Shown: piece by piece, positions 1 to 64,000 of the stretch
How positions within the stretch are numbered: the first letter of the stretch is position 1
Layout of the letters: each line of letters starts with the position of its first letter
Origin: Alphaproteobacteria bacterium
Lineage (GTDB): Bacteria; Pseudomonadota; Alphaproteobacteria; RF32; CAG-239
NCBI GenBank assembly: GCA_017961285.1
Contig: JAGCXO010000018.1
Location: 874 to 64,873, forward strand
Length of the DNA stretch: 64,000 nt
Direction of reading: 5' to 3'
Made by a program: the position numbers and the translations under genes
The notes under the pieces: generated by a model
Told to the model about the DNA's origin: nothing
Seen by the model: only the letters and a program-made list of their open reading frames with translations
Database searches by the model: none

Positions 1-44
1 CCGCAAAAATTAATATAAAAAAGTATATATTTTGACTATGGAGA

Positions 45-2231
45 ATGACTATGATGCGAGATTTTGTGCGCTTTTGTCTGCGCTGTTTTTTCAGACTTTT
101 TAAGGTCAAATTTGAAATGCATTTTGACCTCAATCAACTCCCCAAAAAAGGCTTATACATTTCAAACCACGTTTCCTATGTTGACCCGATTGTTTTGTTT
201 GCTTTTTTACCCGGCAACCCGATTTTTGCCCTCCACGGGCAGCTTTATCGCAGCTATTGGGTTCGCTTGCTGATGAAAACCGCCGACATCATGGAATATG
301 GCAACATTGATGTTCCCGATTTGAAGCACTTAATCGCCAAAGTCAACGAAGGCCGCTTGTGTGTCATGTTCCCCGAGGGCAGAATGACACCAAACGGCAA
401 TATTATGAAAATTTATGAAGGCGCCGGACTTTTGGCCGACAAAACCGATTCTCCGGTTATTCCGATTTGGATTAACGGTCTGCAATATTGCCACTTTTCA
501 AAAACCCGCGGCCGTTTACCGCACCGCTATTTTCCAAAAGTAAAAATCGTTGTTGACGCGCCGCGCCCCTTAAAACTGAAAGACGAATTGCGCCACCAAC
601 GCAATCATATTTCTAACGAAATTTATATGATTATGCGCGAGCAAGCTTTTAACTCCATGTATAATCCACGCATGACTGTATTTACCCAACTTATAAAAGC
701 CGCCAAAATCCACGCCAAAAAAGCATTCGGCTTCAAGCGTCCGAAAGTTTTGGAAGACATAACCCGCAAACCGAAGAGCTTTAAGGATATAATGTTGGCC
801 TCTTATGTTTTGGGACGATTCTTCGCCAAAAAATCAACACATCAAGAGTCTGTAGCTATCATGCTGCCGAATTCCGTTGCCGCAATCTGCACATTTTTCG
901 GGCTCAATGCCTATGGACAAGTTCCGGTAATGATTAACTTTAGCGCCGGTGTTCAAAACATTGTCAGCGGGCTCAAAACTACACTGACCAAAAAAGTTAT
1001 CACTTCTAAAATGTTCATCAAAAAAGCCGGTTTGGAACCGGTTGTTGATGCCATAAAAGAAAACGGATTTGAAATTTATTATCTTGAAGAAGTTGCAAAA
1101 AACATCTCTTTGGGCGCAAAAATTTTGGCCTTTTTGCAATATAAGGTAAAATATGTTCCATACAAAGCCACTCCCGACGACCGCGCGGTAATTTTGTTTA
1201 CATCCGGCTCCGAGGGGGCACCAAAAGCTGTTGTATTGTCAAATCGCAACGTCATCTCCAACGTATGGCAGATTGCTACTTTTGAAACCTTGAACCGCAC
1301 CGATGTTGTATTGAACTCCATGCCGATTTTCCATAGTTTCGGATTGGTCTTAGGCACCCTTTATGCCTTGTATCAGGGCGCAAAAGTTTTCTTATACCCG
1401 TCGCCTTTGCACTTCCGCGTCATCAGCGATTTGCTCTATGAGCTTGAGGCCACGGTTATGATTGGCACCGACACATTTTTCCGCAGCTATGCCAAAATTT
1501 CTCACCCTCTGGACTTTGGATCTTTGCGTTTGTGCTATGCCGGCGCCGAGGGCGTAAAACTTGATACGCGTAACATTTTGAATGAGCGTTTGGGTGTTCG
1601 TCTCATGGAGGCTTATGGTACCACAGAATGTTCTCCGGCCGTTGCCGGCAATAATATGGTGTTCAACAAATTTGGCACCATCGGCAAATTATGCCCCGGC
1701 ATGCAGTGCCGCTTGGACAAGATTGACGGCATCGAAAAAGGCGGCGAACTCGTAGTTAAAGGTCCGAATGTTATGGCAGGATATATTTTTGCCGACAACC
1801 CTGGAGTTTTGGTTCCGCCTGAAAACGGCTGGTATCACACCGGCGATGTTGTCGAGATTGATGAAATCGGCTTTATCAGCATTAAAGACCGCATTAAACG
1901 TTTTGCAAAAATCGGTGGTGAAATGGTATCTCTGCGCGCTGTCGAAAATATGATTAACCAAGCATTTGAGGGTAAAGAGGACTTTGCTTGCGGTGTTGTC
2001 GCCATTCCACACGAACACAAAGGCGAACAAATTGTTTTGGTTACCAACGAAACAAGTTTGACAATGGATAAATTGCGCGACTTTATCAAACAAAACGGTT
2101 ATCCGGAGTTATATATGCCTCGCACGATTTTGTATAAAGACAAAATTCCGATGTCAGCCACCGGCAAAATTGATAATGTAACGTTGAAAAAAGAAGTCTT
2201 GGCTGAACTCTCCGCCAGCAACGCCGCATAA
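45..2231 (+). CDS. aas: Bifunctional lysophospholipid acyltransferase / acyl-ACP synthetase (Aas-like)
   Basis: 728-aa ORF. The N-terminus has a PlsC-type acyltransferase box (SNHVSYVDP) and MFPEGRM. The C-terminus has AMP-binding motifs (ILFTSGSEGAPKAV, YGTTE, TGD..DRIKRF). Length and architecture match E. coli Aas from memory. Confidence 0.8.
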   Translation: MTMMRDFVRFCLRCFFRLFKVKFEMHFDLNQLPKKGLYISNHVSYVDPIVLFAFLPGNPIFALHGQLYRSYWVRLLMKTADIMEYGNIDVPDLKHLIAKVNEGRLCVMFPEGRMTPNGNIMKIYEGAGLLADKTDSPVIPIWINGLQYCHFSKTRGRLPHRYFPKVKIVVDAPRPLKLKDELRHQRNHISNEIYMIMREQAFNSMYNPRMTVFTQLIKAAKIHAKKAFGFKRPKVLEDITRKPKSFKDIMLASYVLGRFFAKKSTHQESVAIMLPNSVAAICTFFGLNAYGQVPVMINFSAGVQNIVSGLKTTLTKKVITSKMFIKKAGLEPVVDAIKENGFEIYYLEEVAKNISLGAKILAFLQYKVKYVPYKATPDDRAVILFTSGSEGAPKAVVLSNRNVISNVWQIATFETLNRTDVVLNSMPIFHSFGLVLGTLYALYQGAKVFLYPSPLHFRVISDLLYELEATVMIGTDTFFRSYAKISHPLDFGSLRLCYAGAEGVKLDTRNILNERLGVRLMEAYGTTECSPAVAGNNMVFNKFGTIGKLCPGMQCRLDKIDGIEKGGELVVKGPNVMAGYIFADNPGVLVPPENGWYHTGDVVEIDEIGFISIKDRIKRFAKIGGEMVSLRAVENMINQAFEGKEDFACGVVAIPHEHKGEQIVLVTNETSLTMDKLRDFIKQNGYPELYMPRTILYKDKIPMSATGKIDNVTLKKEVLAELSASNAA

Positions 2232-2242
2232 AAATTTGATAT

Positions 2243-4594
2243 TTACTTATCAATCTTTATTCCGACTTCCAGCATATTTTGTTTGTTTTGCCACTTATAG
2301 GTCGCGCTGTCCGTCAGTTTTTTCATCAAGAACACACCCAAACCGCCGATATTTCGCTGTTTCAAATCAACGGTAACATCAGGCATCTTATTTTTCAACG
2401 GATTATATTTTCTTCCGCTGTCAATAAATTTCACATAATAAAAACCGCCTTCCTCACGTGTCTTAACCGTAACAACGGGATTGTCAGCAGAAGTATAAGC
2501 ATATTTTGCAATATTGGCAAAAATCTCTTCAGCCGCCATAACCATATTAAACACTGCTTTTTCAGATAGCTTATATTTCAGCATATCATCTTTCAAGTAC
2601 AATAAAAATTCTTCTAATTTTTCAATTCTCGCAGAATAGGTAATTGTTCCCGCCTCATAGCCGTGAAAAACAAAATCCAACATGGTTATATCATCTGATT
2701 GCGGAGTATTTTTAACAAATTTTTTAATATCTTTTAGTATCAAATCCAAATTTTCCGACGGCACAGATTTTGTCTTTTCAAATATCTTCAACAGCCTGTT
2801 CTCACCATAAAATTTGGCATCTTTATTTTCGGCTTCTGTCACACCATCAGTATATAGCAACCAATGTGCATTTGGGAGCAATTTTATTTCTTCTTCTGCA
2901 AAAATTGCATCACTGTTAATACCCAGCACAATATTTTTTTTCACATCCATAAACGTTGCCTTGTTACCATTCATAATCAACGGAGGATTGTGTCCGGCAC
3001 TGACATATTTTGCCGTTCCGCTTAATAAATCAATTACTGCCATAAAGGCTGTTACAAACATACAACTATCATTGCCCTCACACAGCTGTTTATTGACATG
3101 ATCAAAAACAAAATCCAAACTCCGTTTGCTCTTACTTATATTTTTTATCAAAGTTATCGCCTTCATCATATATAGCGCAGCCGGAATACCTTTGCCCGAA
3201 ACATCGGCAATAACAATAGCAAATTTGTTATCATCAATAAAGAAAAAGTCATAAAAATCACCCGCCACCTGTCTTGCTGGAATCATCATTGTCGCTACAT
3301 CAAAGGCCGGATTTTGCGGATATTTTTTAGCAAGGACCGATTCTTGAATATTTTGTGCAATTTCAAGTTCACTGACAATCTTTTGCTTATCGGAAGCCTC
3401 TACCCTCTCCCTATGAATATATTCAAGCAAGTTCGTTTTCATATTTGCCAAAGCTTTTGCCAATCTTTCGACATCAGTTGAAGACGGCATATCATCAAAC
3501 TGTTCCGAAAAATCACCTTTACCATATTTTTCCGCCACATTTCCCAAAACAATCAGCTGATTTGTAGAATTATGGCTTATCCAATTAATTATCAATAACA
3601 ACAAAAGCATACACACCAACATCGCCGCTGCAACAATAATTTGAAACTGGCGAATTGGCCTCAAAAGCTCATCTTTGGAATATACCAAACAAAAACTCCA
3701 ATTTATATTTTTAATCGGCGAATAATAGAAAATCGCCGCACCATTAACTACAGATGAATATGGAATTTCTATTTGTCCGGATTTACCTTCTGCCAACTCT
3801 TTTCCCACCACATCAAGTTCTGGTAAATTCATCTTTTTTGCCAACTCAAAAATTGTCATCTTCAACGCAACTTCCGGATTGGGATGAGTAACATAAGTTC
3901 CGTAGCGCGACAACAAAAGCAACTTACCTGCTTCATAAAACGAAAAATTATTTATATTATTTTGAATATTCGACAAATCAACCGTCAAAGCAACCAAACC
4001 ATTAAAATCTTTTTGCCCCAAAAAACTAAACGGCACCAAACAGGTTACAACCACATTGCCGGTTGTTTTGTCTTGATAAGGTTCTGACCAATATATCTTT
4101 TCTTCCTTCGGAACTTCCTTAAACCACGGAAAATTATCATAAAAATTTTTAATTTTTTCTGTTTTGAAATCAATTATCCCGTCATCATTTTCATCTTCTG
4201 CCATATAAAGCGTTCCAACTGAAACATCATCCGGAGGAAAAACATAAACCCATGCATCAATAAAATTTAATTCCGAATTATAAACCGTTTTCAAAGCCGA
4301 ACTTAAAACCACATTCATCGTAGCAATATCGCCATCATTTATTTGGCTCAGGGTATTTTTTGCCGCCAATATCACATTTTCGGCATCTGTTGCCAAATCA
4401 GAAAAATCTGTGGTATACACTTCTATTGATCTTTTAGCAATATTATCAATTTGCGACTTAATAATCGGCTCTGCCTGCTTCGAAATAATAAATGCCATCA
4501 CTCCAAAACCTAAGCAAACGCAAGTCAATATACTCACATTCAGCTTAAATTTTAATGAATGGCGGCTCAGCCAAGATTTCAAAAAATTTATCAT
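2243..4594 (-). CDS. Membrane sensor PP2C/SpoIIE-family phosphatase fused to a C-terminal RsbW/SpoIIAB-type HATPase (anti-sigma kinase-like) domain
   Basis: Two TM segments flank a Cache-like periplasmic region (YWSEPYQDKTTGNVVVT). A HAMP-like linker follows, then PP2C motifs (AGDFYDFF, VIADVSGKGIPAALYM, LYTDGVTEA). The C-terminal block ends NIGGLGVFLMKKLTD. Start chosen at MINFLKS, where the ATG overlaps the upstream STAS gene stop as ATGA. Confidence 0.75.
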   Translation of the reverse strand: MINFLKSWLSRHSLKFKLNVSILTCVCLGFGVMAFIISKQAEPIIKSQIDNIAKRSIEVYTTDFSDLATDAENVILAAKNTLSQINDGDIATMNVVLSSALKTVYNSELNFIDAWVYVFPPDDVSVGTLYMAEDENDDGIIDFKTEKIKNFYDNFPWFKEVPKEEKIYWSEPYQDKTTGNVVVTCLVPFSFLGQKDFNGLVALTVDLSNIQNNINNFSFYEAGKLLLLSRYGTYVTHPNPEVALKMTIFELAKKMNLPELDVVGKELAEGKSGQIEIPYSSVVNGAAIFYYSPIKNINWSFCLVYSKDELLRPIRQFQIIVAAAMLVCMLLLLLIINWISHNSTNQLIVLGNVAEKYGKGDFSEQFDDMPSSTDVERLAKALANMKTNLLEYIHRERVEASDKQKIVSELEIAQNIQESVLAKKYPQNPAFDVATMMIPARQVAGDFYDFFFIDDNKFAIVIADVSGKGIPAALYMMKAITLIKNISKSKRSLDFVFDHVNKQLCEGNDSCMFVTAFMAVIDLLSGTAKYVSAGHNPPLIMNGNKATFMDVKKNIVLGINSDAIFAEEEIKLLPNAHWLLYTDGVTEAENKDAKFYGENRLLKIFEKTKSVPSENLDLILKDIKKFVKNTPQSDDITMLDFVFHGYEAGTITYSARIEKLEEFLLYLKDDMLKYKLSEKAVFNMVMAAEEIFANIAKYAYTSADNPVVTVKTREEGGFYYVKFIDSGRKYNPLKNKMPDVTVDLKQRNIGGLGVFLMKKLTDSATYKWQNKQNMLEVGIKIDK

Positions 4595-4908
4595 GCTTTG
4601 GGCTCTAAAATTCCATCCAAACCAGTGCATTCAAAAATATTGCGAACATCATCCGACAAATTAACCAGCTTAATTGTCCCACCCTGATATTCCACAAGCC
4701 TTTGCAGCATCAATATTGCTCTCAAACCTGCCGAAAAAACATATTCAACTGCCGACATATCCAAAACCAACTCCTTAACTCCGTTCAAATCAAGTTTGTT
4801 CATCAAGTCCGGAGATGTATTGGGGTCAAGCCAGCCTGACAACTTGCACAAAAGCTTGCCGTTTTCCTTGTTTTGTTCAATCTTCAATTCTTTATTCGTA
4901 TCAGCCAT
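4591..4908 (-). CDS. STAS-domain anti-sigma-factor antagonist (RsbV/SpoIIAA-like)
   Basis: 105 aa from the internal Met (MADTNKELKI...). STAS pattern DMSAVEYVFSAGLRAIL with the phosphorylatable Ser context. The stop overlaps the start of the phosphatase-kinase gene. Confidence 0.8.
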   Translation of the reverse strand: MADTNKELKIEQNKENGKLLCKLSGWLDPNTSPDLMNKLDLNGVKELVLDMSAVEYVFSAGLRAILMLQRLVEYQGGTIKLVNLSDDVRNIFECTGLDGILEPKA

Positions 4909-5118
4909 AAAATTTCTCCAATTTATAATCGCAACACTTATTTGAAAACAAGCTACAACAAAAACGTTAAAATCTTGATAATTATTTATAAAGAAAAACA
5001 TAAAAAAGCACCTCAACTTATACATCTCAAATTTAACCAAATTTTCAGACATCTGCATTATCATCAAATTACGTTCTTACGAACAAACTATATTCAAACA
5101 ACTGAGAAGACTTTTAAT

Positions 5119-5625
5119 ATGAATGCTGAAAAATCAATTACCGACAGCAATAAATCCGTTTTAGGATACTTTATATTATGCATCACCAAAAAATATTTCT
5201 GCTTCAAAGGCCGCGCACGTCGCAAAGAATATTGGAGTTTTATGCTGTTTCCCATTCTTATCAACCTCGCTTTGAGTTTTTCAACCATAGTAGATGGTAT
5301 CTCTGATAATGATATTAATATTATAAGAGGAATTGTTATTTTAGTTCTATTAATTCCAGGTTTTGCCGTATTATTCCGACGGCTGCACGATATAAATTTC
5401 TCGGGTTTATGGGGAATTGCTCCATTTTTAGGTATGTATATTGGTGGTAAAATGCTCATCTTTGCTATAAACGGAGCAAATACAGGCATTGCGATTATTC
5501 TATTGTTTTCGCAAATTATAACTATTATCTCTAGTTTTGGATTTTGGGCAGTATTTATCCTAACTTTATTCGAAAGCGATATGAAAGAAAACAAATACGG
5601 GCCAATACCGGAAGGTGTAAAATAA
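5119..5625 (+). CDS. DUF805-family inner-membrane protein
   Basis: Start at MNAEKS. Characteristic GRARRKEYWSF motif followed by several TM helices. The upstream part of the tracked ORF looks non-coding. Confidence 0.7.
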   Translation: MNAEKSITDSNKSVLGYFILCITKKYFCFKGRARRKEYWSFMLFPILINLALSFSTIVDGISDNDINIIRGIVILVLLIPGFAVLFRRLHDINFSGLWGIAPFLGMYIGGKMLIFAINGANTGIAIILLFSQIITIISSFGFWAVFILTLFESDMKENKYGPIPEGVK

Positions 5626-5638
5626 ATACATAGTCGCG

Positions 5639-5656
5639 CAGAGTTCGAAGCCCGCC
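5639..5656. repeat. 18-nt repeat cagagttcgaagcccgcc (copy 1), resembling a tRNA T-arm
   Basis: Identical 18-mer at 6708-6725. Both copies are followed by (c)ttaa. Differs at one position from the last 16 nt of the T-arm of the adjacent tRNA-Arg (gagttcgaatcccgcc) but lies on the opposite strand. Confidence 0.7.
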
Positions 5657-5680
5657 CTTAATAACTACAGTGTTAAAAAA

Positions 5681-6409
5681 TTATTTTTGTATTATCTTAT
5701 CTAAATCTGCTAAATCTTCGTAGGACAAAAGAAAAACCCCACAATTTTGAGCAAGTTGTCGTGCTGAAGAGGTATAAGTATTGTTGGTAACTACAGCCGC
5801 ATAATCTGTTTTGTAAAAGGATTTCCCAGAATTAGCTTCCTGAACAGCTTTATTCCCAACAGGTTGACTGTATAATTTACATTGAATAGCAATACTACTA
5901 CCATTTTTTTCAGCTATAACATCTATACCTTGGTCCAACGATTTTTGTGTTGTACGAGCAGACCAGCCACATTTATTAAGTATTTGTGCACATTGTTTTT
6001 CAAAATCATATGGACTAATATTAGAAGAAAAAGAAACCTCATCAATATTTACATTTTCTTTCATATTATTAACTACTTGTTCTATCAAATCTTCTTGATT
6101 GAATTCTACAATATTATTTTCTGGTTCAATGACGTTTTTAATGAAGTATCTAAGTTCTCTCTTAAAACTATCTGTTTTTATGATTCCATAATCATCTTTA
6201 TAAACTAATTGCTTAAATTTTTTTACAAGTACATCATGATATTCTGTCAATTTTGAATTAATCAAAACATTTAATCTATTTTCTTTTTCTTCAATTTCTT
6301 TTCGTTTCTTCTTCTTTTTATTATACACAAAAATACCAGCAATACACACAAATACGATTTTAATAATCCATTCAAGTACTGTAGCAAAATCATCTTTTTT
6401 CCTAGTCAT
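5681..6409 (-). CDS. Membrane-anchored Mrr-like restriction-endonuclease-fold protein
   Basis: N-terminal TM helix plus a K/E-rich stretch. The C-terminal Mrr_cat-type core reads PYDFEKQCAQIL..GIDVIAEKNGSSIAIQCKLY..VGNKAVQE..VVTNNTYTSSA. Confidence 0.65.
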   Translation of the reverse strand: MTRKKDDFATVLEWIIKIVFVCIAGIFVYNKKKKKRKEIEEKENRLNVLINSKLTEYHDVLVKKFKQLVYKDDYGIIKTDSFKRELRYFIKNVIEPENNIVEFNQEDLIEQVVNNMKENVNIDEVSFSSNISPYDFEKQCAQILNKCGWSARTTQKSLDQGIDVIAEKNGSSIAIQCKLYSQPVGNKAVQEANSGKSFYKTDYAAVVTNNTYTSSARQLAQNCGVFLLSYEDLADLDKIIQK

Positions 6410-6522
6410 AAAGAATCTCCATTGAGAATATTGTAAATTCCTTATTTAATTTAATCTAATTTACACTAGAAGCAAGTATGTTTTTTATTTTCAATATCAA
6501 AATCTGAATTCGATAATTTCAC

Positions 6523-6586
6523 GCCCGTCCTTACAAACAAAAAACCCTCCGCTTGGGAGGGTTTTCAAAATTGGCGCGCTCGGCGG
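6523..6586. repeat. Direct repeat copy A: terminator hairpin plus a duplicate of the last 15 nt of tRNA-Arg
   Basis: 6534-6586 is identical to 6730-6782 (53 nt, offset 196). It includes ccctccgcttgggaggg and tggcgcgctcggcgg, the 3' end of the tRNA including CCA. Flanking similarity extends to gcccg(t)cctta. Confidence 0.85.
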
Positions 6587-6718
6587 ATGGCCGTAGAAAA
6601 AACTGCCCTAATGCAGTTTTTTCTTAGGAGACACAATGAGACTTTCTTTTGTTAGCGAGATTACATCGAAGCGCAACAAAAGATTTAGTCGGAATTGAAC
6701 GAACTCACAGAGTTCGAA

Positions 6719-6782
6719 GCCCGCCTTAACAAACAAAAAACCCTCCGCTTGGGAGGGTTTTCAAAATTGGCGCGCTCGGCGG
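6719..6782. repeat. Direct repeat copy B, overlapping the genuine 3' end of tRNA-Arg
   Basis: See copy A. This copy continues into the intact tRNA. Confidence 0.85.
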
Positions 6783-6844
6783 GATTCGAACTCACAACCT
6801 TCTGATCCGTAGTCAGATGCTCTATCCAATTGAGCTACGAGCGC
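6768..6844 (-). tRNA. tRNA-Arg (anticodon ACG)
   Basis: The reverse complement reads GCGCTCG-TA-GCTC..GAGC-A-TCTGA-CTACGGA-TCAGA-AGGTT-GTGAG-TTCGAAT-CCCGC-CGAGCGC-G-CCA. Cloverleaf folds by eye, with an encoded CCA. Confidence 0.9.
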
Positions 6845-6922
6845 ATTATTCATGCTTGTGAAAAGACTAATACATTCTTTTATTTTTTTTTGCAAGCAAA
6901 ATTTACAAATTTTTTCAAAAAA

Positions 6923-8071
6923 TCAGTCTTTTCCTAAGTTAGTATCTCGATTCACGTACATCGCCATAATAATTCCGAAACTCGCCATCACCGAAAGCAT
7001 AACCGTTCCACCGTAAGAAATCATCGGCAGCGGAACACCCACAACCGGTATCAAACCCAAAACCATGGCTATATTGATAAACACATACAAAAAATAATTT
7101 GTTGCCAACCCGATAATTGTCAACTTTCCAAAATAGCTGGTCGTCCTCATTGCAAATGAATAGCTATAAACCAAAACCAAAACATTAAGAAAAATAACCA
7201 AAAATCCGCCGACAAAACCAAATTCTTCCGAGAGCATTGTAAAAATAAAGTCCGTATGCTTTTCCGGCAAAAAATTCAAATGACTTTGCGTTCCGCTCAT
7301 AAATCCCTTGCCCCAAAAGCCACCTGAGCCCAAAGCGATTTTTGATTGCATAATATGATAACCCGCGCCCAAAGGATCTCTCTCCGGATTAAGAAAAGTC
7401 AAAACTCTCTGTTTTTGATAATCATGCAAAAAATGCCACACAACCGGCAACATCGCCGCACCGCCGACAGATACAATCGCAAACTTAAACAACTGCACTC
7501 CCACAACAAACAAAACTATTCCGGTGGTAAACAACAGCATCATTGCTGTTCCCAAATCCGGTTGCATCATAATCAGCACCGCCGGAACAGCACCCATCAG
7601 CAGCGGAGGAATAATTCCACCGATTGTCTCAATATTCTGCAAAGTTGTAGAATGAAAATATTTCGCCAACGCCAACACAAGAGCAATTTTCATCAGTTCC
7701 GAAGGCTGCAACTTCATAAAACCCAAGTTTATCCAACGCGTTGCCCCCATTCCCGTATATCCGGCAACTTCTACAACAATCAACAAAATCAAAGTAAAAG
7801 CATAAAAATAATACGCATAATGCAAAAAGCGTTTGATATCAACAAAGACCAGCGCCAACATCAAAGCTCCCCCCATAGCCACACGTACTGCATGATTAAA
7901 CGCCCAAACTTTCCAATCTCCGTTTGCCGCGGAATATAGCATCAAAACACCAATCAAAGCCAACAAAAATACAAAGAAAAAATACTTAAAACTCATATTA
8001 TATATTTTTTCCTTAAAAGACAAATTCGGATTATGAAAACCTGTTTTATAAAACTTATACATACTATTCAC
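6923..8071 (-). CDS. rodA: Peptidoglycan glycosyltransferase RodA (SEDS family)
   Basis: 382 aa, about 10 TM helices, FtsW/RodA motifs (QPSELMK, DLGTA, PEKHTDFIF, PLPMISYGG). Overlaps the mrdA stop. Confidence 0.9.
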   Translation of the reverse strand: MNSMYKFYKTGFHNPNLSFKEKIYNMSFKYFFFVFLLALIGVLMLYSAANGDWKVWAFNHAVRVAMGGALMLALVFVDIKRFLHYAYYFYAFTLILLIVVEVAGYTGMGATRWINLGFMKLQPSELMKIALVLALAKYFHSTTLQNIETIGGIIPPLLMGAVPAVLIMMQPDLGTAMMLLFTTGIVLFVVGVQLFKFAIVSVGGAAMLPVVWHFLHDYQKQRVLTFLNPERDPLGAGYHIMQSKIALGSGGFWGKGFMSGTQSHLNFLPEKHTDFIFTMLSEEFGFVGGFLVIFLNVLVLVYSYSFAMRTTSYFGKLTIIGLATNYFLYVFINIAMVLGLIPVVGVPLPMISYGGTVMLSVMASFGIIMAMYVNRDTNLGKD

Positions 8072-9881
8072 TCTCCTCCAGAATCAAAGCTTCTTTCAAC
8101 AATTTTGAAGCGATTGGGGCTGCCACGCTTGAACCTCCTCCGCCATGTTCCACCAAAACCGCGACTGCATATTTTGGATTATCTTGCGGAGCAAATCCCA
8201 CAAAAAGCGCATGATTGCGATATTTCCAAGGCAAATCTTCCTGCCTTACAATCCCTGTTTGCCGCTCTTTCATTGAAATTCTGCGCACTTGTGTGGTTCC
8301 GGTTTTTCCACACATTTTCTTCCCGTTATAATCAAATCTCGACATAAAAGCGGTTCCTCCCGGACGATTAACCACAGCGCACATTCCCTCTTTTACCAAA
8401 TCCATATAGCGAGAATTTATCTTCATATCAGCAAATTTAAGTTTTTTACTGTCATCAATTTTCAACAACGTCGGCTCAACCATTTTTCCGCCATTTGCAA
8501 TTCTTGCCGTCATAACCGCGAGCTGAATAGGTGTTGTCAAAACATATCCCTGGCCGATACCTGCAATCAAGGTTTCACCCCCTTGCCAAGATGCACCATA
8601 TTTTGCCATTTTCCAAGCCCTGTCAGGAATAATTCCCGACTTTTCATCATCAAAATGCAAAGCTGTCTGGCTTCCCAAACCAAAACGTCTGGCCATTGCC
8701 GCAATTTTATCAATACCGACCTTTTGCGCCGTTTCATAAAAGAATATATCACAAGAATGTTGCAAAGCTTCAACCACATTCAAAGGACCATGTCCCTGCT
8801 TTTTCCAACAGTGGAACAAATGATTACCTAATTCCATTTTCCCACTGCATCCAAAACGCGTTTCCGGAGTGATAACACCGGCCTCCAAAGCCGCCAAAGC
8901 AACCATCATCTTAAAAGTAGAGCCCGGAGAATATAAACCCGCAATCGGTTTATTTATCAACGGCTGTTTTTCATCAAACAAAAGTTGATTATAAGTTGCC
9001 TGATTAACTCCCAAAACAAAATCATTTGAATCATACGAAGGCATAGAAATAAAAGTCAATATCTCACCGGTATTAACATCCATCAGCACCGCGGCACCGC
9101 TTTGCTCTTCAAACAACTCATATGCCTTTTGTTGCAAACGAGCATCAATCGCCAATTGTAAATTTTTCCCTGGCTTGCCGTCAACTCTCTCAATTTCCTT
9201 CATAATTCTGCCGACGGCATTAACCTCCAGCTTCAGATTTCCTCCCTTACCTCTCAACTTTTTCTCAAATCTTTTTTCAAAACCGATTCTTCCGATCTTA
9301 AAATCCGGCGTCATCAATAACGGATCATTATCATTTTGCAAATCTTGTTCAGAAACCGCCGCCACATAACCCAACAAATGTGCCATTTGCTTCCCGAAAG
9401 GATAATTTCTGCTCAAACCGTCATCAACAACTACCCCGGGCATTTCAGACGTTGCCAACAAAATTCTCGAAACATCTTCCCAAGACAAACCGTCTTTAAG
9501 CTTAATCGGCACAAAACGACGATATTTTTTCAAATCACGCTGTATCCGATTCTGTTCCGTTTCCGTCAGTGGCATAATTTTCTTAAATCTGTTCAGTGTA
9601 TCCTGCACATTTGTCGCCTGTTCCGCAACAATCATAGCCTGAAAATTTTGTTTATTACCGGCCAAAACATATCCGTTTCTATCAAAAACAACGCCTCTCG
9701 GCGGCACCAAAATACGCGCGGAAATTCTGTTTTCATCAGACATCGTTTTATATTTATCGGCTTCAAAAACCTGCAAAAAATATAATCGAGCAACAATAAC
9801 AACAAACAGCAACAACTGGATAACACACCAAGCTATTGTCCTGTATATCAAAACTTTTCCTTTGCTGTTATCGCGATTCAT
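8064..9881 (-). CDS. mrdA: Penicillin-binding protein 2 (elongasome transpeptidase)
   Basis: 605 aa with an N-terminal anchor and transpeptidase motifs SxxK (PGSTFK), SCD and KTGT. Confidence 0.9.
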   Translation of the reverse strand: MNRDNSKGKVLIYRTIAWCVIQLLLFVVIVARLYFLQVFEADKYKTMSDENRISARILVPPRGVVFDRNGYVLAGNKQNFQAMIVAEQATNVQDTLNRFKKIMPLTETEQNRIQRDLKKYRRFVPIKLKDGLSWEDVSRILLATSEMPGVVVDDGLSRNYPFGKQMAHLLGYVAAVSEQDLQNDNDPLLMTPDFKIGRIGFEKRFEKKLRGKGGNLKLEVNAVGRIMKEIERVDGKPGKNLQLAIDARLQQKAYELFEEQSGAAVLMDVNTGEILTFISMPSYDSNDFVLGVNQATYNQLLFDEKQPLINKPIAGLYSPGSTFKMMVALAALEAGVITPETRFGCSGKMELGNHLFHCWKKQGHGPLNVVEALQHSCDIFFYETAQKVGIDKIAAMARRFGLGSQTALHFDDEKSGIIPDRAWKMAKYGASWQGGETLIAGIGQGYVLTTPIQLAVMTARIANGGKMVEPTLLKIDDSKKLKFADMKINSRYMDLVKEGMCAVVNRPGGTAFMSRFDYNGKKMCGKTGTTQVRRISMKERQTGIVRQEDLPWKYRNHALFVGFAPQDNPKYAVAVLVEHGGGGSSVAAPIASKLLKEALILEESE

Positions 9882-10408
9882 ATATCATCATCCTGCAAAA
9901 AAACATTCATAACCCAAGCATTAACTCCGGCAACAAGCGGATATAGAGCCACACTGATAAAATATGAAAACAAAAAGCTCTTAAACGGCAAAAATTGAGT
10001 ATAATATAAAGAAGACATAAACCATCCGACAAACATCAATCCCGCCAACAACAAAGAAAATCCTACCCACAATATTTCAAAATTTTTCTCTGTTATATAT
10101 TTAGAAACATTAATAACCGTTACATACATTATCAAATATAACAACGTATAAATACCGAACGGAGCTATCGATAAAATATCAAAAAACATTCCCAAAACAA
10201 AAACCGAAAACACCCCGAACAAATCCGATCTGTACATTGTCCAAAAATAAACACACATAAGCCCTATCATCGGTCTCGCGACAAGGTTCAAATCAGACCT
10301 GAGAGGGATAAGCGAAAGTATCATCCACAGCAACGAAAACAAAAGAGGCAAACTCTTAACTATCCAACCAGAAACAATTTCTTTCCAATTTTCCTGCATA
10401 CAGCTCAC
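9878..10408 (-). CDS. mreD: Rod shape-determining protein MreD
   Basis: 176 aa polytopic membrane protein. Sits between mreC and mrdA with 4-nt overlaps on both sides. Confidence 0.7.
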   Translation of the reverse strand: MSCMQENWKEIVSGWIVKSLPLLFSLLWMILSLIPLRSDLNLVARPMIGLMCVYFWTMYRSDLFGVFSVFVLGMFFDILSIAPFGIYTLLYLIMYVTVINVSKYITEKNFEILWVGFSLLLAGLMFVGWFMSSLYYTQFLPFKSFLFSYFISVALYPLVAGVNAWVMNVFLQDDDI

Positions 10409-11331
10409 TCCTCACCAAAAACATCTGCTGGATCAGGCAAACCATAATTTACAATCATCACATACTCAAGTCTGGAAAGATCATGCGCCGGCATAACTGT
10501 TACAACCCCCTTCTCAACACTCGAAACTTTTCCTACCGGCAAACCGACAGGAAAAACGCCCCCGATTCCGGACGTAACAATTTTATCACCGACTTTCACA
10601 TCTGCACCTAAAGGCAAAAATTTTAACTCCGGCAAAATATCATTTTTGCCCACCAACATTCCTCTCACTCTCGTATTCTCTGCCATAACCGAGATCTTCG
10701 AGTTAATATTATTTAAAAGAGCAATTTTAGCATATCTTTTGCCCACGGCTTCCACTCTGCCGATAACACCCTTATCGCTCAGAGCTACTTGCCCTTTATT
10801 AACTTTACCATAATCACCCAAATACACCGTAAGCGAATATGCAAAAGGAGTTCCCTCTTGTGAAACAACTTTTGCCGTAACAAATTCTGCCTCAGGCAAA
10901 CCGATATAATTTAACATATCGGCCAGCAATTTATTTTCTATTGCCAAAGCTTTATTTTGAGCATTTGCAATAATCAAGTTTCTGTTTTCCTCGCGCAGCT
11001 CTTGGTTTTCTCTATCAATTTTTTGCAAACTGCGCAAATAATCATATAAATCCAAAACTGTCGTCGCCGGCAAAACCAAAACCTTTGTAATCGGAGTAAC
11101 AATTTCCTCAACGGTAACCGACGTTTTTTCAATCAAAGCATTATCTGTCTTATTTAAAAGCATCAGCGCAAAAACCACCATAAAAAGCAAAGCTATTGCC
11201 GACTTTTTTATTGTTCTGCGCAAATGGCTCAAATGCAAAAAAATTACTCTGCGTCTCTTAACCACAATCAAAATCCCCAGCGAAAAATTATTATATATTG
11301 CTAACACATAAATATTTGTATAGCAAAACAA
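10405..11331 (-). CDS. mreC: Rod shape-determining protein MreC (start uncertain)
   Basis: TM anchor, a coiled-coil (QELREENRNL..ALAIENKLL) and beta-rich C-terminal repeats (GVIGRV, TSGIGGVFPVGLPVGKV). The first ~25 codons of the tracked ORF look non-coding. Confidence 0.8.
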   Translation of the reverse strand: MFCYTNIYVLAIYNNFSLGILIVVKRRRVIFLHLSHLRRTIKKSAIALLFMVVFALMLLNKTDNALIEKTSVTVEEIVTPITKVLVLPATTVLDLYDYLRSLQKIDRENQELREENRNLIIANAQNKALAIENKLLADMLNYIGLPEAEFVTAKVVSQEGTPFAYSLTVYLGDYGKVNKGQVALSDKGVIGRVEAVGKRYAKIALLNNINSKISVMAENTRVRGMLVGKNDILPELKFLPLGADVKVGDKIVTSGIGGVFPVGLPVGKVSSVEKGVVTVMPAHDLSRLEYVMIVNYGLPDPADVFGEE

Positions 11332-11504
11332 TTTCCCTTGTTATAACAAAAAAAATAGCACAGAATAAATTTCAATTACAATTATTTTCACGCTTATGAT
11401 ATGGATTATTTTATTTTTAATCAGTAGCTATTTGCTAAAAAAACGAAGTAACCGGCCTTCTTCTTAAAAAGATTTTTCTTCACACCCGAAAGAAAAATCT
11501 TTTT

Positions 11505-12107
11505 TTATATCTCTTTTCGCGAATTCAGCGCCAACTGAATTGTTCCTTCATCCATATAATCCAATTCTGCACCCATCGGAATTCCTTGAGCCAAAGTGCT
11601 CACTTTTATTTCAAAATTCCTGAGCTTTGAAAGCAAATAATGCGACGTAATTTGTCCGTCAATTGTCGCCGGCAAAGCCAATATAATCTCTTTTACATCG
11701 CCCTTTTTCACCCGCTCAATCAAAGATTCGATATTCAAATCTTCCGGCGTAACTCCGTCTAATGCCGACAAAATACCTCCCAACACATGATACTTTCCTT
11801 TGTAAAAACCGGCTCTTTCCATTGCCCACAAATCAGCAACATCCTGCACAACGCATATTGTTTCGTTTTCTCTTTTTTCTGAAGCGCAAACCATACAAGG
11901 GGAAACTGTATCAAAATTTCCGCATATCTCACAGGTTTTAATATTATCCGACACATCTTGCAGCGCCGCAATCAAAGGAGTCATTATTGCATCTTTCTTT
12001 TTTATAAGCTGCAACACGATTCGTCTCGCTGACCTTGTTCCCAATGAAGGCAACTTGGAAATAATTTTTATCAATTTTTCAATATCTTGACCGGCCACTT
12101 CAATCAC
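11505..12107 (-). CDS. recR: Recombination protein RecR
   Basis: 200 aa. HhH motif (LPSLGTRSARR), C4 zinc finger (CEICGN..CMVC) and a Toprim region. Confidence 0.9.
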   Translation of the reverse strand: MIEVAGQDIEKLIKIISKLPSLGTRSARRIVLQLIKKKDAIMTPLIAALQDVSDNIKTCEICGNFDTVSPCMVCASEKRENETICVVQDVADLWAMERAGFYKGKYHVLGGILSALDGVTPEDLNIESLIERVKKGDVKEIILALPATIDGQITSHYLLSKLRNFEIKVSTLAQGIPMGAELDYMDEGTIQLALNSRKEI

Positions 12108-12110
12108 CCG

Positions 12111-12431
12111 CTAAAAAGGCAGCTTCATTCCGCCCAAATTCAGTCCGCCGGTAACATCCTGCAAACCTTCACTCATCAATTTTTCTGCCTTTGATTGGGC
12201 ATCATTATATGCCGCAACAATCAAATCTTCCAACATTTCAACATCGTCAGGCACCAATAAAGATTTATCGATCTCAACTTTTTTGGTAACAGATTTTCCT
12301 GTCATAAAAACCTTCACCATTCCGGCACCGCTTTCACCGACAATCTCTGTCTGCGCCAATTTTTCTTGCGCTTCTTGCATCTTTTTTTGCATCATCTGCG
12401 CCTGCTTCATAATTCCTTGAATATTCATCAT
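12111..12431 (-). CDS. ybaB: Nucleoid-associated protein YbaB/EbfC
   Basis: 106 aa starting MKQAQMMQKKMQEAQEKL. Conserved dnaX-ybaB-recR order. Confidence 0.9.
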   Translation of the reverse strand: MMNIQGIMKQAQMMQKKMQEAQEKLAQTEIVGESGAGMVKVFMTGKSVTKKVEIDKSLLVPDDVEMLEDLIVAAYNDAQSKAEKLMSEGLQDVTGGLNLGGMKLPF

Positions 12432-14110
12432 CAGTTAAAATCCTCATTATAAAAATCATTAACATCACTTTCTTCATCAGCATTATCTGACAAAACTTTT
12501 CTCACCAGAGTATCAATTTTTGCTCCTCTAAACTCTTGCAATATCGCCTTGACCAACGGATTATCAGCCACATTCTTTTGGTCGGCCTCTTTTTTTGCAT
12601 TTTCAATATTTGCAATACTATAAATCACTTCGCCCGGAACAATATCTAAAACCCATTTCTTTCCGCTGGCCTGCTCAAGCAAATTTCCCAATGTCATCAT
12701 AAAATCTTGTGAAACTCTGTCATTAGCCTTAAAACGCATAACCCCGTCAGCAAACTCGACAACTTCCACATCATTTTTCAAAACATGAGCAACTCTTGCC
12801 TGACGATTCTCTTCCAAAAAAGTCAAAAAATCGTTGACTTTATCAAAAACTCTCACTTCCTTAGTTCTCACAGGCTGAAAACCGGCAACAATTTCCGCCT
12901 TCTTGCTTTCAATAAAGGTCTTATCTTCTGCACCTAATTCAGATTTTTTTTTTACACTCTCGAGCAGCTCTGCCGGAGTTGGAAGATGAGCCGAATATGC
13001 AACTCTCACTAAAATCATTTCCAAAGCATCAATCGGTACCGGTGCGAACTGAATTTCACCCAAACCTTTTATCAACATTTGCCACATTCTCGAAAGCGTT
13101 GCCACATTAGTTTTTTCGGAAAATTCTTTCAGATATTTTCTGTCCGTCTCACTCAGTTTCTCGTCATTTATAAAAGCCGGCAACAACAAAACTTTGGTCA
13201 GCCGATGAGTAATATTTATCAAATCAGTCATTATGGCCGTCGGATTCGCGCCATTTTTATAAACCTCTTGCAACTTTACAATAAGCTCGTTCATATTGCC
13301 GTTCAAAAGCAAATCAAAAATTTCAAAAGCCTGCCCCTTGTCAGCCATACCGAGCATTTCTTTGACAATATCAGCCCTAACTTTTCCGCCTCCGAGCGAA
13401 ATTGCCTGATCCAACAAAGACAGTCCATCGCGTGCCGAACCGTCAGCCGCAGTTGCAATCATATGCAAAGCATCTTCCTCTGCCTTAAGATTTTCTTGTT
13501 TAACAATCTTATTAAACAACTTCATCAAATCTTCAATTTGCAATCTCTGCAAATCAAATCTTTGGCATCTCGACAGCACCGTAACCGGAACTTTTCTGAT
13601 TTCTGTTGTCGCAAAAATAAATTTAACATGAGCAGGAGGCTCTTCCAATGTCTTCAAAAGCGCATTGAATGCACTTTTTGAAAGCATATGAACTTCGTCG
13701 ATAATATATATTTTATAGCGGCAATTTGTCGGTTTATAACGCACACCTTCCAATATATCCCTAATATCATCAACACCTGTTCTCGACGCCGCATCCAATT
13801 CCAAAACATCAATATTATAACCGCCGGCAATAGACTTACAATTTTCACAAATACCGCACGGATGAGTCGTAGGCTCACCTTTTCCGTCCGGCCCGATACA
13901 ATTCAGCGCCTTGGCAATCAGTCTTGCAGTTGTTGTTTTTCCCACACCGCGAATACCGGTCAAAATGTAAGCATGGTGCAGACGGTTTGACTTTATAGCA
14001 TTTGTAATAGTTTGCACCAAAGCATCCTGCCCCAGCAAATCCTCAAAATTTTGCGGGCGATACTTTCTGGCTAAAACCACATATTGTTCTTGTTTATCTT
14101 CTTCTGCCAT
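12431..14110 (-). CDS. dnaX: DNA polymerase III subunit tau (DnaX)
   Basis: 559 aa. Walker A GIRGVGKTT, zinc module CGICENC, DEVHML and the SRC motif (LSRCQRF). Confidence 0.9.
   Translation of the reverse strand: MAEEDKQEQYVVLARKYRPQNFEDLLGQDALVQTITNAIKSNRLHHAYILTGIRGVGKTTTARLIAKALNCIGPDGKGEPTTHPCGICENCKSIAGGYNIDVLELDAASRTGVDDIRDILEGVRYKPTNCRYKIYIIDEVHMLSKSAFNALLKTLEEPPAHVKFIFATTEIRKVPVTVLSRCQRFDLQRLQIEDLMKLFNKIVKQENLKAEEDALHMIATAADGSARDGLSLLDQAISLGGGKVRADIVKEMLGMADKGQAFEIFDLLLNGNMNELIVKLQEVYKNGANPTAIMTDLINITHRLTKVLLLPAFINDEKLSETDRKYLKEFSEKTNVATLSRMWQMLIKGLGEIQFAPVPIDALEMILVRVAYSAHLPTPAELLESVKKKSELGAEDKTFIESKKAEIVAGFQPVRTKEVRVFDKVNDFLTFLEENRQARVAHVLKNDVEVVEFADGVMRFKANDRVSQDFMMTLGNLLEQASGKKWVLDIVPGEVIYSIANIENAKKEADQKNVADNPLVKAILQEFRGAKIDTLVRKVLSDNADEESDVNDFYNEDFN
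12944..12953 (-). other. A10 homopolymer inside dnaX (candidate tau/gamma slippage site)
   Basis: The coding strand reads GTA AAA AAA AAA TCT GAA at codons 386-391. The -1 frame reads ATC TGA immediately after the run. Confidence 0.5.
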
Positions 14111-14130
14111 ATCTCATCAACTTTTTTCAA

Positions 14131-14220
14131 GGCGGAGAAACATCGACCTCATCCTAAATCGTTACGGCTGCTTTCTTCCGAACCTGACCGGGTTGGCGCA
14201 AGCATGACCCGATGCTCTCC
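14131..14220 (-). ncRNA. ffs: Signal recognition particle RNA (small 4.5S-type SRP RNA)
   Basis: The minus strand contains CCCGGTCAGGTTCGGAAGAAAGCAGCCGTAACG, which matches the universally conserved domain IV core (GGUCAGGUCCGGAAGGAAGCAGCC). The terminal helix pairs GGAGAGCATCG with CGATGTTTCTCC. Lies 20 nt upstream of dnaX, a common arrangement. Confidence 0.75.
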
Positions 14221-14292
14221 AATAAAAACAAATATATATGCGCAGATTTTCAACTTAAATTCAAGCAAAAAATCTGCTCTATCCTCTATCAA

Positions 14293-15579
14293 TCAAAAAT
14301 TTCCCATCATCTGGGTTCTGAATTGCTCTTCATCCTTCCCGTATATTATCGGCATATCGGCATATAAAAAAGACAAAGATCCATCATTCAACATCGCCGA
14401 ATCCGTAAAACTATGCTCAGCCGCATCAGCCACAACATCACCCTTAGAAGTAATTTTCATCACATCCAAACTATGTTTATTTTTCCCGTTTGCAAAAATC
14501 TTAAATGCTCCGTTAATTCCCGAAAAACCGCTTGGATTTGTGATAGCATCATTCAAATTATAAGCATTCTTTTTTGCCAAAGAAGAAGCCAGCGCAACAG
14601 CATCATATCCAAAAGCCGCCAAAGCAGAAGGATAAACCCCGAACAAAGAATGATATTTCTTATTAAAATATGCGCTATAATTTCGTGACAAAGCCGGATA
14701 GACCGCTCCTTGCAAAGTTGTCTCTTTGCTCAAATTTGTATTTTCCCAAACCGAAGTTCCCATAAACAAAACCTCCGGCGAAAACACGTCATAATAACCA
14801 AACATCGCAGTCGCCGACTTCAATCTGCTTCCCGATTCCGGAATAAGCACGGCATCAAAATCAACTCGCCGATTCTTTTCTATTCCGCCATAAACATTAC
14901 CTGAACCATAATCGGTCAGTTTTTTTACTATATCAGAAAAATCATTTGTATCCGGAGGATAAAAAGCAATTTTCACAACCTTGCCGCCGTTATTATTGAC
15001 CGCCTTAATAGCCTCTCTCGCAACAACAATCCCCGTAGAATTGTCCGGCAACAACAAGGCAAACCTTTCTCTTCCCTTCATAGAAGCATAGTTCACAATC
15101 CGCTCAACCTGCTCGCCGACCAACAGCCCCAAAGTATATACTTGGTCTTGCAAAACAGTTTCATTGGTCGAAAAAGCAACCACCGGCACACCGCTGTTTC
15201 TCGTTCTCTTTGATACAGCCTCAACCTCTGTTGCCATCAACGGCCCGATAATAAGTTTTACATCTTGGCTTATAGCTGCATCCGCCGCATCTCTTGCCCC
15301 TTCAGGGGTGCCTTTTGTATCATAAAATTGCAAAATAAGATTAGGATTATTCATATCTTCCAAAGCCAGCATAGCTGCATTTTTCAAACCATTACCGACA
15401 GAAGCGGCATCACCGCTCAAAGGAAGCAAAACACCAACTCTAAAACTTTCTTTGGTGATCAACTCCGATTCTTCAATCGGCGAACTGCTCTTAAAAAAAA
15501 TTTTTTTCTGTTTAACCACCGGGGTTTGACACGATGACAAAACAAAAACAAGCAACAAAATACAAAATCTTTTAAACAC
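14293..15579 (-). CDS. Lipoprotein with a type-1 periplasmic-binding fold, LpoA/LppC-like (putative PBP activator)
   Basis: Lipobox VLSSC. Leu/Ile/Val-binding-protein-like fold signatures. Divergent from rsmI-yraN, as lpoA is in E. coli. Confidence 0.6.
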   Translation of the reverse strand: MFKRFCILLLVFVLSSCQTPVVKQKKIFFKSSSPIEESELITKESFRVGVLLPLSGDAASVGNGLKNAAMLALEDMNNPNLILQFYDTKGTPEGARDAADAAISQDVKLIIGPLMATEVEAVSKRTRNSGVPVVAFSTNETVLQDQVYTLGLLVGEQVERIVNYASMKGRERFALLLPDNSTGIVVAREAIKAVNNNGGKVVKIAFYPPDTNDFSDIVKKLTDYGSGNVYGGIEKNRRVDFDAVLIPESGSRLKSATAMFGYYDVFSPEVLFMGTSVWENTNLSKETTLQGAVYPALSRNYSAYFNKKYHSLFGVYPSALAAFGYDAVALASSLAKKNAYNLNDAITNPSGFSGINGAFKIFANGKNKHSLDVMKITSKGDVVADAAEHSFTDSAMLNDGSLSFLYADMPIIYGKDEEQFRTQMMGNF

Positions 15580-15653
15580 TTGATTTTTATCCCAAAATGT
15601 AAAACAATGCCCAAAGGATAGTTAAAAAAATAGTTAATGTAAAGCAAAGAAAA

Positions 15654-16490
15654 ATGAGCGGTTTATATGTTGTAGCAACCCCTATCGGCAATATAAGCGA
15701 TATAACGGAAAGAGCAAAATTAGTTCTGCAAAAAGCAGACATAATTGCCTGCGAAGATACCAGAGTAACAAAAAAATTACTCACTCTCTTAAACATAAAT
15801 TTTTCGCAAAAAAAATTTATAACTTTTCACGACCATAACGAACAGCAGAAAGTGCAGGAAATTATTAAACTTTTACAAGAAGGAAATCACACTATTGCCC
15901 AGGTCAGCGATGCCGGCTCTCCTTTGATTTCAGACCCCGGATACAAACTGATTCGCACTTGTCATGAACAAAATCTTCCATTCAGCGTAATCCCCGGTTG
16001 TTGTGCTCTTATATGCGCTTTACAACTTTCCGGATTGCCATCAAATCGTTTTATGTTTGCCGGTTTTATCCCAAACAAAGATAAAGCTCGTCTGGATTTA
16101 TTTAATGAACTGAAAAACATCGATACCACACTGATTTTTTACGAAACATCACCGCGTTTATTGAAAACACTTCAAGCTGCATCACAAGTTTTTGGCAATC
16201 GAGAATTTTCCGTTGCTCGCGAAATTTCTAAAATTTATGAAGAATGCAAAACCGGACTTCCTTCAGAACTCATCGACTATTATACCGAAAATCCTCCCAA
16301 AGGAGAAATTGTTTTTATGATTGCACCACCCGACAAAAACGAGGTTTGTGCAATAGATTTAAACAAAATTCTAAAACAAAAAATGCAAAATTATCCCCTA
16401 AAAACAGCAGTTTCTCAAGTTGTGTCAGAGTATAATCTCAACAAAAACGAGGTATATCGCTTGGCGATAAAAATCAAAGATGAATCATAA
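15654..16490 (+). CDS. rsmI: 16S rRNA (cytidine1402-2'-O)-methyltransferase RsmI
   Basis: 278 aa. N-terminus LYVVATPIGNISDIT and CEDTRVT, a tetrapyrrole-methylase-like fold. Confidence 0.9.
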   Translation: MSGLYVVATPIGNISDITERAKLVLQKADIIACEDTRVTKKLLTLLNINFSQKKFITFHDHNEQQKVQEIIKLLQEGNHTIAQVSDAGSPLISDPGYKLIRTCHEQNLPFSVIPGCCALICALQLSGLPSNRFMFAGFIPNKDKARLDLFNELKNIDTTLIFYETSPRLLKTLQAASQVFGNREFSVAREISKIYEECKTGLPSELIDYYTENPPKGEIVFMIAPPDKNEVCAIDLNKILKQKMQNYPLKTAVSQVVSEYNLNKNEVYRLAIKIKDES

Positions 16491-16839
16491 CAAAAGCGGA
16501 AAATTGGCAGAAATTGCCGCCACGGCATATTTCCTCTTACACGGGTACTCTGTTGTAAAACACAATTACATAACCGGCAGAGGCACCGGAGCAGGAGAGA
16601 TTGACCTCATTGTCAAAAAGAAAAACTTACTCGTTTTTGTTGAAGTCAAAAAAAGGCAAAGTCTTGAAAAAGCCGCCTATGCCATTTTGCCGGCTCAACA
16701 GCAACGTATTTGGAAGGCCGCAGAAAATTTTATTCAAAACCATCCTGAATTTGCCGAATTTGATATTCGCTTTGATGCCTTTTTATACTGTTCGGCCTTT
16801 TGTTTTGAGCACATAAGCGACGCTTGGCGCTCTTGGTAA
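16480..16839 (+). CDS. yraN: YraN-family (UPF0102) endonuclease-like protein
   Basis: 119 aa. GEIDLIV..LVFVEVKKR motif. Follows rsmI with an overlap. Confidence 0.8.
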   Translation: MNHNKSGKLAEIAATAYFLLHGYSVVKHNYITGRGTGAGEIDLIVKKKNLLVFVEVKKRQSLEKAAYAILPAQQQRIWKAAENFIQNHPEFAEFDIRFDAFLYCSAFCFEHISDAWRSW

Positions 16840-16904
16840 AACTGCACAAAAATACTTGGCTAATCCGCAAACATATACTATATTATCGCCCAGGAGTATT
16901 TTCT

Positions 16905-19625
16905 ATGTCAAAAAAAATTTGCTTGGTTGACGGATCAGGTTACATATTTCGCGCTTTTTACGGCTTGCCGCCCATGACTGCACCGGACGGAACACCGGTA
17001 AACGCCGTATATGGCTTTACCAATATGATTATGAAATTAACCGCCAAAATAGATTGCGACTACAATCTTGTTTTGTTTGATGCCAAACGGCAAAATTTCC
17101 GCAATGACATATTTCCCGAATACAAAGCAAATCGCGCCGAACCTCCGGCTGAGTTGGTTCCGCAATTTTCCATAATCCGCCAAACCGTTGATGTATTGAG
17201 CCTCAACCATTTGGAAATAGAGGGCTATGAAGCGGACGACCTTATTGCCACCTATACCGAACAAGCGCTTTCTGCCGGCATGGAAGTCGTTATTGTTTCC
17301 GCCGACAAAGACCTTATGCAACTGATTAAAGATGGTGTAACTTTCTATGACCCGATGAAAGACAAGTTCATATCTCCCGAAGATGCCAAAGAAAAATTCG
17401 GTGTCTATCCCGAAAAAATTCCCGATGTGCAAGCTCTTTCCGGTGATAGCACCGACAACGTTCCCGGTGTCCCCGGTATCGGGCCGAAAACCGCAGCCGA
17501 ACTTGTAAATACATACGGCTCTTTGGAAGAGGTACTCTCGCATGCTTCAGAAATAAAACAAAACAAGCGCCGCGAAACACTCCTCGCCAATATTGAAAAC
17601 GCACAAATATCCCTGAAACTCGTAACTCTAAAGCCGGATGTTCCTGTTCCTCATCCTGTCAATTATTACACATTTCACTGTCCGGATATTGCAACCATAG
17701 AAAATTTTATAACTCAATATGCCTTCAACAGTCTCAAAAACAGGCTATTACACTGGGCAGAAGAACAATGTCAAAAAGCCGGAAAATCAACTTCAACTCA
17801 AGCAGTAAAATCATATTCTTTCAAAACAATAACCCACTGCCAAGACCTACAAAAATGGCTCAAAGAAAATCTCAAACAAACTTTAGCTGTAAAAACTTTG
17901 AGCTTTGGAAACAATCCGGTATTTGACAAACCTGTTGGGATTGCCCTTGCCACAGATGAATGTAATGCCGTGTTTATTCCTTTGCAAAGTCAGGATTCTC
18001 CCACAGATTTATTCAGCTTTGATAAACCCCGACAAATTACTTTTTCCGAGTTGGCGCCATGTTTACTGCCGATACTCAATACTCAAAATGTCCTGAAAAT
18101 CGGACATAATATCAAACTTGATATGCACTTCCTAAATATTATTTGCGACAATAAAACAGAACTTCTACCTTATGATGACATCGAAATCATGTCCTATGTT
18201 TTGGATTCCAATTTCCACGGACATAGCATACCGGAGCTTGCGGAACTTTTTCTGGACCGCAAATTGCAAAATTTCGATTCGGTTTTCGGAGCCGGCAAAC
18301 AAAAAAGTATCAGCGATTTGACCGCTGCCGCAACTTATATGTGCGAACAAGTTTCCGCTATATGCCAACTGCACAAAATATTCCGACCTCGTTTGCTTGC
18401 AGAACACATGGTTACTATTTATGAGCACTATGACCGTCCTTTGGCACAAACACTCTACCACATGGAAAAAAACGGCGTAATGGTAGATGCCTCACAGCTG
18501 GGCCTTTTGGATGAAGAATTTTCCCAAGAGCAAAAGAAACTCGAAGCTGAAATATATTCCATGGCAGGCGAAAAATTTAATATTGCCTCGCCAAAGCAAA
18601 TCGGAGAAATTCTATATACAAAACTGAACCTCTCCGGCAAAAAAAACAGCAGCGGAGGTTTTCAAACCGGTGCCGATGTTTTGGAACAAATGGCCGAAGA
18701 ACATCCTCTTCCCGCCAAAATTTTGGAATGGCGTGGTATTAGTAAACTCAAGAGCACATACACCCAAGCCTTGTTGCAACAACTTGACCGCAACCAGCGC
18801 ATCCACACTACCTATGGTCAAACCAATGTCAATACCGGTCGGTTATCATCTAACTCTCCAAACCTGCAAAACATTCCAATCCGCAGTGAAAACGGCAAAA
18901 AAATTCGTCGCTGTTTTATTGCTTCCAAAGGATGCAAACTCATTTCTGCCGACTACTCACAGGTAGAGTTGCGCCTGTTGGCTGTTTTGGCTGATGTAAA
19001 AGCCTTAAAAGAAGCCTTCAAACAAAACATAGACATTCACTCCGCTACCGCGATGCACGTCTTTGGTCTTGATAAAGAACAAGTAACGCCGGAGATTCGC
19101 CGCCATGCCAAGGCCATAAATTTCGGCATTGTTTATGGTATTTCTCAATACGGACTTGCCAAACAAATCGGTGTAAGTCCTGCTGAGGCCAAAAACTATA
19201 TTGATGCCTATTTTGCTAAAATGCCCGAAATAAAGACTTTTATGAATAAAACGATTGAATTTGCTCGCCAAAACGGCTTTGTGGTAACTCCTTTCGGGCG
19301 CAAATGCTCTGTTTTCGGAATTAACGACCAAAACAAAAGAATAGCATCATTTGCCGAAAGAGCCGCCATGAACGCTCCTTTGCAGGGCGGAGCCGCCGAC
19401 ATTATGAAGCGCGCCATGAACAACATGCACAAAAATTTAATCGACGGCGGTTTCAAATCGCGCATATTGCTACAAGTTCACGACGAAATGGTCATCGAGT
19501 CTCCGCTTAAAGAAGTGGAAAAAGTAAGTATTTTACTGAAAGAAACCATGGAAAACGCTGTCAATTATGACGTAAAATTTGTTGCCGAAGTCGGCATCGG
19601 GGACAATTGGGCCGAAGCTCACTAA
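16905..19625 (+). CDS. polA: DNA polymerase I
   Basis: Start at MSKKICLVDGSGYIFRAFYG after a caggag SD. Contains a 5' nuclease domain, a 3'-5' exonuclease-like domain and polymerase motifs (DYSQVELR, RRHAKAINFGIVYG, QVHDE). Confidence 0.9.
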   Translation: MSKKICLVDGSGYIFRAFYGLPPMTAPDGTPVNAVYGFTNMIMKLTAKIDCDYNLVLFDAKRQNFRNDIFPEYKANRAEPPAELVPQFSIIRQTVDVLSLNHLEIEGYEADDLIATYTEQALSAGMEVVIVSADKDLMQLIKDGVTFYDPMKDKFISPEDAKEKFGVYPEKIPDVQALSGDSTDNVPGVPGIGPKTAAELVNTYGSLEEVLSHASEIKQNKRRETLLANIENAQISLKLVTLKPDVPVPHPVNYYTFHCPDIATIENFITQYAFNSLKNRLLHWAEEQCQKAGKSTSTQAVKSYSFKTITHCQDLQKWLKENLKQTLAVKTLSFGNNPVFDKPVGIALATDECNAVFIPLQSQDSPTDLFSFDKPRQITFSELAPCLLPILNTQNVLKIGHNIKLDMHFLNIICDNKTELLPYDDIEIMSYVLDSNFHGHSIPELAELFLDRKLQNFDSVFGAGKQKSISDLTAAATYMCEQVSAICQLHKIFRPRLLAEHMVTIYEHYDRPLAQTLYHMEKNGVMVDASQLGLLDEEFSQEQKKLEAEIYSMAGEKFNIASPKQIGEILYTKLNLSGKKNSSGGFQTGADVLEQMAEEHPLPAKILEWRGISKLKSTYTQALLQQLDRNQRIHTTYGQTNVNTGRLSSNSPNLQNIPIRSENGKKIRRCFIASKGCKLISADYSQVELRLLAVLADVKALKEAFKQNIDIHSATAMHVFGLDKEQVTPEIRRHAKAINFGIVYGISQYGLAKQIGVSPAEAKNYIDAYFAKMPEIKTFMNKTIEFARQNGFVVTPFGRKCSVFGINDQNKRIASFAERAAMNAPLQGGAADIMKRAMNNMHKNLIDGGFKSRILLQVHDEMVIESPLKEVEKVSILLKETMENAVNYDVKFVAEVGIGDNWAEAH

Positions 19626-19742
19626 AAAACTTTCTTTACCCGCAAAAATTTATGCACAAAAACAGTTAATTTTTATGACTTTTTACTATGATTTACAAAC
19701 AAAACGTTGTATATTTCTAGCAATAAATTTTGATTATCTTAA

Positions 19743-22211
<2,469 letters not shown>

Positions 22212-22515
22212 TTATCCTAAATTTTTCAAAAAAAAATAGGGCACATAAAAGTGCTCTATTTTTTTGTGGTCCGACTATAAGGAGTATTTTTATACAAACC
22301 TGCGCATTGATTCGCCAAATAATAATTATCCGGCTGCGGCGCAGACACTCCCGACGAAACTTCGCTTGGAACATCTAACTTATACCCTTTGAGCAACCCC
22401 AAAGCTTCCATAACAAAAAGCAACAATAATTTTTTCTCTTTCATAAGCATAATTTTAATAATAGATTTCACTGGATTTATTCTTATAAAAAACGACTATA
22501 CTTGTCAACGTATTA

Positions 22516-23478
22516 TTATTTACTTTTCAAGCTGTTTCTATATGCAACAACATTTTCATTATGCTTACTCAAACTGTTGGCAAATTTATGCCCGCCATAT
22601 CCGCTGGCCACAAAATATAAATAATCAACATTACTCGGATTGACCGCCGCTTGCATTGCTTCTTTTCCCGGATTACAAATCGGAGCCGGCGGCAGACCAT
22701 AATTGCGATAAGTATTATACGGGCTGTCAAACTCCAAATCTTTTTTCAACAACGGGCGTCCCAAATCTTTTTCACCCTTAGTAATCGCATAAATAACCGT
22801 CGGATCAGTCTGCAACATCATACCTTTTTTCAATCTGTTCACAAAAACCGCCGCCACATCAAAGCGCTCCTCAGGCACACCAGTTTCTTTTTCTATAATC
22901 GAGGCCAAAACCAGCAACTGATTTTTATCCGCTAAAAAATCTGTTTTTTGTTGTTTCCAAAGCTCATTCAAAAATTTTTTCATTGCATTTTGAGCCTGCA
23001 AAACAACACTGTTTCTTGAATCACCCTTTGAAAAACTATATGTTTCGGGCAATACCGAACCTTCCGGCATATCAACCGTAATCTCTCCGACAAGATTTAC
23101 CTCATTCTCCAAAATTTCTCTGATTTGCGCACAAGTCAACCCCTCGGGAAAAGTGATTTTTCGATAAGAAACATCACCTTTCAACAACTTATCGGCAATT
23201 TCTAACATATTAATTTTTGGAGCAAATAGATATTCGCCTGCACGCAATTTCTTATCAACACCCAACGTCCTGCTGACAATTCTAAAAAGTAATGAAGAAT
23301 TTATAATATCCGCCTGCTTCAAACCGCTTGCGATTTGCCTGACCGAAGCCCCTTTTTCAACCACAAAACTCACTTCTTGAGACAAATTATTCGGCTTTTT
23401 AAGCTGATAAAAACAAAAACCGCCCGCTAACAGCAAAGAAAAAATCAACAATAATATAAAAATTATCGCCTTTTTCAA
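22516..23478 (-). CDS. mltG: Endolytic murein transglycosylase MltG (YceG-like)
   Basis: 320 aa with an N-terminal anchor and YceG motifs (ASIIEKE, YNTYRNYGLPPAPICNPG). Confidence 0.85.
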   Translation of the reverse strand: MKKAIIFILLLIFSLLLAGGFCFYQLKKPNNLSQEVSFVVEKGASVRQIASGLKQADIINSSLLFRIVSRTLGVDKKLRAGEYLFAPKINMLEIADKLLKGDVSYRKITFPEGLTCAQIREILENEVNLVGEITVDMPEGSVLPETYSFSKGDSRNSVVLQAQNAMKKFLNELWKQQKTDFLADKNQLLVLASIIEKETGVPEERFDVAAVFVNRLKKGMMLQTDPTVIYAITKGEKDLGRPLLKKDLEFDSPYNTYRNYGLPPAPICNPGKEAMQAAVNPSNVDYLYFVASGYGGHKFANSLSKHNENVVAYRNSLKSK

Positions 23479-24749
23479 TTTTCAAACTTTCTGAAAATTA
23501 TTGAAGAATTTGTTCCACCGAACCCGAAAGAATTCGACATTGCCGCAGTAATTGATTTTTTCTTGGCCTTCAACGGCACCAAATCCATCCCCACAACTTC
23601 CGGCGCCGGATTTTCCAAATTAAGCGTCGGAGGGCACATTTGCTCATTTATAGCCTTAATTGTCAAAACCGATTCAACTGCACCGGCGGCCCCCAACAAA
23701 TGCCCTATTGCCGATTTTGTAGAAGACATTGAAACATTTTTCATATTTTCTCCAAACAAACGAGCAACCGCCATTGCTTCACCGACATCTCCTGCTGGAG
23801 TGGACGTTCCGTGGGCATTAACATAATTTATATCTTCAAGTTTTACCCCGTGTTCTTCGGCATGATTTACAGCCATCTTCATAGCGCGATACGCCCCATC
23901 TCCGGAAGGTGCCGTAATATGATAAGCATCACCGCTCATACCATAACCGACAATCTCGGCATAAATTTTTGCACCGCGTTTTTTTGCATGTTCAAGTTCT
24001 TCCAAAACCAAAGCACCAGAACCCTCGCCCATAACAAAACCGCTACGATTTTGATCCCAAGGACGAGAAGCCTTTTCCGGCTCGTCATTAAAATCTGCAG
24101 TAATTGCTTTCATTCTGGCAAAACCGGACAAACCAAGTATATTCACAGCCGATTCTGCACCGCCTGCCAACATCAAATCAGCATCACCACGCATTATCAT
24201 CGAGGCTGCATCACCGATTGCATGTGTTCCGGTTGAACAAGCGGTAACACAAGCATGATTAGGACCTTTAAGATTGAACTTAATTGACAAATGACCTGCA
24301 ATCATATTAATGAGGCAAGAAGGAATGAAAAACGGCGAAACTCTATGAATGCTTTTGTTTTCATTGATGATGGTAGAACACTCATAAATTGTACTCAAAC
24401 CACCGATACCCGACCCGAACATAACACCGGCACGATAGCTGTCTTCATCATCCGAAGGCTTCCAACCGCAATCCTGCATAGCATCCACACCGGCGGCCAA
24501 ACCGAACAGTATAAACTTGTCAACACGCCTCTGCTCTTTTGGATCCATAACTGTGTCCGGATCAAATTGATGAGCCTCTTTCCCGAAAGGAACCTGTCCG
24601 GCAATCTTAACCGGGGTATCGTATAGCTCTACATTTTCAATTTTTCTGATAGCAGATTTTCCTGCTACAATATTGTCCCAATTATAGTCAACTCCGCGTC
24701 CGAAAGGCGACAACATCCCCATACCGGTTACAACTACTCTTCTCATCAA
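23475..24749 (-). CDS. fabF: 3-oxoacyl-ACP synthase II
   Basis: 424 aa. Active-site ACVTACSTG, HGTSTPAGD and GHLLGAAG. Confidence 0.9.
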   Translation of the reverse strand: MMRRVVVTGMGMLSPFGRGVDYNWDNIVAGKSAIRKIENVELYDTPVKIAGQVPFGKEAHQFDPDTVMDPKEQRRVDKFILFGLAAGVDAMQDCGWKPSDDEDSYRAGVMFGSGIGGLSTIYECSTIINENKSIHRVSPFFIPSCLINMIAGHLSIKFNLKGPNHACVTACSTGTHAIGDAASMIMRGDADLMLAGGAESAVNILGLSGFARMKAITADFNDEPEKASRPWDQNRSGFVMGEGSGALVLEELEHAKKRGAKIYAEIVGYGMSGDAYHITAPSGDGAYRAMKMAVNHAEEHGVKLEDINYVNAHGTSTPAGDVGEAMAVARLFGENMKNVSMSSTKSAIGHLLGAAGAVESVLTIKAINEQMCPPTLNLENPAPEVVGMDLVPLKAKKKSITAAMSNSFGFGGTNSSIIFRKFEN

Positions 24750-24843
24750 TAATCCTTTTATAAATACACTATACAGGCCTTTTTTATATGAAAAAACTCG
24801 CTTTATGTCAAGCGAGTTTCAACATATATTCCAAAGACCGAGA

Positions 24844-25077
24844 TTAAGCGTTCTTATTCAAATAATCAATCGCATCTTTAACGGTTAGAATTTTCTCAGC
24901 AGCTTCATCAGGAATTTCGCATCCAAATTCTTCTTCAAATGCCATAACCAACTCTACTGTATCCAAGCTGTCTGCACCCAAATCGTCAATAAAACTGGCA
25001 GATTCTACTACTTTTGATTCTTCAACGCCAAGATGCTCTGCCACAATTTTCTTAACGCGATTAGCTGTATCAGTCAT
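24844..25077 (-). CDS. acpP: Acyl carrier protein
   Basis: Start at [12 protein letters not shown]. Phosphopantetheine site [14 protein letters not shown]. Confidence 0.9.
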
Positions 25078-25286
25078 TTGATAAACCTCTAAAATGTTAA
25101 ACACATAAAATTCTCGGGCATTTTGCTCCCGTTCTGTTTTGTTATCACAGTTTTATACAATTTGACAAGTATTATTTTAGTTTTATAGCAAAAATAATTA
25201 CATAGAACTATCTTACAGTATTGTTTTTTCTAAATTTTTACCTTTATTATAAAGTGTATAAAATTATCAAAAAATAAGGATTAGAA

Positions 25287-26222
25287 ATGAAAATTGGAAT
25301 AATTGGTGCCGGCGGAGTTGGTAGCACAACAGCTTTTGCCCTAATAATGAGAGGAATTGCCAGAAAAATTGTCCTCATCGACCAAAATCAATCGCGTGCA
25401 GAGGCCGAAGCCGAAGATATCGCCCACGCCGCCCCTTTTGCCTTTTCAAACAAAATAAAATCAGGAGACTATTCCGAGTTAAAAGGCTCAAACATAGTTA
25501 TTATAACCGCCGGAGCCAACCAAAAGGAAGGCCAAACCCGCAACGATCTCGCAAGCGCCAACTACAAAATTTTTACCCAAATCATACCCAAAATAGCGCA
25601 ATATGCTCCGGAATCCATTTTGCTTGTTGCCACCAATCCTGTAGATATTATGACTTTTGCCACACTGGAACTTTCTGATTTTCCCAAAAGCAGAGTTATC
25701 GGTAGCGGAACTGTCTTGGACACGGCCCGTTTTCGCACTCTTTTAGGATATCATCTCGGCGTTTCCCCATCTTCAATTCACGCCAATGTCTTGGGCGAAC
25801 ACGGCGACACAGAGGTTTTGTGCTGGTCAAATGCATTTGCAGGCTCTGTCCAAATTGAAGAACTGGCAAAAAACATAAATGTTCCCCTGACCAAACAAAT
25901 AAAAAAACAAATTGATGACCAAGTCCGCAACGCCGCCTACAAAATTATCAAAGGCAAAGGCTCAACCACCTTTGGAATTGCCGGCGCACTTGCCCGCATA
26001 TGCCAAGCCATAAACGCCAATGAATATGCCATTCTAAACACTTCATCACTACGCACCGAAGTTGAAGGGATAAAAAACGTTTGCCTTTCTTTGCCTTGCG
26101 TTATCGGCAAAAGAGGCATTCACACCCAATTATACCCCAAATTATCAAAGCCGGAGCACCTGCTCTTAAAAGAAAGCGCCATAAATATCAAAAACGTCAG
26201 CCAAACTGTTTTCAAACAATAA
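25287..26222 (+). CDS. ldh: L-lactate dehydrogenase (LDH/MDH family)
   Basis: 311 aa. Rossmann motif GAGGVGS. AGANQKEGQTRNDL carries Gln at the LDH-versus-MDH discriminating position. Catalytic GEHGDT. Confidence 0.75.
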   Translation: MKIGIIGAGGVGSTTAFALIMRGIARKIVLIDQNQSRAEAEAEDIAHAAPFAFSNKIKSGDYSELKGSNIVIITAGANQKEGQTRNDLASANYKIFTQIIPKIAQYAPESILLVATNPVDIMTFATLELSDFPKSRVIGSGTVLDTARFRTLLGYHLGVSPSSIHANVLGEHGDTEVLCWSNAFAGSVQIEELAKNINVPLTKQIKKQIDDQVRNAAYKIIKGKGSTTFGIAGALARICQAINANEYAILNTSSLRTEVEGIKNVCLSLPCVIGKRGIHTQLYPKLSKPEHLLLKESAINIKNVSQTVFKQ

Positions 26223-26262
26223 AAAACGCGACACTTCATATTCAAAGTGTCGCGTCAAAATT

Positions 26263-26811
26263 CTACGCAGGATGCTTAAGCAAATAATAATTTCGCAGAC
26301 GCAAATCGGCCATTTTCAAAAACATTTTTTTGACCTTTGCACAAAAAGGATACTCCTTTATAAAGAGATAAATACTTTTAGGCTTTGCCTGCAAAAGCTC
26401 TTTTTGGGCCAACGGACAAGGACAATGTTCCTTGTAATAAAGGGCTGCAATTTCCGGATTTCTGACCACCAATCGCTCATTCACCTTGTGACAAGAACAA
26501 TACTTAAAATATATTTCTTGCAAATCACGGCGACGAGTCTCCAACAGCTTTCTTTCATCCTCCAGCTTGAGTTGCCCATGCAACTTTATATACAGCTCAA
26601 ATTTTTCTCTGCCTTGAAAGATACGCGGCTTAAAGAGCTTCATAATTGCTTGGCTCTTCAAGGTATAAACCTCAATATAATGCCCAAAATCTCTCTTACT
26701 TGCATCTGTAACCAATTTTACCTGGTCGCTTAAATTTTCCGGTTCCATATATAATAATTTTAAAATGATTTTCGTTGCCCCTAATATCCTATTTGGAAAT
26801 ATTTTTGTCAA
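26263..26811 (-). CDS. Hypothetical protein with Cys/His clusters (start uncertain, possibly MEPENL at 26748)
   Basis: 182-aa ORF convergent with ldh across a shared hairpin. No motif I recognise. Contains CSCH..HCPCP..C. Confidence 0.4.
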   Translation of the reverse strand: MTKIFPNRILGATKIILKLLYMEPENLSDQVKLVTDASKRDFGHYIEVYTLKSQAIMKLFKPRIFQGREKFELYIKLHGQLKLEDERKLLETRRRDLQEIYFKYCSCHKVNERLVVRNPEIAALYYKEHCPCPLAQKELLQAKPKSIYLFIKEYPFCAKVKKMFLKMADLRLRNYYLLKHPA

Positions 26812-26890
26812 ATATTTTTTTGCTATTGCTAAAAAATTTATTTTGCGCTATTATTAAAGCATAAACGTCACTGATGGAGGATTATGAAAA

Positions 26891-27253
26891 ATGAAAAAAA
26901 TTGCCTTATTCACTGCACTTACTCTCGTTTTTATGACAGCAAATTGTTTAGCCGGCGTTACATTTATTGTCGATTCTCCACAACACACTAGCCGCAACAG
27001 CGGCGGTTCGGGTTATCACAACACCAACCCGACTGCACCAACCCAGCCTTCACCGGAAACAATATGTCGCAGCCGCGGCTACAACAGAAATGGTTGCCCC
27101 AGCGGACAATATGGCCTTATACCTTGCCCCGAAAGCGGAAACTTCTACAAATATTGTTGCCCTGAAGAAAACAGATATACACCGGAAGAATGCGAGCAAC
27201 AAGGCATGGTCGCTGTCGGAGGCGGTTGCCACGGCTTATATACCTGCAACTGA
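26891..27253 (+). CDS. Small secreted cysteine-rich protein
   Basis: SD ggagg upstream. The signal peptide is MKKIALFTALTLVFMTANCLAG. A Pro/Thr/Ser linker is followed by a C-terminal half with nine Cys, including a CC pair. Confidence 0.55.
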   Translation: MKKIALFTALTLVFMTANCLAGVTFIVDSPQHTSRNSGGSGYHNTNPTAPTQPSPETICRSRGYNRNGCPSGQYGLIPCPESGNFYKYCCPEENRYTPEECEQQGMVAVGGGCHGLYTCN

Positions 27254-27254
27254 T

Positions 27255-28112
27255 TTATATTTTTTGGAAAACTCCCGCAACAATACCCGCTATAACGGCA
27301 AAACTGTATAGTAAAGCTGTTATTTTAATATTCTCTTTGCGATTCGCATTAACTCTGAACAAAACCAAGAGCCCCACACCTGCTCCCGAAGAAAGTCCGG
27401 CAATCAGGGCTCCCAAACTCATAACTCCTTCAACCCACATCTGCAACAAAGCCACCGAAACTGAACAATTAGGCAAAAGCCCGATCATTGCCGCAATCAA
27501 AGGCCCGAATATTTGGTGTTGCAAAAGCGTATTATGATGCCAATTATTGCCAGTCACTTGCCAAATTAAACTTATTACCAAGCTGATAAGCCAAACAAAA
27601 ATCGTAATTTTTATGGCATGATATAAGGCCGGTCTGACAATTCCGTTCCCGGCGCAATGACAATCTTCCTTTTCGCACAAACTTTCAATATCAATTACTT
27701 GCTGTTTTTTCTGAATAAAAAACATGCACAAATACCCAAAAAACAAACCTATCACAAATTTAATTCCGATAATTTTTGCAATGGTTGCCAACGGAACCGA
27801 ATTTGATAACAAAATGGGTAACAATTCATCCGATGTAGTCAAAAATACAGCCATCAGCGTCCCTAAAGAAATAACTTTCGCCGCAAAAAGGTTCGCCGCC
27901 ACCGCCGCAAATCCGCATTGTGGCAACAAACCGCACACGGCACCGATAAACGGTCCTGTTTTTCTGGCTTTGGCAATCATATTGAGCGTTTTTTCCGAAG
28001 AATATCTCTCCAAATATTCCAAAACCAAATAGGTAAAAAATAAAAACGAAAAAAGACCTGCACAATCTTTCAAACTGTCAACAAAAATATCTACCAAAAA
28101 TTCCGCACTCAT
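27255..28112 (-). CDS. Polytopic membrane protein resembling the putative 10-TM heavy-metal exporter family (ArsP_2-like)
   Basis: 285 aa. Two similar halves each carry a GLLPxCxxS/A motif (GLLPQCGFAAV, GLLPNCSVSVA) and a central CEKEDCHC loop. Family assignment is from memory. Confidence 0.55.
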   Translation of the reverse strand: MSAEFLVDIFVDSLKDCAGLFSFLFFTYLVLEYLERYSSEKTLNMIAKARKTGPFIGAVCGLLPQCGFAAVAANLFAAKVISLGTLMAVFLTTSDELLPILLSNSVPLATIAKIIGIKFVIGLFFGYLCMFFIQKKQQVIDIESLCEKEDCHCAGNGIVRPALYHAIKITIFVWLISLVISLIWQVTGNNWHHNTLLQHQIFGPLIAAMIGLLPNCSVSVALLQMWVEGVMSLGALIAGLSSGAGVGLLVLFRVNANRKENIKITALLYSFAVIAGIVAGVFQKI

Positions 28113-28115
28113 GTC

Positions 28116-29516
28116 TTAACACTTTACATTTTTCGCCAAACCGGCCAAAGAAGTTTCTTTATATCTTGAGCTCAAGCTCAAACCGGTTTCATACATGGTT
28201 TTTATAATACTGTCCAAACTAACCAAATGAAAACTGTTGGTATTTCTCAACGCCAATCTTGCCGCATTAACCGCTTTTACCGCACCCATGGCATTACGCT
28301 CAATGCATGGTGCCTGCACCAATCCTTTGATCGGATCACATGTCAAGCCCAAATTATGCTCCATTGCAATCTCTGCGGCGTTTTCTATCTGTTGCAAAGT
28401 GCCGCCCAAAACAGCCACCAGCGCACCGGCCGCCATTGAACAAGCAACTCCTATTTCTCCCTGACAACCGACTTCAGCACCTGAAATCGAGGCATTTGAC
28501 CTATACAAACTGCAAATTGCCGAAGCCGTAGTCAAAAAAACCACATTAGCCTTTTCAACTGTATAAGGCGAGCGTCTGATTGCAAATCTTTGATAATATC
28601 TCATCACTGAAGGCAAAACACCGGCCGACCCCATTGTCGGCGCCGTAACAATCCTGCCTCCTGAAGCATTTTCTTCTGCCACTGCAATAGCCCACAAATT
28701 TATCCAATCAACAATTGTCAAAGCATCAACATCATTTTCAACAAAGCGAGAAGCTAAATCAGCATACATAACCGGCGCCCTGCGCTTAAGGTTCAATCCT
28801 CCCGGCAAAATCCCATCTTTAAGAATTCCTCTATCAATGGTGTTTTGCATAATCTGCGCCAAATTCAAAATTTCTTTATGCACACTCATTTCAGGATAAA
28901 GAGATTTCTCATTTTTCAAAACCAACTCGGATATCGTAAGTTTTTGATTTCGACATACATCAATCAATTGCTGGCAACTGTCAAACTGGTATGGAACTTT
29001 GTATGGTTTGCGCTCGATTCTTCTTTCCATTTCGTCACTGCGGGCAATAGTTCCTCCACCCACGGAAAAATATGTTTCTTCCAAAATAATTTTGCCGTTC
29101 TTATCATAAGCGGAAAATTTCATCCCATTAGAATGTTGCGGCAAAAAGACTTTCTTTTCCAAAATCAAATCTTTGTCATAATCAAAACCTATATTATGTT
29201 TCCCACCCAAACAAAGTTTTTTTGATTTTTTGCAAGCCGCAATATAGTCATATTCCAAATCCATTGTCGCCGCATCCAGTCCCATCAGACCGAATACAAT
29301 AGCCTTCAGAGTCCCGTGCCCTTCACCGGTCAAAGCCAAAGAGCCATAAAGTGTTACTTTAACATTTTTAACATCTTTATATTTTTTTTGAGACAATAAG
29401 TTTTCAACATAACGCTTTGCCGCCCTCATCGGACCGACCGTATGTGAACTCGAAGGTCCGATTCCCAAAGCAAAAATTTCAAACAAACTGTAATACATTT
29501 CATACCTCATTGCCAA
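28116..29516 (-). CDS. sdaA: L-serine dehydratase (single-chain, iron-sulfur dependent)
   Basis: 466 aa. N-terminal SLFEIFALGIGPSSSHTVGPMRAA, and C-terminal CxxxxC and GLTCDP motifs. The true start may be a few codons inside. Confidence 0.85.
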   Translation of the reverse strand: MAMRYEMYYSLFEIFALGIGPSSSHTVGPMRAAKRYVENLLSQKKYKDVKNVKVTLYGSLALTGEGHGTLKAIVFGLMGLDAATMDLEYDYIAACKKSKKLCLGGKHNIGFDYDKDLILEKKVFLPQHSNGMKFSAYDKNGKIILEETYFSVGGGTIARSDEMERRIERKPYKVPYQFDSCQQLIDVCRNQKLTISELVLKNEKSLYPEMSVHKEILNLAQIMQNTIDRGILKDGILPGGLNLKRRAPVMYADLASRFVENDVDALTIVDWINLWAIAVAEENASGGRIVTAPTMGSAGVLPSVMRYYQRFAIRRSPYTVEKANVVFLTTASAICSLYRSNASISGAEVGCQGEIGVACSMAAGALVAVLGGTLQQIENAAEIAMEHNLGLTCDPIKGLVQAPCIERNAMGAVKAVNAARLALRNTNSFHLVSLDSIIKTMYETGLSLSSRYKETSLAGLAKNVKC

Positions 29517-29593
29517 TATTAGCGTTTATATTTTATTTTGCAATTGGCTTTTTATTATTTTGTTGCTATCATTAGCGCACTAGAGAGGAAAAA

Positions 29594-40285: not shown

Positions 40286-40508
40286 CCCCTATAAAAAATT
40301 CATTAAACTGATTATTACTAAAAGAAAATATCTAAGATATAGAAAAGCGCATACATCCCCTAAGGGATAATAATGAAAATGGGATTTATTCTAAAATGTA
40401 ACATCGATTCGCTTTCCTTTTTTTCAAAAAACTGATAGAAAACTAACCCACTTTAACCATCAAGTCAAGTTTTTATACAAAATTTTTACCCATAGCTACG
40501 AATCTTAA

Positions 40509-40537
40509 TTGACAACAGTCGCATTTTATGCTACATT
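40509..40537 (+). promoter_or_regulatory. Sigma70-like promoter for the small-gene operon
   Basis: TTGACA, a 17-nt spacer, then TACATT. Lies about 30 nt upstream of the ggagg SD at 40558. Confidence 0.5.
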
Positions 40538-40569
40538 TTGTCTATAAACACAAAAAAAGGAGGTTCTCC

Positions 40570-40866
40570 ATGACTTTTACAGTTACACAAACAAGAAGCA
40601 ACTACGGCGCAAATGTGCTTGCCGCTGTTGCAAAATATGTACCGGGAGCCACAAAAAAAGTAGTACATTGCGGCTTTGAAGCTGCTAAACTTCCTCTTAA
40701 AGGAGCCAAAGAATTGGCTGCAGAGTTTACAACAAACGTCAGCACTCCTGTAGGTGATATGCTTATGGATTGGACACAAACCGCCAGCGAAAAAGGTACT
40801 GAAAAAGCCACAAGATGGACAATCTCTGCCGCTGATTATGTAGCTCACAAAATATCCGGAAGATAA
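40570..40866 (+). CDS. Hypothetical 98-aa protein (first gene of a three-gene small operon)
   Basis: ATG 7 nt after AAAGGAGG. Ala/Lys/Thr-rich with predicted helical character. No motif recognised. Confidence 0.45.
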   Translation: MTFTVTQTRSNYGANVLAAVAKYVPGATKKVVHCGFEAAKLPLKGAKELAAEFTTNVSTPVGDMLMDWTQTASEKGTEKATRWTISAADYVAHKISGR

Positions 40867-40870
40867 TATA

Positions 40871-41014
40871 ATGGATAAAGGTTCAAATATTGCACTAAGA
40901 CTTGCTGAATTGGGAATAGCTTGTTTTGCCCTTGTTGTCGCTTGCGGTGCGCTTGCTCACGCTGTTCCGGCAACCATTAACGCTGTTGTTCATCCTAACG
41001 TTGGACGTTTATAA
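40871..41014 (+). CDS. Hypothetical 47-aa single-pass membrane peptide (not in the ORF track)
   Basis: MDKGSNIALRLAELGIACFALVVACGALAHAVPATINAVVHPNVGRL. Starts 4 nt after the previous stop and ends 3 nt before the next ATG. Confidence 0.35.
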   Translation: MDKGSNIALRLAELGIACFALVVACGALAHAVPATINAVVHPNVGRL

Positions 41015-41017
41015 ATT

Positions 41018-41311
41018 ATGCAACACGCCCGTTCATACCAAGTAATCATTTCAGCTGACGATAAGATTGTTTTTCTTATCAAACCTCAAGAAGGCAAAAT
41101 TCAAAATCCGTATATTGTATATGACGACAAGAGCAACCATGCTTTTTTGTATCGTCATCCGCGTCATGTTTTATTGCTTGATTACCTTGATTCCGAAGTC
41201 ATTCCCTATCTTCAAAAAGCCAATGAAGCCGTAGTTATTGAGGCAGATAAGGAAAAAGACAAAGTTATTTGTGATTATAGAGTCAAAATCAAACACGAAA
41301 AATACAGCTAA
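41018..41311 (+). CDS. Hypothetical 97-aa protein, paralogous to the ORF at 44190-44615
   Basis: Shares by eye ..G..xNP-hhhaD-K..A-L-R.....h.LD.hDxE....L..A...hhhE....V...Y.V.h with the 141-aa ORF. Confidence 0.5.
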   Translation: MQHARSYQVIISADDKIVFLIKPQEGKIQNPYIVYDDKSNHAFLYRHPRHVLLLDYLDSEVIPYLQKANEAVVIEADKEKDKVICDYRVKIKHEKYS

Positions 41312-42429
41312 GGCTTCTGAAAAAACTCTCCGCAAATACACGGTTCCGCCACCCCTGTCGTAAAAGGAAAACTAAGCGGCATTTGGTTCAGCCTGCGCAC
41401 AGCCCAAAAAGCGGCTGCCTGAGCATCTACAGCATCAACATTTATCCCTTTTTCCGCCACAGATTTAATCTCCACATTTTCGATTCTTTGTCTTAAAAAC
41501 CTCATCAAAGTAGGATTTTTTGCACCACCGCCGCAAACCAAGATTTCGAGTGGTTTTTCCGGCAAAAATTTTTTCATTGCTTGTGCAGTCGATTCCGCCA
41601 CAAAAGCCGTTGCTGTCGCAGCTCCGTCTTCCAAACTCAAGCCCTCTAAGTGCTCCATTTTTTCATTAAATAAATTTCTGTCACAAGCTTTCGGCGGCAT
41701 CATCGACAAATATTTATGTTGCATCAATTTCTCTAAAATTTGCTCATTAACTTTGCCCAAAATCGCCAACCGTCCGTTATAATCAATCTGCATCGCTCCG
41801 TGTTTTGAAACCCAATTATTTATCACCGCATTTCCCGGACCGCAAACAAAAGCTATCATCTCACCATTACTGCCAAACCAGGATATATCGGTTGTTCCAC
41901 CGATATCAATCACTGCGTGAGGTCTGGCTTCTTTTGTAGTTAATGCCTCATAATATATCGGAGAAAAGGGAGCACCTTGCCCTCCGTTTAGAATATCCGC
42001 CTTTCTGAAATTGCTTACAGTATCAATTCCGAGAAGCTGAGCCAACAACTTTCCGTCACCGATTTGGTGTGTATATTTTTCCATCGGCCTATGACAAATT
42101 GTATGTCCGGCAAAACCAATTACATCCACATGTATATTATTATCTTCCAAAAAATCTTTTGCCGATTTGGCACAAAACTCCGTAAACTCAATTTCTGTTT
42201 TTCTGATCAAATTGGCATAATCAGGAGAATCATCCGCACAATGCCCGTCAATTTTTACAATTTTTTCTAACAAATCTTCATCAAAAGGCACTGTATAAGC
42301 ACTGCCGAAAGATTTAATATCCACCCCATCAGTTTCCAACTGCGCCAAACCCACTCCTTCGTATGAAGTAGAACTCATAATACCCAAAGCTGAAAAGTTT
42401 TTTATATTATACATATACCAATTCTCCAA
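41308..42429 (-). CDS. anmK: Anhydro-N-acetylmuramic acid kinase
   Basis: 373 aa. GIMSSTSYEGV, NGGQGAPFSP, DIGGTTDIS, VCGGGAKNP. Confidence 0.85.
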   Translation of the reverse strand: MENWYMYNIKNFSALGIMSSTSYEGVGLAQLETDGVDIKSFGSAYTVPFDEDLLEKIVKIDGHCADDSPDYANLIRKTEIEFTEFCAKSAKDFLEDNNIHVDVIGFAGHTICHRPMEKYTHQIGDGKLLAQLLGIDTVSNFRKADILNGGQGAPFSPIYYEALTTKEARPHAVIDIGGTTDISWFGSNGEMIAFVCGPGNAVINNWVSKHGAMQIDYNGRLAILGKVNEQILEKLMQHKYLSMMPPKACDRNLFNEKMEHLEGLSLEDGAATATAFVAESTAQAMKKFLPEKPLEILVCGGGAKNPTLMRFLRQRIENVEIKSVAEKGINVDAVDAQAAAFWAVRRLNQMPLSFPFTTGVAEPCICGEFFQKP

Positions 42430-42537
42430 ACAATGCTTAATGTTTATAACAACAATCTTAAAATTGTATTACTCTCTTGCACTTAACAAATTATTTGCTA
42501 TTATATAGCGAAAAACAAAAACTTAAGGATAGGAAAA

Positions 42538-43797
42538 ATGAGTAACTTTAAATCACAATTTTTAAATATAATGGTCGAACGCGGCTTCTACAATCAATGC
42601 ACCAACGAAAATGGTTTTGACCAATATTTATACGAATGTGAACAAAAAGGAACTCCCGCTGTCGGCTATCTTGGTTCTGACCCGACAGGCGACAGTTTGC
42701 ATGTCGGTCACATTGTCCCGCTAATGATGTTACGCTGGTTTCAAAAATGCGGACACAAACCAATCACTTTGGTTGGCGGAGCTACCGCACGCATCGGCGA
42801 CCCTTCCGGCAAAGATAAACTTCGCCCGTTTTTGGATGAAGAAACACTCAAAAATAATATTGTCGGACTAAAGAAATCCTTTTCCAAATTTCTAAAATTC
42901 GGCAGCGGCGCAACCGATGCCGTCATGGTTGACAACTGGGATTGGTTCAAAGACATCAACTATCTTGCATTCTTGCGCGACATCGGAACTTGCTATTCCG
43001 TCAACCGTATGTTGACTATGGATAGTGTAAAATCACGTCTTGATCGCGAACAACCCATGTCATTTTTAGAATTTAACTATATGCTGTTGCAAGGATATGA
43101 CTTTTGCGAATTATACCAAAAATACAATTGCCGCGCCCAAATTGCCGGCTCTGATCAATGGGGAAATATCACTTCCGGAACCGAACTCGGTCGCCGCAAA
43201 TATGACGTTGAACTTTTTGGTTTTACCAGCCCGATCATCACCGATTCTTCCGGCAAAAAAATGGGGAAATCCGAAGGCAATGCCGTATGGATTAACGACG
43301 AAAAACTTTCCAGTTACGACTATTTTCAATATTTTCGTAACATTGACGATTCCGAAGTCGGTAAATGCCTGCGTATATATACCGATTTACCGATTGATGA
43401 AATCAAGCGTTTGGAAGTTTTACAAGACAAAGAATTAAACGAAGCCAAAAAGATTTTGGCTTATGAGGCCACAAAAATTTGCCGCGGAGAACAAGAGGCT
43501 GCCAATGCTCGTGAAACTGCAATCAAAACCTTTGAACAAGGACAACTCGGCTCCGATTTGCCGTTTATCAACAAACAATCACTTGACAATTTCAGCATTT
43601 TAGATGCTGTTGTCGAGATTGGTTGGTGTGCAAGCAAAGGCGAAGTTCGCAGGCTCATCAAGCAAGGCGGAATCAAAGTAAACGACCAAACAATCACCGA
43701 CGAAAATTATCATTTTTCATCAACTGATGTTCATGATAACCAAATCAAAATAGCTCAGGGGAAAAAGAAATTCGGGCTGATAAAAATATCTGCCTAG
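42538..43797 (+). CDS. tyrS: Tyrosine--tRNA ligase
   Basis: 419 aa. HIGH variant SLHVGHIV, KMSKS as KKMGKS, and a C-terminal S4 domain. Confidence 0.95.
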   Translation: MSNFKSQFLNIMVERGFYNQCTNENGFDQYLYECEQKGTPAVGYLGSDPTGDSLHVGHIVPLMMLRWFQKCGHKPITLVGGATARIGDPSGKDKLRPFLDEETLKNNIVGLKKSFSKFLKFGSGATDAVMVDNWDWFKDINYLAFLRDIGTCYSVNRMLTMDSVKSRLDREQPMSFLEFNYMLLQGYDFCELYQKYNCRAQIAGSDQWGNITSGTELGRRKYDVELFGFTSPIITDSSGKKMGKSEGNAVWINDEKLSSYDYFQYFRNIDDSEVGKCLRIYTDLPIDEIKRLEVLQDKELNEAKKILAYEATKICRGEQEAANARETAIKTFEQGQLGSDLPFINKQSLDNFSILDAVVEIGWCASKGEVRRLIKQGGIKVNDQTITDENYHFSSTDVHDNQIKIAQGKKKFGLIKISA

Positions 43798-43891
43798 CTT
43801 TTCCGAAGCATAAAAAAGCTATTGACAAGGACGTTAAAAAGGCTATATTAACGCCAACAATGTGATTAACCTTAGATTAAAGAGAACAAAA

Positions 43892-44059
43892 ATGGCAAAA
43901 GCAGTAAAGATAAAAGTAAAATTGGAAAGCACCGCCGGAACGGGAACATTTTACCTTGCGGAAAAAAATCCCAGAACTCATCCGGAAAAACTTACCTTGA
44001 AAAAATATGATAAAAAGAGCAAAAAGCACGAAGAATTTGTAGAAAAGAAAATGAAGTAA
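43892..44059 (+). CDS. rpmG: 50S ribosomal protein L33
   Basis: 55 aa from MAKAVKIKVKLESTAGTGTFY..KNPR..PEKL.LKKYD. Confidence 0.9.
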   Translation: MAKAVKIKVKLESTAGTGTFYLAEKNPRTHPEKLTLKKYDKKSKKHEEFVEKKMK

Positions 44060-44077
44060 TGCTCTCAGCTTCTTTAC

Positions 44078-44105
44078 GCCGGCATTTCAGCCGGCATTTT
44101 TTTTG
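44078..44105 (+). terminator. Rho-independent terminator after rpmG
   Basis: gccggc-atttca-gccggc followed by a T8 run. Confidence 0.75.
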
Positions 44106-44189
44106 CACCATAAACTTGCTTACACTCATTGACAGCTTGCAGTTAATATATTATCATCAACATAGTAAAATTTTATAGGATTTCAAAAA

Positions 44190-44615
44190 ATGGAAACACA
44201 ATATTATACAGTTGTTGAAAAACAAGACTTTTTCGAAATTATAGAAAATAAATATGGCGAATTGGCAATATTTATTGACGCTCGCGACGGCTCCCCAAAA
44301 AATCCTGTTCTATTGTTTGACGGCAAAAAAACAGCCCTCTTAAAACGTGATGACAGAATTGCCGTTCGCCTTGACAACATTGACGAAGAGACAAAGGCCC
44401 CTCTTGCCGAGGCAGAATTTGTTATGATCGTTGAACTTCAGGGCAAAATGGTTGAGCGCGTATATGCCGTTGAAGTTGATAATGTTGAAGAAATTGCCAT
44501 CAAAGGCAAACAAACTCGCGCTGATGAGCTTATTATGTCAAAGAACAAAGAAGATATCATCAAAAACTTTGGCGCAGTTCATTCTTGGATTGGCGGTTCC
44601 ACAAAAAAGAAATAA
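44190..44615 (+). CDS. Hypothetical 141-aa protein, paralog of the ORF at 41018-41311
   Basis: Own TTGACA/TATCAT-like promoter upstream. Aligns by eye with the 97-aa ORF and has an extra Lys-rich C-terminal tail. Confidence 0.5.
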   Translation: METQYYTVVEKQDFFEIIENKYGELAIFIDARDGSPKNPVLLFDGKKTALLKRDDRIAVRLDNIDEETKAPLAEAEFVMIVELQGKMVERVYAVEVDNVEEIAIKGKQTRADELIMSKNKEDIIKNFGAVHSWIGGSTKKK

Positions 44616-44623
44616 GGAAAAAA

Positions 44624-45022
44624 ATGTTAGGTTTGGTTTTAGTTACACATGGCAATTTAGCCAAAGAATTTGTGTCAGCAATGCAGCACGTTGCCGGCAA
44701 ACAAGAACAAATTGATACTGTTTGCATCGGTCCCGATGACAACATGGAATCCCGCAGAGAAGAAATTTTGCAAAAGGTAGAACAAGTAAACACCGGTGAA
44801 GGAACTATTGTCCTGACCGACTTGTTCGGAGGCACGCCGTCCAATTTGGCAATTTCGATAATGGATAAAGCAAAAGTTGAAATTTTAGCCGGCGTAAATT
44901 TGCCTATGCTGATAAAAATTGCAACTCTTCGCAAAAACAAATCTTTAAAAGAAACTGTTTTAGGCGCACAAGAAGCCGGCAAAAAATATATCAACATAGC
45001 TTCGCAACTTCTCGGTTCATAA
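44624..45022 (+). CDS. PTS EIIA component, mannose/fructose family (PTS-Ntr-type ManX-like)
   Basis: Start at MLGLVLVTHGNLA (phospho-His context) after an aaggaaa SD. 132 aa. Confidence 0.8.
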   Translation: MLGLVLVTHGNLAKEFVSAMQHVAGKQEQIDTVCIGPDDNMESRREEILQKVEQVNTGEGTIVLTDLFGGTPSNLAISIMDKAKVEILAGVNLPMLIKIATLRKNKSLKETVLGAQEAGKKYINIASQLLGS

Positions 45023-45026
45023 AGAA

Positions 45027-45296
45027 ATGTCAATAACTAAAGAACTTGAAATAAAAAATATAAAAGGAGTCCATGCGCGTGCCGCCGCCGCTTTTGTAAA
45101 ATTGGCGGAGACATTTTCATCAAAAATAGAAGTAGAGCGCATCGGTATGGTTGTCAGCGGCCTTTCGATAATGGGGTTGATGATGCTTTCTGCTTCAAAA
45201 GGAACAACCATAAAAGTAACCGCCTCCGGTTCCGATGAAAAAAAAGCTATGCAAGAAATCACCAAATTGATAGATAGCAAATTCGGCGAAGAATAG
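45027..45296 (+). CDS. ptsH: Phosphocarrier protein HPr/NPr
   Basis: 89 aa. NIKGVHARAAAAFV (His-15 context) and GLSIMGLMML (Ser-46 region). Confidence 0.85.
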   Translation: MSITKELEIKNIKGVHARAAAAFVKLAETFSSKIEVERIGMVVSGLSIMGLMMLSASKGTTIKVTASGSDEKKAMQEITKLIDSKFGEE

Positions 45297-45332
45297 TAAT
45301 ATCGTTTATACACTCTTGCAAAAAAACTTTTC

Positions 45333-45370
45333 GAACCTAAATCAAATATTGACTTTAGGTTCATTTTTTT
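45333..45370 (+). terminator. Hairpin plus T-run after ptsH
   Basis: gaacctaaa, a 12-nt loop, tttaggttc, then a T7 run. It ends directly at the SD of the micro-ORF. Confidence 0.55.
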
Positions 45371-45382
45371 AAGGAGTTTATT

Positions 45383-45496
45383 ATGATTTTTTATAACACA
45401 AAAAACAAACCGACGAAAGAAAACGAAACCACGCATAGCGGCTGTGGCTGCGGCGGCTGCGGTTGTGGCGGAAACAAAGGTTCCGAGCATAAATAA
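45383..45496 (+). CDS. 37-codon Cys/Gly-rich micro-ORF (not in the ORF track)
   Basis: AAGGAG 6 nt upstream of the ATG. Translation is MIFYNTKNKPTKENETTHSGCGCGGCGCGGNKGSEHK. A locally GC-rich patch sits in AT-rich intergenic DNA. Followed by a strong terminator. Confidence 0.4.
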   Translation: MIFYNTKNKPTKENETTHSGCGCGGCGCGGNKGSEHK

Positions 45497-45502
45497 AACA
45501 AA

Positions 45503-45526
45503 AGCCCGATAAAATTCGGGCTTTTT
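45503..45526. terminator. Bidirectional terminator between the micro-ORF and recF
   Basis: agcccga-taaaat-tcgggct with T-runs on both strands. Abuts the recF stop. Confidence 0.7.
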
Positions 45527-46742
45527 ACTTTTCTAATAAAGAATTATTTTTTAACTCAAAAAATTGAGCCTTATTTTTCAAACTTCCAAACAATTCGGGA
45601 TTCGTAGAAGTAATCCAAGCCTGCAAACCTAAATCCGTAATTTTCGACAACAATGCCTCTCTTTTAATATCATCCAAATGCGCTGCCACTTCATCCAACA
45701 AAAGGACCGGAGAAAAATCCTGATACAAAATCTGGCACTTGGTTTGCGCCAATATAATGCTGATCAACAAAGATTTTTGCTCACCGGTCGAACACAATTC
45801 AGCCGGCATATTCTTCTTTTTATAAAACACCTTAAAATCGGCACGATTAACTCCGTCAACATTTTCATTACACAAAACTTTGTTGCGCTCAGATGCCAAC
45901 TTTTGCATATAAAAATCCTCAACATCCACCGCAGGCAGTGTTGCCAACATTTTCTCGATTGTCCCGTCAAGCTGCAACTCAACATCAGGAAAAACATCAT
46001 CCGGCTCATTTTCAATAAAAGCATTAAGCCTGGCAATTTGCTCTCTTCTGGCCGCCGCAATGGCAACCCCCATAGCCGCCATATTTTCTTCGATTCCCTC
46101 AAGCCACAACTTGTCAACTTTGCCGTTGGAGTTTCTTATCAGCTGATACCATTGTTTATACAAACCCTCAAAAACCGCCGTTCTTTTGGCATGATCATTA
46201 TCAAAAGTATAAACCAACCTATCCAAAAAACTTCTTCTTGGCTGAGAGCCACCCCTAAACAATCTATCCATCTGCGGAGTTAACCAAATTGCTGAAAAAT
46301 AATTTCCCAGCTCCGCTTGAACAGAACTTCTTTGCCCGTCAATTTTTACGATTCGCTTATTATAAATTCCTGATTCGTCATTATCCTCTTTCAAAAAATT
46401 TTCAACTGCTGTTCCGATCTCAAATTCTTCTCCATTTTTGCTTATCATTGCCGAAACAGCCCACGAAGCATTTGAAGGAATATAATCATCACCAACAATC
46501 GCCGGTGAAATTCTCCTTATATCAGAAAGCCTTGCTCCACGCAAACCTCTACCCGGAGTCAAAAAAGAAATGGCTTCCAAAATATTTGTTTTTCCGCTAC
46601 CGTTATCACCGGTAATAACGATAGGACAAAGCTCTGATGAAATTCTCAATGATGCATAATTTCTATAATCAGTTAAAGTCAGGCGCTTCACACCTGACTT
46701 TTTCTGAGTAAGAAAATCTATATCTTGAGCCAAATTATTCAA
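45525..46742 (-). CDS. recF: DNA replication and repair protein RecF
   Basis: 405 aa. Walker A GDNGSGKTNILEAI, signature CSTGEQKSL, Walker B LLLDEV. Confidence 0.9.
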   Translation of the reverse strand: MNNLAQDIDFLTQKKSGVKRLTLTDYRNYASLRISSELCPIVITGDNGSGKTNILEAISFLTPGRGLRGARLSDIRRISPAIVGDDYIPSNASWAVSAMISKNGEEFEIGTAVENFLKEDNDESGIYNKRIVKIDGQRSSVQAELGNYFSAIWLTPQMDRLFRGGSQPRRSFLDRLVYTFDNDHAKRTAVFEGLYKQWYQLIRNSNGKVDKLWLEGIEENMAAMGVAIAAARREQIARLNAFIENEPDDVFPDVELQLDGTIEKMLATLPAVDVEDFYMQKLASERNKVLCNENVDGVNRADFKVFYKKKNMPAELCSTGEQKSLLISIILAQTKCQILYQDFSPVLLLDEVAAHLDDIKREALLSKITDLGLQAWITSTNPELFGSLKNKAQFFELKNNSLLEK

Positions 46743-46743
46743 C

Positions 46744-47862
46744 TTATACTCTCATCGGCATCAGCACATAAATTGCACTTGTATCCGAAATATCATGAAT
46801 AACCGAAGGAGAAGAAACATCAGAAAAACCAAACTGTGCATTCTCACCCTTAATCTCTGTCAAAATATCCAATAAATAGCGGAAATTATAACCGATTTCC
46901 AAAGATTCGCTGTCATATTTTGCATCAACTTCTTCCAAAGCCGACCCCAAATCAGGACTTGTAGTAGTGATAATAACCTTACCTTTCTCTACAATCATCT
47001 TAACCGCTCGTGTTCTTTCTGCAACAACTGACACGCGGTCAACAGCATTTGCCAAACCTTTTACGGAAACTTCCAATAACTTATCTGTATCCGTCGGAAT
47101 AACCCTTTCATAATCCGGATAGGTTCCATCAATCAATTTTGATGTCAAAATCACTTCTTCCAAAACAAAACGAACTTTATTATCCGAAACCGAAATTTCA
47201 ATATTTTCAGCCTTAGTATCATCAAGAAGCTTTCTGACCTCAGCCACAGTTTTTCTAGGAATAATAATTCCCGAAACTTTCTCAGCACCTTCAGCCAACG
47301 GAGTCTCTACACAAGCAAGTCTGTGTCCATCCGTTGCCACAACACGCAAAACCTTGGTTGTTCCCTCATTTTTTGCATGCAAATAAATACCATTCAGATT
47401 ATACCTTGTCTCTTCGGTAGAAACAGCAAATTGTGTCCTATCAATAATATCTTTCAATTCCTCACGTGCAATATTGAAAACTATCGGCAATTTTTCACCG
47501 GAAATAACCGGAAAATCTTCAACCCCAATCGTCGATAATGCAAACTTTGAACGACCGGAAGCAATACTCAGTTGACCTTTTTCATCAGGAAAAACTATCT
47601 CAACTTCAGCACCGTCAGAAAGCTTGCGCACAATATCATACATCATATGTGCAGGAGCAGTCGTAGCACCGGTCTCCGCAATTTTTGCATCAACAATTTC
47701 CGTAATTTCGGTATCCATATCCGTAGCCTTAAAGCTGATACCGTCCCCCATAGCCTCGATTCTGACATTCGACAAAACAGGAATGGTATTGCGCTTTTCA
47801 ACAATACTCTGAATATGACTTAAAGTTTTTAACAAAACCGCACGTTCAATAACAAATTTCAT
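46744..47862 (-). CDS. dnaN: DNA polymerase III beta sliding clamp
   Basis: 372 aa starting MKFVIERAVLLK, with a three-domain clamp pattern, in dnaA-dnaN-recF order. Confidence 0.95.
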   Translation of the reverse strand: MKFVIERAVLLKTLSHIQSIVEKRNTIPVLSNVRIEAMGDGISFKATDMDTEITEIVDAKIAETGATTAPAHMMYDIVRKLSDGAEVEIVFPDEKGQLSIASGRSKFALSTIGVEDFPVISGEKLPIVFNIAREELKDIIDRTQFAVSTEETRYNLNGIYLHAKNEGTTKVLRVVATDGHRLACVETPLAEGAEKVSGIIIPRKTVAEVRKLLDDTKAENIEISVSDNKVRFVLEEVILTSKLIDGTYPDYERVIPTDTDKLLEVSVKGLANAVDRVSVVAERTRAVKMIVEKGKVIITTTSPDLGSALEEVDAKYDSESLEIGYNFRYLLDILTEIKGENAQFGFSDVSSPSVIHDISDTSAIYVLMPMRV

Positions 47863-48005
47863 AACACTATTCCAAACAAATATTAAACATAAAAAATTCT
47901 ATAGCGATAATATCATAATATGCATATTTCGAAACATTAAAAAAGAATCTTCAACAGTTTTTTAAAACATAAAAGCCGGATTTTACTCCGGCCTTCATTT
48001 CGCTT

Positions 48006-49463
48006 TTATGCCTCCAATGCTCGACGTAACTGATCAACACTTTCTGCAACATTTTGATCTTTTTTAATTAGTTCCTCAATCTTTCTGACTGCATGCATAA
48101 CTGTTGTGTGATCACGATCAAACTTACGACCTATTTCCGGCAAAGAGCGCAAGGTCAACAATTTTGCCAAATACATTGCAATTTGTCTTGGTCTGGCAAC
48201 CGTTCTAGCCCTGCGTGAAGATTGCATCTCTTTAACCGAAATATTAAAGTATTCCGCAACTTTCTTTTGAATTTCATCAATAGTCGTGCGTCTGTCATAA
48301 GAACGGAGCATATCCTTCAAAACATCTTGCGTATTTTCAATCGTAATTTCTTTGCCCGGCAAAAGCTGCGCATGAGCAACTATTCTGCGCAAAGCTCCTT
48401 CAAGTTCACGAATATTGGTGGTAATCTTTTGAGCCAAAAACTCGGCAACCTTTTGCGGCAATTCACAATTTAATTGCTTGGCTTTTGATTGCAAAATACC
48501 GATACGTAAATCAAAATCTGTCGGATGAATATCGGCAACCAAACCACATCCCAATCTTGAACGCAATCTGTTCTCAATTCCCTCCAAATCAGACGGAGAT
48601 TTATCAGCAGAAATAATTATCTGTCTTCCCTCTTCAATAAGAGAATTAAATGTATAGAAAAATTCTTCCTGAGTAGTATCTTTGCCGCCCATAAATTGAA
48701 CATCATCAACCATCAAAACATCAACCGAACGGAATTGTTCTTTGAATGCAGCTGTATCTTTATATCTTAAAGCACGAACAAATTTATACATAAACTTTTC
48801 TGCTGACAAATAAACAATATTCTTTTCCGGATTTCTCTGTTTGATATGCCAAGCAATAGCGTGCATTAAGTGAGTTTTTCCAAGTCCGACACCAGAATAT
48901 AAAAACAACGGATTAAAAGGAACATCATCGGATTCGGCCACTTTGCGTGCCGCCGCATAAGCAAACTCATTCGTCTTGCCGACTACAAAATTCTCAAAAG
49001 TATATTGCGGATTCAAAGGAACTGAAAGTGATTGATTGCTGTCCGAAACCATTGCGCTGCTGTCAACCGGCAAATTTGAAACACCGGACATATATATATT
49101 TTGCGGAGCCGGACTGTTAGAAATCTTTTTTAATAACGAACGGCAAGTAGTGCTGTGAATACCATGAATAATTTCTTCATCTGCAGCCTGAACAATAAAG
49201 TTAATACTCTTAATGCTCGGATTCTTCTTCTCCCAAATTTTATGTATTCTATCCGAATAATTTGTAATTACCCAATTGCGCATAAAACGCGTCGGCACAC
49301 ATATATTCATAACTCCACTGGAAAAAGAACTTATACTCAAAGGTTTTAACCAACTGTCAAAAGCCTTTTCGCCAACCTCTTGTCTTAACTGTGAACAAAT
49401 TTGTCCCCATTCATTTTGGACTTCATCGTAATTATTCTGTATTGCTTCACCAGCCATCGTCAT
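48006..49463 (-). CDS. dnaA: Chromosomal replication initiator DnaA
   Basis: 485 aa. Walker A GVGLGKTHLMHA, VDDVQF, and a C-terminal DNA-binding helix DHTTVMHA. Confidence 0.95.
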   Translation of the reverse strand: MTMAGEAIQNNYDEVQNEWGQICSQLRQEVGEKAFDSWLKPLSISSFSSGVMNICVPTRFMRNWVITNYSDRIHKIWEKKNPSIKSINFIVQAADEEIIHGIHSTTCRSLLKKISNSPAPQNIYMSGVSNLPVDSSAMVSDSNQSLSVPLNPQYTFENFVVGKTNEFAYAAARKVAESDDVPFNPLFLYSGVGLGKTHLMHAIAWHIKQRNPEKNIVYLSAEKFMYKFVRALRYKDTAAFKEQFRSVDVLMVDDVQFMGGKDTTQEEFFYTFNSLIEEGRQIIISADKSPSDLEGIENRLRSRLGCGLVADIHPTDFDLRIGILQSKAKQLNCELPQKVAEFLAQKITTNIRELEGALRRIVAHAQLLPGKEITIENTQDVLKDMLRSYDRRTTIDEIQKKVAEYFNISVKEMQSSRRARTVARPRQIAMYLAKLLTLRSLPEIGRKFDRDHTTVMHAVRKIEELIKKDQNVAESVDQLRRALEA

Positions 49464-49649
49464 ATTCCTTATAAAGTCATTAAACCAAAAAATAATTCAA
49501 TTAAATTGATAAACCAAATCAAATTGATGAAATGGATAATAAATGTTAAAAAATAAAAAACAACAGAACATTTGCAGAACATTGCAATTAATTTTCTTGA
49601 CATAAGCTTTTTGCTGAGTCGCTCAGATTCGCTTATTTATCGCCCAAAA

Positions 49650-49685
49650 AAGACAAAAAAAGCCATTCTTGTCCCATGACAAGAA
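49650..49685 (-). terminator. Rho-independent terminator after rpsT
   Basis: ttcttgtc-ccat-gacaagaa, with a T-run on the minus strand. Confidence 0.65.
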
Positions 49686-49721
49686 CAGCTCTTTTTAAAA
49701 TACCAAATAAACTAAAAAATA

Positions 49722-49982
49722 TTAGATATTTTTAATTTTAGCAGACAAACGAGAAATTTTCCTCGCAACATTATTACGATGCAAAACACCTTTGTTAACT
49801 GCTTTCATCAATTCGGATTCTGCAACAACAAAAGAGCTTTGAGCCAAGTCTTTATCTTTAGCAACAATAGCTGCTTCCACCTTCTTTACAAAAGTGCGAA
49901 CTCTGCTCTTACGCGCACCATTTATAATACTGCGTTTATTATTTCTATTAATTCTTGTCTTTGCCGATTTATGATTGGCCAT
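49722..49982 (-). CDS. rpsT: 30S ribosomal protein S20
   Basis: 86 aa starting MANHKSAKTRINRN. Sits upstream of dnaA, as in many alphaproteobacteria. Confidence 0.9.
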   Translation of the reverse strand: MANHKSAKTRINRNNKRSIINGARKSRVRTFVKKVEAAIVAKDKDLAQSSFVVAESELMKAVNKGVLHRNNVARKISRLSAKIKNI

Positions 49983-50094
49983 ATTTTCTCACTTTCCATA
50001 AACTTAAGTTATTACAAATTTATTTCTGATATGCTTTATAAACACTTAGAAGCATTTAAGTCAACATAATTTTTTCAAAATTTTCCGATTCTCG

Positions 50095-50841
50095 CTATTT
50101 TTTAACCATATTTTCCAAATTTATGCGATATTCATCAGAATCAAAATTGTTTTTATATACCTGCTTTTCTATTTCCAATCCTTCAGCCAAACTTGTATTT
50201 CCGATTGCCGTCTTAATCAATTCTTTAGATGTCGTCAATGCCAAACTCGGCATGGTAGTAATTAAATCAGCAACTTTCAAAACTTCTCTATGTAAATAAG
50301 AAAGAGGTATAACCCTGCTCACCAATCCGATTCTTTCAGCTTCTTCAGCCCCCATTGCTCTTCCCGTAAGCAACATCTCCATAGTTTTTGCCTTGCCTAT
50401 TGCCTTTGGCAATCTTTGCGTTGACCCAAAGCCGGCAACTGTACCCAACGATAAATCCGGAATTGAAAACCACGTATTATCCGAACAAAACAACATATCG
50501 CAAGCAAGCGCAATTTCAAACCCAATTCCGATGGCATATCCGCTGACCTCGGCTATTATAGGCTTTTTAACGCTGGAAACTTTATCAAAACTTACAAACA
50601 TTTCATCCAAAACTTCGGCATTTACATTTCTCACAAAATAAGTAGGATCGATTCCCGACGAAAAAGCTTTTTCACTTCCTCTTAAAACAATCGCCTTAAC
50701 ATCATCACTTATATCAAGTTTTTCAACTTCTTGCGACAACAGGCGCAAAGAAGCATCATCCATATAATTCAATCCGCTCTTACTGCTCAAAGTAACAACA
50801 GCAACTCCGTTCTTATTTTCAACTTTAACATCAGTCATCAC
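50095..50841 (-). CDS. Enoyl-CoA hydratase/isomerase (crotonase) family protein
   Basis: 248 aa. Oxyanion-hole pattern FSSGID..GYAIGIGFEIALACD. Confidence 0.8.
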   Translation of the reverse strand: MMTDVKVENKNGVAVVTLSSKSGLNYMDDASLRLLSQEVEKLDISDDVKAIVLRGSEKAFSSGIDPTYFVRNVNAEVLDEMFVSFDKVSSVKKPIIAEVSGYAIGIGFEIALACDMLFCSDNTWFSIPDLSLGTVAGFGSTQRLPKAIGKAKTMEMLLTGRAMGAEEAERIGLVSRVIPLSYLHREVLKVADLITTMPSLALTTSKELIKTAIGNTSLAEGLEIEKQVYKNNFDSDEYRINLENMVKK

Positions 50842-50842
50842 A

Positions 50843-51205
50843 TCAATCCTTACTCTTAAGCGTAATTCTAACTAAAGTCGGCTTGTTTTTTTCCAAAACA
50901 ATATCCAAAACCTCTGCCTCTCTCTCAAAATGAACAGCAGCACTATCATGAGATAAAAACTTCCATCCAAGCTGTGGCAAAGTGTTTTTATAAAAATCAC
51001 AGACCTTATCAAACACAATTTTATTCGAGGTAATATAGGCCTCATTAAACCTGCTCTCATCATTGCCGAAAGAAATATCAGCGCTATGAATCTGTTTCAT
51101 CCCGTCCATCAACGGAATATCTGACATCCCTTCCACAAATTCGGCTTTTGCCTCAACTGGTAAAAAAAGCATCAATGCCAAAATTATTTTATAAAAAATT
51201 TTCAT
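50843..51205 (-). CDS. Small secreted hypothetical protein
   Basis: 120 aa. Signal peptide MKIFYKIILALMLFLPVEAKA. One nt separates it from the crotonase start. Confidence 0.5.
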   Translation of the reverse strand: MKIFYKIILALMLFLPVEAKAEFVEGMSDIPLMDGMKQIHSADISFGNDESRFNEAYITSNKIVFDKVCDFYKNTLPQLGWKFLSHDSAAVHFEREAEVLDIVLEKNKPTLVRITLKSKD

Positions 51206-51211
51206 TTTTCC

Positions 51212-52051
51212 TCACTTTTGCAGTGTCTCACAATAAAAAGTTGAACGCCCTGCCTGCACAATTTTTTTAATACCGCCGCCATTCAAAACATCGCACTTAC
51301 ACTTAGGACATTTTTGCCCAGTTTTATTATATACGCAATGTAAATTTTGAAAATGTCCAACACTTCCGTCCGTTTTATGATAATCTCTCAGAGTCGACCC
51401 ACCGTTTTCAATAGCCTTATTCAAAATTTTTCTTGTTGAAACAACAATTTTCTCGCATTCCCCAATTTTTATATCAGATGCACTCCTCAAAGGAGATATT
51501 TTTGCATCATATAATATTTCCGAAGCATAAATATTACCGATTCCATTCACAATACTCTGATCCAACAGAGCAACTTTTACCGGAACTTTTTTCTTGGAGA
51601 AATGAGCAAACAAAAAATCTGCATCAAAATTTTTATCAAACGGATCGATTCCCATTTTTTGAAAATATTTAGTCTTATTCAGATTATCCGTCTTAACATA
51701 ATCAAACATTCCGAAACGACGCGGATCATTATACACCAATACACCTTTATCCGTTTGCATTATTATATGGTCGTGCTTCACCGATTCGAAATTTTTATCT
51801 TGATAAAGTTTTATTCTCCCGCTCATTCCCAAATGCCACACAATCGAATAATTATTGCTCAAATTCATAACAATATATTTTCCGCAACGCTCATATTTTA
51901 CAATATCATTACCTACAATCTTCGTTTCCACTCCTTCGGAAATTTTCTCTCGCAAAGAACGATTATAAATCTTCATATCAAGAATTTTCGCGTTACCCAA
52001 AAATCGAGCGATTTCACTTTTAACTGTTTCTACCTCTGGCAATTCCGGCAT
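51212..52051 (-). CDS. mutM: Formamidopyrimidine-DNA glycosylase
   Basis: Start at MPELPEVETV (catalytic Pro2/Glu3). H2TH region and a C-terminal CxxC..CxxC zinc finger. Confidence 0.9.
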   Translation of the reverse strand: MPELPEVETVKSEIARFLGNAKILDMKIYNRSLREKISEGVETKIVGNDIVKYERCGKYIVMNLSNNYSIVWHLGMSGRIKLYQDKNFESVKHDHIIMQTDKGVLVYNDPRRFGMFDYVKTDNLNKTKYFQKMGIDPFDKNFDADFLFAHFSKKKVPVKVALLDQSIVNGIGNIYASEILYDAKISPLRSASDIKIGECEKIVVSTRKILNKAIENGGSTLRDYHKTDGSVGHFQNLHCVYNKTGQKCPKCKCDVLNGGGIKKIVQAGRSTFYCETLQK

Positions 52052-52193
52052 ATATATTCCTTTCAAAAAACAAAAAAAATTATAAAAGCTCGGAGCATTT
52101 TTGCAATACAAAAAACACATAGAATAATTTTATTGCCATTATAATCTCTTTGGGTTAAATTGCGCAAATGGTTCAATTTTTGTTTGTATTGAT

Positions 52194-52745
52194 ATGCCCA
52201 GAAAAAAACAAAACAAAAAATATTTTGCTCCGCAACGCGAAACTCACGGATGCAAATGCGACTTTCCCGGCTGCACAAAAGCCGGAGAATATCGCGCACC
52301 TAAAGACCGCTCACTGAAAGAATATTATTGGTTTTGCTTGGAGCACGTTCAGGCATACAATGCAAAATGGAACTACTACGATTCCGAAGATGATACCGAT
52401 TCCCAAAAAGCTGACAATCCAAAATCTCATCTCCATTTTGGAAGTTTTCGTTCCAAAATAAAATATCAATTCGGCTACGATTTTAGAGATGAACTCGGTT
52501 ACTTGGGTGAATTTACATCTCCTTTTTCCTCAGCCGAAACCATATATTTCAGCGCGCAAGAACGTGAATATATCAGATTGATGGAACTATCCGAAGAAGA
52601 TATTTCATTGGCCGCCATCAAAAAACAATACAAAAAACTCGTAAAAAAATATCATCCTGACGTAAATCGAAACGATAAAAATGCCGAAGAGAAATTCAAA
52701 CAACTTAGCGCCGCTTATAAAGCTTTGCTGGACAAATTATCTTAA
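52194..52745 (+). CDS. J-domain protein with an N-terminal Cys-rich region
   Basis: 183 aa. The C-terminal J domain reads [17 protein letters not shown]. The N-terminus reads [13 protein letters not shown]. Confidence 0.75.
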
Positions 52746-52747
52746 AT

Positions 52748-53272
52748 TTAATCTCTTTTTCTTCTCAACAAAATTCTCAAAACCCCGCTTCCGCCATCCT
52801 TCGCTTCGGGATGAATCATTGTCAGAATCAAAGGTCTTATTTCCGGCAAATTCAACCACTGCGGCACCCTGTCTTTTAACACTCCGCGCGCCTCAAAAAA
52901 AGGAGCATCTTCCGCATGCAATCCCTTTCCGGTAATAATATCAATACAACGCAAACCTCTCAGATATGAACTTTTTACAAAGTTAATCACCTTCTCATAA
53001 GCTTCATTTTCTGTTTGCCCGTGCAAATCCAATTCCCTTTCAACGCGCATTTCACCGCTCTTAAAACGCTTGAAAGTATTTGCATCAATATTATCCGCAC
53101 AACCTATCTCCAAACCGTCAAGTTTTTCTCCGCCATAAACTCGATTCGGCGTAATTTTTTCTTTCACGACAATTTTTTTATTCGGCTTGGAAAGGTCTCT
53201 TTCATCTTTATTCAAAGGTTGAACATTTTTGACCAGCTCTTGCCAATCTTCATCATCAATCGAGGCCATCAC
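52748..53272 (-). CDS. Smr-domain protein
   Basis: 174 aa. LDLHGQTENEA..V..F and ITGKG of the Smr/MutS2 C-terminal nuclease fold. Confidence 0.8.
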   Translation of the reverse strand: MMASIDDEDWQELVKNVQPLNKDERDLSKPNKKIVVKEKITPNRVYGGEKLDGLEIGCADNIDANTFKRFKSGEMRVERELDLHGQTENEAYEKVINFVKSSYLRGLRCIDIITGKGLHAEDAPFFEARGVLKDRVPQWLNLPEIRPLILTMIHPEAKDGGSGVLRILLRRKRD

Positions 53273-54440
53273 TTTGTCCTTTTGGCAGCAAAATATAATA
53301 TCTTCCGGCAGAATTCATACTGCCGGCTATTGCCAAAACCTCATCACCGCCGCTGCCCCAAAAATAGTCACCTCTGACCGCGCCTTTTATTGCACTGCCG
53401 ATATCCTGAGCCAACACCAGTTTATTAATCGGAGTCCCGTCCGGCGCAACAGTTTCCAACCACAACATACTGCCCAACGGAATAAACTCTCTGTCAACCG
53501 CCATACTTCTGCCTGCCTGTAACGGCACGCCCCAAGCCCCCATCGGTCCGGATTCGTTGATAATACGATGAAAAATATAGCGTCTGTTTTCCTGCATAAA
53601 TTCTTTTGCTTTTTCCGGATTCTCTTTCAGCCATTTTTTAATTTCAATCATATTTGCTTTTCCCGGCTGCAAAACTTTTTTCTCTAACAAAACACTTCCG
53701 ATTCCCTTGAACGGTAGGCCGTTATTTTCGGCATAACCAACTCTGATTTTTGCCCCATTATCCATTTGCGCCACCGCCGAACCTTGAATTTGCATAATAT
53801 GAACATCAACCAAACTGTCCGCCCACATCAAAACCGGCGCATCAATTCCTTCATTTTCGATATAAGCTCTCTCAAAATACGGTACCATTTTTTTGCCGTC
53901 GATTCTGCCGACCAATCTTTTTTGCGGCAGATTTTCATCAAAATCTCTCAAGTTTATTTCAAACATATCATTAGGTTTTCCATATACCGGAAAACGATAT
54001 TTTTCACTTTTTTGAAAAGAAGCATTTATCTGTGATTCATAATAAGACGTAAACTTCCCCTGCGATTCTCCGCCATCAAGCACCAAAAACGGCACAAAAT
54101 TTTCCTCTATAAAACTTCTCAACTCTTGCGTATTACTAAATTCACGCCCCAAAAAAACATTGCAAATGTTTTTATATAATTTTGCATCAACCTTAACAAT
54201 ACTGTTGCCCAGCCAATCGCCGTCAACTTTCATAACTCTTTGACAGTTGCTCTCAATACTTTGCGCCATCTCTGAAAGATCATCACTTTTCCAACCGGCA
54301 AGCTCATCAAAACCGGCCGGCTGCAACTCCACATTTGCAATCGGAGTTTCAATTTTTTCAGGTTGTTCCTGTTGCTTTTGCTCTTCCTTTTGCGGACAAG
54401 CCGTCAGCAAAAAAATCAATATAAAAACAAGTATTCTCAT
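53256..54440 (-). CDS. mltA: Membrane-bound lytic murein transglycosylase A
   Basis: 394 aa. Lipoprotein-like LLTAC. MltA and 3D domain motifs (IQGSAVAQMDNG, AVDREFIPLGS, AQDIGSAIKG..RGDYFWG). Confidence 0.85.
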   Translation of the reverse strand: MRILVFILIFLLTACPQKEEQKQQEQPEKIETPIANVELQPAGFDELAGWKSDDLSEMAQSIESNCQRVMKVDGDWLGNSIVKVDAKLYKNICNVFLGREFSNTQELRSFIEENFVPFLVLDGGESQGKFTSYYESQINASFQKSEKYRFPVYGKPNDMFEINLRDFDENLPQKRLVGRIDGKKMVPYFERAYIENEGIDAPVLMWADSLVDVHIMQIQGSAVAQMDNGAKIRVGYAENNGLPFKGIGSVLLEKKVLQPGKANMIEIKKWLKENPEKAKEFMQENRRYIFHRIINESGPMGAWGVPLQAGRSMAVDREFIPLGSMLWLETVAPDGTPINKLVLAQDIGSAIKGAVRGDYFWGSGGDEVLAIAGSMNSAGRYYILLPKGQSDGLD

Positions 54441-55093
54441 TTTTTTGTAGAAACCAACAACCAGTTAGGACTTCTCGATTCGATATTGCGCTCAAAAGTC
54501 CAAACATCCGTAACTGATTGAATAAAGTTTTCATCCCCCTCAATAATTTCACCTTCGGCATTGCGCAAAACATTTGCTTGTTCGCTGACAAAACGCACGG
54601 AAATTTTTGCATTTTTCTTTTCATCAACGCCGGCATTAACAATCTCCACCGAGCTAAAACCGACAAAATCCGTCTCTGCGGTAATTTTTTCTTCTTTGCG
54701 TTGTTTGATAATTTTTTCAAAATTCTTAAACATTTTTGAGTTCAATAACGGCTTCAAAATCTCGATTTCACCCTTGGCAAAAGAAGTTACAATCATCTCA
54801 AAAGCCTTTTGTGCGCTGGCCAAAAATCTGTCCGTATCAAAATTTGGAATCTGCGCCAAAACTCTATCTGTTTCTGACATTTCTTTTGGCTCAGAGTGCA
54901 ACTCCCCGCCGTCGACAACTTCTTCCCTATCCGATTGTTTCATAGATTCTTTCATCAAAATATCAAAAATTTTCGCCGCACTGTCCTTGCTGATGGGGCG
55001 AGTAATTTTCTCCGGTCTTGTCCCCAAAACACTCCACAATTTTTGAAAAATCAAAAACACGACAATCAGCAAAACAATAATATCAAAAGCCAT
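54437..55093 (-). CDS. Tim44-like domain membrane protein
   Basis: 218 aa with an N-terminal TM helix. C-terminal Tim44-like fold pattern (WTFERN..SPNWLLV). Confidence 0.75.
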   Translation of the reverse strand: MAFDIIVLLIVVFLIFQKLWSVLGTRPEKITRPISKDSAAKIFDILMKESMKQSDREEVVDGGELHSEPKEMSETDRVLAQIPNFDTDRFLASAQKAFEMIVTSFAKGEIEILKPLLNSKMFKNFEKIIKQRKEEKITAETDFVGFSSVEIVNAGVDEKKNAKISVRFVSEQANVLRNAEGEIIEGDENFIQSVTDVWTFERNIESRSPNWLLVSTKK

Positions 55094-55223
55094 TTTTTCC
55101 TCTAAAAAAAATTAAACACGTTGACTATAATATAGCTAAAATGTTGATATTATCAACCTAATTATTTGACCTCTAAAAAATATTTGGTATATTTTCAAAC
55201 AAAAAAACAAAGGAGAACATAAA

Positions 55224-55670
55224 ATGAGTGAAACACAACAACCGAATTCCGTTTCTGTCTTGGGACAATTTATCAAAGACTTATCGTTAGAAATTCCCCA
55301 TGCCCCCGAAATTTTTACCGAAGTAAAATCGGCACCGAAAGTTGATGTTAATATCGATGTAAAATCCGATTCCAAAGGCAACGACCGCTATGCCGTAACT
55401 TTACATGTTGTCATCAACGGCAAAGTTGAGGACAAAACTCTCTTTATCTTAGAGCTTTCATATATGGCTTTTGCCGAAGTAAAAGTTCCTGCCGAGCACT
55501 TGGAACCGATATTGATGATAGAAATTCCTCGGCTGATTTTTCCTTTTGCCCGCAACGTCATAACTCAATGCTTGTGCGAGGGTGGATTGCCTCCGTTTAT
55601 GCTCAATCCTATAGACTTTGTTGCTCTCTACAACGCCCGCAAACAAAGCGCCCAAGCTCCAAAGAACTAA
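55224..55670 (+). CDS. secB: Protein-export chaperone SecB
   Basis: 148 aa. VLGQFIKDLSLE..P and LIFPFARNVI. Confidence 0.9.
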   Translation: MSETQQPNSVSVLGQFIKDLSLEIPHAPEIFTEVKSAPKVDVNIDVKSDSKGNDRYAVTLHVVINGKVEDKTLFILELSYMAFAEVKVPAEHLEPILMIEIPRLIFPFARNVITQCLCEGGLPPFMLNPIDFVALYNARKQSAQAPKN

Positions 55671-55672
55671 AG

Positions 55673-55872
55673 GTCAGCCCTTGCTCGGCGCACCGGTGTC
55701 TTTATTAAAGTCACCCCTCGATTTTGCTTGCAAAATCATCCAGGGGTCTACCGATTAGTTTTTTCATTGTCATCCCTTGCTCGGCGCACAAGCGTCCGTG
55801 CATCAAGGGATCCAAACTTCAGTACTTTAGCACTGCTTCCTTATAAAAATTCGAAGACCCCTTGACCAAAAA
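55673..55872. repeat. Left-flank array of GTCAYCCCT...AGGGRTC clamp hairpins (one partial unit plus a two-hairpin module)
   Basis: Starts 2 nt after the secB stop. 55710-55872 matches 60623-60789 in the same orientation at roughly 9 of 10 positions by eye. Confidence 0.85.
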
Positions 55873-55984
55873 CTAGCGTTTTTGGAGGGGGGACATAAAG
55901 GCTAACTCGAAGATTGCTTGACCTCAGACATTCTGTCTTCGGAGCGATGACATTTATTATAATCGTCATCTTTTCATAACAAAA

Positions 55985-56003
55985 GGGGCGGAAAAACCGC
56001 CCC
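55985..56003 (-). terminator. Rho-independent terminator of the pilin-like operon
   Basis: ggggcgg-aaaaa-ccgcccc, followed on the minus strand by a T-rich run. Lies 23 nt after the stop at 56026. Confidence 0.75.
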
Positions 56004-56025
56004 CTTCATCGCAGCTTCAAAACTA

Positions 56026-58071
56026 TTACCACGGATCCCTAAATTTCAAACGTTGGTCATTAAGGCGCGTATTATAGTCATTAGTTTTCTCATAACTATT
56101 AACTACACTAGCATCATGAGATTGCTCAAAAGTCTTCAATTGATCATATTTATCAACATAATCAGAATCATATTCTACATTCGTCCTATCAAAATAGCAA
56201 TATACCGTGGCATAACCCTCTATCTCGTTTTTATAAACAGGGAACAAATTCCAAAATACTTTGTCTTGATTTGTCGCACTATGCCCGCTTGTGCCGCCGG
56301 CACCGGAATAAGAATCTTGAGTTGCATAAGCATGAGCACTACGAGCCAAATCTCCATACTGACTGGCAGGATAGATAAATCCCATAATCAATCCCCATCC
56401 ATTAAAGTCCTTTGCATTACTGGTATGATTCATATGTCCTTCATATACAGGTCTAACCTCCGAACGCAACCATGTGCTCTTTTGATAATCAAGATATATC
56501 GGCATTGCATCAGAAGCTGTGCTGCTGTTTTGGTTATAAACCTCCATTGCATCAGGCAGACTGACCTCCGGTTTTCCGTTAGTATCAATAGTCAGCTTTC
56601 CAGCCTGTGCCATAGCCCAACCGGCAGGGGTCAAAGTAATCACTTTTGCATATCCCTGAGGGCATTTTGGTGTCGGCACAAAACCGACATAAGCCGAAAC
56701 TATATCCCTTTGATTTTGTGCATCAGGAAAATCTTTAATCGGAAAATCAGGTTGGGTCCAATTTGTAACCACTCTTTCTTCATAGCTGGTATCAACCACA
56801 TAAATACCCTTGTTGATAAAGTCCGGCAAAATATCGCTCAAACGCGCACCGCCACGAGTAGTCAGTTTGATATCATGCATAACCGAGGTATAAGCCGGAT
56901 TAACTTCATATTTAGTATACAAATCACCAGCATCAGGAACCGGCATTCCGGCACCTTTTGCTACAGCCCTAGTTGCATTAATAGCATTTTGGTCTCTTCC
57001 AGCCCCCAGAAGAGAATAATTACTGATGAATCTATCTGCCGCAATATACCCCATCATTGCTTCTGTCGCAGTAGGATATGGTCCAGAGCCTGTAGTATTA
57101 TAATCTTCCAAAATCTCCTTATTATGCAAACGATGGTCTCTATTGGTCGCCAAATTAATAGAACCTTTTCTAATATAGACAGAACCATACGTTAAGGCAT
57201 CACTATCAGCATATCTGTTATCATCCTTATTATTATCAACTGCCATAATCAATTCACCCTTGGTCAAAGAGTGCTCTAAATTACGTGTCGCCCTAATCTC
57301 AAACTTACCTTTGTCGATGAACAAAGCTGCCGGATTGGCCGAATTAGAAGCATTGTTCCTAGCCCCTGGAAATTGCATATCATGGTCATAGACCGCAATA
57401 CCTCCGGCAAATCTGGTCGTAACCTTACCATATTCACCAGCACCGGGATCACCATATTCATCCGGTTTGATATTCAATACAGAACGCGTCTTAAGATCTC
57501 CAACTGGTCCGAGAACTTGACTTCTAGCGTTAGAAGCAATAGTATTTACTCCCAAAGAATCACTATTATAAACAATCTTACCGACATCAAATTGCATTCC
57601 TTCAATCATATATTGAGCTTTATTCACCTGGTTAGGTGCTGGGCTTCCTAAAGCATAAAACCTGTCTACATCCGTTTCTACAGTAGCTCCCCCATGAGGA
57701 TTATTATAAACTTGTAACATCGTATCTTGGATAGAAACAGGCATATCATCAACAAAATTCCAAAGTTGTCCCGAATCATCAAACGTCGACAAATAAATAC
57801 CTTTTTCTGCCCCCATACGGATTTCACCATATTGCGGCTCTGAATTAGTTTTTGCGAAGTAGAATTTATCAAATATACTGGTATTTCCGGCAATCAAATC
57901 AATACCGCCACCTACATTACTGGCATTAACCGTAAATCCCGGATGTTGTGAGTCGGAAGAAGCATATACCAAAGAATCTGCTGCACTATGCCCTTGTCCA
58001 TATAAACTAAACCTTGACTCACCAGCTTGAGTTTTTTCTGTCAACATAAAGAAATCACCATCAGGAGACAA
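56026..58071 (-). CDS. 681-aa ORF of unknown function, either translationally coupled to the upstream pilin-like ORF or its out-of-frame C-terminal continuation
   Basis: Opens with TTG and overlaps the upstream stop by 11 nt. Gly/Asn/Ser/Tyr-rich with no signal peptide of its own. No motif recognised. Confidence 0.6.
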   Translation of the reverse strand: MSPDGDFFMLTEKTQAGESRFSLYGQGHSAADSLVYASSDSQHPGFTVNASNVGGGIDLIAGNTSIFDKFYFAKTNSEPQYGEIRMGAEKGIYLSTFDDSGQLWNFVDDMPVSIQDTMLQVYNNPHGGATVETDVDRFYALGSPAPNQVNKAQYMIEGMQFDVGKIVYNSDSLGVNTIASNARSQVLGPVGDLKTRSVLNIKPDEYGDPGAGEYGKVTTRFAGGIAVYDHDMQFPGARNNASNSANPAALFIDKGKFEIRATRNLEHSLTKGELIMAVDNNKDDNRYADSDALTYGSVYIRKGSINLATNRDHRLHNKEILEDYNTTGSGPYPTATEAMMGYIAADRFISNYSLLGAGRDQNAINATRAVAKGAGMPVPDAGDLYTKYEVNPAYTSVMHDIKLTTRGGARLSDILPDFINKGIYVVDTSYEERVVTNWTQPDFPIKDFPDAQNQRDIVSAYVGFVPTPKCPQGYAKVITLTPAGWAMAQAGKLTIDTNGKPEVSLPDAMEVYNQNSSTASDAMPIYLDYQKSTWLRSEVRPVYEGHMNHTSNAKDFNGWGLIMGFIYPASQYGDLARSAHAYATQDSYSGAGGTSGHSATNQDKVFWNLFPVYKNEIEGYATVYCYFDRTNVEYDSDYVDKYDQLKTFEQSHDASVVNSYEKTNDYNTRLNDQRLKFRDPW

Positions 58072-59650
58072 TACGCCAGCCCCCCTGAAGTCCTATTACT
58101 GCCCCTGCACGGAATTTACCTGCATTAGCTTCATAAGCACTAACGTTACCGCCTTGGATAGTATCATTAACATACATACTACCGCTGACAGTCACTCTAT
58201 AATCTTCACCACTATTTTCAACTATTGTAGTATTTACATTTCCATTACCCATAGTAGTTTGATATAAGCGTGCCGGCCCCCCATGTTGTTGAACGGCAGT
58301 GCCTCCTACGCCAATAGTAACATAACCTTCATTACCGGTTTTATCAACCAACAAAGTCTTGTCCATCGCTTCAAGTTTATCTTGGTCAATATATAAATTC
58401 TCTATGCCATCATTCTTCTTATATCTCAGAGCAATACCACTTGCACCACCATGAGACACCTGAAATATCATTGCCTGTGTGCTAGGATTACCATATTGCA
58501 ATTCATCCACACCGAGTTTGAAAAACGCCAGAGTATTAGAAGCATATTTCATTTCCATCTTTGGCAAATTATTCATAGTAGGATCTTTTTCAACCGAAAA
58601 CCTTCGATCTATCGCTTGCAACCTACCCTGAACATTGGCACCGCCTCCATTGGTGATATACAAAGCATTATCAAGCGCATCACCATACTGATCATTTGCA
58701 AGACCACTTTCACCGGCTGTATGGGTTTTATCTGTCTCATTACCGCTTCCAACCATTCTATTTACATCAGGCGACATCACAATTTGGTTGACCATACGAA
58801 TATTGCGGGTAGTGGTATCTCTCGTTCCCAAAAACAGGTCAGTAGTCATCGCGTTCAGTGCTTGGTCATCATCATCCGGCATATCCACTCTATAAAGCAC
58901 GTTTTCATTCGTAAGCCCTTGCGAAGAAATTGGTTGCAAAGAAGAAACCACCAACGTATTCGGCTGTAACATCGGTATATCACCCTCAACCGGTGCAATA
59001 TCAGAATGCCCGATATTCCAAATTCCTTGTGTGCCCTGAACTGTCCAACCACTTCCATTAGGATCCTTATCTGCAACAGCACCATTGCTTCCGACCATGC
59101 TGGCAATACGCATTGCACGAGTGTTGTCAACCGAACTATGTTTCGGATCAGCAAACAAAAATCCAGTCAAAGTCTCTACAATCGGCTCTTTATTGGCATC
59201 TAATTGCCGTTTCAGACGAACCATAATTTTATAGTTTTCATTTAAATGATTATGAAATTTATTAGAAAAAAGCTTGGTTTCACGCATTTCCTGATTATCA
59301 ATCATCATACCATATGGCAGATAATTTCTCAGCACATTAACATCAACCACCACCGGTTTTGGATTTTCGTCATCAGGCACATTTCCGGTCAACGTAAAAA
59401 CGCTAAAATCACCGCCAAACACATCAGGATCACCGCGCGTGATTGCGGCAAAATTATCCTTCAAATAGGCATCCATCGCCGTGGCAATTGCCCTCAATTG
59501 GCTGGAGGCATTAATATCTTGCAGCTCGGTCGTGCGCTCCGCCGCCTTTTTATACAAAACAGGGGTAACCATAGAAACCAAACCCAACATTGCCAATGCT
59601 TCCACCAGCAATGTTCCTGTTTCGTTAATTTTTTTCAATATATTAGTCAT
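58061..59650 (-). CDS. Large prepilin-type protein resembling the PilV (Shufflon_N) constant region
   Basis: The N-terminus KKINETG/TLLVEALAMLGLVSMVTPVLY has Gly then Glu at +5, followed by the helix SSQLRAIATAMDAYLKDNF. Internal blocks MRIASMVGSNGAV..GWTVQGTQGIWNI and NVLYRVDMP..ALNAMTTDLFLG..NIRMVN recall R64 PilV ([22 protein letters not shown]) from memory. Confidence 0.6.
   Translation of the reverse strand: MTNILKKINETGTLLVEALAMLGLVSMVTPVLYKKAAERTTELQDINASSQLRAIATAMDAYLKDNFAAITRGDPDVFGGDFSVFTLTGNVPDDENPKPVVVDVNVLRNYLPYGMMIDNQEMRETKLFSNKFHNHLNENYKIMVRLKRQLDANKEPIVETLTGFLFADPKHSSVDNTRAMRIASMVGSNGAVADKDPNGSGWTVQGTQGIWNIGHSDIAPVEGDIPMLQPNTLVVSSLQPISSQGLTNENVLYRVDMPDDDDQALNAMTTDLFLGTRDTTTRNIRMVNQIVMSPDVNRMVGSGNETDKTHTAGESGLANDQYGDALDNALYITNGGGANVQGRLQAIDRRFSVEKDPTMNNLPKMEMKYASNTLAFFKLGVDELQYGNPSTQAMIFQVSHGGASGIALRYKKNDGIENLYIDQDKLEAMDKTLLVDKTGNEGYVTIGVGGTAVQQHGGPARLYQTTMGNGNVNTTIVENSGEDYRVTVSGSMYVNDTIQGGNVSAYEANAGKFRAGAVIGLQGGWRIVS
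58080..58085 (-). other. G6 (plus-strand C6) homopolymer at the junction of the two ORFs
   Basis: The coding strand reads CTT CAG GGG GGC TGG CGT ATT GTC TCC TGA. Removing one G gives the continuous reading ..LQGAGVLSPDGDFFMLTEK. Confidence 0.8.
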
Positions 59651-59659
59651 TGTAGCCTC

Positions 59660-60304
59660 CTATTGAATTTTGGTGATATAAACCAAACAATAATTTCCGT
59701 TACCGCTGCACATCCCATTATCTTTACCAAAATCTCTATTATTACCGATTATATATTCCGGAAGAGAATAATATGGTCTTGTGCCTTGAGAAACCACGCC
59801 TTTGCGAGTATTAAAAGTGTTATACTCATCATTTTCACCCATATAAGGATTATCAGCCCTATCAACCGAATAGCCGAGTCCGTCAACATAACCCAGCTTG
59901 TCTCTCATAGAATCCAAAATTTCGGCTCTCGGCAAACCGGTGCGATTATCCTGCCATTTTCTGGCAATCGGGCCATAGGTGATGATATAATTAAAATCGT
60001 TACCCTTACACTCTGGAACAGAGGAATATCCGTCTTCATCGAGACAATAAAGATAAGAAGAAAAATTTCCCCGATTAAAACCAAACGGGAGATATGTTTC
60101 TTCAAGCTTGTTATAATCAACCTCGCCATCTATCATATCGTTATAAGTAAAATATTTCATAACTGCGCGGTGCAGAACATACAGCTGCGTAACCTCGGCT
60201 TCGGCCTGTCTATCAAGATACAATTCCTTAATATCAGGACGTAGCGAACTGCTCAACGCCGCCAGCGCAGAAAGGAAAATTGCTATTACAACCCATAAAT
60301 ACAT
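59660..60304 (-). CDS. 214-aa membrane-anchored protein, first gene of the pilin-like operon
   Basis: aggag SD. N-terminal hydrophobic helix MYLWVVIAIFLSALAAL, then a pilin-like helix AEAEVTQLYVLHRAVMKY, but no Gly/Glu+5 processing site. Four Cys in the globular part. Confidence 0.5.
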   Translation of the reverse strand: MYLWVVIAIFLSALAALSSSLRPDIKELYLDRQAEAEVTQLYVLHRAVMKYFTYNDMIDGEVDYNKLEETYLPFGFNRGNFSSYLYCLDEDGYSSVPECKGNDFNYIITYGPIARKWQDNRTGLPRAEILDSMRDKLGYVDGLGYSVDRADNPYMGENDEYNTFNTRKGVVSQGTRPYYSLPEYIIGNNRDFGKDNGMCSGNGNYCLVYITKIQ

Positions 60305-60387
60305 ACGATACTCCTACACTAAAACATATTGTCAGAATACCACAAAACTATAATAAATAAAAGTGTATAATGAGCCTAAAACCAAAA

Positions 60388-60427
60388 ATTAATATTTCTG
60401 TAACATTTCATTAATATTTTTGTAACA
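60388..60427. promoter_or_regulatory. Two 18-nt direct repeats ATTAATATTTYTGTAACA spaced 22 bp apart, upstream of the pilin-like operon
   Basis: 60388-60405 and 60410-60427 are identical at 17 of 18 positions. A third partial copy (ctgtaat) lies at about 60445. They sit 84-123 nt upstream of the 60304 start. Confidence 0.35.
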
Positions 60428-60462
60428 AACCTTTTTCGAAAATCTGTAATTTTTAAAACATT

Positions 60463-60789
60463 GTCATCCCTCCAAACCATCACAAAAAAAACCTGTCATC
60501 CCTCCAAACCGTCATAAAAAAAACCTGTCATCCCTCGATTTTGCTTGCAAAAACAGTATCAAAGTCATCCCTATTTTTTCGCCCTGCGAAAAAATTCAAG
60601 GGATCTACGAATTTATTCAACTGTCATCCCTCGATTTTGCTTGCAAAATCGTCAAGGGATCTACCGATTAGTTTTTTCATCGTCATCCCTTGCTCGGCGC
60701 CCAAGCGTCCGTGTATCAAGGGATCCAAACTTCAGTGCTTTAGCACTGCTTCCTTATATAAAAACTCAAAGCCCCCTTGCCCCAAAAAT
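60463..60789. repeat. Right-flank array of six GTCATCCCT-initiated units, including the two-hairpin module shared with the left flank
   Basis: Unit starts at 60463, 60495, 60527, 60564, 60623 and 60682. Interiors differ but are self-complementary (cgattttgc/gcaaaatcg, attttttcg/cgaaaaaat, cggcgc/gcgtccg). Confidence 0.85.
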
Positions 60790-60845
60790 AAACAAAGGAA
60801 AACGCCCTCTCATCTCACGATGAAAGGGCGTTGTTTTTTTAGAGG

Positions 60846-61667
60846 CTAAGCCCTCATTCTATCGAGCCAAGCTTGAACCTTCTCTTCCGAGAGGTCAAAG
60901 TCTCCTTTGACTCCATTCGGAAGATAAAAGCTCTCCTCAATGTCATAGAGCCTCTTTATGTCGAGGTCTCTGATGTCATCGAGTTTTACTTGGCCCGTGA
61001 AAAGAGCCGCCTCAAGCCATCTCCGCTTGTGCACCCCAACATATTGCCCCTTTCCGAGCACCTTTACGCACTCTTCAGGGGTTTTTCCGGAATTGATAGC
61101 TTTTGCAAATGCGGATTTTGCAAATCCACCGTTTCCGGTGGAGTAAGCTATCATGCAACATGCAATGTACTGTTCCGGCGTGCGGAGTTTTATAGTATCC
61201 AAAAGCCGGTAAACTCCTTTTAAGTATTCACGCATTTCGGCTTTCGCCTCATCGCGTGAAATCCTTGTGCCGGGGGTTACTTTGTGCCCGCGGACACGGC
61301 TTTGACCGTATCCGACGAGCCAATTTCCGCATTTATAGGCTTCGCCCTTAAAGGACTCAACGCTACAAATGCAGTCAACGATATCATCTTCATCTGCAAA
61401 GCAGATGGAAACGATATCAGATTTTACCACTTTCGTGGTAACTGTCGTGGTAGCGGTCGTTGCCGGTGCCGTCGCTGTTGCAGAAGCTTCGGCCTTAGCA
61501 GGCGAAACTACCACCGTTGCCGTCGCAGAAGCTGCGGTCGGTGTTGTAACCACTGCGGTCAGCTCCGTCGCTGTTTCCCCGTTTTTTTCTTGCGCAGGAG
61601 AGGATAAAATCCCACGGCAACAGTATATCACTGTGATAACTGCTGCAATGAAAAAAAGCTTTTTCAT
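60846..61667 (-). CDS. Secreted GH24 (phage-type) lysozyme-like protein with a Thr/Ala-rich linker
   Basis: N-terminal signal or anchor. Low-complexity region TAVVTTPTAASATATVV..ATTATTTVTT. Lysozyme core VESFKGEAYKCGNWLVGYGQS..G..ISRDEAKAEMREYL. Confidence 0.7.
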   Translation of the reverse strand: MKKLFFIAAVITVIYCCRGILSSPAQEKNGETATELTAVVTTPTAASATATVVVSPAKAEASATATAPATTATTTVTTKVVKSDIVSICFADEDDIVDCICSVESFKGEAYKCGNWLVGYGQSRVRGHKVTPGTRISRDEAKAEMREYLKGVYRLLDTIKLRTPEQYIACCMIAYSTGNGGFAKSAFAKAINSGKTPEECVKVLGKGQYVGVHKRRWLEAALFTGQVKLDDIRDLDIKRLYDIEESFYLPNGVKGDFDLSEEKVQAWLDRMRA

Positions 61668-61856
61668 ATTAATAATTTATATTTAATTCGTTGAGGATTG
61701 CATTATACCACTTTTTAGCCCCCATGTCAAGGAGTCGTCATCATAACAATTAGTTGAAATTATGTCATTTTATCATTTATTCACAACTAAAAATATTTTT
61801 TAATTGTTTTTTAAACTAAATGTTTTAATATGCCCTCTTATAATGAGAGGAAAACC

Positions 61857-62741
61857 ATGATAAACAAGCGATATATGCAAGACCTAAACGCCATGATGTT
61901 GCTTTTGGCCGTTGACAAATATCAAAGCAAACGCAAAGTTGCCGAATATACCAACACCTCCATTGACACGGTCAACAAATATCTTCGCAATTTGGAACAC
62001 AATCTCGGTTCTCAACTCTTGATAAACAACACCACCGGTTGCCACCTCACCAAACGCGGCCGCCAAATTGTCGAAAAACTGTATGACGTTGCCGACATTT
62101 TAGAACAAATTTACACCCAACGCGTTGAAAACAACAAATTTAAGGGCAACGTATCCATAGCCATTCCAAGTTTTGCCTATGCGCTTTTTCACACCGGCTC
62201 AGAACTCGATTTTTGGGAAAAATATCCCGAAATAAAAATAACTGTGCTCACCAATCTATCCTCAGCCAACAACAGCGATATCGCCGCAGATTTGCTCTTG
62301 TCTTTCAGCTTTGAGGGCAAGTGGAGCCAAAACTATTCCCTGCTTTCCAAAAAAGAAATGAAAATGAATATGTTTGCCTCCCCAAAATATGTCAAAAAAT
62401 ACGGATTACCGCAAAACACATCCGATTTATTAAAAAATCACCATCTTATTGATTATGAAGAAAGTTCCTGTCTGCCGCCGGAATGGAAAAATTTGGCCAA
62501 TCAGGCAAAGCACTGCGTTTTTGTTTCAAACTCTATGTATGCGGTTAGAAAAGCCGTAGAAAACGGCTGGGGAATTGGCTTTTTGCCCAACGACGAAGAT
62601 ACAGGACTTATATCTCTCGACAATTTCAACTTTGACAGCAAAATAACTTTCTATCTCTTGGTTAATGAAAAAGCCAAAAATATGCCCAGAGTCAAAGCCG
62701 CCGCAACTTATTATAAAAACTATCTTGAAATGTTGGCTTGA
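61857..62741 (+). CDS. LysR-family transcriptional regulator
   Basis: Start at MINKRYM after a gagagg SD. N-terminal wHTH (LLLAVDKYQSKRKVAEYTNTSIDTVNKYLRNLE) and a C-terminal substrate-binding-like domain. Confidence 0.7.
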   Translation: MINKRYMQDLNAMMLLLAVDKYQSKRKVAEYTNTSIDTVNKYLRNLEHNLGSQLLINNTTGCHLTKRGRQIVEKLYDVADILEQIYTQRVENNKFKGNVSIAIPSFAYALFHTGSELDFWEKYPEIKITVLTNLSSANNSDIAADLLLSFSFEGKWSQNYSLLSKKEMKMNMFASPKYVKKYGLPQNTSDLLKNHHLIDYEESSCLPPEWKNLANQAKHCVFVSNSMYAVRKAVENGWGIGFLPNDEDTGLISLDNFNFDSKITFYLLVNEKAKNMPRVKAAATYYKNYLEMLA

Positions 62742-62810
62742 TATTTACTAAAAAACACTTGCATATTTAAGCATTTAATTTTAATAGATGTATTCATCAG
62801 ATATATCTGC

Positions 62811-62901
62811 GGATGAGTGGCGGAGTGGCTGAACGCGCGCGATTCGAAATCGTGTTTACGGTAACACCGTAACGGGGGTTCAAATCCCTCCTCATCCGCC
62901 A
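62811..62901 (+). tRNA. tRNA-Ser (anticodon CGA)
   Basis: GGATGAG acceptor stem, anticodon loop TTCGAAA, a long variable arm (TTTACGGTAACACCGTAAC), TTCAAAT T-loop and an encoded CCA. Confidence 0.9.
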
Positions 62902-62940
62902 TCTTCCACACTCCGCATTTGTGCGGTTTTTTCTATAAAA

Positions 62941-64000
62941 CTATTTCTCTTCTTTCAGCATTTTTGCAACAGTAATATAGTCAAATTTTCCACTACCCAA
63001 AACCGGAATATCCTTAATAAACACAATCTTCTTCGGCATCCACAATTCGCTCAACCCCTTTTGTTTGCAGTGTTTCTTAATATCCTCAAGCTTAGCATCG
63101 GGATTATTACATACCAGCACCAATTGCTCGCCTTTTTTCTCATCAAACAACGCCAAAACTCCAAGCAAAGTTTGCGGATAAATTTCCGCCACCGTTTGCT
63201 CAACCGCCGTCAGCGAAACCATTTCTCCGCCGACTTTTGCAAACCTCTTGGCTCTGCCCTGAATAGTAACAAATCCCTCACTATCAACTGTTACAATATC
63301 GCCTGTATCATACCAACCGTCAGACAAAGGCTGTAAAACTCCGGCTTTCTCTGCTGTCATATAACCCTGCATAATATTATCTCCCTTCACCGACAATCGT
63401 CCGCCTTCATCGATTCCCTCAACCGGCACAAGCTTATATTTTATGTCCGGCAAAAGCCTGCCGACAGTTCCTTCTTTATAATGCATCGGTGTATTAATAC
63501 TCAAAACCGGAGCAGTTTCTGTTGCTCCATATCCTTCCAAAATTCTTACCCCGAATTTTTTCATCCAAAGATCTGCCGTCGACAACTTAAGTTTTTCGCC
63601 GCCGATAACCGCATATTTAAGCGCAAAAAAGTCATATGGATTCGCCATCTTTCCATATCCGGCAAAAAACGTATCTGTGCCAAAAATCACCGTCGCCGCC
63701 GTATCATAACAAAGCTCCGGCACAATTCGATAATGTAAAGGCGAAGGATATAAAAACACCTTAACTCCGAACAACAAGGGCAACAAAGTTCCAACACTCA
63801 AACCGAAAGAGTGAAACATCGGCAAGGCATTAAAAACAACATCACTCGCCCCAAAAGGTATTACACTTGCAATTTGGTATCGATTCGCCTGCAAATTGCG
63901 ATGCGACAACAACACCGCTTTCGGTGTTCCTTCCGAACCGGAGGTAAAAAGCACGACTGCAGTTTTATCAGCTTTTTTCTGCGGCATTTTTTTGAGATAA
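62941..64000 (-). CDS. Second Aas-like acyl-ACP synthetase / AMP-binding protein (5' end beyond the window)
   Basis: VLFTSGSEGTPKAV, YGATE, TGD..GRAKRF. The frame stays open to the window edge. Clear paralog of the ORF at 45-2231. Confidence 0.8.
   Translation of the reverse strand, partial: YLKKMPQKKADKTAVVLFTSGSEGTPKAVLLSHRNLQANRYQIASVIPFGASDVVFNALPMFHSFGLSVGTLLPLLFGVKVFLYPSPLHYRIVPELCYDTAATVIFGTDTFFAGYGKMANPYDFFALKYAVIGGEKLKLSTADLWMKKFGVRILEGYGATETAPVLSINTPMHYKEGTVGRLLPDIKYKLVPVEGIDEGGRLSVKGDNIMQGYMTAEKAGVLQPLSDGWYDTGDIVTVDSEGFVTIQGRAKRFAKVGGEMVSLTAVEQTVAEIYPQTLLGVLALFDEKKGEQLVLVCNNPDAKLEDIKKHCKQKGLSELWMPKKIVFIKDIPVLGSGKFDYITVAKMLKEEK

Follow-up and report, generated by a model that had tools for sequence, protein, structure and literature searches.

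CxC motifs are the metal sites of metallothioneins, CXXCGC is the high-affinity Ni site of E. coli HypB, and CVC is the As(III) site of ArsR. Microcin B17 is a TOMM with a Cys/Gly-rich core. The tripeptide Cys-Gly-Cys is well known as an N2S2 ligand set for nickel, for example in models of the site in acetyl-CoA synthase (PMC13348028, which cites Krishnan and Riordan 2004). Small His/Cys-rich proteins that store metal (Ni) are known from Helicobacter, namely, Hpn and Hpn-2 (PMC4671568). Metal-binding segments are also found on the tails of chaperones, where the tail of Mycobacterium tuberculosis GroEL1 binds Cu (PMC10170517, 10.1101/766162), that of Helicobacter pylori GroES/HspA binds Ni (PMC8779794), and the tails of SlyD provide a further precedent (PMC3292732).

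The micro-protein reported here is encoded in a stretch of alphaproteobacterial DNA of 64,000 nucleotides (the window; contig JAGCXO010000018.1), which belongs to a genome that is 92% complete and is referred to below as G000. It is best described as a lineage-restricted, tiny, ligand-rich protein that, by analogy, is nearest to minimal metallothioneins and Hpn-like storage proteins and by sequence lies outside both. The family resembles metallothioneins, such as the 25-aa Cu-metallothionein of Neurospora crassa and MymT of M. tuberculosis (PMC3841717), in its tiny size, the lack of a hydrophobic core, a cytoplasmic location, and the presence of Cys-x-Cys within a Gly/Ser/Lys/Asn-rich sequence with a varying number of thiolate units. 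However, metallothioneins contain roughly 25 to 30% Cys, compared to 2 to 4 Cys per chain (7 to 11%) in this family, and they do not share its long Cys-free hydrophilic N-terminal half. Hpn and Hpn-2 are likewise lineage-restricted, tiny, low-complexity, cytoplasmic, and ligand-rich, and one homolog of the micro-protein (in genome G282) is His-rich. In contrast to Hpn and Hpn-2, with which it has no homology, this family mostly has no more than two His per member, and no Ni enzymes are evident in G000. The tripeptide C-G-C is identical to that of the acetyl-CoA synthase nickel site and of CGC model peptides (cited in PMC13348028). The GroEL motif of this lineage (see below) continues as ...CGCGEG/H, much like the CGCGEG of HypB. 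These sites, however, lie inside large enzymes or GTPases, neither ACS/CODH nor [NiFe] hydrogenase is encoded in G000, and the resemblance is one of motif, not homology.

Organization of the locus

The micro-protein gene is located between the genes for HPr and RecF. The features of the locus, numbered from the first letter of the window, are as follows.

45027..45296, + strand: HPr/NPr gene (PTS-HPr), the upstream neighbor, given for context only (Pfam PF00381, E 7e-27)
45316..45343, + strand: promoter-like element, TTGCAA (45316-45321), a 16-nt spacer, and TAAATC (45338-45343), recognized by conservation
45333..45370, + strand: upstream hairpin GAACCTAAATCA-N5-TGACTTTAGGTTC, with A and T7 on its 3' side, probably the intrinsic terminator of the EIIA-HPr operon, from folding
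45371..45376, + strand: Shine-Dalgarno sequence AAGGAG, followed by a 6-nt spacer (TTTATT) and the ATG at 45383
45383..45496, + strand: micro-protein gene, 37 codons and TAA, translated as MIFYNTKNKPTKENETTHSGCGCGGCGCGGNKGSEHK, from the open reading frame list and translation
45440..45472, + strand: core GCGCG-GCGCG-G (residues 20-30), a tandem duplication of the invariant G-C-G-C-G of the family
45500..45525, both strands: bidirectional intrinsic terminator common to the micro-ORF and convergent recF, with a 10-bp stem, 5 GC pairs, and T-runs on both strands
45525..46742, - strand: recF, convergent, from Pfam SMC_N and AAA families and the gene tables

An earlier note, made from the DNA letters without database searches, had described AAGGAG 6 nt before the ATG at 45383, a 37-codon ORF, and a terminator on either side, and inspection of the sequence together with folding recovered the same arrangement. 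The upstream hairpin (45333-45362) folds at -12.3 kcal/mol (z -5.6), and none of 200 shuffled sequences folded as well. Together with the seven T residues that follow, it could credibly terminate the EIIA(Man)-HPr operon, and it had been overlooked by a simple hairpin scan because of a bulge in the stem. Hairpins homologous to this HPr terminator are present in the G020, G008, G005, G015, and G042 clades. The downstream hairpin, which the note had assigned jointly to the micro-ORF and recF, indeed forms on either strand (+ strand, -15.5 kcal/mol and z -5.85; - strand, -15.1 kcal/mol and z -4.3) and overlaps the recF stop. Two further remarks of the note also stand: no maturation enzyme is adjacent, the neighbors being HPr and recF, and the 157-aa antisense ORF at 45017-45490 is regarded as spurious because it lies opposite HPr and the micro-ORF. 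The Cys/Gly core sits in a GC-rich patch, with the codons GGC TGT GGC TGC GGC / GGC TGC GGT TGT GGC / GGA, in a genome of 39% GC.

Purifying selection and conservation of the gene

Comparison of orthologous DNA establishes the ORF at 45383-45496 as a translated-type gene that has its own Shine-Dalgarno sequence and terminator and is under purifying selection. In a second species of the genus (G020), 15 synonymous and no non-synonymous substitutions separate the micro-ORF from that of the window, so that the 37-aa peptide is identical, which supports a genuine coding gene. The two species share only 89% identity in the adjacent HPr, and the pN/pS values of this comparison are 0 for the micro-ORF and 0.095 for HPr. 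Over 15 informative ortholog pairs, pN/pS ranged from 0 to 0.25 and did not exceed the HPr value in 13 of them (a 16th pair was identical). Gene calls for exactly this peptide exist on 12 public contigs, which derive from independent metagenomes and MAGs, in a look-up that retrieves identical peptides only. Five DNA haplotypes encoding this same peptide were distinguished among eight contigs that were read and the window. All 17 variable sites are third codon positions, and HPr differs at 9 to 14 of its 89 residues among the lineages with those haplotypes. The suggestion that the Gly/Cys codons themselves are maintained holds at the level of amino acids, where selection acts: the residues are fixed while the codons vary.

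The genus was sampled with 29 genomes, of which 24 are at least 90% complete and 26 yielded HPr. A complete, SD-led ORF of 24 to 38 aa lies just 3' of HPr in 22 of these 26, and one more genome has a copy truncated where its contig ends. AGGAG is found 4 to 10 nt 5' of the start in all 22 complete orthologs, and each ortholog has a terminator hairpin of its own on the 3' side. Substitutions among the orthologs are frame-specific, and the start and the SD are conserved, as in a coding gene; all of these ortholog counts come from related genomes, which are non-independent samples. When the reading frame was followed through the relatives, as the note had recommended, both the frame and the Cys-Gly residues were found to be kept, with three exceptions among the genus genomes (each at least 91% complete). 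The copy in G044 has decayed into a pseudogene, its start codon being ATA instead of ATG and its frame being interrupted by stops, and G010 and G017 have no copy. The gene is considered dispensable because of these three genomes.

Predicted promoter and transcript

The micro-ORF had been thought to have no obvious promoter and possibly to depend on read-through, a view that the intergenic regions of its relatives do not bear out. An element of the form TTGnnn-N16-TA[AT]AT occurs 37 to 54 nt 5' of the ATG in 21 of the 22 orthologous intergenic regions, against a mean of 0.36 loci in shuffled regions, and its counterpart in the window is TTGCAA-N16-TAAATC. These loci share a fixed spacing despite divergence of the spacers themselves. 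In the window, the presumed -10 box falls within the left arm of the hairpin that terminates the HPr operon, which would explain the sequence conservation of this arm. We infer that the gene has its own sigma-70-like promoter within the upstream HPr terminator hairpin. Read-through from HPr would not be needed, because the promoter-like element is conserved at 21 of the 22 loci. The expected product is an independent transcript of roughly 190 nt, running from about 45350 to about 45535, which would not be ended by the upstream hairpin because its start would fall in the hairpin loop. The 5' untranslated region of the micro-ORF displays no significant structure (z -0.26).

Anatomy and range of the family

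Comparative searches delimit the micro-proteins, of 24 to 64 aa, as an undescribed family restricted to a single family of uncultured, small-genome, anaerobic gut Alphaproteobacteria (MAGs of the "Azospirillum sp. 51_20" type), which we take to be the RF32/CAG-239 group. The source MAGs are from human and animal guts, including the colon and rectum of deer. Members consist of a hydrophilic N terminus rich in Lys/Ser/Thr/Asn/Glu, a G-C-G-C-G core with 2 to 4 Cys-Gly units, and a short, usually basic tail. In an alignment of 14 distinct members, C-G-C-G alone is invariant, and the preceding G is present in at least 90% of the sequences. The commonest form of the core is CGCG (for example, ...KKGGCGCGK), several members have CGCGCG, and the members in the window and in G020 have GCGCG-GCGCG-G, in which the pentapeptide is duplicated to give 4 Cys. 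An extra Cys at position 3-4 and a His beside the core are each found in several members. The members from G108, G250, and G234 have an acidic C-terminal extension, and that from G282 is a 64-aa protein with many His residues (HSSIH..FEH..AHNENEHSH..EKHSSCGCGCG). The N-terminal part is of low complexity and variable length, with only a loose ETKK motif within the genus, and neither the alignment nor the members from other genera revealed an N-terminal (leader) motif conserved between genera. In the earlier picture of a hydrophilic leader followed by Cys-Gly alternation, the leader finds no support, since this part is low-complexity and differs between genera.

When the order was searched with a profile, small ORFs that are credible members turned up in seven or more further genera, mostly about 1 kb away from HPr (an example is MSYSNTNKSTNEEKTNAENSSKKSGCGCGCGSK). 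In 397 Alphaproteobacteria from beyond the family, nothing matched at an E value of 0.01 or lower; outside the genus, such negatives carry limited weight because short, low-complexity peptides like these make for a weak profile. Some of the profile matches, located in 550-aa frames, are GroEL tails and not micro-proteins. The neighbors of the locus across the family are HPr, recF, ccrM-like, and lolA genes, and an enzyme or transporter partner never adjoins it; in G138 (genus g25), a CcrM-like methyltransferase gene lies between HPr and the peptide. In a library of 1.84 billion representative proteins, the profile matched three clusters only, all from this genus and labeled "hypothetical protein" at most. 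One of these clusters, the version of one species, is found on at least 1,000 public gut contigs; the peptide type of the abundant gut species is MNNETKKSASQEESSNQPKKGGCGCGK. The peptide and six relatives had no match in Pfam or NCBIfam even at an E value of 10 (for the peptide, this includes SCIFF), and the family alignment had none in a profile search of the PDB, so that neither search indicated membership in a metallothionein family. No description of this micro-protein family was found in the literature on GCGCG or Cys-Gly-Cys small proteins.

The same module in the GroEL tail

A whole-genome scan of G000 for other CGC-containing frames identified the end of GroEL (...TEAPKKECNCGCGCGEHGAGAMPGGMGF). 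A C-x-C-G(-C-G)n insert in the GroEL C-terminal tail is present in 36 of the 37 sampled genomes of the bacterial family, representing 22 genera, and all 27 genus genomes with a GroEL match carry such a tail. The insert takes the form KEC-x-C-G(-C-G)n, often with His or Glu, and its variants include KKECHCGCGCGEGG, KKECGCGCGEGH, KKECHCGDDH, and QKECHCGCGG. By comparison, the tails of five GroELs sampled beyond the family are of the ordinary Gly/Met type, and the GroEL tail of the sister family has a single Cys.

The recurrence of a Lys-flanked (Cys-x/Gly)n module suggests a functional device that is lineage-wide, of which the peptide looks like a free-standing version. The peptide and the GroEL motif are not strictly coupled, because GroEL carries the motif in genera (g18 and g19) and genomes (G010 and G017) in which the peptide was not detected. 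As in the His-rich GroEL1 of M. tuberculosis and the His/Cys-rich GroES/HspA of H. pylori, a ligand-rich segment replaces or extends the C terminus of a chaperonin. Unlike those tails, the one described here is based on Cys-Gly and not on His, and it keeps a GGM-like end; unlike GroEL1, it is carried by an apparently single groEL copy and not by a paralog. The micro-protein further differs from the chaperonin tails in being a separate gene. The literature searches, which did not target Cys-rich GroEL tails as such, returned no description of a Cys-Gly tail, and the insert is unreported as far as we found.

Possible functions of the micro-protein

We tentatively favor, at somewhat less than an even chance, a free-standing soft-metal or thiolate-binding micro-protein that would act as a cytoplasmic buffer or chaperone. 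A soft metal ion or metalloid (Ni, Cu, Zn, Co, Fe, or As) would be coordinated by the thiolates of the (Cys-Gly)n units, either within one chain or through several clustered chains. The protein would then be a small cytoplasmic metal buffer or metallochaperone, and its hydrophilic stretch would merely keep it soluble. This explanation is ranked first because the invariant part of the family consists of Gly-spaced thiols, the number of units varies, His accumulates nearby, and the only other use of the module is the GroEL tail. The last point supports metal binding because other bacteria have evolved metal-binding segments on chaperonin tails. Such variation in the number of Cys-Gly units (2 to 4, depending on the species) is also a feature of metal-binding repeat peptides. 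On the other side of the balance, most members have only two Cys, far below the density of metallothioneins. The CxC units are invariant, with 2 to 4 Cys in each chain; the formation of a metal-thiolate cluster would need several chains.

No metal-regulator operator was recognized upstream of the micro-ORF. The metal-gene inventory of G000 includes [FeFe] hydrogenase, and no [NiFe] hydrogenase, CODH, clear HypB/UreG, or HMA-domain protein was found in it; the inventory points to no particular metal. Two narrower proposals were rejected. A nickel-specific role finds no backing in the gene inventory of G000. Compensation by the peptide for missing HMA-type metal proteins was also considered, HMA being absent from G000 and from 24 of the 28 other genus genomes, and the family displays no complementary or tracking pattern: HMA and the peptide occur together in g28 and in parts of g25 and g26, and both are missing from g18 and g19.

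The main rival to a metal-binding micro-protein is a redox-active or thiol-buffer peptide, in which C-G-C would close a strained 11-membered disulfide ring and the product would serve as an encoded low-molecular-weight thiol or disulfide exchanger. The invariant CxC core is compatible with this role. Searches for the GshB domain were negative for G000 and for 65 of the 71 family genomes, and the lineage appears unable to make glutathione. In the GroEL tail, moreover, the thiols of the motif would face folding clients. CGC peptides, reportedly studied by Woycechowsky and Raines in 2003, are said to have a reduction potential like that of PDI, which was counted in favor of this role. Nevertheless, we consider a redox function unlikely. 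An anaerobic cytoplasm needs little disulfide isomerization, a bulk thiol buffer is poorly served by ribosomal synthesis, and the absence of GshB is common in anaerobes and hence not specific. The flanking His/Glu and the His-rich homolog in G282 also suit metal ligation better.

Among the readings that the earlier note drew from the layout, a thiol-based metal-binding or redox peptide remains the best, and a thiazole-forming or LAP-like RiPP fails because no YcaO was found in any of the 29 genus genomes. A RiPP precursor in the wider sense would combine the hydrophilic stretch, as a leader, with a Cys-Gly core that is modified (azoles, thioethers, or others) by an enzyme encoded elsewhere. 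The layout does resemble that of TOMM/LAP precursors such as microcin B17, likewise short, ribosomally made, and rich in Gly/Cys toward the C terminus. The length also suits a short peptide, and radical SAM/SPASM genes are present in G000. We nonetheless regard such a precursor as improbable on the basis of searches that covered YcaO, MbnB/TglH, and SPASM radical-SAM enzymes. The YcaO/cyclodehydratase domain (PF02624) was found in none of the 29 genus genomes (of which 24 have a completeness of at least 90%), with positive controls, and MbnB/TglH (DUF692, PF05114) is absent from G000. The search for a radical-SAM partner, another of the note's suggestions, yielded no candidate: SPASM genes occur in 9 of the 29 genomes and do not track the peptide, since G020 has the identical peptide without any and G017 has one without the peptide. 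A tandem radical-SAM pair in G000 has its own twin 26-aa precursor ORFs, and a third radical-SAM/SPASM gene lies beside a glycosyltransferase gene, all on contigs other than that of the micro-ORF. The N-terminal region is low-complexity and has no motif common to the genera that could mark a leader. The locus keeps a stable site near housekeeping genes family-wide, never beside an enzyme or transporter gene and without adjacent biosynthetic or export genes, and the same motif is found in GroEL, which is not a RiPP. The gene product is probably not the precursor of an antibiotic-like peptide.

A direct link to the chaperonin appears about equally improbable. The peptide would in this case be a free copy or mimic of the GroEL Cys-Gly tail that acts with or on the chaperonin, for instance, by sharing a metal or cluster or by occupying the cavity floor. 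The two modules are near-identical (KKGGCGCGK in the peptide and KKEC-x-CGCG in the GroEL tail), neither extends beyond this one bacterial family, and the longest GroEL insert (4 Cys) coincides with the peptides richest in Cys, an association seen in a single clade. The gene, however, has no genomic linkage to groESL, the incomplete coupling described above weighs against a joint function, and the likeness of the modules may merely reflect the same ligand chemistry.

Finally, a regulatory leader peptide or attenuator, or a small RNA with an incidental ORF, might be read from a short ORF directly 5' of a terminator, from weak sub-threshold Rfam matches to Trp and rimP leaders, and from synonymous sites in the G009-type clade that are more conserved than those of HPr (pS 0.06-0.44 versus 0.50-0.61), which could hint at constraint at the RNA level, but it is highly improbable, as no same-strand gene follows that the ORF could regulate (recF is convergent), the Rfam matches (44000-47000 scanned) are far below the gathering scores and cover the terminator only, the terminator is a simple hairpin preceded by an unstructured 5' untranslated region, and selection acts on the amino-acid sequence over the whole ORF, beyond the Cys/Gly codons. 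Gene orientation and dN/dS largely refute the leader or attenuator reading.

Implications

Proteins of fewer than 50 aa are mostly missing from annotation, and this family has so far been labeled as hypothetical at most, yet one of its versions occurs on at least 1,000 public gut contigs. A peptide of 24 to 37 aa with a C-G-C-G core is a simple, synthesizable object for the study of minimal metal or thiol sites. The Cys-Gly insert of GroEL, if functional, would extend the short list of metal-binding chaperonin tails. The bacteria concerned are a common group of the human and animal gut that has never been cultured, and the reduced genomes of the family, judged by their gene content, mostly appear to lack glutathione and HMA-type chaperones. 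A two-place (Cys-Gly)n system would be like nothing described. It is possible, although we hold it to be rather doubtful, that the micro-protein and the cavity-facing tail of GroEL together form a lineage-private (Cys-Gly)n system for handling metal or thiols, which may serve the folding of Fe-S proteins or metalloproteins or may replace glutathione or HMA-type chaperones in these bacteria.

Genomic neighborhood of the micro-ORF

The 37-codon micro-ORF with the Cys-Gly core is preceded in the window by the EIIA(Man)-HPr gene pair. Two further genes were recorded near HPr, one in the window and one in a related genome:

44190-44615 of the window, + strand: 141-aa ORF directly 5′ of the EIIA(Man)-HPr pair, without a Pfam match
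Locus L057, 361-1356, in the related genome G138 (genus g25): CcrM-like adenine methyltransferase gene, between the HPr gene and the micro-ORF

The position of the 141-aa ORF was kept on all 8 public contigs examined, and this ORF occupies the expected site of the alphaproteobacterial HPr kinase. LolA-like and exonuclease III genes come next at the G138 locus.

Loss, decay, and synonymous divergence

Three related genomes have lost or decayed copies. Just 3′ of the HPr gene in G044 (L032) lies a decayed ortholog, in which the ATG has become ATA, TAA stops interrupt the frame, and the motif is altered to ...QPKKSVCSCGK*. The corresponding position holds unrelated GC-rich hairpin repeats in G010 (L016) and a pilin-like gene in G017 (L035).

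In the G009-type clade of the genus (loci L019-L034), and in contrast to the window's clade, synonymous divergence of the micro-ORF is far below that of the adjacent HPr gene, as in the G009/G023 pair (pS of 0.06 versus 0.50). This low divergence could be due to codon bias, RNA-level constraint, or recent exchange.

A separate radical SAM/SPASM locus

The window's genome (G000) also carries a candidate RiPP cluster distinct from the micro-ORF:

Contig C25, locus L037, 384-2742, - strand: radical SAM/SPASM gene pair in tandem, with a TAG splitting the second gene

Two near-identical 26-aa ORFs (MAQENKDTWKITMKNALEKGCLINYD and ...KTALEKGCLVNYD) lie ahead of the pair and, together with it, make up this candidate cluster.

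Metal and thiol genes and the GroEL tail

Searches for the heavy-metal-associated (HMA) domain found none in G000 or in 24 of the 28 other genomes of its genus, and found it in 13 of 14 control genomes. In family f1, the uncultured gut Alphaproteobacteria to which the genus belongs, 65 of 71 sampled genomes yielded no glutathione synthetase domain of the GshB type.

A Cys-Gly motif was also identified in GroEL, outside the window:

Contig C10, 4900-6552, + strand: GroEL gene of G000 (see also loci L096-L160)

The C-terminal tail of GroEL begins with an inserted Cys-x-Cys-Gly(-Cys-Gly)n segment, in many cases accompanied by His; in G000 it reads KKECNCGCGCGEHG... The insert is absent from the 5 GroELs examined from outside the family. 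Within the family, 36 of 37 sampled genomes (22 genera) carry it, as does every one of the 27 genus genomes that gave a GroEL match.

Follow-up and report, generated by a model that had tools for sequence, protein, structure and literature searches.

The two direct-repeat modules that bracket a pilin-like locus in the analysed stretch of DNA (the window, 64,000 nt) are clusters of a dispersed hairpin repeat, and not the ends of a mobile element. In the reading that we prefer, with a probability of about 0.72, they are clusters of the NTS/SRM kind known from Neisseria that flank an adhesin cassette and modulate its recombinational exchange. The locus is organized as follows, from the left flank to the right flank (CM R1, covariance model; z, fold as single-stranded DNA).

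55224..55670, + strand: secB, the conserved left neighbour (Pfam SecB, E 6.6e-41).
55673..55709, + strand: type-2 hairpin (gtcagcccttgctcggcgcaccgg...) truncated to its 5' arm and loop (sequence, repeat family D3).
55707..55758, + strand: intact SRM-like unit, type 1 (GTCACCCCT...AGGGGTC) (CM R1 52 bits, E 1.4e-14; z -3.1).
55766..55820, + strand: intact SRM-like unit, type 2, with a GC-rich interior (CM R1 25.9 bits; -13.5 kcal/mol, z -5.4).
55820..55835, + strand: small palindrome cagtactttagcactg, within the long direct repeat (sequence and gapped alignment).
55846..55897, - strand: intact unit, + strand text GAAGACCCCTTGAC...GGAGGGGGGAC (CM R1 50 bits; z -4.7).
55902..55954, - strand: unit with base stem ATCGCT/AGCAAT and a weak hairpin (CM R1 31.1 bits; z -0.8).
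55982..56007, - strand: GC-rich hairpin just past the stop of the large gene, likely a terminator (sequence aaaaggggcggaaaaaccgccccctt; not among the calls of the terminator scan).
56026..58071, - strand: C-terminal part (681 aa) of the large, PilV-like minor pilin, which L002 encodes as one gene of 1207 aa.
58080..58085, + strand: C6 run (G6 in the coding direction), cause of the frameshift in the large gene (G5 in the intact gene of L002).
58061..59650, - strand: N-terminal 529-aa part, with the class III signal peptide MTNILKKINETG/TLLVEAL and E at +5 (ORF translation).
59660..60304, - strand: partner gene of the cassette, 214 aa (63% identity with the 237-aa gene of L130; no Pfam hit).
60305..60428, - strand: cassette upstream region with two TGTTACA motifs, conserved with L130/L133 (blastn homology stops at 60428).
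60463..60563, + strand: three truncated units (60463, 60495, 60527), each a 5' arm and loop (sequence, repeat search).
60561..60615, + strand: intact unit, type 1 (GTCATCCCTATTTTTTCGC...) (CM R1 62.5 bits; z -6.9).
60620..60671, + strand: intact unit, type 1, right copy of hairpin 1 (CM R1 66.1 bits).
60679..60733, + strand: intact unit, type 2, right copy of hairpin 2 (CM R1 21.2 bits; z -5.1).
60733..60797, + strand: small palindrome and truncated half of a reverse unit, end of the long repeat (gapped alignment).
60846..61667, - strand: secreted phage-lysozyme-family protein (Pfam PF00959; absent from L121-L126).
61830..62741, + strand: LysR-type regulator, the conserved right neighbour (domain search; homology to the sister lineage resumes at ~61753).

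The repeat search of the window aligns 55710-55849 with 60623-60762 without gaps (140 nt, 94% identity, spacing 4913), and a gapped alignment with a 2-nt indel lengthens the direct repeat to about 172 nt (~55710-55881 versus 60623-60797). The longest unbroken identity between the two modules, counted on the gapped alignment, is ~23 nt, and the right copy breaks off in the loop of a reverse-orientation unit, of which only the left side has an intact version. The initial annotation, made from the same sequence, had described same-orientation composite repeats at both cassette flanks, and this description holds. Both copies contain hairpin 1, the linker taccgattagttttttcat, hairpin 2 and the small palindrome cagtRctttagcactg, and the left flank begins 2 nt past secB, with the stop codon at 55668-55670 and the truncated unit from 55673. 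Its statement that the other 58 kb contain no further copies is likewise upheld: a covariance model run on the whole window with filters off confines the significant units to 55707-55954 and 60561-60733, and a generic scan for head, stem and tail returned nothing convincing outside the two flanks. Absent from that annotation were the two reverse-orientation units on the left (55846-55897 and 55902-55954), and the intact unit 60561-60615 and the truncated units 60463, 60495 and 60527 on the right. A transposon target duplication was considered as the source of the likeness between the modules and rejected, the direct repeat being 140-172 nt long and a mosaic of dispersed units; the domain search found no transposase domain at the locus that would qualify it as a transposon or IS. 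We attribute the near-identity to array dynamics, that is, to duplication and recombination among unit-containing blocks.

The bracketed genes are a type IVb PilV-like minor pilin/adhesin and its 214-aa partner, and Pfam assigns SecB, Tim44, MltA, lysozyme and LysR to genes around the locus. The adhesin gene, frameshifted in the window, is intact at 1207 aa in L002, and PF04917 (Shufflon_N) is found in some members of its family. In L130, the 237-aa homologue of the partner precedes a homologous large gene. It had gone unnoticed that the 'pilin-like locus' is a cassette of two genes, the larger of them interrupted by a frameshift.

Each module is a mosaic of oriented DNA hairpin units, 39-46 nt long. 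A unit consists of a head N-GTCAT, a base stem of 6 bp (ATCCCT/AGGGAT), a TCA bulge of 3 nt, an upper stem of 8-10 bp whose sequence varies freely with complementarity always kept, and a tail ATC-Y-N-B. The covariance model recognizes seven intact units in the window, all at the cassette flanks, and six of the seven fold as single-stranded DNA with z -3 to -7. In the base stem of unit 55707-55758, a T-A pair of the right copy is replaced by C-G, a compensatory change. Across 66 distinct units, 96.6% of cells are paired and 214 are changed on both sides, with seeds partly chosen for pairing (base stem and 4 inner pairs); in slid controls of the same test pairing falls to 29-55%. Compensatory changes occur in 11 of the 14 stem pairs. 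G-U or U-G combinations account for 4 of 924 cells only, as expected of a DNA palindrome and not of an RNA structure. All units of this alignment have the head GTCA(T/C), in which G4, T5, C6 and A7 never vary and the conservation of T8 is 90% or more.

Beyond the window, the covariance model identifies 247 units in ~830 kb from ~40 gut and rumen alphaproteobacterial MAGs, and a pattern scan of one genome per species matched more than 117 stretches, nearly all from MAGs of gut or rumen Alphaproteobacteria. Units also occur in one phage contig, L136, and a unit of L047 matches unit 60620-60671 at 100% identity over 42 nt. They lie mostly in intergenic DNA, with 199 of 243 outside called ORFs though 82% of the DNA is coding, and they are rarer in divergent gaps (7/80) than in tandem (57/238) or convergent ones (23/78). 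A unit is present at most 250 nt upstream of 13 of the 18 type IVb pilin genes (Bundlin/PilS family) in the sampled loci; in the related MAG L092, similar modules flank housekeeping genes (a 404-aa gene, an rlmN-like gene and dnaK). The source lineage is poor in units, with none in the other 58 kb of the window and one weak match in 20 kb of the sister lineage. Scattering over intergenic sites, which the initial annotation had named as evidence against its interpretation, is thus seen for the lineage as a whole and not inside the window.

The units are associated with small GIY-YIG genes. In all three cases found in unit-bearing alphaproteobacterial loci (L025, L052, L140), units lie 0-101 nt away on both sides of the gene, and L140, syntenic with L138, contains in addition a GIY-YIG gene with units on both sides. 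Single-domain GIY-YIG genes are also flanked on both sides in L141, L143 and L164, and in L142 on the sole flank present in the contig. When homologues were fetched blind to the units, each of the four closest (at least 69% identity) proved to have them, and a repeat shared by both 250-nt flanks is found at 39 of 57 homologue loci and at 0 of 38 controls. Canonical NTS motifs, TGTCATTCCCGCGAAGGCGGGAATCCAG among them, flank homologues at 48-62% identity, with 29 matches in 184 kb versus 0-3 in shuffles. Pfam detects only the GIY-YIG domain in the unit-associated proteins, and their nearest solved structures in the PDB, with weak E-values, are UPF0213 proteins; their putative placement in the Ssn clade (cd10448) rests indirectly on the NTS-flanked homologues. 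The GIY-YIG genes inside arrays and the NTS-flanked distant homologues indicate that the units are a long-stem variant of the Ssn-related motifs, a kind already described by Chenal et al. 2025 in Neisseria meningitidis and many other bacteria (PMC11893778).

All five intact + strand units of the window fit the published head HGTCWY. The type-1 tails ATCTAC or ATCTTC fit the published RNCYNB, and the type-2 tails ATCCAA miss it at the last position. The complete SRM search sequence, HGTCWYN(0-2)YYVSBRHN(0-5)WNVSBRGN(0-2)RNCYNB, has 0 matches in the window, 8 matches in L004-L120 and matches the NTS positive control; it misses the window units because of their longer two-tier stem, with arms of 14-17 nt versus the published 7 nt. 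The units share with NTS/SRM repeats an oriented head (C)GTCAT followed by a hairpin and a tail ATC-Y-R-G (PMC11893778), many extragenic copies clustered at surface-protein genes (here at the level of the lineage, with the window units all flanking the adhesin cassette), a small single-domain GIY-YIG gene that is itself repeat-flanked (here in relatives), and exact NTS consensus copies in the flanks of distant homologues of the relatives' GIY-YIG genes. By contrast, they are longer (39-46 nt versus ~28 nt) and two-tiered, with a 6-bp base, a 3-nt bulge and a hypervariable upper stem of 8-10 bp, are missed by the published pattern in the window, and belong to uncultured gut and rumen Alphaproteobacteria and one phage contig.

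In Neisseria, SsnA binds NTS in single-stranded DNA only, recognizing the sense strand, and cleaves immediately 5' of the repeat; this cleavage lowers the integration of transforming DNA with an NTS-gene-NTS arrangement, and NTS copies are concentrated near genes for surface proteins (PMC11893778). The repeats described here would be recognized in the same way by small Ssn-family endonucleases with a single GIY-YIG domain, and the arrays on both sides of the PilV-like adhesin and its partner would form an SRM-gene-SRM arrangement, which most likely tunes replacement, loss or transfer of the cassette via incoming single-stranded DNA. Points against this reading are that the 64-kb window contains no ssn gene, that units are scarce in the source lineage and that the published search sequence has no match in the window. 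We infer that the source organism takes up DNA and that a host Ssn enzyme would cut the long-stem units of the window, with a predicted effect of the arrays on cassette exchange.

The closest relative is a sister lineage (SecB 89% identical) in which secB is followed by 206 nt and then lysR, a gap free of module, cassette and lysozyme gene. Relative to it, window positions 55671-61752 form an indel (6082 nt versus 105 nt) that takes in the lysozyme gene beyond the right module, so that the repeats do not mark the boundaries of the segment gained or lost. In L130-L133, the homologous cassette sits elsewhere, at the smpB to plsC locus, between direct repeats of 87-93 nt with 90-94% identity, spaced 4938-4961 nt and built from a different hairpin family. 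The genes are thus accessory, as had been proposed on the initial view of the sequence: the sister lineage lacks them and other lineages carry them at a different locus. The accompanying proposal, that they are acquired or lost as a unit through the repeats, is not supported, as the empty site has no module and the indel ends do not coincide with the repeats. An empty site consisting of secB, a single module and the lysozyme gene had been envisaged, and a search for such contigs returned none. As for an element that targets the repeats, the idea survives in that the units belong to a class recognized by Ssn single-stranded-DNA nucleases, and lacks support in that Pfam analysis of the neighbouring genes revealed no recombinase or transposase.

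The same data bear on an explanation in which the cassette itself is mobile and the direct repeats are integration footprints or excision substrates, a circle with the cassette and one module joining a chromosomal module and recombination between the flanking modules later deleting the cassette. Its absence from the sister lineage and relocation in L130-L133, the bracketing of this second locus by repeats of different hairpin sequence, and the end of upstream homology between the two cassettes 14-35 nt from a unit (blastn) are consistent with such a process, as are an additional block of two units (96 nt) in the right array of L001 and L002, by which array length varies between strains, and a single unit after secB in the P0004 lineage. 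We nevertheless consider it unlikely, given the module-free empty site, the lysozyme gene inside the indel, the missing intermediate contig and recombinase gene, the short unbroken identity of the modules, the similar modules at housekeeping genes in L092, and the cassettes of L138 and L139, which lack flanking repeats at the fliN/uvrB/smpB locus, probably the ancestral one. An integron-like system with the hairpins as attC-type sites has a negligible probability. Conserved hairpin ends with variable complementary interiors, and hairpins on either side of one gene or a few genes (the window, L052, L110), recall such cassettes. The ends of attC sites are RYYYAAC and GTTRRRY. The unit ends do not resemble these, no integrase lies near the locus, and units point in either direction, can follow one another with no intervening gene and also flank housekeeping genes.

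Two further explanations concern the hairpins as such. Terminators, mRNA-stabilizing hairpins or insulators of highly expressed pilus genes would account for the enrichment at 3' ends (tandem and convergent gaps) and depletion in divergent gaps, for reverse-orientation hairpins often trailed by GAC and then a T-rich run, for the common orientation of 6/6 units relative to genes in phage contig L136, and for units 13-33 nt upstream of nine pilin genes in constant orientation, as in L136. This account is improbable as the main one, since G-U pairs are nearly absent, units in tandem gaps point both ways (57 versus 38), no T-run immediately follows the stem, Rfam has no family that matches the units, and the lysozyme gene has its own terminator-like hairpin, with a separate GC-rich hairpin after the large gene; a transcript-level role is compatible with an Ssn role and the two could coexist. 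It is highly improbable that the units are REP/BIME elements of the gammaproteobacterial type, kept by a RAYT (REP-associated tyrosine transposase). They are short imperfect palindromes, multicopy and mostly extragenic, clustered in both orientations and with compensatory changes, all traits of REP elements (PMC2817692), which are likewise abundant, alternate in orientation and flank their cognate enzyme gene (PMC2817692, PMC3116915). The head is GTCA(T), however, and not GT(A/G)G (GTAG in REP), the gene embedded in the arrays encodes a GIY-YIG nuclease and not a Y1 HUH transposase, a motif search of ~1 Mb of unit-bearing loci found no ORF with HUH and Y..NP, and RAYT/REP pairs are confined to Gammaproteobacteria and neighbours (PMC2817692).

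With NTS/SRM-like clusters as the preferred reading, the arrays may be compared with the dRS3/RS arrays (NIME) of Neisseria, which likewise differ among strains in the number of repeats, border loci for surface antigens and pilins and have been suggested to steer recombination with foreign DNA (PMC1797815). The dRS3 repeat, which flanks RS elements, differs in being ATTCCC-N8-GGGAAT (20 bp), versus ATCCCT...AGGGAT with 20-30 nt between here, and in its host, which is of a different phylum-level lineage; filamentous-phage integration was not seen here. Matching blocks at two unrelated chromosomal sites, secB and smpB, that belong to different hairpin subfamilies suggest that the direct repeats could be products of recombination. 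On this basis one may propose, as a doubtful extension, that SRM arrays act beyond cut-site marking on incoming single-stranded DNA, as portable recombination modules that relocate surface-adhesin cassettes; array-to-array or Ssn-initiated recombination would then move 'array, gene, array' units within and between genomes. The minimal mobile elements that Saunders and Snyder 2002 (cited in PMC1797815) described in Neisseria are defined by exchange through homology of the flanking conserved genes and not by repeats, and resemble the present locus in placing a small accessory gene set between conserved genes, with alternative contents at one site; the secB to lysR gap has different contents in three lineages.

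The two intergenic modules that bracket the pilus-adhesin cassette are mosaics of one kind of unit, GTC-ATCCCT-stem-loop-stem-TCA-AGGGAT-C, which is often followed by T(T/A)C(G/A)AATTA. The initial annotation had described the same composite sequence in both flanks, and alignment bears this out: positions 55710-55849 and 60623-60762 form a 140-nt direct repeat with 94% identity and a spacing of 4913 nt. A gapped alignment of the flanks extends the similarity to approximately 55710-55881 and 60623-60797, and hairpin 1, a 20-nt linker, hairpin 2 and a 16-nt palindrome are found in both the left and the right copy. The left module begins 2 nt past secB, which ends at 55670. A covariance model run over the whole window with its filters off placed significant units in the two modules only, in agreement with the absence of further copies noted before.

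Units in the two modules (intact units as called by the covariance model) and the frameshift run in the cassette
From 55673, truncated unit, left module
55707-55758, + strand, intact unit, left module
55766-55820, + strand, intact unit, left module
55846-55897, - strand, intact unit, left module
55902-55954, - strand, intact unit, left module
58080-58085, frameshift run, C6 on the + strand and G6 on the coding strand
From 60463, 60495 and 60527, three truncated units, right module
60561-60615, + strand, intact unit, right module
60620-60671, + strand, intact unit, right module
60679-60733, + strand, intact unit, right module

When folded as single-stranded DNA, six of the seven intact window units are far more stable than their shuffles (z from -3.1 to -6.9), and the base stem of hairpin 1 carries a compensatory pair between the left (GTCACCCCT...AGGGGTC) and right (GTCATCCCT...AGGGATC) copies. 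The 5' arm and loop are retained in all four truncated units. The right copy of the long repeat ends within the loop of a reverse-orientation unit that is complete in the left module only. An Rfam scan of 55000-61500 at E-values up to 1 returned no matches, promoter and terminator scans gave no enrichment over shuffles, a literature search with the repeat sequence matched primers only, and the junction of unit 1, linker and unit 2 had no match in JGI metagenome contigs.

The unit belongs to a dispersed family. A pattern scan of one genome per species revealed more than 117 stretches with units; among the matches listed, nearly all come from rumen or gut MAGs titled Alphaproteobacteria, Rhodospirillaceae or 'Azospirillum', in about 40 assemblies. 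The covariance model, seeded with 66 distinct units, called 247 units when applied to about 830 kb of these loci. Its hits replaced those of a tolerant regex scanner (about 17% false positives), and a less sensitive nhmmer profile that missed type-2 units, those with a GC-rich interior, was also set aside. Bases pair in 96.6% of the cells of the 66-unit alignment, with changes on both sides in 11 of 14 pairs, a figure that is partly by construction because the seeds were picked for a paired base and four inner pairs. Covariation is equally strong in the outer half of the upper stem, which was not under seed selection, and pairing falls to 29-55% when the partners are slid by one to three columns. 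The base stem also covaries across subfamilies (ATCGCT/AGCGAT, ATGCCT/AGGCAT, ACCCCT/AGGGGT and ATGGCT/AGCCAT). G-U or U-G occupies only 4 of the 924 cells, a near-absence that points to maintenance of the palindrome at the DNA level and not as an RNA structure.

Most units (199 of 243) lie outside called ORFs, while coding sequence makes up 82% of the DNA. They occur in 7 of 80 divergent gaps, a lower share than in tandem (57 of 238) or convergent gaps (23 of 78). Units occupy 4 of the 8 gaps adjoining called pilin genes, against 83 of 388 other gaps, numbers too low for a firm contrast. More informative is an analysis of distances at 18 pilin ORFs, although its loci had been chosen because they contain units.

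The closest known system is that of the Neisseria NTS and its nuclease Ssn (Chenal et al. 2025, PMC11893778), reported in 2025 chiefly from Neisseria, Wolbachia and reference genomes. The NTS, CGTCATTCCCGCGMAVGCGGGAATCYRG, contains the old dRS3 repeat, and its relatives elsewhere are termed Ssn-related motifs (SRMs). The ssnA gene encodes a 94-aa single-domain GIY-YIG protein and has NTS or SRM on its flanks; SsnA binding requires a single-stranded motif on the sense strand, and the cut falls just 5' of it. NTS repeats gather around surface-protein genes, and DNA with NTS around the marker transforms about five-fold better once SsnA is lost (PMC11893778). The window units share the published SRM head, HGTCWY, and type-1 units also share the tail, RNCYNB. 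The published degenerate search sequence has no match in the window because the arms of the window units measure 14-17 nt, against 7 nt. A search with that motif is blind to the long-stem variant, so the SRM family is probably wider than now counted.

An ssn gene was not found in the 64-kb window. In the alphaproteobacterial loci with units, all three small GIY-YIG genes (about 95 aa; L025, L052 and L140) lie within unit arrays, with units 0-101 nt away on both sides. A further 80 loci with GIY-YIG relatives were taken from metagenome contigs, with units ignored in the selection. Units are present at all four of the closest relatives (at least 69% identity), on both sides wherever the sequence spans both. 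A repeat common to the 250-nt upstream and downstream flanks is present at 39 of 57 GIY-YIG loci and in none of 38 control pairs located 500-750 nt away. The canonical motif, including TGTCATTCCCGCGAAGGCGGGAATCCAG, flanks more distant homologues, with 29 matches in 184 kb versus 0-3 in shuffles. Locus L140 (8689-9916) differs from the syntenic L138 (8622-8952) by an extra array, a 95-aa GIY-YIG gene and a second array, located between a PilV-like gene and a flavin reductase gene. This insertion looks like a mobile 'repeat, ssn, repeat' unit, by analogy with the NTS-ssnA-NTS unit proposed as mobile in Neisseria (PMC11893778). The identity of the window repeats is well supported, and we place them in the SRM class as a long-stem variant. 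REP/BIME elements with RAYT were considered as well; they are analogous, but their head sequence and associated enzyme do not fit, and a RAYT motif search of all loci found none.

The cassette consists of two - strand genes, one of 214 aa and a large one that is intact at 1207 aa in L002, a corresponding contig. In the window, one extra G in a G5 run breaks the large gene into 529 and 681 aa, and in L001 (12767-12917) a TGA stop lies 12 nt upstream of the run. These breaks could reflect phase variation by slippage, gene decay or homopolymer sequencing error. The cassette proteins of the window match no family in Pfam, NCBIfam or PADLOC. The large gene begins with a class III (prepilin) signal, MTNILKKINETG/TLLVEAL, with Glu at +5. 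It has 367 homologues under the E-value cut-off; the best 120 of these are mostly about 1200 aa long, and some of the 120 contain Pfam Shufflon_N, the constant region of PilV in type IVb pili. Bundlin and PilS are the families matched by the short pilins of these bacteria. Based on the prepilin signal, the Shufflon_N homologues and the type IVb short pilins, the most fitting interpretation of the cassette is a PilV-like minor pilin or adhesin plus a partner protein. Its GC content (0.40-0.43) is no outlier against the surrounding sequence, and a compositional mark of foreign origin is thus absent. The upstream region kept between two cassette loci holds two TGTTACA motifs about 22 nt apart in AT-rich sequence (window 60399-60427, - strand; counterpart at L130 5655-5700), possibly a regulator site or promoter.

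In L130-L133 the space between smpB and plsC is occupied by a homologous cassette (57-63% identity), again bracketed by direct repeats, here of 87-93 nt with 90-94% identity and about 4.9 kb apart. The arrays that bracket it in L130 and L133 belong to a different hairpin subfamily, CGTCATTGCGAGCGTAGCGCGGCAATCCAG and ATCAC...GTGATGAC.

Arrays around the cassette at the smpB-plsC locus
L130, 5343-5778 and 10126-10662
L133, 6928-7277 and 11712-12092

Between the window cassette and these cassettes, homology begins about 124 nt ahead of the first gene, at a point 14-35 nt from a unit, and stops at the termination codon of the large gene. In lineages further removed, the cassette adjoins fliN, DUF6468 and uvrB, with smpB past uvrB in L139; flanking repeats are absent from the L138 and L139 cassettes. 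A tblastn search with the L130 neighbourhood as query did not find smpB in the window. Modules much like those of the window surround housekeeping genes in L092. The arrays also vary in length: compared with window 60527-60622, two other samples (L001 15300-15500 and L002 15300-15496) have 96 nt more in the right array, a tandem block of one truncated and one intact unit. Three contigs (L002, L003 and L135) end within arrays.

The initial annotation had proposed that the cassette is gained or lost as a whole, by way of the repeats around it. In favour of this explanation, the cassette is bracketed again at a second locus, by different repeats, and it is absent from the sister lineage (SecB 89% identical; L121-L126, including GCA_054270035.1). 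There, secB is followed by 206 nt and then by the same lysR and aas; the gap contains a terminator-like hairpin with a T-run behind it, and it is free of units. Window 55671-61752 (6082 nt) stands against 105 unrelated nt, which means that the indel spans both modules, the cassette and the lysozyme gene. The empty site thus lacks a module, and the lysozyme gene lies outside the repeats yet within the indel, so the repeats do not bound the indel. A look-up with the lysozyme protein, which might have uncovered the anticipated site of secB, one module and lysozyme, returned the same locus only, and no recombinase gene lies nearby. We consider movement of the cassette through its repeats unlikely.

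The most likely reading, by analogy with Neisseria, is an SRM-gene-SRM arrangement around a surface-adhesin cassette. The arrays would serve as recognition sites at which an Ssn nuclease acts on incoming single-stranded DNA, and this action could modulate how readily the cassette is replaced, lost or spread. Array turnover would account for the resemblance between the two modules. We infer both the action of an Ssn enzyme on long-stem units and its consequence for the cassette. The dRS3/NIME arrays beside pilS and other surface genes (PMC1797815) behave as the window arrays do, and genes adjoining NIME arrays were shown to be more variable (PMC1797815). The arrangement matches that of pathogenic Neisseria, where repeats concentrate at host-interaction surface genes, here type IVb pilins and the PilV-like adhesin. 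The units add a variant architecture to a recently described kind of repeat, in a lineage and a phage without an earlier report. They widen the reach of the Ssn/SRM system to uncultured Alphaproteobacteria of gut and rumen, a large group, and annotation of the window repeats as mobile-element ends is unwarranted. The fixed base and variable upper stem offer a natural substrate series for what the Ssn enzyme reads, which bears on the proposed use of Ssn enzymes as programmable single-stranded-DNA cutters.

Other lineages differ past secB. The next one (SecB 83%) has secB, one unit and then different genes; in its locus L128 (7700-7990) some 290 nt of non-coding sequence, rich in strong hairpins and possibly an uncharacterised RNA, separate that single unit from an HTH_3 gene. 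In L052 (SecB 48%), a module, a pilin, a unit, the GIY-YIG gene and a module follow secB, spoU and carD. The dnaA, dnaN and recF genes lie about 6 kb left of secB (window about 44-50 kb, by correspondence with L001 302-4234), which places the variable secB-lysR gap near the likely replication origin. The lysozyme (60846-61667), outside the bracketed cassette and absent from the sister lineage, is a secreted phage-lysozyme family protein with a Thr/Ala-rich linker that may open peptidoglycan for the pilus.

Units also stand upstream of Bundlin/PilS-like pilin genes of type IVb, whose products have the N-terminus G/RSMIEMLGVLAIIGVLS; the unit is always antisense to the gene, and 13-33 nt separate its end from the mature N-terminus (L059, L062, L073, L083, L112 and L113 of MAG RGIG4773; L037, L107 and L114). 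The pilin start codon in L037 is the ATG in the ...GAGGGATGAC end of the unit, giving the leader MTSLG, and the L107 and L114 translations have a leader of the same kind. In RGIG4773, a two-unit upstream block is common to at least eight pilin paralogues, which can start in frame only at the TTG within the TTGAC of the unit. The phage contig L136 (IMGVR_UViG_3300029965_000286), which encodes both terminase subunits, small and large, and a head-tail adaptor (PHROGs), has six units spread over four structural-gene gaps (1170-1285, 2787-2838, 4939-5056 and 7280-7331), all six antisense to the genes and with half-units (gagggatgacgag...) close by. In a related MAG (L110, 3600-4450), small membrane-protein genes lie between glmM and ftsH, and at least one of them, a 146-aa gene (3785-4225), is bracketed by unit-containing direct repeats (...TCAAGGGATCttcgaattagcgcacaaaaaaaccgct), a further case of a small gene bracketed by units.

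What the first reader, a model, noticed from the sequence alone, without database searches (positions are those of the whole stretch)
56026..60304. Orphan three-ORF locus with a giant PilV-like prepilin-type protein and no pilus machinery in view
The 529-aa ORF has a class-III (prepilin) signal signature: a short basic leader ending in Gly (KKINETG), then TLLVE with Glu at +5 and a ~20-residue hydrophobic helix. An amphipathic helix (SSQLRAIATAMDAYLKDNF) follows. Further in, MRIASMVGSNGAV..GWTVQGTQGIWNI and NVLYRVDMPDDDDQALNAMTTDLFLG..NIRMVN resemble, as far as I recall, the constant region of type IVb thin-pilus tip adhesins (PilV of IncI1 R64 and Salmonella: ..[22 protein letters not shown]..).

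The context is unlike any shufflon or pil operon. The protein is far larger than PilV. A 681-aa Gly/Asn/Tyr-rich ORF with no recognisable domain follows it, and a 214-aa membrane-anchored protein with a pilin-like helix but no processing site precedes it. I see no major pilin, prepilin peptidase, ATPase, secretin or Rci recombinase anywhere in the 64 kb. The operon has its own SD sequences, a strong terminator and repeat-bounded edges. It could be a surface fibre or adhesin module that depends on a type IV filament machine encoded elsewhere, or a new use of the prepilin fold.
Basis: partly seen in the sequence, partly recalled or inferred. Interest (0 to 1): 0.8.

Follow-up and report, generated by a model that had tools for sequence, protein, structure and literature searches.

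The report
Giant PilV-like pilin, frameshifted here
The "three-ORF locus" is really a two-gene operon from an uncultured gut alphaproteobacterium: a small leaderless pilin-like protein plus one 1,207-residue relative of the PilV pilus-tip adhesin, which a single extra G splits in two in this copy. The family is large, uncharacterised and never sits next to pilus machinery.

Summary
The sequence features are real, but the gene count is wrong. The 529-aa and 681-aa ORFs are one gene, split by a +1 G in a G5 tract (window 58080-58085). Three near-identical assemblies of the same strain carry the intact 1,207-aa ORF, and all homologues are single proteins of 900-1,400 aa.

The N-terminal ~300 aa are homologous to the PilV (Shufflon_N) constant region: hhalign gives 98.7% probability, E 1.6e-16, against an annotated PilV. 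The prepilin Gly-1 and Glu+5 are invariant across the family. After this domain come a variable Gly-rich stalk and a strongly conserved ~350-aa C-terminal domain of no known family.

The 214-aa upstream gene is a conserved partner (85 of 89 loci, 12 nt upstream). It is itself a remote, leaderless pilin-like paralogue.

The family has at least 325 clusters at 50% identity. It was found only in uncultured gut Alphaproteobacteria, and no pilus machinery lies within about 7-10 kb of the pair in any of 97 loci.

Most likely this is a chromosomal, oversized type IVb-style minor pilin or tip adhesin served by a machine encoded elsewhere. That dependence could not be tested here. I rate it a new variant of a known kind, of moderate interest.

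The parts
59660..60304 (-). Small partner gene (214 aa). It has an N-terminal membrane helix with no leader, no Gly-1 and no Glu+5, and 4 Cys. It is a remote paralogue of the N-terminal half of the pilin domain.
   Evidence: ORF. Present 12 nt upstream on the same strand in 85 of 89 loci. 99 homologues, all hypothetical, with no Pfam or PDB match. Invariant residues M1 Y2 W4 A8 F10 D24 C87 W117 P125 G144 C199 C206. hhalign against the giant family: probability 81%, E 1.2e-5, including a shared YLPxGF motif. Among 18 type IVb operon proteins only PilV gave a hit.
56026..59650 (-). One gene for a 1,207-aa PilV-class prepilin-type protein. In this window a +1 frameshift makes it read as 529-aa and 681-aa ORFs.
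   Evidence: Homologues are single proteins of 900-1,400 aa. P0001 reads straight through the junction. The fused ORF is 1,207 aa. It matches the intact allele of L092 at all but one residue; L093 and L094 also carry an intact 1,207-aa ORF.
59615..59650 (-). Class III (prepilin) leader, MTNILKKINETG, ending in Gly-1. The mature end would be TLLVE, with Glu at +5.
   Evidence: G12 and E17 are invariant in 41 aligned homologues. The motif G-[ST]-[LM]-[LM]-[VI]-E-A-[LM]-A-M-L occurs in 83 of 89 ORFs, with a modal leader of 11 residues plus Gly.
58751..59614 (-). PilV / Shufflon_N-like pilin domain (about aa 13-300): a long alpha-1 helix followed by a beta-sheet.
   Evidence: hhalign of the family profile against annotated PilV of pRMAN01: probability 98.7%, E 1.6e-16. 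tblastn against plasmids hit only pilV. PF04917 is matched by homologues P0037 (37.6 bits) and P0031 (31.9 bits). AF2 model has pLDDT 73.5, helix 2-65 and then strands.
58080..58085 (-). G6 homopolymer (C6 on the + strand). The extra G causes the +1 frameshift at codon 523/524.
   Evidence: All five other same-strain assemblies covering this site have G5. It is one of only four G/C runs of 6 or more in the 64 kb. The tract is absent at the equivalent position in the three more distant relatives examined (L005, L006, L008).
57067..58750 (-). Variable Gly/Asn/Ser-rich central stalk (about aa 300-860 of the fused protein).
   Evidence: Poorly conserved columns in A1 and A3. Composition. In homologues this region gives faint matches to bactofilin, left-handed beta-helix domains and phage tail-fibre families and a weak match to Bdellovibrio fibre Bd2133 (E 0.076). 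The window protein itself has no such hits.
56026..57066 (-). Strongly conserved C-terminal domain (fused aa 861-1207). It holds the invariant block NPAYTSVMHDIKLTTRGGARLSDILPDFINKGIY and the only two Cys of the protein (C996, C1151).
   Evidence: About 60 invariant columns. Cys positions. AF2 gives a beta-rich core with pLDDT 80-94. The top five Foldseek PDB hits are the type IVb minor pilins TcpB and CofB, but they are not significant (E 0.08-1.1). A 24-column motif, [FY][VI]PxPxCPxG..TPA, is shared with the PilV C-terminus (probability 75%).
55978..56006 (-). Intrinsic terminator hairpin after the stop codon of the giant gene.
   Evidence: Read directly: GGGGGCGGTTTTTCCGCCCCTTTTGTT. The consensus scan did not list it.
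60623..60762 (.). Upstream copy of the 136-140-nt direct repeat. The region 60455-60762 also holds 32- and 96-bp reiterated units with the motif GTCATCCC.
   Evidence: The 96-bp unit is present in 2 or 3 copies among same-strain assemblies.
55710..55849 (.). Downstream copy of the direct repeat (94% identical), between secB and the end of the giant gene.

Best explanation
The locus is a two-gene operon.

Gene 2 encodes a 1,207-residue prepilin-type protein with three parts. The first ~300 residues are a homologue of the constant (Shufflon_N) pilin domain of PilV, the tip adhesin and minor pilin of type IVb conjugative thin pili. Next comes a ~550-residue variable, Gly-rich stalk. Last is a ~350-residue conserved, disulphide-containing C-terminal head domain.

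Gene 1 encodes a small membrane-anchored, leaderless pilin-like paralogue that always accompanies gene 2.

Inferred mechanism:
1. The giant protein inserts into the inner membrane through its class III signal.
2. A prepilin peptidase encoded elsewhere cuts it after Gly12.
3. Like TcpB, CofB and PilV, it is incorporated at the start, and so at the tip, of a type IV filament. The head is held far from the cell on the stalk and acts as an adhesin or receptor-binding module in the animal gut.
4. The small partner, which lacks Glu5, probably pairs with the giant's N-terminal helix as a cap, chaperone or initiation partner.

In this window the gene carries a +1 G insertion. It therefore yields at most a PilV-sized 529-aa pilin without the head. 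This is an off or truncated allele, or possibly an assembly error.

Shown: one gene rather than two, homology to PilV, the conserved processing motif, the conserved partner, and the absence of nearby machinery.
Inferred: cleavage, incorporation into a filament, tip location, adhesion, and the partner's role.
For: One gene, not two:
-.

Homology to PilV:
- hhalign gives 98.7% probability, E 1.6e-16.
- The only plasmid tblastn hits are pilV: 3 of 3 for the window protein. For family member P0037, 782 records match and all 25 listed are pilV, best E 9e-11.
- PF04917 scores above its gathering threshold in P0037 and P0031.
- Gly-1, Glu+5, YLPxGF and LYR..LN.M.T..MG..NI align residue for residue with IncK2/Z and Ralstonia PilV.

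Selection on the processing site:
- G12 and E17 are invariant.
- The motif is present in 83 of 89 ORFs.

Pilin-like fold:
- The AF2 model has a helix at 2-65 followed by a beta-sheet.

C-terminal head:
- Two invariant Cys.
- The top Foldseek hits are all type IVb tip minor pilins, TcpB and CofB. This is concordant but not significant.
- A motif is shared with the PilV C-terminus.

Partner:
-.

The gene is functional in the lineage:
- It is intact in 71 of the 72 species-representative loci where both end motifs could be scored.

Minor pilins at pilus tips:
- PilV is a minor pilin of the TP114 pilus (PMC9045228 abstract).
- TcpB initiates assembly (PMC5207764 title).
Against: - No prepilin peptidase, assembly ATPase, platform protein, secretin or major pilin is present in the 64-kb window or within about 7-10 kb of the pair in 96 related loci (1.65 Mb in total). 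Whether these genomes have any type IV filament machine is unknown.
- The window protein itself does not reach any Pfam or NCBIfam model.
- Foldseek with the N-terminal model found no solved pilin.
- The TcpB and CofB matches for the head are statistically insignificant.
- The most conserved block of the head is modelled with low confidence (pLDDT 37-44).
- There is no shufflon.
- Frequent adjacency to flagellar genes in relatives hints at a different functional link.
Confidence: 0.6

Rival explanations
1. The fibre works without a type IV machine, or is coupled to the flagellum. The class III-like N-terminus serves only as a signal anchor. The giant and small proteins form a membrane-anchored envelope or surface structure that needs no type IV filament machine. 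It may be co-regulated with, or physically tied to, the flagellar apparatus. This would be a new use of the prepilin fold.
For: - No machinery lies near the pair in any of 97 loci.
- The pair is divergently adjacent to fliL, fliM, fliN, DUF6468 and MotE-like genes in about 55% of loci. This holds in two otherwise different wider contexts.
- The partner has no cleavage site.
Against: - Invariant Gly-1 and Glu+5 across the family are hard to explain without peptidase cleavage and helix packing in a filament. That rests on established type IV pilin biology.
- There is clear homology to a genuine pilus-tip pilin.
- Synteny within one bacterial order may simply be inherited.
- The window copy and its closest relatives (L005, L011, L021) are not next to flagellar genes.
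Confidence: 0.15
2. The split is an assembly or sequencing artefact. The organism carries the intact 1,207-aa gene, and the extra G is a consensus error at a homopolymer.
For: - All five other same-strain assemblies covering the site have G5.
- The lesion sits in one of only four G/C runs of 6 or more in the 64 kb.
Against: - Other long genes scanned in the window gave full-length Pfam domain matches, for example DnaA, DnaX, PBP2 and SecY. The large polA-, gyrB- and ileS-sized ORFs are unbroken (gene names inferred from the N-terminal sequences, not tested). The assembly is therefore not generally indel-prone.
- Two other same-strain assemblies carry different disruptive lesions in the same 306-nt stretch: a TGA at codon 518 in L091 and a 14-bp deletion at codon 420 in L095. 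This points to real null or truncating polymorphism in the population.
Confidence: 0.3
3. The locus holds three independent genes, as first described: a 529-aa PilV-like pilin, a separate 681-aa Gly/Asn/Tyr-rich protein and a 214-aa anchor protein.
For: The ORF calls in this window. The 681-aa ORF has a possible TTG start.
Against: - Every homologue is a single polypeptide across the junction.
- The intact 1,207-aa allele is present in the same strain.
- The breakpoint is a 1-nt insertion.
Confidence: 0.02
4. The giant protein is a phage-derived tail fibre or a predatory-type fibre (MAT-like) that the bacterium has domesticated, rather than a pilus component.
For: - The stalk regions of homologues give faint hits to PHROG tail-fibre and unknown-function families and to Bdellovibrio Bd2133 (E 0.076).
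- A phage-type lysozyme gene lies upstream.
Against: - No relative was found in 2.9 million viral contigs.
- The window proteins give no PHROG hit.
- No significant structural match was found in BFVD.
- The lysozyme neighbour is not conserved next to the module and is separated from it by a terminator.
- The N-terminus is a pilin, not a fibre attachment domain.
Confidence: 0.03

Closest known systems
PilV, minor pilin and tip adhesin of IncI1/IncI2/IncK type IVb conjugative thin pili (R64, TP114; Pfam PF04917 Shufflon_N)
   Same: - Short basic leader with Gly-1 and Glu+5.
- Homologous ~300-aa constant pilin domain, with shared motifs YLPxGF, GxxGxW and LYR..LN.M.T..MG..NI.
- A short shared C-terminal motif around a conserved Cys.
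   Different: - 1,207 aa against about 420-510 aa.
- A ~550-aa stalk and a family-specific ~350-aa head instead of shufflon-switched C-terminal segments.
- No sfx repeats or Rci recombinase.
- Chromosomal, in uncultured gut Alphaproteobacteria, not on a conjugative plasmid.
- Not in a pil operon (compare).
- Paired with a leaderless pilin-like partner.
TcpB (Vibrio cholerae TCP) and CofB (ETEC CFA/III), type IVb minor pilins that form tip trimers and initiate assembly
   Same: - Same overall design: an N-terminal pilin domain, a linker, and a beta-rich C-terminal domain.
- They are the top, though insignificant, Foldseek hits for the head.
- This supports a working model of tip location and initiation.
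   Different: - No detectable sequence homology was tested or found here.
- TM-scores are only 0.15-0.29.
- TcpB and CofB are encoded inside their pilus operons.
- They are about 420-520 aa.
PilY1/PilC and MshQ, large (~1,000-1,200 aa) tip-associated adhesins of type IVa and MSHA pili
   Same: Similar size and a presumed role as a distal adhesin at a pilus tip (PMC13533445).
   Different: They are not pilins. They have no class III signal and dock by beta-strand addition onto GspK-like minor pilins. Here the adhesin and the pilin are one polypeptide. There is no Pfam match to PilC/PilY1 families.
GspK/PilX-type minor pilins lacking Glu5 (comparison for the small partner only)
   Same: The small partner has a pilin-like N-terminal helix without Glu5, like the tip-most subunits of initiation complexes. 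This is established knowledge of T2SS and type IVa pilus tip complexes.
   Different: The partner has no leader and no Gly-1, so it cannot be processed by a prepilin peptidase. It has no sequence match to any known family.

Membership tests
PilV / Shufflon_N (PF04917) type IVb minor pilin | Prepilin (class III) leader: short basic leader, Gly at -1, Glu at +5, hydrophobic alpha-1 N-terminal segment | tested here: met
   The sequence is MTNILKKINETG|TLLVEALAML. G12 and E17 are invariant. The motif occurs in 83 of 89 ORFs. It aligns with the G|FILLE of E. coli PilV.
PilV / Shufflon_N (PF04917) type IVb minor pilin | The window protein itself matches the Pfam Shufflon_N model or NCBIfam PilV models at their curated thresholds | tested here: not met
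   The 529-aa ORF has no Pfam or NCBIfam hit at E <= 1. Only 4 of 41 family members hit PF04917 at E < 1e-3. P0037 and P0031 score above the gathering threshold.
PilV / Shufflon_N (PF04917) type IVb minor pilin | Profile-level homology of the N-terminal ~300 aa to the PilV constant region | tested here: met
   hhalign gives 98.7% probability, E 1.6e-16, over 248 columns. tblastn hits in plasmids are exclusively pilV.
PilV / Shufflon_N (PF04917) type IVb minor pilin | Alternative C-terminal segments switched by a shufflon (inverted sfx repeats plus Rci recombinase) | tested here: not met
   tblastn with Rci found nothing. No recombinase appears among the Pfam-scanned ORFs. Only two weak inverted repeats were found, both inside the coding sequence and flanking no gene segments. 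The C-terminus is conserved, not variable.
PilV / Shufflon_N (PF04917) type IVb minor pilin | Encoded in a type IVb pil operon with a major pilin, A24 peptidase, ATPase, platform protein and secretin | tested here: not met
   None of these is present in the window or in 96 related loci. For contrast, see the plasmid operons.
Type IVb tip minor pilins (TcpB/CofB class) | Pilin-fold N-terminal domain | tested here: inconclusive
   AF2 secondary structure is pilin-like: helix 2-65 followed by a beta-sheet, pLDDT 73.5. Foldseek against the PDB found no significant match.
Type IVb tip minor pilins (TcpB/CofB class) | C-terminal beta-sandwich or lectin-like domain similar to TcpB or CofB | tested here: inconclusive
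   The top five PDB hits are TcpB and CofB, but with E 0.08-1.1 and TM 0.15-0.29.
Type IVb tip minor pilins (TcpB/CofB class) | Homotrimer at the pilus tip, initiates assembly, cleaved by a prepilin peptidase | not testable with these tools
   This needs multimer modelling or experiments.
Tad pseudopilins TadE/TadF/TadG (PF07811, PF13400) | Match to TadE-like or Tad N-terminal models | tested here: not met
   No Pfam hit at E <= 1. None appeared among 41 family members at E < 1e-3.
PilY1/PilC tip adhesins | Match to the PilC/PilY1 beta-propeller domain, and no pilin N-terminus | tested here: not met
   No Pfam hit. The protein has a pilin N-terminus.
Bactofilin (PF04519) | Bactofilin beta-helix domain above the gathering threshold | tested here: not met
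   Only sub-threshold hits were found, in the stalks of 4 of 41 homologues. The window protein has none.

The most novel reading that the evidence does not exclude
The giant pilin and its leaderless partner form a self-sufficient or flagellum-linked surface fibre in a lineage that has no type IV filament machine. This would be a repurposed PilV fold. Its invariant C-terminal domain would be a new host-binding or cell-binding module, under strong within-host selection to be switched off. Evidence that leaves this open: three independent lesions within 306 nt in near-clonal populations, a copy-number-variable repeat array in the promoter region, and flanking direct repeats.
Probability: 0.15. 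Interest if true: 0.85.

Novelty: new variant of a known kind. Interest (0 to 1): 0.5.

Why it matters
PilV-type adhesins are known from conjugative plasmids of enterobacteria, where they choose mating partners. This result shows a large, unannotated chromosomal branch of that family. It has at least 325 clusters at 50% identity and was found in 277 species-level genomes, all uncultured gut Alphaproteobacteria from humans, ruminants and poultry. Members are two to three times the usual size. They have a new invariant head domain and a dedicated pilin-like partner.

If the protein is a pilus-tip adhesin, it is a prime candidate for how these poorly known gut bacteria attach to host surfaces, to other cells or to particles. 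The co-existing intact and broken alleles suggest it is under selection in vivo.

It also gives type IV pilus researchers a natural example of an adhesin fused to its own minor pilin at the scale of PilY1.

Tried and rejected
- Pfam, NCBIfam and PHROGs on the three window ORFs gave no hits.
- PDB sequence searches with family profiles found nothing significant. The best hits were Bd2133 at E 0.076 and a tyrosine phosphatase at E 0.22.
- Foldseek with the N-terminal model against the PDB gave only noise.
- Foldseek with the C-terminal model against BFVD gave noise.
- A scan of viral contigs for relatives found none.
- hhalign of the small partner against the 160-aa gene upstream of Ralstonia pilV showed no homology. 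hhalign against 16 other type IVb operon proteins also found none.
- I tested whether the G tract is a conserved phase-variation site. It is absent at the equivalent position in the three relatives examined, so I rejected this as a family feature.
- Programmed frameshifting is rejected because intact alleles exist.
- Rfam found nothing in the repeat-rich flanks.
- Literature searches for PilV/shufflon in Alphaproteobacteria and for pili or flagella in RF32 (my own label for this gut lineage, not a tool result) returned nothing relevant.
- I could not determine whether these genomes encode a prepilin peptidase or a type IV filament machine.

Full report
**What is in the sequence**

Three minus-strand ORFs sit between secB (55224-55670, + strand) and a lysozyme-like gene, a LysR regulator and tRNA-Ser: 59660-60304 (214 aa), 58061-59650 (529 aa) and 56026-58071 (681 aa, TTG start). 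The 529-aa ORF begins MTNILKKINETG|TLLVEALAMLGLVSMVTPVLY. That is a short basic leader with Gly at -1, Glu at +5 and one hydrophobic segment. No other ORF in the 64 kb has such a motif. G+C content is like the rest of the window. Elsewhere the window holds housekeeping genes around the replication origin, including dnaA, recF, dnaX, secY, PBP2, MreC and RodA.

**The 529-aa and 681-aa ORFs are one gene**

- The closest homologue, P0001, runs without interruption from the 529-aa part into the 681-aa part.
- All full-length homologues are single proteins of about 900-1,400 aa.
- The two frames meet at a run of six G (58080-58085). Removing one G gives a continuous 1,207-aa ORF.
- The small protein is 100% identical to P0156, from an Alphaproteobacteria MAG with locus tag J6Y53_02335. 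Eight other assemblies of essentially the same strain (at least 99.3% DNA identity) were retrieved.
- Three of these (L092, L093, L094) encode the intact 1,207-aa protein. My reconstruction differs from the L092 allele at one residue. All five assemblies that cover the site have G5.
- Two others carry different lesions nearby. L091 has GTA to TGA at codon 518, within four clustered substitutions. L095 has a 14-bp deletion at codon 420.
- Three independent lesions within 306 nt of a 3,624-nt gene have a chance probability of about 0.02 (my calculation, 3r^2 - 2r^3).
- Of 80 species-representative loci, 72 could be scored for both end motifs. The gene is intact in 71 of them. The family is therefore under purifying selection, and the breaks are local to this strain population.
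- The G tract is absent at the equivalent position in the three relatives examined, L005, L006 and L008.
- I cannot exclude that the window's extra G is a consensus error. The two other lesions argue for real loss-of-function or truncating polymorphism.

**What the giant protein is**

- Direct Pfam and NCBIfam scans of the window ORFs are empty. Family members P0037 and P0031 exceed the gathering threshold of PF04917 (Shufflon_N), and 4 of 41 members hit it at E < 1e-3.
- A tblastn of the window's first 340 aa against 72,556 plasmids returned three weak hits, all annotated pilV.
- Family member P0037 hit 782 plasmid records. All 25 listed are pilV, with a best E of 9e-11.
- hhalign of the family profile against annotated PilV of Ralstonia plasmid pRMAN01 gives 98.7% probability, E 1.6e-16, over 248 columns.
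- In a multiple alignment with E. coli IncK2/Z PilV, the cleavage Gly, the +5 Glu, YLPxGF, GxxGxW and LYR..LN.M.T..MG..NI all line up.
- In both plasmids pilV sits in a full type IVb operon. In the E. coli IncK2/Z plasmid this includes an annotated major pilin, an A24 peptidase, a lytic transglycosylase, and Rci downstream.
- G12 and E17 are invariant in 41 homologues. The motif G-[ST]-[LM]-[LM]-[VI]-E-A-[LM]-A-M-L occurs in 83 of 89 ORFs.
- The AF2 model of residues 1-340 (pLDDT 73.5) has a 64-residue N-terminal helix followed by a beta-sheet, the pilin layout. Foldseek found no significant PDB neighbour.

**Stalk and head**

Residues of about 300-860 are poorly conserved and Gly/Asn/Ser-rich. 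In some homologues this region gives faint beta-helix, bactofilin or tail-fibre signals.

The last ~350 residues are very strongly conserved, with about 60 invariant columns. They include the block NPAYTSVMHDIKLTTRGGARLSDILPDFINKGIY and the only two Cys of the protein. AF2 gives a beta-rich core with pLDDT 80-94, but the invariant block is modelled poorly (pLDDT 37-44). That might mean the block orders only in an oligomer or a complex; this is inference.

The five best Foldseek PDB hits are all the type IVb tip minor pilins TcpB and CofB. However, E is 0.08-1.1 and TM is 0.15-0.29, so this is concordant but not evidence on its own. A 24-column motif around the first Cys, [FY][VI]PxPxCPxG..TPA, is shared with the C-terminus of Ralstonia PilV (hhalign 75%). 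There are no viral relatives.

**The partner**

The 214-aa gene lies 9 nt upstream here and a median of 12 nt upstream in 85 of 89 loci, always on the same strand. It has 99 homologues, all hypothetical, and no Pfam or PDB match. Its N-terminus (M1-Y2-x-W4-V5), A8, F10, D24 and the cysteines C87, C199 and C206 are invariant. The window protein has four Cys, at 87, 99, 199 and 206.

hhalign against the giant family gives 81% probability, E 1.2e-5. Residues 6-78 of the partner align to residues 16-118 of the giant, including YLPxGF. Among 18 proteins from two type IVb operons only PilV gave a signal, at 46-52% probability. The partner is therefore a remote, leaderless, Glu5-less pilin-like paralogue.

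**Context and distribution**

- The family has 1,080 clusters at 50% identity with E <= 1e-3, and 325 with E <= 1e-30.
- It was found in 277 species-representative genomes. All 80 listed are uncultured gut Alphaproteobacteria MAGs from human, ruminant, poultry and other animal hosts, labelled for example 'uncultured Azospirillum', Candidatus Scatocola or CAG:495. The best match to the window is only 56% identical.
- No type IVb machinery protein has any tblastn hit in the window plus 96 loci (1.65 Mb), and none appears among the conserved neighbour clusters. The module is consistently separate from any machine.
- In about 55% of loci the pair is divergently adjacent to fliL, fliM, fliN, DUF6468 and MotE-like genes. 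This holds in two different wider contexts. It is not so in the window or its nearest relatives.
- In the window the operon has its own Shine-Dalgarno sequences and a strong terminator.
- It is bracketed by 136-140-nt direct repeats that occur nowhere else in the 64 kb.
- A 96-bp unit upstream of the operon varies between 2 and 3 copies among same-strain assemblies.

**Mechanism**

Best-supported reading (confidence about 0.6): this is a chromosomal, oversized PilV/TcpB/CofB-style minor pilin. A prepilin peptidase encoded elsewhere cuts it after Gly12. It is then placed at the tip of a type IV filament, where the stalk presents the conserved head as an adhesin. The small partner assists as a cap, chaperone or initiation partner.

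- Shown: gene structure, homology, the conserved processing motif, the conserved partner, and the absence of nearby machinery.
- Inferred: cleavage, assembly, tip location, adhesion.

The truncated products (419-529 aa) are about the size of canonical PilV. The lesions might therefore remove the head while keeping a minor pilin that can still assemble. This is speculative.

The main rival (about 0.15) is a fibre that needs no type IV machine or is linked to the flagellum. It would gain weight only if complete genomes of this lineage lack a prepilin peptidase and a type IV ATPase, which I could not test.

**Verdict**

The locus is two genes, not three, and 'orphan' status is a stable trait of a large uncharacterised family rather than a peculiarity of this window. 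I rate it a new variant of a known kind, with interest 0.5.

Noticed in passing
window 58080-58391; loci L091 (codon 518) and L095 (codon 420): Three independent disruptive lesions lie within 306 nt in near-clonal assemblies (at least 99.3% identical): +1 G, a TGA nonsense codon, and a 14-bp deletion. Three other assemblies are intact. The truncated products are about the size of canonical PilV. This suggests in-vivo selection against the distal part of the protein, or a mutational hotspot.
   Followed up: partly
window 55710-55849 and 60623-60762; 60455-60762: Direct repeats of 136-140 nt (94% identical) bracket the operon and occur nowhere else in the 64 kb. The upstream flank holds reiterated 32- and 96-bp units with the motif GTCATCCC. 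The 96-bp unit is present in 2 or 3 copies among same-strain assemblies. There is no Rfam match. These could be a mobile-cassette scar, a site for deletion by recombination, or an expression-tuning array.
   Followed up: partly
related loci L001-L004, L006-L009, L012-L039 (e.g. L002:6881-9923): In about 55% of 89 loci the pair is transcribed divergently from flagellar genes (fliL, fliM or fliN, DUF6468, a MotE-like gene, a 1,032-aa TPR protein). This holds in two otherwise different wider gene orders. It is not the case in the window.
   Followed up: partly
related loci, e.g. L003:12918-13688: A 256-aa signal-peptide protein of no known family lies about 140 nt downstream of the giant gene, usually on the same strand (about 80% of cases), in 47 loci. 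It is absent from the window. Its position recalls the secreted factors (TcpF, CofJ) that bind type IVb minor pilins, but I did not test this.
   Followed up: no
window 60846-61667 (- strand): The upstream neighbour has a membrane anchor, a Thr/Ala-rich linker and a phage-type lysozyme domain (PF00959, with a weak match to GTA endolysin BgtA). A 14-bp-stem terminator at 60801-60832 separates it from the operon. It is not conserved next to the module in relatives.
   Followed up: partly
window 5681-6409 (-) and 29594-30529 (+): There is an Mrr-type restriction endonuclease domain protein and, 23 kb away, an N6/N4 DNA methylase. Both sit among housekeeping genes.
   Followed up: no
window 45-2231 (+) and 62941-63987 (-): Genes with an acyltransferase plus AMP-binding domain architecture lie at both ends of the window. 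The second is the 3' part of a 1,120-aa MFS-acyltransferase-AMP-binding gene, as seen in L091.
   Followed up: no
locus L077 (Proteobacteria bacterium CAG:495, HF995322.1): This is the only other species-representative locus in which the N- and C-terminal motifs of the giant gene lie in different frames, so it may also be frameshifted.
   Followed up: no

What the first reader, a model, noticed from the sequence alone, without database searches (positions are those of the whole stretch)
58055..58095. G6 tract exactly at the junction of the 529-aa and 681-aa ORFs: a one-base slip would fuse them into a protein of about 1,200 aa
On the coding (minus) strand the upstream ORF ends ..CTT CAG GGG GGC TGG CGT ATT GTC TCC TGA. 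The downstream ORF is in the +1 register. It is open only from a TAG eight codons before its TTG start, and it overlaps the upstream stop by 11 nt. Shortening the G6 run (plus-strand C6 at 58080-58085) to G5 gives ..GAVIGLQGAGVLSPDGDFFMLTEK.. with no stop, and the composition on the two sides is similar.

Homopolymer tracts at such positions are the classic slipped-strand phase-variation switch for surface adhesins. The alternatives are a programmed +1 frameshift, a sequencing or assembly indel, or a real two-gene arrangement in which GGGGGG serves as the SD 8 nt upstream of the TTG.
Basis: seen in the sequence. Interest (0 to 1): 0.7.

Follow-up and report, generated by a model that had tools for sequence, protein, structure and literature searches.

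The report
One extra G splits a giant pilin gene
The two ORFs are the halves of one conserved gene of about 1,207 aa for a giant pilin-like surface protein, and in this assembly alone an extra G (G6 instead of G5) breaks the frame, so this is an ordinary frameshift lesion or consensus error, not a built-in switch or a real two-gene junction.

Summary
A minus-strand G6 run (plus C6, 58080-58085) lies where a 529-aa and a 681-aa ORF overlap by 11 nt, and deleting one G gives a 1,207-aa ORF.

The fused protein exists at 100% identity in three other public assemblies. In all, five assemblies of the same species (at least 99.8% DNA identity) carry G5; only this window carries G6. More than 85 homologous proteins, and every one of about 70 fully covered species-level loci, are single ORFs of about 900-1,300 aa, apart from one broken by a run of N. 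A conserved motif (LRAG..F..A..D.DF) runs straight across the junction. Sister species have CTT GCC GGA GCC GGT at this position, so the run is not conserved.

That rules out a real two-gene arrangement and a programmed frameshift. A dedicated phase-variation switch is unlikely, because G5/G6 is below the usual cut-off of seven or more G/C and such runs are no commoner in this gene family than in its flanks.

Whether G6 is a real loss-of-function allele or a NovaSeq/MEGAHIT error cannot be decided without reads. Two other near-identical assemblies carry different lesions in the same gene: a stop codon and a 14-nt deletion.

The protein looks like a giant type IV pilin, possibly a tip minor pilin like CofB/TcpB, always paired with a conserved upstream gene of about 214 aa.

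The parts
58080..58085 (-). G6 run on the coding strand (Q522-G523-A524 region). It is G5 in every other assembly of this species, and the extra G causes the frame break.
56026..59650 (-). The whole gene: a single conserved ORF of 1,207 aa once one G is removed. It encodes a giant type-IV-pilin-like protein.
   Evidence: fusion; P0001 is 100% identical at 1,207 aa, and more than 85 full-length homologues
58061..59650 (-). N-terminal fragment ORF of 529 aa: 523 native residues plus the out-of-frame tail GWRIVS.
56026..58071 (-). C-terminal fragment ORF of 681 aa. Its TTG 'start' is the internal Leu527 codon of the intact gene. It holds the most conserved domain of the family and has no signal peptide of its own.
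59552..59650 (-). Coding region for the prepilin-like N-terminus: MTNILKKINETG|TLLVEALAMLGLVSMVTPVLY (Gly at -1, Glu at +5, hydrophobic helix).
   Evidence: G12 and E17 are invariant; the AF2 model of P0003 shows helix 2-65 followed by a beta-sheet
59660..60304 (-). Conserved partner gene of 214 aa with an N-terminal membrane helix, 10 nt upstream. It is found directly upstream of the big gene in 85 related loci.
58098..58127 (-). Stretch where assembly L004 carries four clustered substitutions, including GTA>TGA (a stop), just 5' of the G run.
58378..58391 (-). Site of a 14-nt frameshifting deletion in assembly L089. Contig L090 ends at the same spot.
58277..58282 (-). A second G6 run in the same gene, in frame and identical in all assemblies.

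Best explanation
The 529-aa and 681-aa ORFs are not two genes. They are the two halves of one conserved gene of 1,207 aa.

What the gene encodes:
- a prepilin-type N-terminus (G|TLLVE followed by a hydrophobic helix);
- a beta-rich middle region;
- a highly conserved C-terminal domain that weakly resembles the tip minor pilins CofB/TcpB.

It always sits just downstream of a conserved gene of about 214 aa, in uncultured gut and rumen Alphaproteobacteria.

In this species the codons CAG GGG GCT normally contain a G5 run. This assembly has one more G, which shifts the frame after Gly523 and stops translation six codons later. The product would be a truncated pilin-like protein without its most conserved C-terminal part. 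Any 681-aa fragment re-initiated at the internal TTG would have no signal peptide and could not be exported.

The extra G is a one-off +1 indel at a short, unremarkable homopolymer. It is either a real loss-of-function allele that dominated that sample, or an uncorrected consensus error in an unpolished NovaSeq/MEGAHIT genome bin. I rate these two about equally likely. It is not a designed junction, a recoding site or a dedicated phase-variation tract.

Shown: single-gene ancestry, G5 as the common state, and no conservation of the run. Inferred: the functional consequence, the pilin role, and the real-versus-artefact split.
For: -: the fused protein matches P0001 at 100% over 1,207 aa. More than 85 homologues cover 100% of it, each as a single protein of about 1,150-1,300 aa.
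- the 90% cluster holds three intact 1,207-aa members, plus the split products of this window (NCBI J6Y53_02330 and J6Y53_02325).
- L001, L002, L003, L004 and L089 (99.3-99.97% identical to the window) all have G5. The gap at the run is the only indel between the window and L001-L004 in the gene.
- the conserved motif LRAG..F..A..D.DF[FY] runs across the junction in all 30 aligned homologues.
- of 80 species-level loci, those fully covered are single ORFs. The one break (L079) is a 28-N scaffold gap.
- sister species (57% identity) read CTT GCC GGA GCC GGT here, with no homopolymer.
- G/C runs of 6 or more occur at 0.047 per kb in 77 orthologues and 0.053 per kb in their flanks.
- the usual cut-off for poly-G/C phase variation is seven or more.
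- the junction equivalent lies inside the beta-rich middle region (pLDDT about 59-65), not in a disordered linker.
- the C-terminal third is the most conserved part, so truncation removes it.
- the source data set is probably NovaSeq 150-bp reads assembled with MEGAHIT or IDBA-UD without polishing.
Against: - The run length does differ between near-identical populations (G6 once, G5 five times), which is the minimal signature of a slippage-prone site.
- Two other near-clonal assemblies carry different inactivating lesions in the same gene (a stop in L004, a 14-nt deletion in L089). No lesion is seen in about 10 kb of flanking genes. Together these hint at recurrent selection for loss of this surface protein, that is, population-level ON/OFF behaviour.
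- Some orthologues carry in-frame G7 or G8 runs.
- No reads were available, so I cannot tell whether G5 and G6 coexist within one sample.
Confidence: 0.85

Rival explanations
1. Slipped-strand (simple-sequence-repeat) phase variation. The G run switches reversibly between G5 (ON) and G6 (OFF) at high frequency, turning a surface pilus protein on and off, as the poly-G tract does in Neisseria pilC.
For: - Both lengths are seen among populations that are at least 99.8% identical.
- The protein is probably surface-exposed and pilin-like.
- The same gene carries other inactivating lesions in other samples.
- A few orthologues have in-frame G7 or G8 runs.
Against: - The ON length is only G5 and the OFF length G6, below the cut-off of seven or more used for poly-G/C tracts. 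Most poly-G/C tracts catalogued in Campylobacter are 9-10 long.
- The run is absent at this position in sister species.
- G/C runs of 5 or 6 or more are no commoner in this gene family than in its flanks.
- A second G6 in the same gene is invariant in all assemblies.
- The other two lesions are not homopolymer slips, so they argue for plain irreversible mutation (or error), not a switch.
Confidence: 0.09
2. Programmed +1 ribosomal frameshift, or transcriptional slippage, on the G run. This would yield the full-length protein from the G6 template as a regulated recoding event.
For: A +1 slip of the glycine tRNA from GGG onto the overlapping GGG would regenerate exactly the wild-type sequence ..LQGAGV.. 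(inference). Low-level leakiness of the G6 allele is therefore plausible.
Against: - The same species has in-frame G5 alleles in five assemblies, and all fully covered homologues are in frame. The frameshift is therefore not conserved, which is the defining property of programmed recoding.
- There is no stop or rare codon in the A site (the next 0-frame codon is GGC).
- There is no local structure (z = 0.08).
- G6 is far shorter than known transcriptional slippage tracts (own knowledge).
Confidence: 0.01
3. A real two-gene arrangement, with GGGGGG acting as the Shine-Dalgarno sequence for a TTG-initiated 681-aa protein that is translationally coupled to the 529-aa protein.
For: The G run lies 8 nt upstream of the TTG and the ORFs overlap by 11 nt, a geometry that resembles coupled genes.
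Against: - No relative has this split. The TTG is the internal Leu527 codon of a continuous, conserved segment.
- The downstream ORF has no signal peptide although it belongs to an exported, pilin-like protein.
- The split is seen in one assembly only.
Confidence: 0.01

Closest known systems
Neisseria pilC (PilC1/PilC2) poly-G phase variation
   Same: A large (about 110 kDa) pilus-associated protein whose reading frame depends on the length of a G run inside the coding region (own knowledge).
   Different: The pilC tracts are long (roughly 10 or more G), lie in the signal-peptide region, vary within clonal cultures and are conserved as tracts. Here the run is G5 or G6, lies in mid-gene, is absent from sister species, and its variation is seen only once, between assemblies.
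Type IVb tip (initiator) minor pilins CofB (ETEC CFA/III) and TcpB (Vibrio cholerae TCP)
   Same: A prepilin-like N-terminus with Gly at -1 and Glu at +5, a long N-terminal helix followed by a beta-sheet head, then extra beta-rich domains. The six best Foldseek PDB hits for the C-terminal 348 aa are all CofB or TcpB.
   Different: - The structural hits are weak (E 0.08-0.5, TM 0.27 or less).
- The protein is two to three times longer than CofB or TcpB.
- It has no sequence match to any PDB chain or Pfam family.
- It sits among housekeeping genes, not in a pilus operon.
PilV of plasmid R64 (Pfam Shufflon_N, PF04917)
   Same: Some family members hit the Shufflon_N constant region. PilV is a minor pilin whose C-terminus is varied to change adhesion specificity.
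   Different: The window protein itself scores below threshold. PilV varies by site-specific DNA inversion (the shufflon), not by homopolymer slippage, and no inversion repeats or recombinase are seen here.
Frameshifted genes in unpolished metagenome-assembled genomes, and strain-specific pseudogenes
   Same: A single-base indel at a short homopolymer splits a conserved gene into two called ORFs in one assembly, while other assemblies of the same species are intact. The data set is probably short-read NovaSeq with MEGAHIT.
   Different: Nothing essential. This is the category that fits.

Membership tests
SSR-mediated phase-variable (contingency) locus | Homopolymer in the hypermutable length range (seven or more G/C by the PhasomeIt cut-off) | tested here: not met
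   G6 here and G5 in the five other assemblies. The cut-off is quoted from PMC6321876.
SSR-mediated phase-variable (contingency) locus | Tract length varies among closely related isolates or within a population | tested here: inconclusive
   G6 once against G5 five times, among assemblies at least 99.3% identical. No read-level data, so within-sample heterogeneity is unknown.
SSR-mediated phase-variable (contingency) locus | The tract is maintained at the site in orthologues, or such tracts are enriched in the gene | tested here: not met
   Sister species read GCC GGA GCC at the site. Runs of 6 or more occur at 0.047 per kb in the gene and 0.053 per kb in the flanks.
SSR-mediated phase-variable (contingency) locus | Reversible, high-frequency ON/OFF switching | not testable with these tools
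   Needs reads or a culture.
Programmed ribosomal frameshift (prfB-type +1) | The frameshift requirement is conserved across orthologues | tested here: not met
   The conspecific G5 alleles and the fully covered homologues are in frame.
Programmed ribosomal frameshift (prfB-type +1) | Stimulatory context (a stop or hungry codon in the A site, or nearby structure) | tested here: not met
   The next 0-frame codon is GGC. No local fold beyond that of shuffled sequence (folded with DNA energy parameters only).
Type IV pilin-like protein (class III signal peptide) | Short leader ending in Gly, Glu at +5, and a hydrophobic N-terminal helix of about 20 residues | tested here: met
   MTNILKKINETG|TLLVEALAMLGLVSMVTPV. 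G12 and E17 are invariant in 30 homologues.
Type IV pilin-like protein (class III signal peptide) | Long N-terminal alpha-helix packed on an antiparallel beta-sheet head | tested here: met
   AF2 model of homologue P0003: helix 2-65 and strands 92-224, with pLDDT about 75-87 from residue 41 on (about 47-58 over residues 1-40). The model is of a 55%-identical homologue, not of the window protein.
Type IV pilin-like protein (class III signal peptide) | Match to a curated pilin family model | tested here: inconclusive
   The window protein has no Pfam or NCBIfam hit. Two of 30 aligned homologues hit Shufflon_N at 1e-6, and several shorter relatives carry PF04917 in precomputed annotation.
Type IV pilin-like protein (class III signal peptide) | Prepilin peptidase and pilus assembly machinery present in the genome | not tested
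   The roughly 30 ORFs scanned, about half of those in the window, are housekeeping or unrelated genes. The rest of the window and the rest of the genome were not examined.
CofB/TcpB-type tip minor pilin | C-terminal beta-sandwich tip domain homologous to CofB/TcpB | tested here: inconclusive
   The top six Foldseek PDB hits are CofB or TcpB, but with E 0.08-0.5 and TM 0.27 or less. The model has pLDDT 67 and pTM 0.64.

The most novel reading that the evidence does not exclude
The giant pilin-like gene is repeatedly switched off in natural gut populations of this uncultured alphaproteobacterium, by whatever lesion arises: a G5 to G6 slip, a nonsense change, or a microhomology deletion. The driver would be strong fluctuating selection, for example from phage or host immunity, against a surface tip protein. 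On this reading the G run acts as a weak, semi-reversible contingency site in a protein family that has never been studied.
Probability: 0.15. Interest if true: 0.5.

Novelty: already known. Interest (0 to 1): 0.22.

Why it matters
For annotation, the two 'hypothetical proteins' of this genome bin (J6Y53_02330 and J6Y53_02325) should be read as one disrupted gene, not as two proteins or a recoding site.

The more useful by-product is the gene itself. It defines a widespread, unannotated two-gene module: a membrane protein of about 214 aa followed by a pilin-like protein of about 900-1,300 aa. The large protein has a strongly conserved C-terminal domain. The module occurs in uncultured gut and rumen Alphaproteobacteria and has no Pfam family or solved structure.

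If the three different lesions seen in near-clonal populations are real, the gene is a candidate target of in-host selection. Existing reads could test that directly.

Tried and rejected
- Two-gene arrangement and programmed frameshift: rejected on the G5 alleles and the single-ORF homologues.
- Local secondary structure at the junction, as a frameshift stimulator or a cause of sequencing errors: none (z = 0.08).
- Ectopic template for the clustered L004 substitutions (template switching or gene conversion): no match of 12 nt or more in the window.
- Enrichment of G/C runs in the gene family: none for runs of 5 or 6 and above. For runs of 7 and above the counts are 5 against 5, too few to interpret.
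- More assemblies of the species from JGI metagenomes: two exact-pattern scans found nothing.
- Sample metadata for SAMN15830180, SAMN15830190 and SAMN15830195 in the supplements of Xie et al.: not found.
- Sequence matches to PDB, NCBIfam and Pfam for the window protein: none.
- Foldseek with the full-length model (pTM 0.34): meaningless hits. Only the C-terminal sub-model gave a coherent, though weak, lead.
- An apparent second split orthologue (L079): it turned out to be a 28-N scaffold gap.
Full report
**1. Observation.**
The sequence is as described. On the minus strand the upstream ORF (58061-59650, 529 aa) ends ..CTT CAG GGG GGC TGG CGT ATT GTC TCC TGA. The G6 run is plus-strand C6 at 58080-58085. 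The downstream ORF (56026-58071, 681 aa, TTG start) is in the +1 register. It opens after a TAG eight codons before the TTG and overlaps the upstream stop by 11 nt. Removing one G gives a 1,207-aa ORF reading ..GAVIGLQGAGVLSPDGDFFMLTEK... The window holds only four G/C runs of length 6. Two of them are in this gene, and the second (58277-58282) is in frame.

**2. One gene, not two.**
- A search with the fused protein returned P0001, 100% identical over all 1,207 residues. It also returned more than 85 homologues that cover the whole query as single proteins of about 1,150-1,300 aa, all from uncultured Alphaproteobacteria of animal and human guts.
- The 90% identity cluster holds three intact 1,207-aa members from three ENA assemblies. 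It also holds the split products, which are NCBI MBP5399238.1 and MBP5399237.1 (J6Y53_02330 and J6Y53_02325), that is, this window.
- In an alignment of 30 homologues the motif LRAG..F..A..D.DF[FY] runs straight across the junction, with R514, A515, G516 and D530 invariant or nearly so.
- I fetched 80 species-representative loci. All that cover the gene fully have one uninterrupted ORF from the pilin-like N-terminus to the C-terminal domain. The only break (L079, CAG:495) is a 28-N scaffold gap.

**3. G5 is the normal state, and the run is not conserved.**
- DNA of five other assemblies of the same species (99.3-99.97% identical to the window over 2-14 kb) reads CTT CAG GGG GCT GGC, that is, G5. 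These are L001, L002, L003, L004 and L089. The missing G is the only indel between the window and L001-L004 in the gene.
- Sister species at 57% protein identity (L085, L087, L088) read CTT GCC GGA GCC GGT, and a 46% relative (L005) reads ACA TTT GAT GCC. Neither has a homopolymer here.
- Across 77 orthologues (255 kb), G/C runs of 5 or more and of 6 or more are as frequent as in the flanking DNA: 0.43 against 0.42 per kb, and 0.047 against 0.053 per kb.
- Five orthologues have in-frame G7 or G8 runs at Gly-Gly dipeptides, in four unrelated places. That count is too small to interpret.

**4. What this excludes.**
- A real two-gene arrangement is excluded. No relative is split, the TTG is the internal Leu527 codon, and the downstream half has no signal peptide of its own.
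- A programmed +1 frameshift is excluded, because the need to shift frame is not conserved even within the species. In addition, the A-site codon is an ordinary GGC and there is no local structure.
- A dedicated slipped-strand switch is unlikely.
  - The tract is G5 or G6, whereas tracts of seven or more G/C are the working definition and most catalogued Campylobacter tracts are 9-10 long (PMC6321876).
  - The tract is also not maintained in relatives.
  - The neighbouring G6 in the same gene never varies.

**5. Real allele or artefact?**
This cannot be settled without reads. Judging from the locus-tag series and the ENA records labelled XIEF21-1, the data probably come from the ruminant gut study of Xie et al. 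2021. That study used NovaSeq 150-bp reads assembled with MEGAHIT or IDBA-UD and did no polishing (PMC8199421).

For an artefact:
- Five of six assemblies have G5.
- Assembly L004 carries four substitutions packed into 30 nt immediately 5' of the run (T>G, A>C, GT>TG, the last creating a TGA stop). It shows only two other differences in 14 kb. As a result, five of the nine variable alignment columns in this 3.6-kb gene fall within 43 nt. That looks like a local error hot spot.

For a real allele:
- The contig is long (about 68 kb), so coverage was probably adequate. Short-read indel errors at G5 are rare (own knowledge).
- L089 carries a 14-nt deletion in the same gene, flanked by a short repeat (window 58378-58391). 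An independent contig, L090, ends at exactly that base, as expected at a polymorphic bubble.

In total, three different inactivating lesions occur in six informative near-clonal assemblies. The flanking genes keep the same called lengths in the two assemblies that span them (L001, L004). I put real allele and artefact at about 50:50.

**6. What the gene is.**
- N-terminus. It reads MTNILKKINETG|TLLVEALAMLGLVSMVTPV.., with Gly at -1, Glu at +5 and a hydrophobic helix, the signature of proteins processed by a prepilin peptidase. G12 and E17 are invariant in the family.
- Full-length model. I modelled the 55%-identical homologue P0003 with AlphaFold2.
  - Helix 2-65 is followed by a beta-sheet head at residues 92-224, with pLDDT about 75-87 from residue 41 on.
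  - A low-confidence stretch follows, then a beta-rich middle region (pLDDT 55-77) that contains the junction equivalent at about residue 500.
  - The C-terminal domain is better predicted.
- Family matches. Some relatives hit Pfam Shufflon_N (the PilV family) and bactofilin-like beta-helix models. The window protein itself hits nothing in Pfam, NCBIfam or PDB sequences.
- C-terminal domain. The last 348 aa are the most conserved part of the family. A separate model (pLDDT 67, pTM 0.64) gave CofB and TcpB, the tip minor pilins of type IVb pili, as its six best Foldseek hits. The scores are weak (E 0.08-0.5, TM 0.27 or less), so this is a lead, not a membership.
- Partner gene. A gene of about 214 aa with an N-terminal membrane helix lies directly upstream in 85 loci, although the surrounding genes differ between species.
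- Context. About half of the window's ORFs were scanned. Those scanned are housekeeping or unrelated genes: dnaA-dnaN-recF, secY, adk, ileS, secB, a Tim44-like protein, mltA and others. None encodes pilus machinery.

**7. Consequence of the G6 allele (inferred).**
Translation would give 523 native residues plus GWRIVS. The product would be a truncated pilin-like protein without the conserved C-terminal domain. Occasional +1 slippage of the glycine tRNA on the G run would restore the exact wild-type sequence, so the allele may be slightly leaky. Nothing suggests that this is programmed.

**8. Verdict.**
The feature is an ordinary +1 indel, either a mutation or a consensus error, in a conserved single gene. 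It is not a switch, a recoding site or a gene junction, so interest in the finding itself is low. Two residual points could be followed up with existing reads: the uncharacterised giant pilin-like family, and the concentration of different lesions in this gene among near-clonal populations.

Noticed in passing
window 55673-55849 and 60455-60762: REP-like palindromic units ending in AGGGATGAC (minus strand; plus-strand GTCATCCCT seven times, against 0.26 expected) fill the intergenic regions on both sides of the 214-aa + 1,207-aa gene pair and occur nowhere else in the window. A 140-nt direct repeat at 94% identity (55710-55849 and 60623-60762) brackets the pair.
   Followed up: partly
window 60525-60648: The copy number of a 96-nt unit within that repeat array differs between assemblies. 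L004, and apparently L001 (whose contig ends inside the array), have one more copy than the window.
   Followed up: partly
window 58378-58391 (L089 3995-3997; end of L090): Assembly L089 (SAMN15830190) has a 14-nt deletion flanked by a short repeat, which frameshifts the same gene after residue 419. An independent contig (L090) ends at exactly that base, which suggests a polymorphic site.
   Followed up: partly
window 58098-58127 (L004 5940-5980): Assembly L004 (SAMN15830195) has four substitutions within 30 nt just 5' of the G run, one of which creates a TGA stop. No ectopic template or hairpin explains them. It is either an error hot spot or a multi-nucleotide mutation.
   Followed up: partly
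window 63409-63514: Assembly L002 differs from the window by eight SNPs within about 105 nt, and the distances between them are all multiples of 3. This lies in the AMP-binding/acyltransferase gene and looks like a short recombination tract from a diverged allele.
   Followed up: no
L008 6423, L025 6474, L022 7613, L071 8533, L076 6904: Five orthologues in other species carry in-frame G7 or G8 runs at Gly-Gly dipeptides. L008 and L025 have them at what appears to be the same position, just before the conserved SQTLTGF motif. L022 has one in the LRGGV motif just upstream of the position equivalent to this junction. These would be better candidates for real slippage-prone tracts than the run in this window.
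   Followed up: partly
window 59660-60304 and L005-L088 (directly upstream of the match in each): A membrane-anchored protein of about 214-237 aa with no family assignment is conserved immediately upstream of the giant pilin-like gene in 85 loci, although the genomic neighbourhood differs between species. It forms a mobile or independently placed two-gene module.
   Followed up: partly
window 45525-49463: The dnaA-dnaN-recF cluster is here, and plus-strand GC skew is strongly negative over the profiled part of the window (50-64 kb). The window therefore probably lies next to the chromosomal replication origin.
   Followed up: no
window 60846-61667: A lysozyme-family protein (Pfam Phage_lysozyme, with a weak match to the gene-transfer-agent endolysin BgtA) lies upstream of the module in this species but not in sister species.
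   Followed up: no

Follow-up and report, generated by a model that had tools for sequence, protein, structure and literature searches.

A hairpin repeat family with a conserved clamp and free interiors in intergenic arrays of small-genome gut Alphaproteobacteria

An array in a small alphaproteobacterial genome repeats one motif at the base of hairpins whose interiors differ, and it raises the question of what is constrained, the sequence or the folded strand, and to what kind of element such units belong. The window considered here, the whole 64-kb stretch of DNA that was analysed, comes from contig 3 of G000, a 1.196-Mb draft genome of 51 contigs with 39% G+C and 92% completeness. The motif GTCATCCCT starts at 60463, 60495, 60527, 60564, 60623 and 60682, at the spacings of 32, 32, 37, 59 and 59 nt given in a preliminary description of this DNA; together with a seventh copy at 55769, these are all the exact occurrences in the window (n = 7), confined to two arrays. 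The six starts had been read as six units. The last three are indeed full units that fold, closing with AAGGGATC (60598, 60654 and 60718) around self-complementary interiors as had been stated: the inverted repeats are ATTTTTTCGC/GCGAAAAAAT, CGATTTTGC/GCAAAATCG and, imperfectly in the third, TGC-T-CGG-CGC/GCG-T-CCG-T-GTA. Predicted structures of the full units as single-stranded DNA (ssDNA) are stems that carry a 3-nt bulge, with energies of -10 to -14 kcal/mol and z of -4.6 to -5.8; the three units of this array span -10 to -13 kcal/mol and z -4.6 to -5.4. The first three (60463, 60495 and 60527) are instead half-units that lack the right arm and the right clamp, and ssDNA folding gives no fold for them. 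The right array and its border comprise the following features.

60463-60494, 60495-60526 and 60527-60563, plus strand: three half-units, each with left clamp GTCATCCCT, left arm and homopolymer run, then (C)CT or AAA
60564-60622, plus strand: full unit of subfamily B, GTC ATCCCT ATTTTTTCGC-CCT-GCGAAAAAAT TCA AGGGAT C, with tail TACGAATTTATTCAACT; 50.3 bits, DNA fold -13 kcal/mol, z -5.4
60623-60681, plus strand: full unit of subfamily C (CGATTTTGC/GCAAAATCG) with tail TACCGATTAGTTTTTTCATC; 63.9 bits, fold -10.3 kcal/mol, z -5.2
60682-60760, plus strand: full unit of subfamily A (the imperfect interior, with bulged T) and its own tail
60766-60792, minus strand: D-type right-half remnant (tail, right clamp, bulge and one arm), from the alignment of both arrays; a 165-180-nt direct repeat ends here
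60794-60839: intrinsic terminator with a bidirectional shape, separating the array from a lysozyme-like gene; its ortholog is kept in G020

The tail of subfamily A contains a small hairpin, CAGTGCTTTAGCACTG at 60733-60748, and the tail is kept in all A copies. The second array lies across a pilin-like operon from the first, and the locus reads secB, left array, pilin-like operon on the minus strand, right array, the terminator at 60794-60839 and the lysozyme-like gene. Protein neighbours in the window include SecB, a Tim44-like protein and MltA, a set that indicates a reduced alphaproteobacterium. The left array and the operon are made up as follows.

55673-55709, plus strand: decayed A-like half-unit, directly 3' of the secB stop codon
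55710-55768, plus strand: C unit with clamp ACCCCT/AGGGGT; 46.7 bits, with a compensatory T-A to C-G change
55769-55847, plus strand: A unit and tail
55848-55894, minus strand: complete D-type unit (CCAAAAAC/GTTTTTGG); 62.1 bits
55904-55951, minus strand: T-type unit with clamp ATCGCT/AGCAAT and tandem G.A pairs in the interior; 40.9 bits
56026-60304, minus strand: pilin-like operon, bracketed by both arrays and with its own terminator

The two arrays are direct repeats with 165–180 nt in common at ~93% identity, and the right end of this repeat falls inside the interior of the D-type unit, with no clamp there. The pilin-like operon is cargo, outside the repeat family. Ten relatives have a plain terminator 3' of secB and no units, and in G020, the closest relative (genes 82–86% identical), different units and an IS110-family element occupy that interval. 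In AT-rich DNA upstream of the pilin-like gene, at window positions 60388-60427, an 18-nt direct repeat, ATTAATATTT[C/T]TGTAACA, occurs in two copies 22 nt apart and may serve as an operator or a promoter element.

Comparison of units throughout the family defines a general design. The unit starts with a 5' GTC foot and a 6-bp clamp, continues with an inner hairpin, has on its 3' strand a TCA bulge and then the partner of the clamp, and finishes with CT and a WCGAATT tail; unit ends have the form GTCATCCCT ... AAGGGATCT. The clamp pairs run A-T, T-A, N-N', N-N', C-G and T-A (ATNNCT/AGNNAT), and the whole unit measures 37–46 nt, of which an inner hairpin of 7–11 bp (17–26 nt) is free in sequence provided that it pairs. 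When both strands are read, the seemingly distinct module ...AAGATGCCTTGACC...GGAGGCATGAC turns out to be this unit seen from the opposite strand, with a different clamp. Among 124 distinct copies, the G, T and C of the foot are conserved in 123, 122 and 123, and the foot is followed by A (GTCA) in at least 120; the T and C of the bulge are kept in 122 and 123, its third base being A in 100 and C in 23, and the C and T 3' of the stem in 122 and 124. Inner hairpins vary among genomes while clamp, bulge and foot stay constant. In G006 they include CGAAAGCAACC.., CCACCGGCT.. and CATCGAGGC.., and in G008 CGAAACGCG.. and CGTTTTTGAT... Irregularities are also retained, the T subfamily keeping tandem G.A/A.G pairs and the A subfamily its bulged T residues. 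Half-units with a 31–32-nt period recur in other genomes (L195, L225) in the same placement relative to full units, and thus represent a module type rather than random decay. A second hairpin type, GTCATTGCGAGCGAAGCG(T/C)GGCAATC, adjoins units at G000:C36 ~8690-8715, at G000:C46 ~335-360 and, in L242, on the right side of the IS. This type shares the GTC foot and the ATC end of the units, lacks the TCA bulge and includes GCGAAGC, a mini-hairpin of very high stability.

A conserved clamp, free interiors and one compensated clamp change had been taken to mean that the fold is constrained, and this argument holds across both the genome and the genus. The change itself is real: the C unit at 55710 reads GTCACCCCT..AGGGGTC where its counterpart at 60623 reads GTCATCCCT..AGGGATC, that is, ACCCCT/AGGGGT against ATCCCT/AGGGAT. 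When units were picked by GTC, TCA and the inner hairpin alone (96 distinct units from eight genomes), clamp pair 2 was T-A in 84, C-G in 10 and T.G in 2; pair 3 was C-G in 66, G-C in 18, T-A in 6 and unpaired in 6; pair 4 was C-G in 82, G-C in 6 and T.G in 2; and pairs 1, 5 and 6 were nearly invariant. The alignment of 124 distinct copies is fitted to a covariance model, a circularity that the model-independent 96-unit count answers for the clamp. In that alignment pairing holds in 95.9% of cells compared with 67.3% after shuffling, and 0 of 500 shuffles attain the former figure. Two-sided changes occupy 439 cells (147 in shuffles), the covariation score is 0.627 (0.144 in shuffles), and pairing falls to 23–55% when the partner is slid by 1–3 columns. 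Such changes affect three clamp pairs and all eight inner pairs, the latter with 3–5 pair types each. G.T mismatches do not exceed A.C mismatches (15 vs 9).

Covariation alone is no proof of selection, since template switching in DNA palindromes can restore complementarity. However, template switching would erase the bulge, the bulged T and the G.A asymmetries, yet these are kept, which argues that the fold and its irregularities are both maintained. At a post-tRNA site, the orthologous T unit in G020 carries uncompensated mismatches, and thus single resident copies decay. The fold is constrained, then, while single copies at fixed sites decay.

The units form a hairpin repeat family of small-genome gut Alphaproteobacteria that was previously undescribed. 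A literature search for the unit motifs returned chance primer matches only. An exact full-unit pattern matches 16 times in the genome and 0 times in the reversed control, well above chance expectation, and a covariance model built from 19 units finds 48 copies in G000, within the 64-kb window only in the two arrays. These ~48 units occupy 20 loci, all of them intergenic. Across the genus, units are present in 10 of 29 genomes, at 81, 69, 58, 49, 48 (G000), 31, 29, 16, 10 and 5 copies, and the same model at E<=0.001 finds zero units in the other 19. Contigs of these draft metagenome-assembled genomes (MAGs) often end in arrays, so the true copy number lies above the count. On a tree of a 2.2-kb conserved locus (a single locus with a midpoint root), the bearing genomes form no single clade: G042 is without units though its sister G002 bears them, and the four-genome clade beside G000/G020 is also without. 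This patchy tree implies several complete losses or several gains, as expected if upkeep needs an active process. Related contigs derive from MAGs of roe deer, goat, sheep and yak rumen or gut and of human gut.

We favor, with moderate confidence, the reading that these "clamp hairpins" are a dispersed extragenic family of DNA hairpins of the REP/BIME/NIME kind. Where a contig holds both neighbours of a locus, the flanking genes are convergent in seven cases, tandem in six and divergent in one, and units mostly adjoin gene 3' ends or terminators, many arrays lying just outside intrinsic terminators. Recurrent mosaics take the form X(+) A(+) T(-) or X(+) T(-), with units in both orientations and conserved tails that point towards one another. 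Relative to local GC skew, units number 29 on one replication strand and 17 on the other, a bias that is not significant and whose counts are not independent.

This placement also invites a reading at the RNA level, in which the units would be 3'-UTR or intercistronic stem-loops that stabilise, terminate or process transcripts, with an RNA-binding protein or RNase reading the bulge. The enrichment at gene 3' ends fits such a role, as do the start of the left array right behind the stop codon of secB, a position at which relatives carry a plain terminator, the GNRA-type loops of subfamily A (GAAA, GTAA) and the tandem G.A pairs of the T subfamily. However, orientation with respect to flanking genes is inconsistent, the array beginning at 60463 being antisense to both of its neighbour genes; many arrays lie beyond the terminator; G.U pairs are not commoner than A.C; half-units cannot fold; and orthologous copies decay. 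Scans with promoter and terminator consensus patterns placed none in the units, whose stems have no U-tract, and Rfam finds in the whole window only two tRNAs and the SRP RNA, the left array giving only chance-level matches far below gathering scores. TTGAC, the reverse strand of the bulge, was considered as a -35 box and rejected because no -10 box stands at the right distance. An RNA role is rather unlikely, and we lean towards DNA rather than RNA as the folded strand on account of the missing G.T excess, the use of both orientations, the arrays beyond terminators and the lack of U-tracts and Rfam matches, although these points do not decide the matter.

Comparison of orthologous sites shows that the family turns over fast. 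First, array contents differ at orthologous sites among close species. At the post-tRNA site, G000 has a B unit and G020 an A unit between common flanks, with a common left clamp and downstream T(-) unit, and the divergence begins exactly after GTCATCCCT. Second, an array on contig 48 of G000 and one on contig 8 of G020 are 97–99% identical over ~220 nt within unrelated flanks, the homology stopping at GATCCCTTGA^ (^ marks a junction), that is, at clamp plus bulge. In all, three mosaic breakpoints were examined, and the clamp is the site of two of them. Third, the spacer of one convergent gene pair is empty in G016, holds one unit and a partial copy in G000, and holds a 1.45-kb two-gene insert in G020. 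That insert (L243/L248, G020:C36:21016-22641) encodes a secreted protein and a small membrane protein and looks like a toxin/immunity pair. A stretch of ~420 nt that includes coding flanks and an array is ~99% identical between L033 (G000:C36:17950-18370) and L086 (G020:C7), and such identity in species that are otherwise 82–86% identical suggests recent DNA exchange.

A further visitor to these sites is an IS110-family element with a 310-aa DEDD transposase, which sits exactly between GTC and the clamp (GTC^ATCCCT) in at least three places. Its sites are L241:1-1150 (G020:C36), junctions at the end of G020:C26 (L008) and the start of G020:C27 (L019/L102), and L242:1020-2180 (G006:C52). The junctions in the secB interval of G020 read ..TTGTC^ATCAATCC.. 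and ..TAACTAAC^AATCCCT.., another copy in G020 splits an A unit at this very point, and the G006 copy adjoins GTC^AATGGCGG... The family is found in only two of 29 genus genomes, G020 and G006, both unit-rich. As a mobiliser or source of the units it was rejected, since it is present in only two of the ten bearing genomes and interrupts units, and it is better described as an invader. Neither a target-site duplication nor a precise empty site of a unit was recovered; in a test for MITEs, 17 loci showed no constant flanking duplication, upstream bases varied and no matching IS was found. The arrays are hot spots of insertion and exchange where foreign DNA lands, namely the pilin-like operon in the window and, in relatives, an IS110-family element and small gene cassettes, and the clamp is a recurrent breakpoint.

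The genes that adjoin units are housekeeping genes together with those of surface or secreted proteins. The commonest neighbour is a prepilin-like protein, at 12 genome loci and at 14 when metagenome contigs are included, and genes bracketed by unit doublets encode PilS/bundlin-like pilins, outer-membrane beta-barrel, ankyrin and BspA-type LRR proteins and Lcl_C (lectin-like) proteins. At L195:900-5700, on a 547-kb contig of a SIG44 MAG, four tandem ankyrin-repeat paralogues with 35–55% protein identity alternate with unit sets, each made of half-units and one full unit, that are >90% identical and in a single orientation, an order like that of a cassette array. At L072:460-1470 (G011:C3) and L111:187-1193 (G016:C54), A-type units in direct orientation bracket two small multi-pass membrane proteins of 156 and 137 aa, near-identical across both species.

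The preliminary description proposed a search for a cognate RAYT, and none was found. Y1_Tnp (PF01797; RAYT/IS200) has 0 matches in all ten bearing genomes, which are draft MAGs, four of the nine sisters being 99–100% complete. A genus-built Y1 HMM likewise detects nothing among ORFs from 118 GTDB loci with units (E<=0.001), nor among those from 53 unit-bearing metagenome contigs or G000 (E<=1). A Y1/RAYT transposase was thus discarded as the recogniser, being absent from the bearing genomes and from all 171 unit-bearing contigs. IS200-type Y1 genes occur in 11 genus genomes (G001, G009, G023 and eight others), all without units, so that Y1 genes and units are mutually exclusive (11 genomes vs 10); G001 has up to 21 matches, many with stop codons. 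No recombinase or nuclease recurs among the genes beside units, in draft MAGs whose contigs break at arrays and from which a small array-flanked gene could be missing. Other candidates were also set aside. The bearing genomes G011, G006 and G015 have just two Phage_integrase matches, both of the XerC/D type common to all genus genomes; TnpB has no match above the family cut-off in any genus genome; IS91 is found only in G043 and shows no correlation with units; and gene-transfer agents as carriers of cassettes have no GTA_TIM match in the genus. A dif site, sought because it would implicate Xer, was not found in convincing form, and nothing resembled the clamp.

Cassette-like order and breakpoints at the clamp raise a second alternative, that an integron-like cassette system lacking IntI uses the units as attC-like sites and recombines them as folded strands, with crossovers at the clamp moving cassettes. 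The recombinase box would then correspond to the clamp, the extrahelical bases to the TCA bulge and the variable terminal structure to the inner hairpin. The anatomy fits: as with attC sites, the fold identifies a unit better than the sequence does, and above a paired conserved base one strand has extrahelical bases and the terminal structure varies, a likeness of design only. Until now, the combination of fixed base, extrahelical bases and free tip has been the hallmark of integron attC sites. In addition, direct-repeat arrays bracket the pilin-like operon, units lie between gene cassettes at some loci, doublets enclose the pilin, outer-membrane, ankyrin, LRR and lectin-like genes, and L195 alternates gene and unit in one orientation, with divergent ankyrin paralogues and near-identical unit sets. 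However, units of 37–46 nt are shorter than attC sites (57–141 nt) and have no R''/R' core sequences (RYYYAAC/GTTRRRY), no IntI is present or adjacent to units, and no recombinase is recurrent beside them; the only two recombinases of this kind in G011, G006 and G015 are also present in non-bearing genomes. Units in G000 stand in both orientations and are stacked back to back without ORFs between them, whereas one orientation and one unit per cassette are seen only in some foreign loci such as L195. We regard the attC-like reading as rather improbable.

A related and quite doubtful possibility is that clamp hairpins are the recombination sites of an unrecognised folded-strand cassette exchange, in which strands would be cut and rejoined at the clamp, either by an enzyme or by the host XerC/D, which acts on hairpins in the case of the CTX phage. 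Such an exchange would carry pilin, ankyrin, LRR and toxin/immunity cassettes from array to array, within and between species of gut Alphaproteobacteria. That the repeats have neither function nor mobility, being decayed local duplications of one palindrome whose complementarity is restored by template switching, is very improbable: tandem half-units and partial duplications do exist and variation does peak near the loops, but more than ten unalignable interiors share one clamp at 20 unlinked loci and across ten species, the TCA bulge, bulged T and tandem G.A pairs that template switching would erase are conserved, sister genomes have all-or-none counts, and near-identical arrays stand in unrelated flanks.

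The reading as a REP/BIME/NIME-like family of DNA hairpins thus remains the one we favor, and a mechanism can be sketched for it. The unit would be read as a folded single strand, most likely DNA exposed in replication or transfer, by a trans-acting protein that reads foot, bulge and clamp, and only copies with an intact fold would propagate. Propagation of this kind would produce covariation without selection at each locus, alongside the decay of single copies. The repeated arrays would serve as portable homology or as recombination sites that shuffle accessory surface-protein genes. REP-type repeats are not known to persist without their RAYT enzyme. A structure-constrained, all-or-none family in genomes without the known single-strand transposases implies that some other protein probably recognises the folded DNA, by its foot, bulge and clamp.

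The arrays occupy the places at which these uncultured bacteria of gut and rumen diversify their genes for surface proteins and host interaction, and they offer a concrete way to study how a flexible gene pool is maintained in very small genomes. They are also the reason that assemblies of this group break, and the covariance model can annotate them. Their interest would be high should the clamp turn out to be a genuine site of recombination.

Three groups of known repeats invite comparison. RPEs resemble the units in being palindromic repeats of a reduced alphaproteobacterial genome, and an RPE-type likeness had been suggested. However, RPEs measure 100–150 bp and often lie in frame within genes, and the likeness fails because no unit lies in an ORF (0 of 20 loci). 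The suggested REP/BIME likeness, in contrast, is the best available comparison. REP/BIME elements of Enterobacteria and REPINs of Pseudomonas are, like the units, short extragenic imperfect palindromes in tens of copies. They too form mosaic clusters of alternating orientation with conserved linkers or tails, lie mostly between convergent genes or at 3' ends and terminators, are all-or-none among related genomes and are targets of the IS110 family, of which IS621 targets the REPs of E. coli. Both have a conserved 5' foot of the stem, analogous in position but different in motif, GTC here and GT[AG]G in REP. The CT dinucleotide is the cleavage site of RAYT, and the units carry a conserved CT 3' of the stem. 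However, REP/BIME and REPINs are mobilised by RAYT, a Y1 HUH transposase, of which there is none in the bearing genomes or on the unit-bearing contigs. Furthermore, one genome here holds many subfamilies that have only clamp, bulge and foot in common, the inner hairpin being swapped, and half-units are a regular module. The family thus behaves like REP/BIME yet departs from it in two defining features, having neither the GT[AG]G foot nor a RAYT.

The dRS3 repeats of Neisseria consist of terminal inverted hexamers around a variable core (ATTCCC-N8-GGGAAT) and form mosaic intergenic arrays beside variable surface genes. They are integration targets of elements with IS110/Piv-type recombinases and have been proposed to shuffle genes by providing portable homology. 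The clamp hairpins are unrelated to them in sequence and taxon, and differ further in their long inner hairpin and conserved bulge and in having no filamentous phage. In behaviour, the system of dRS3 and the neisserial intergenic mosaic elements (NIMEs) is nevertheless the closest known analogy.
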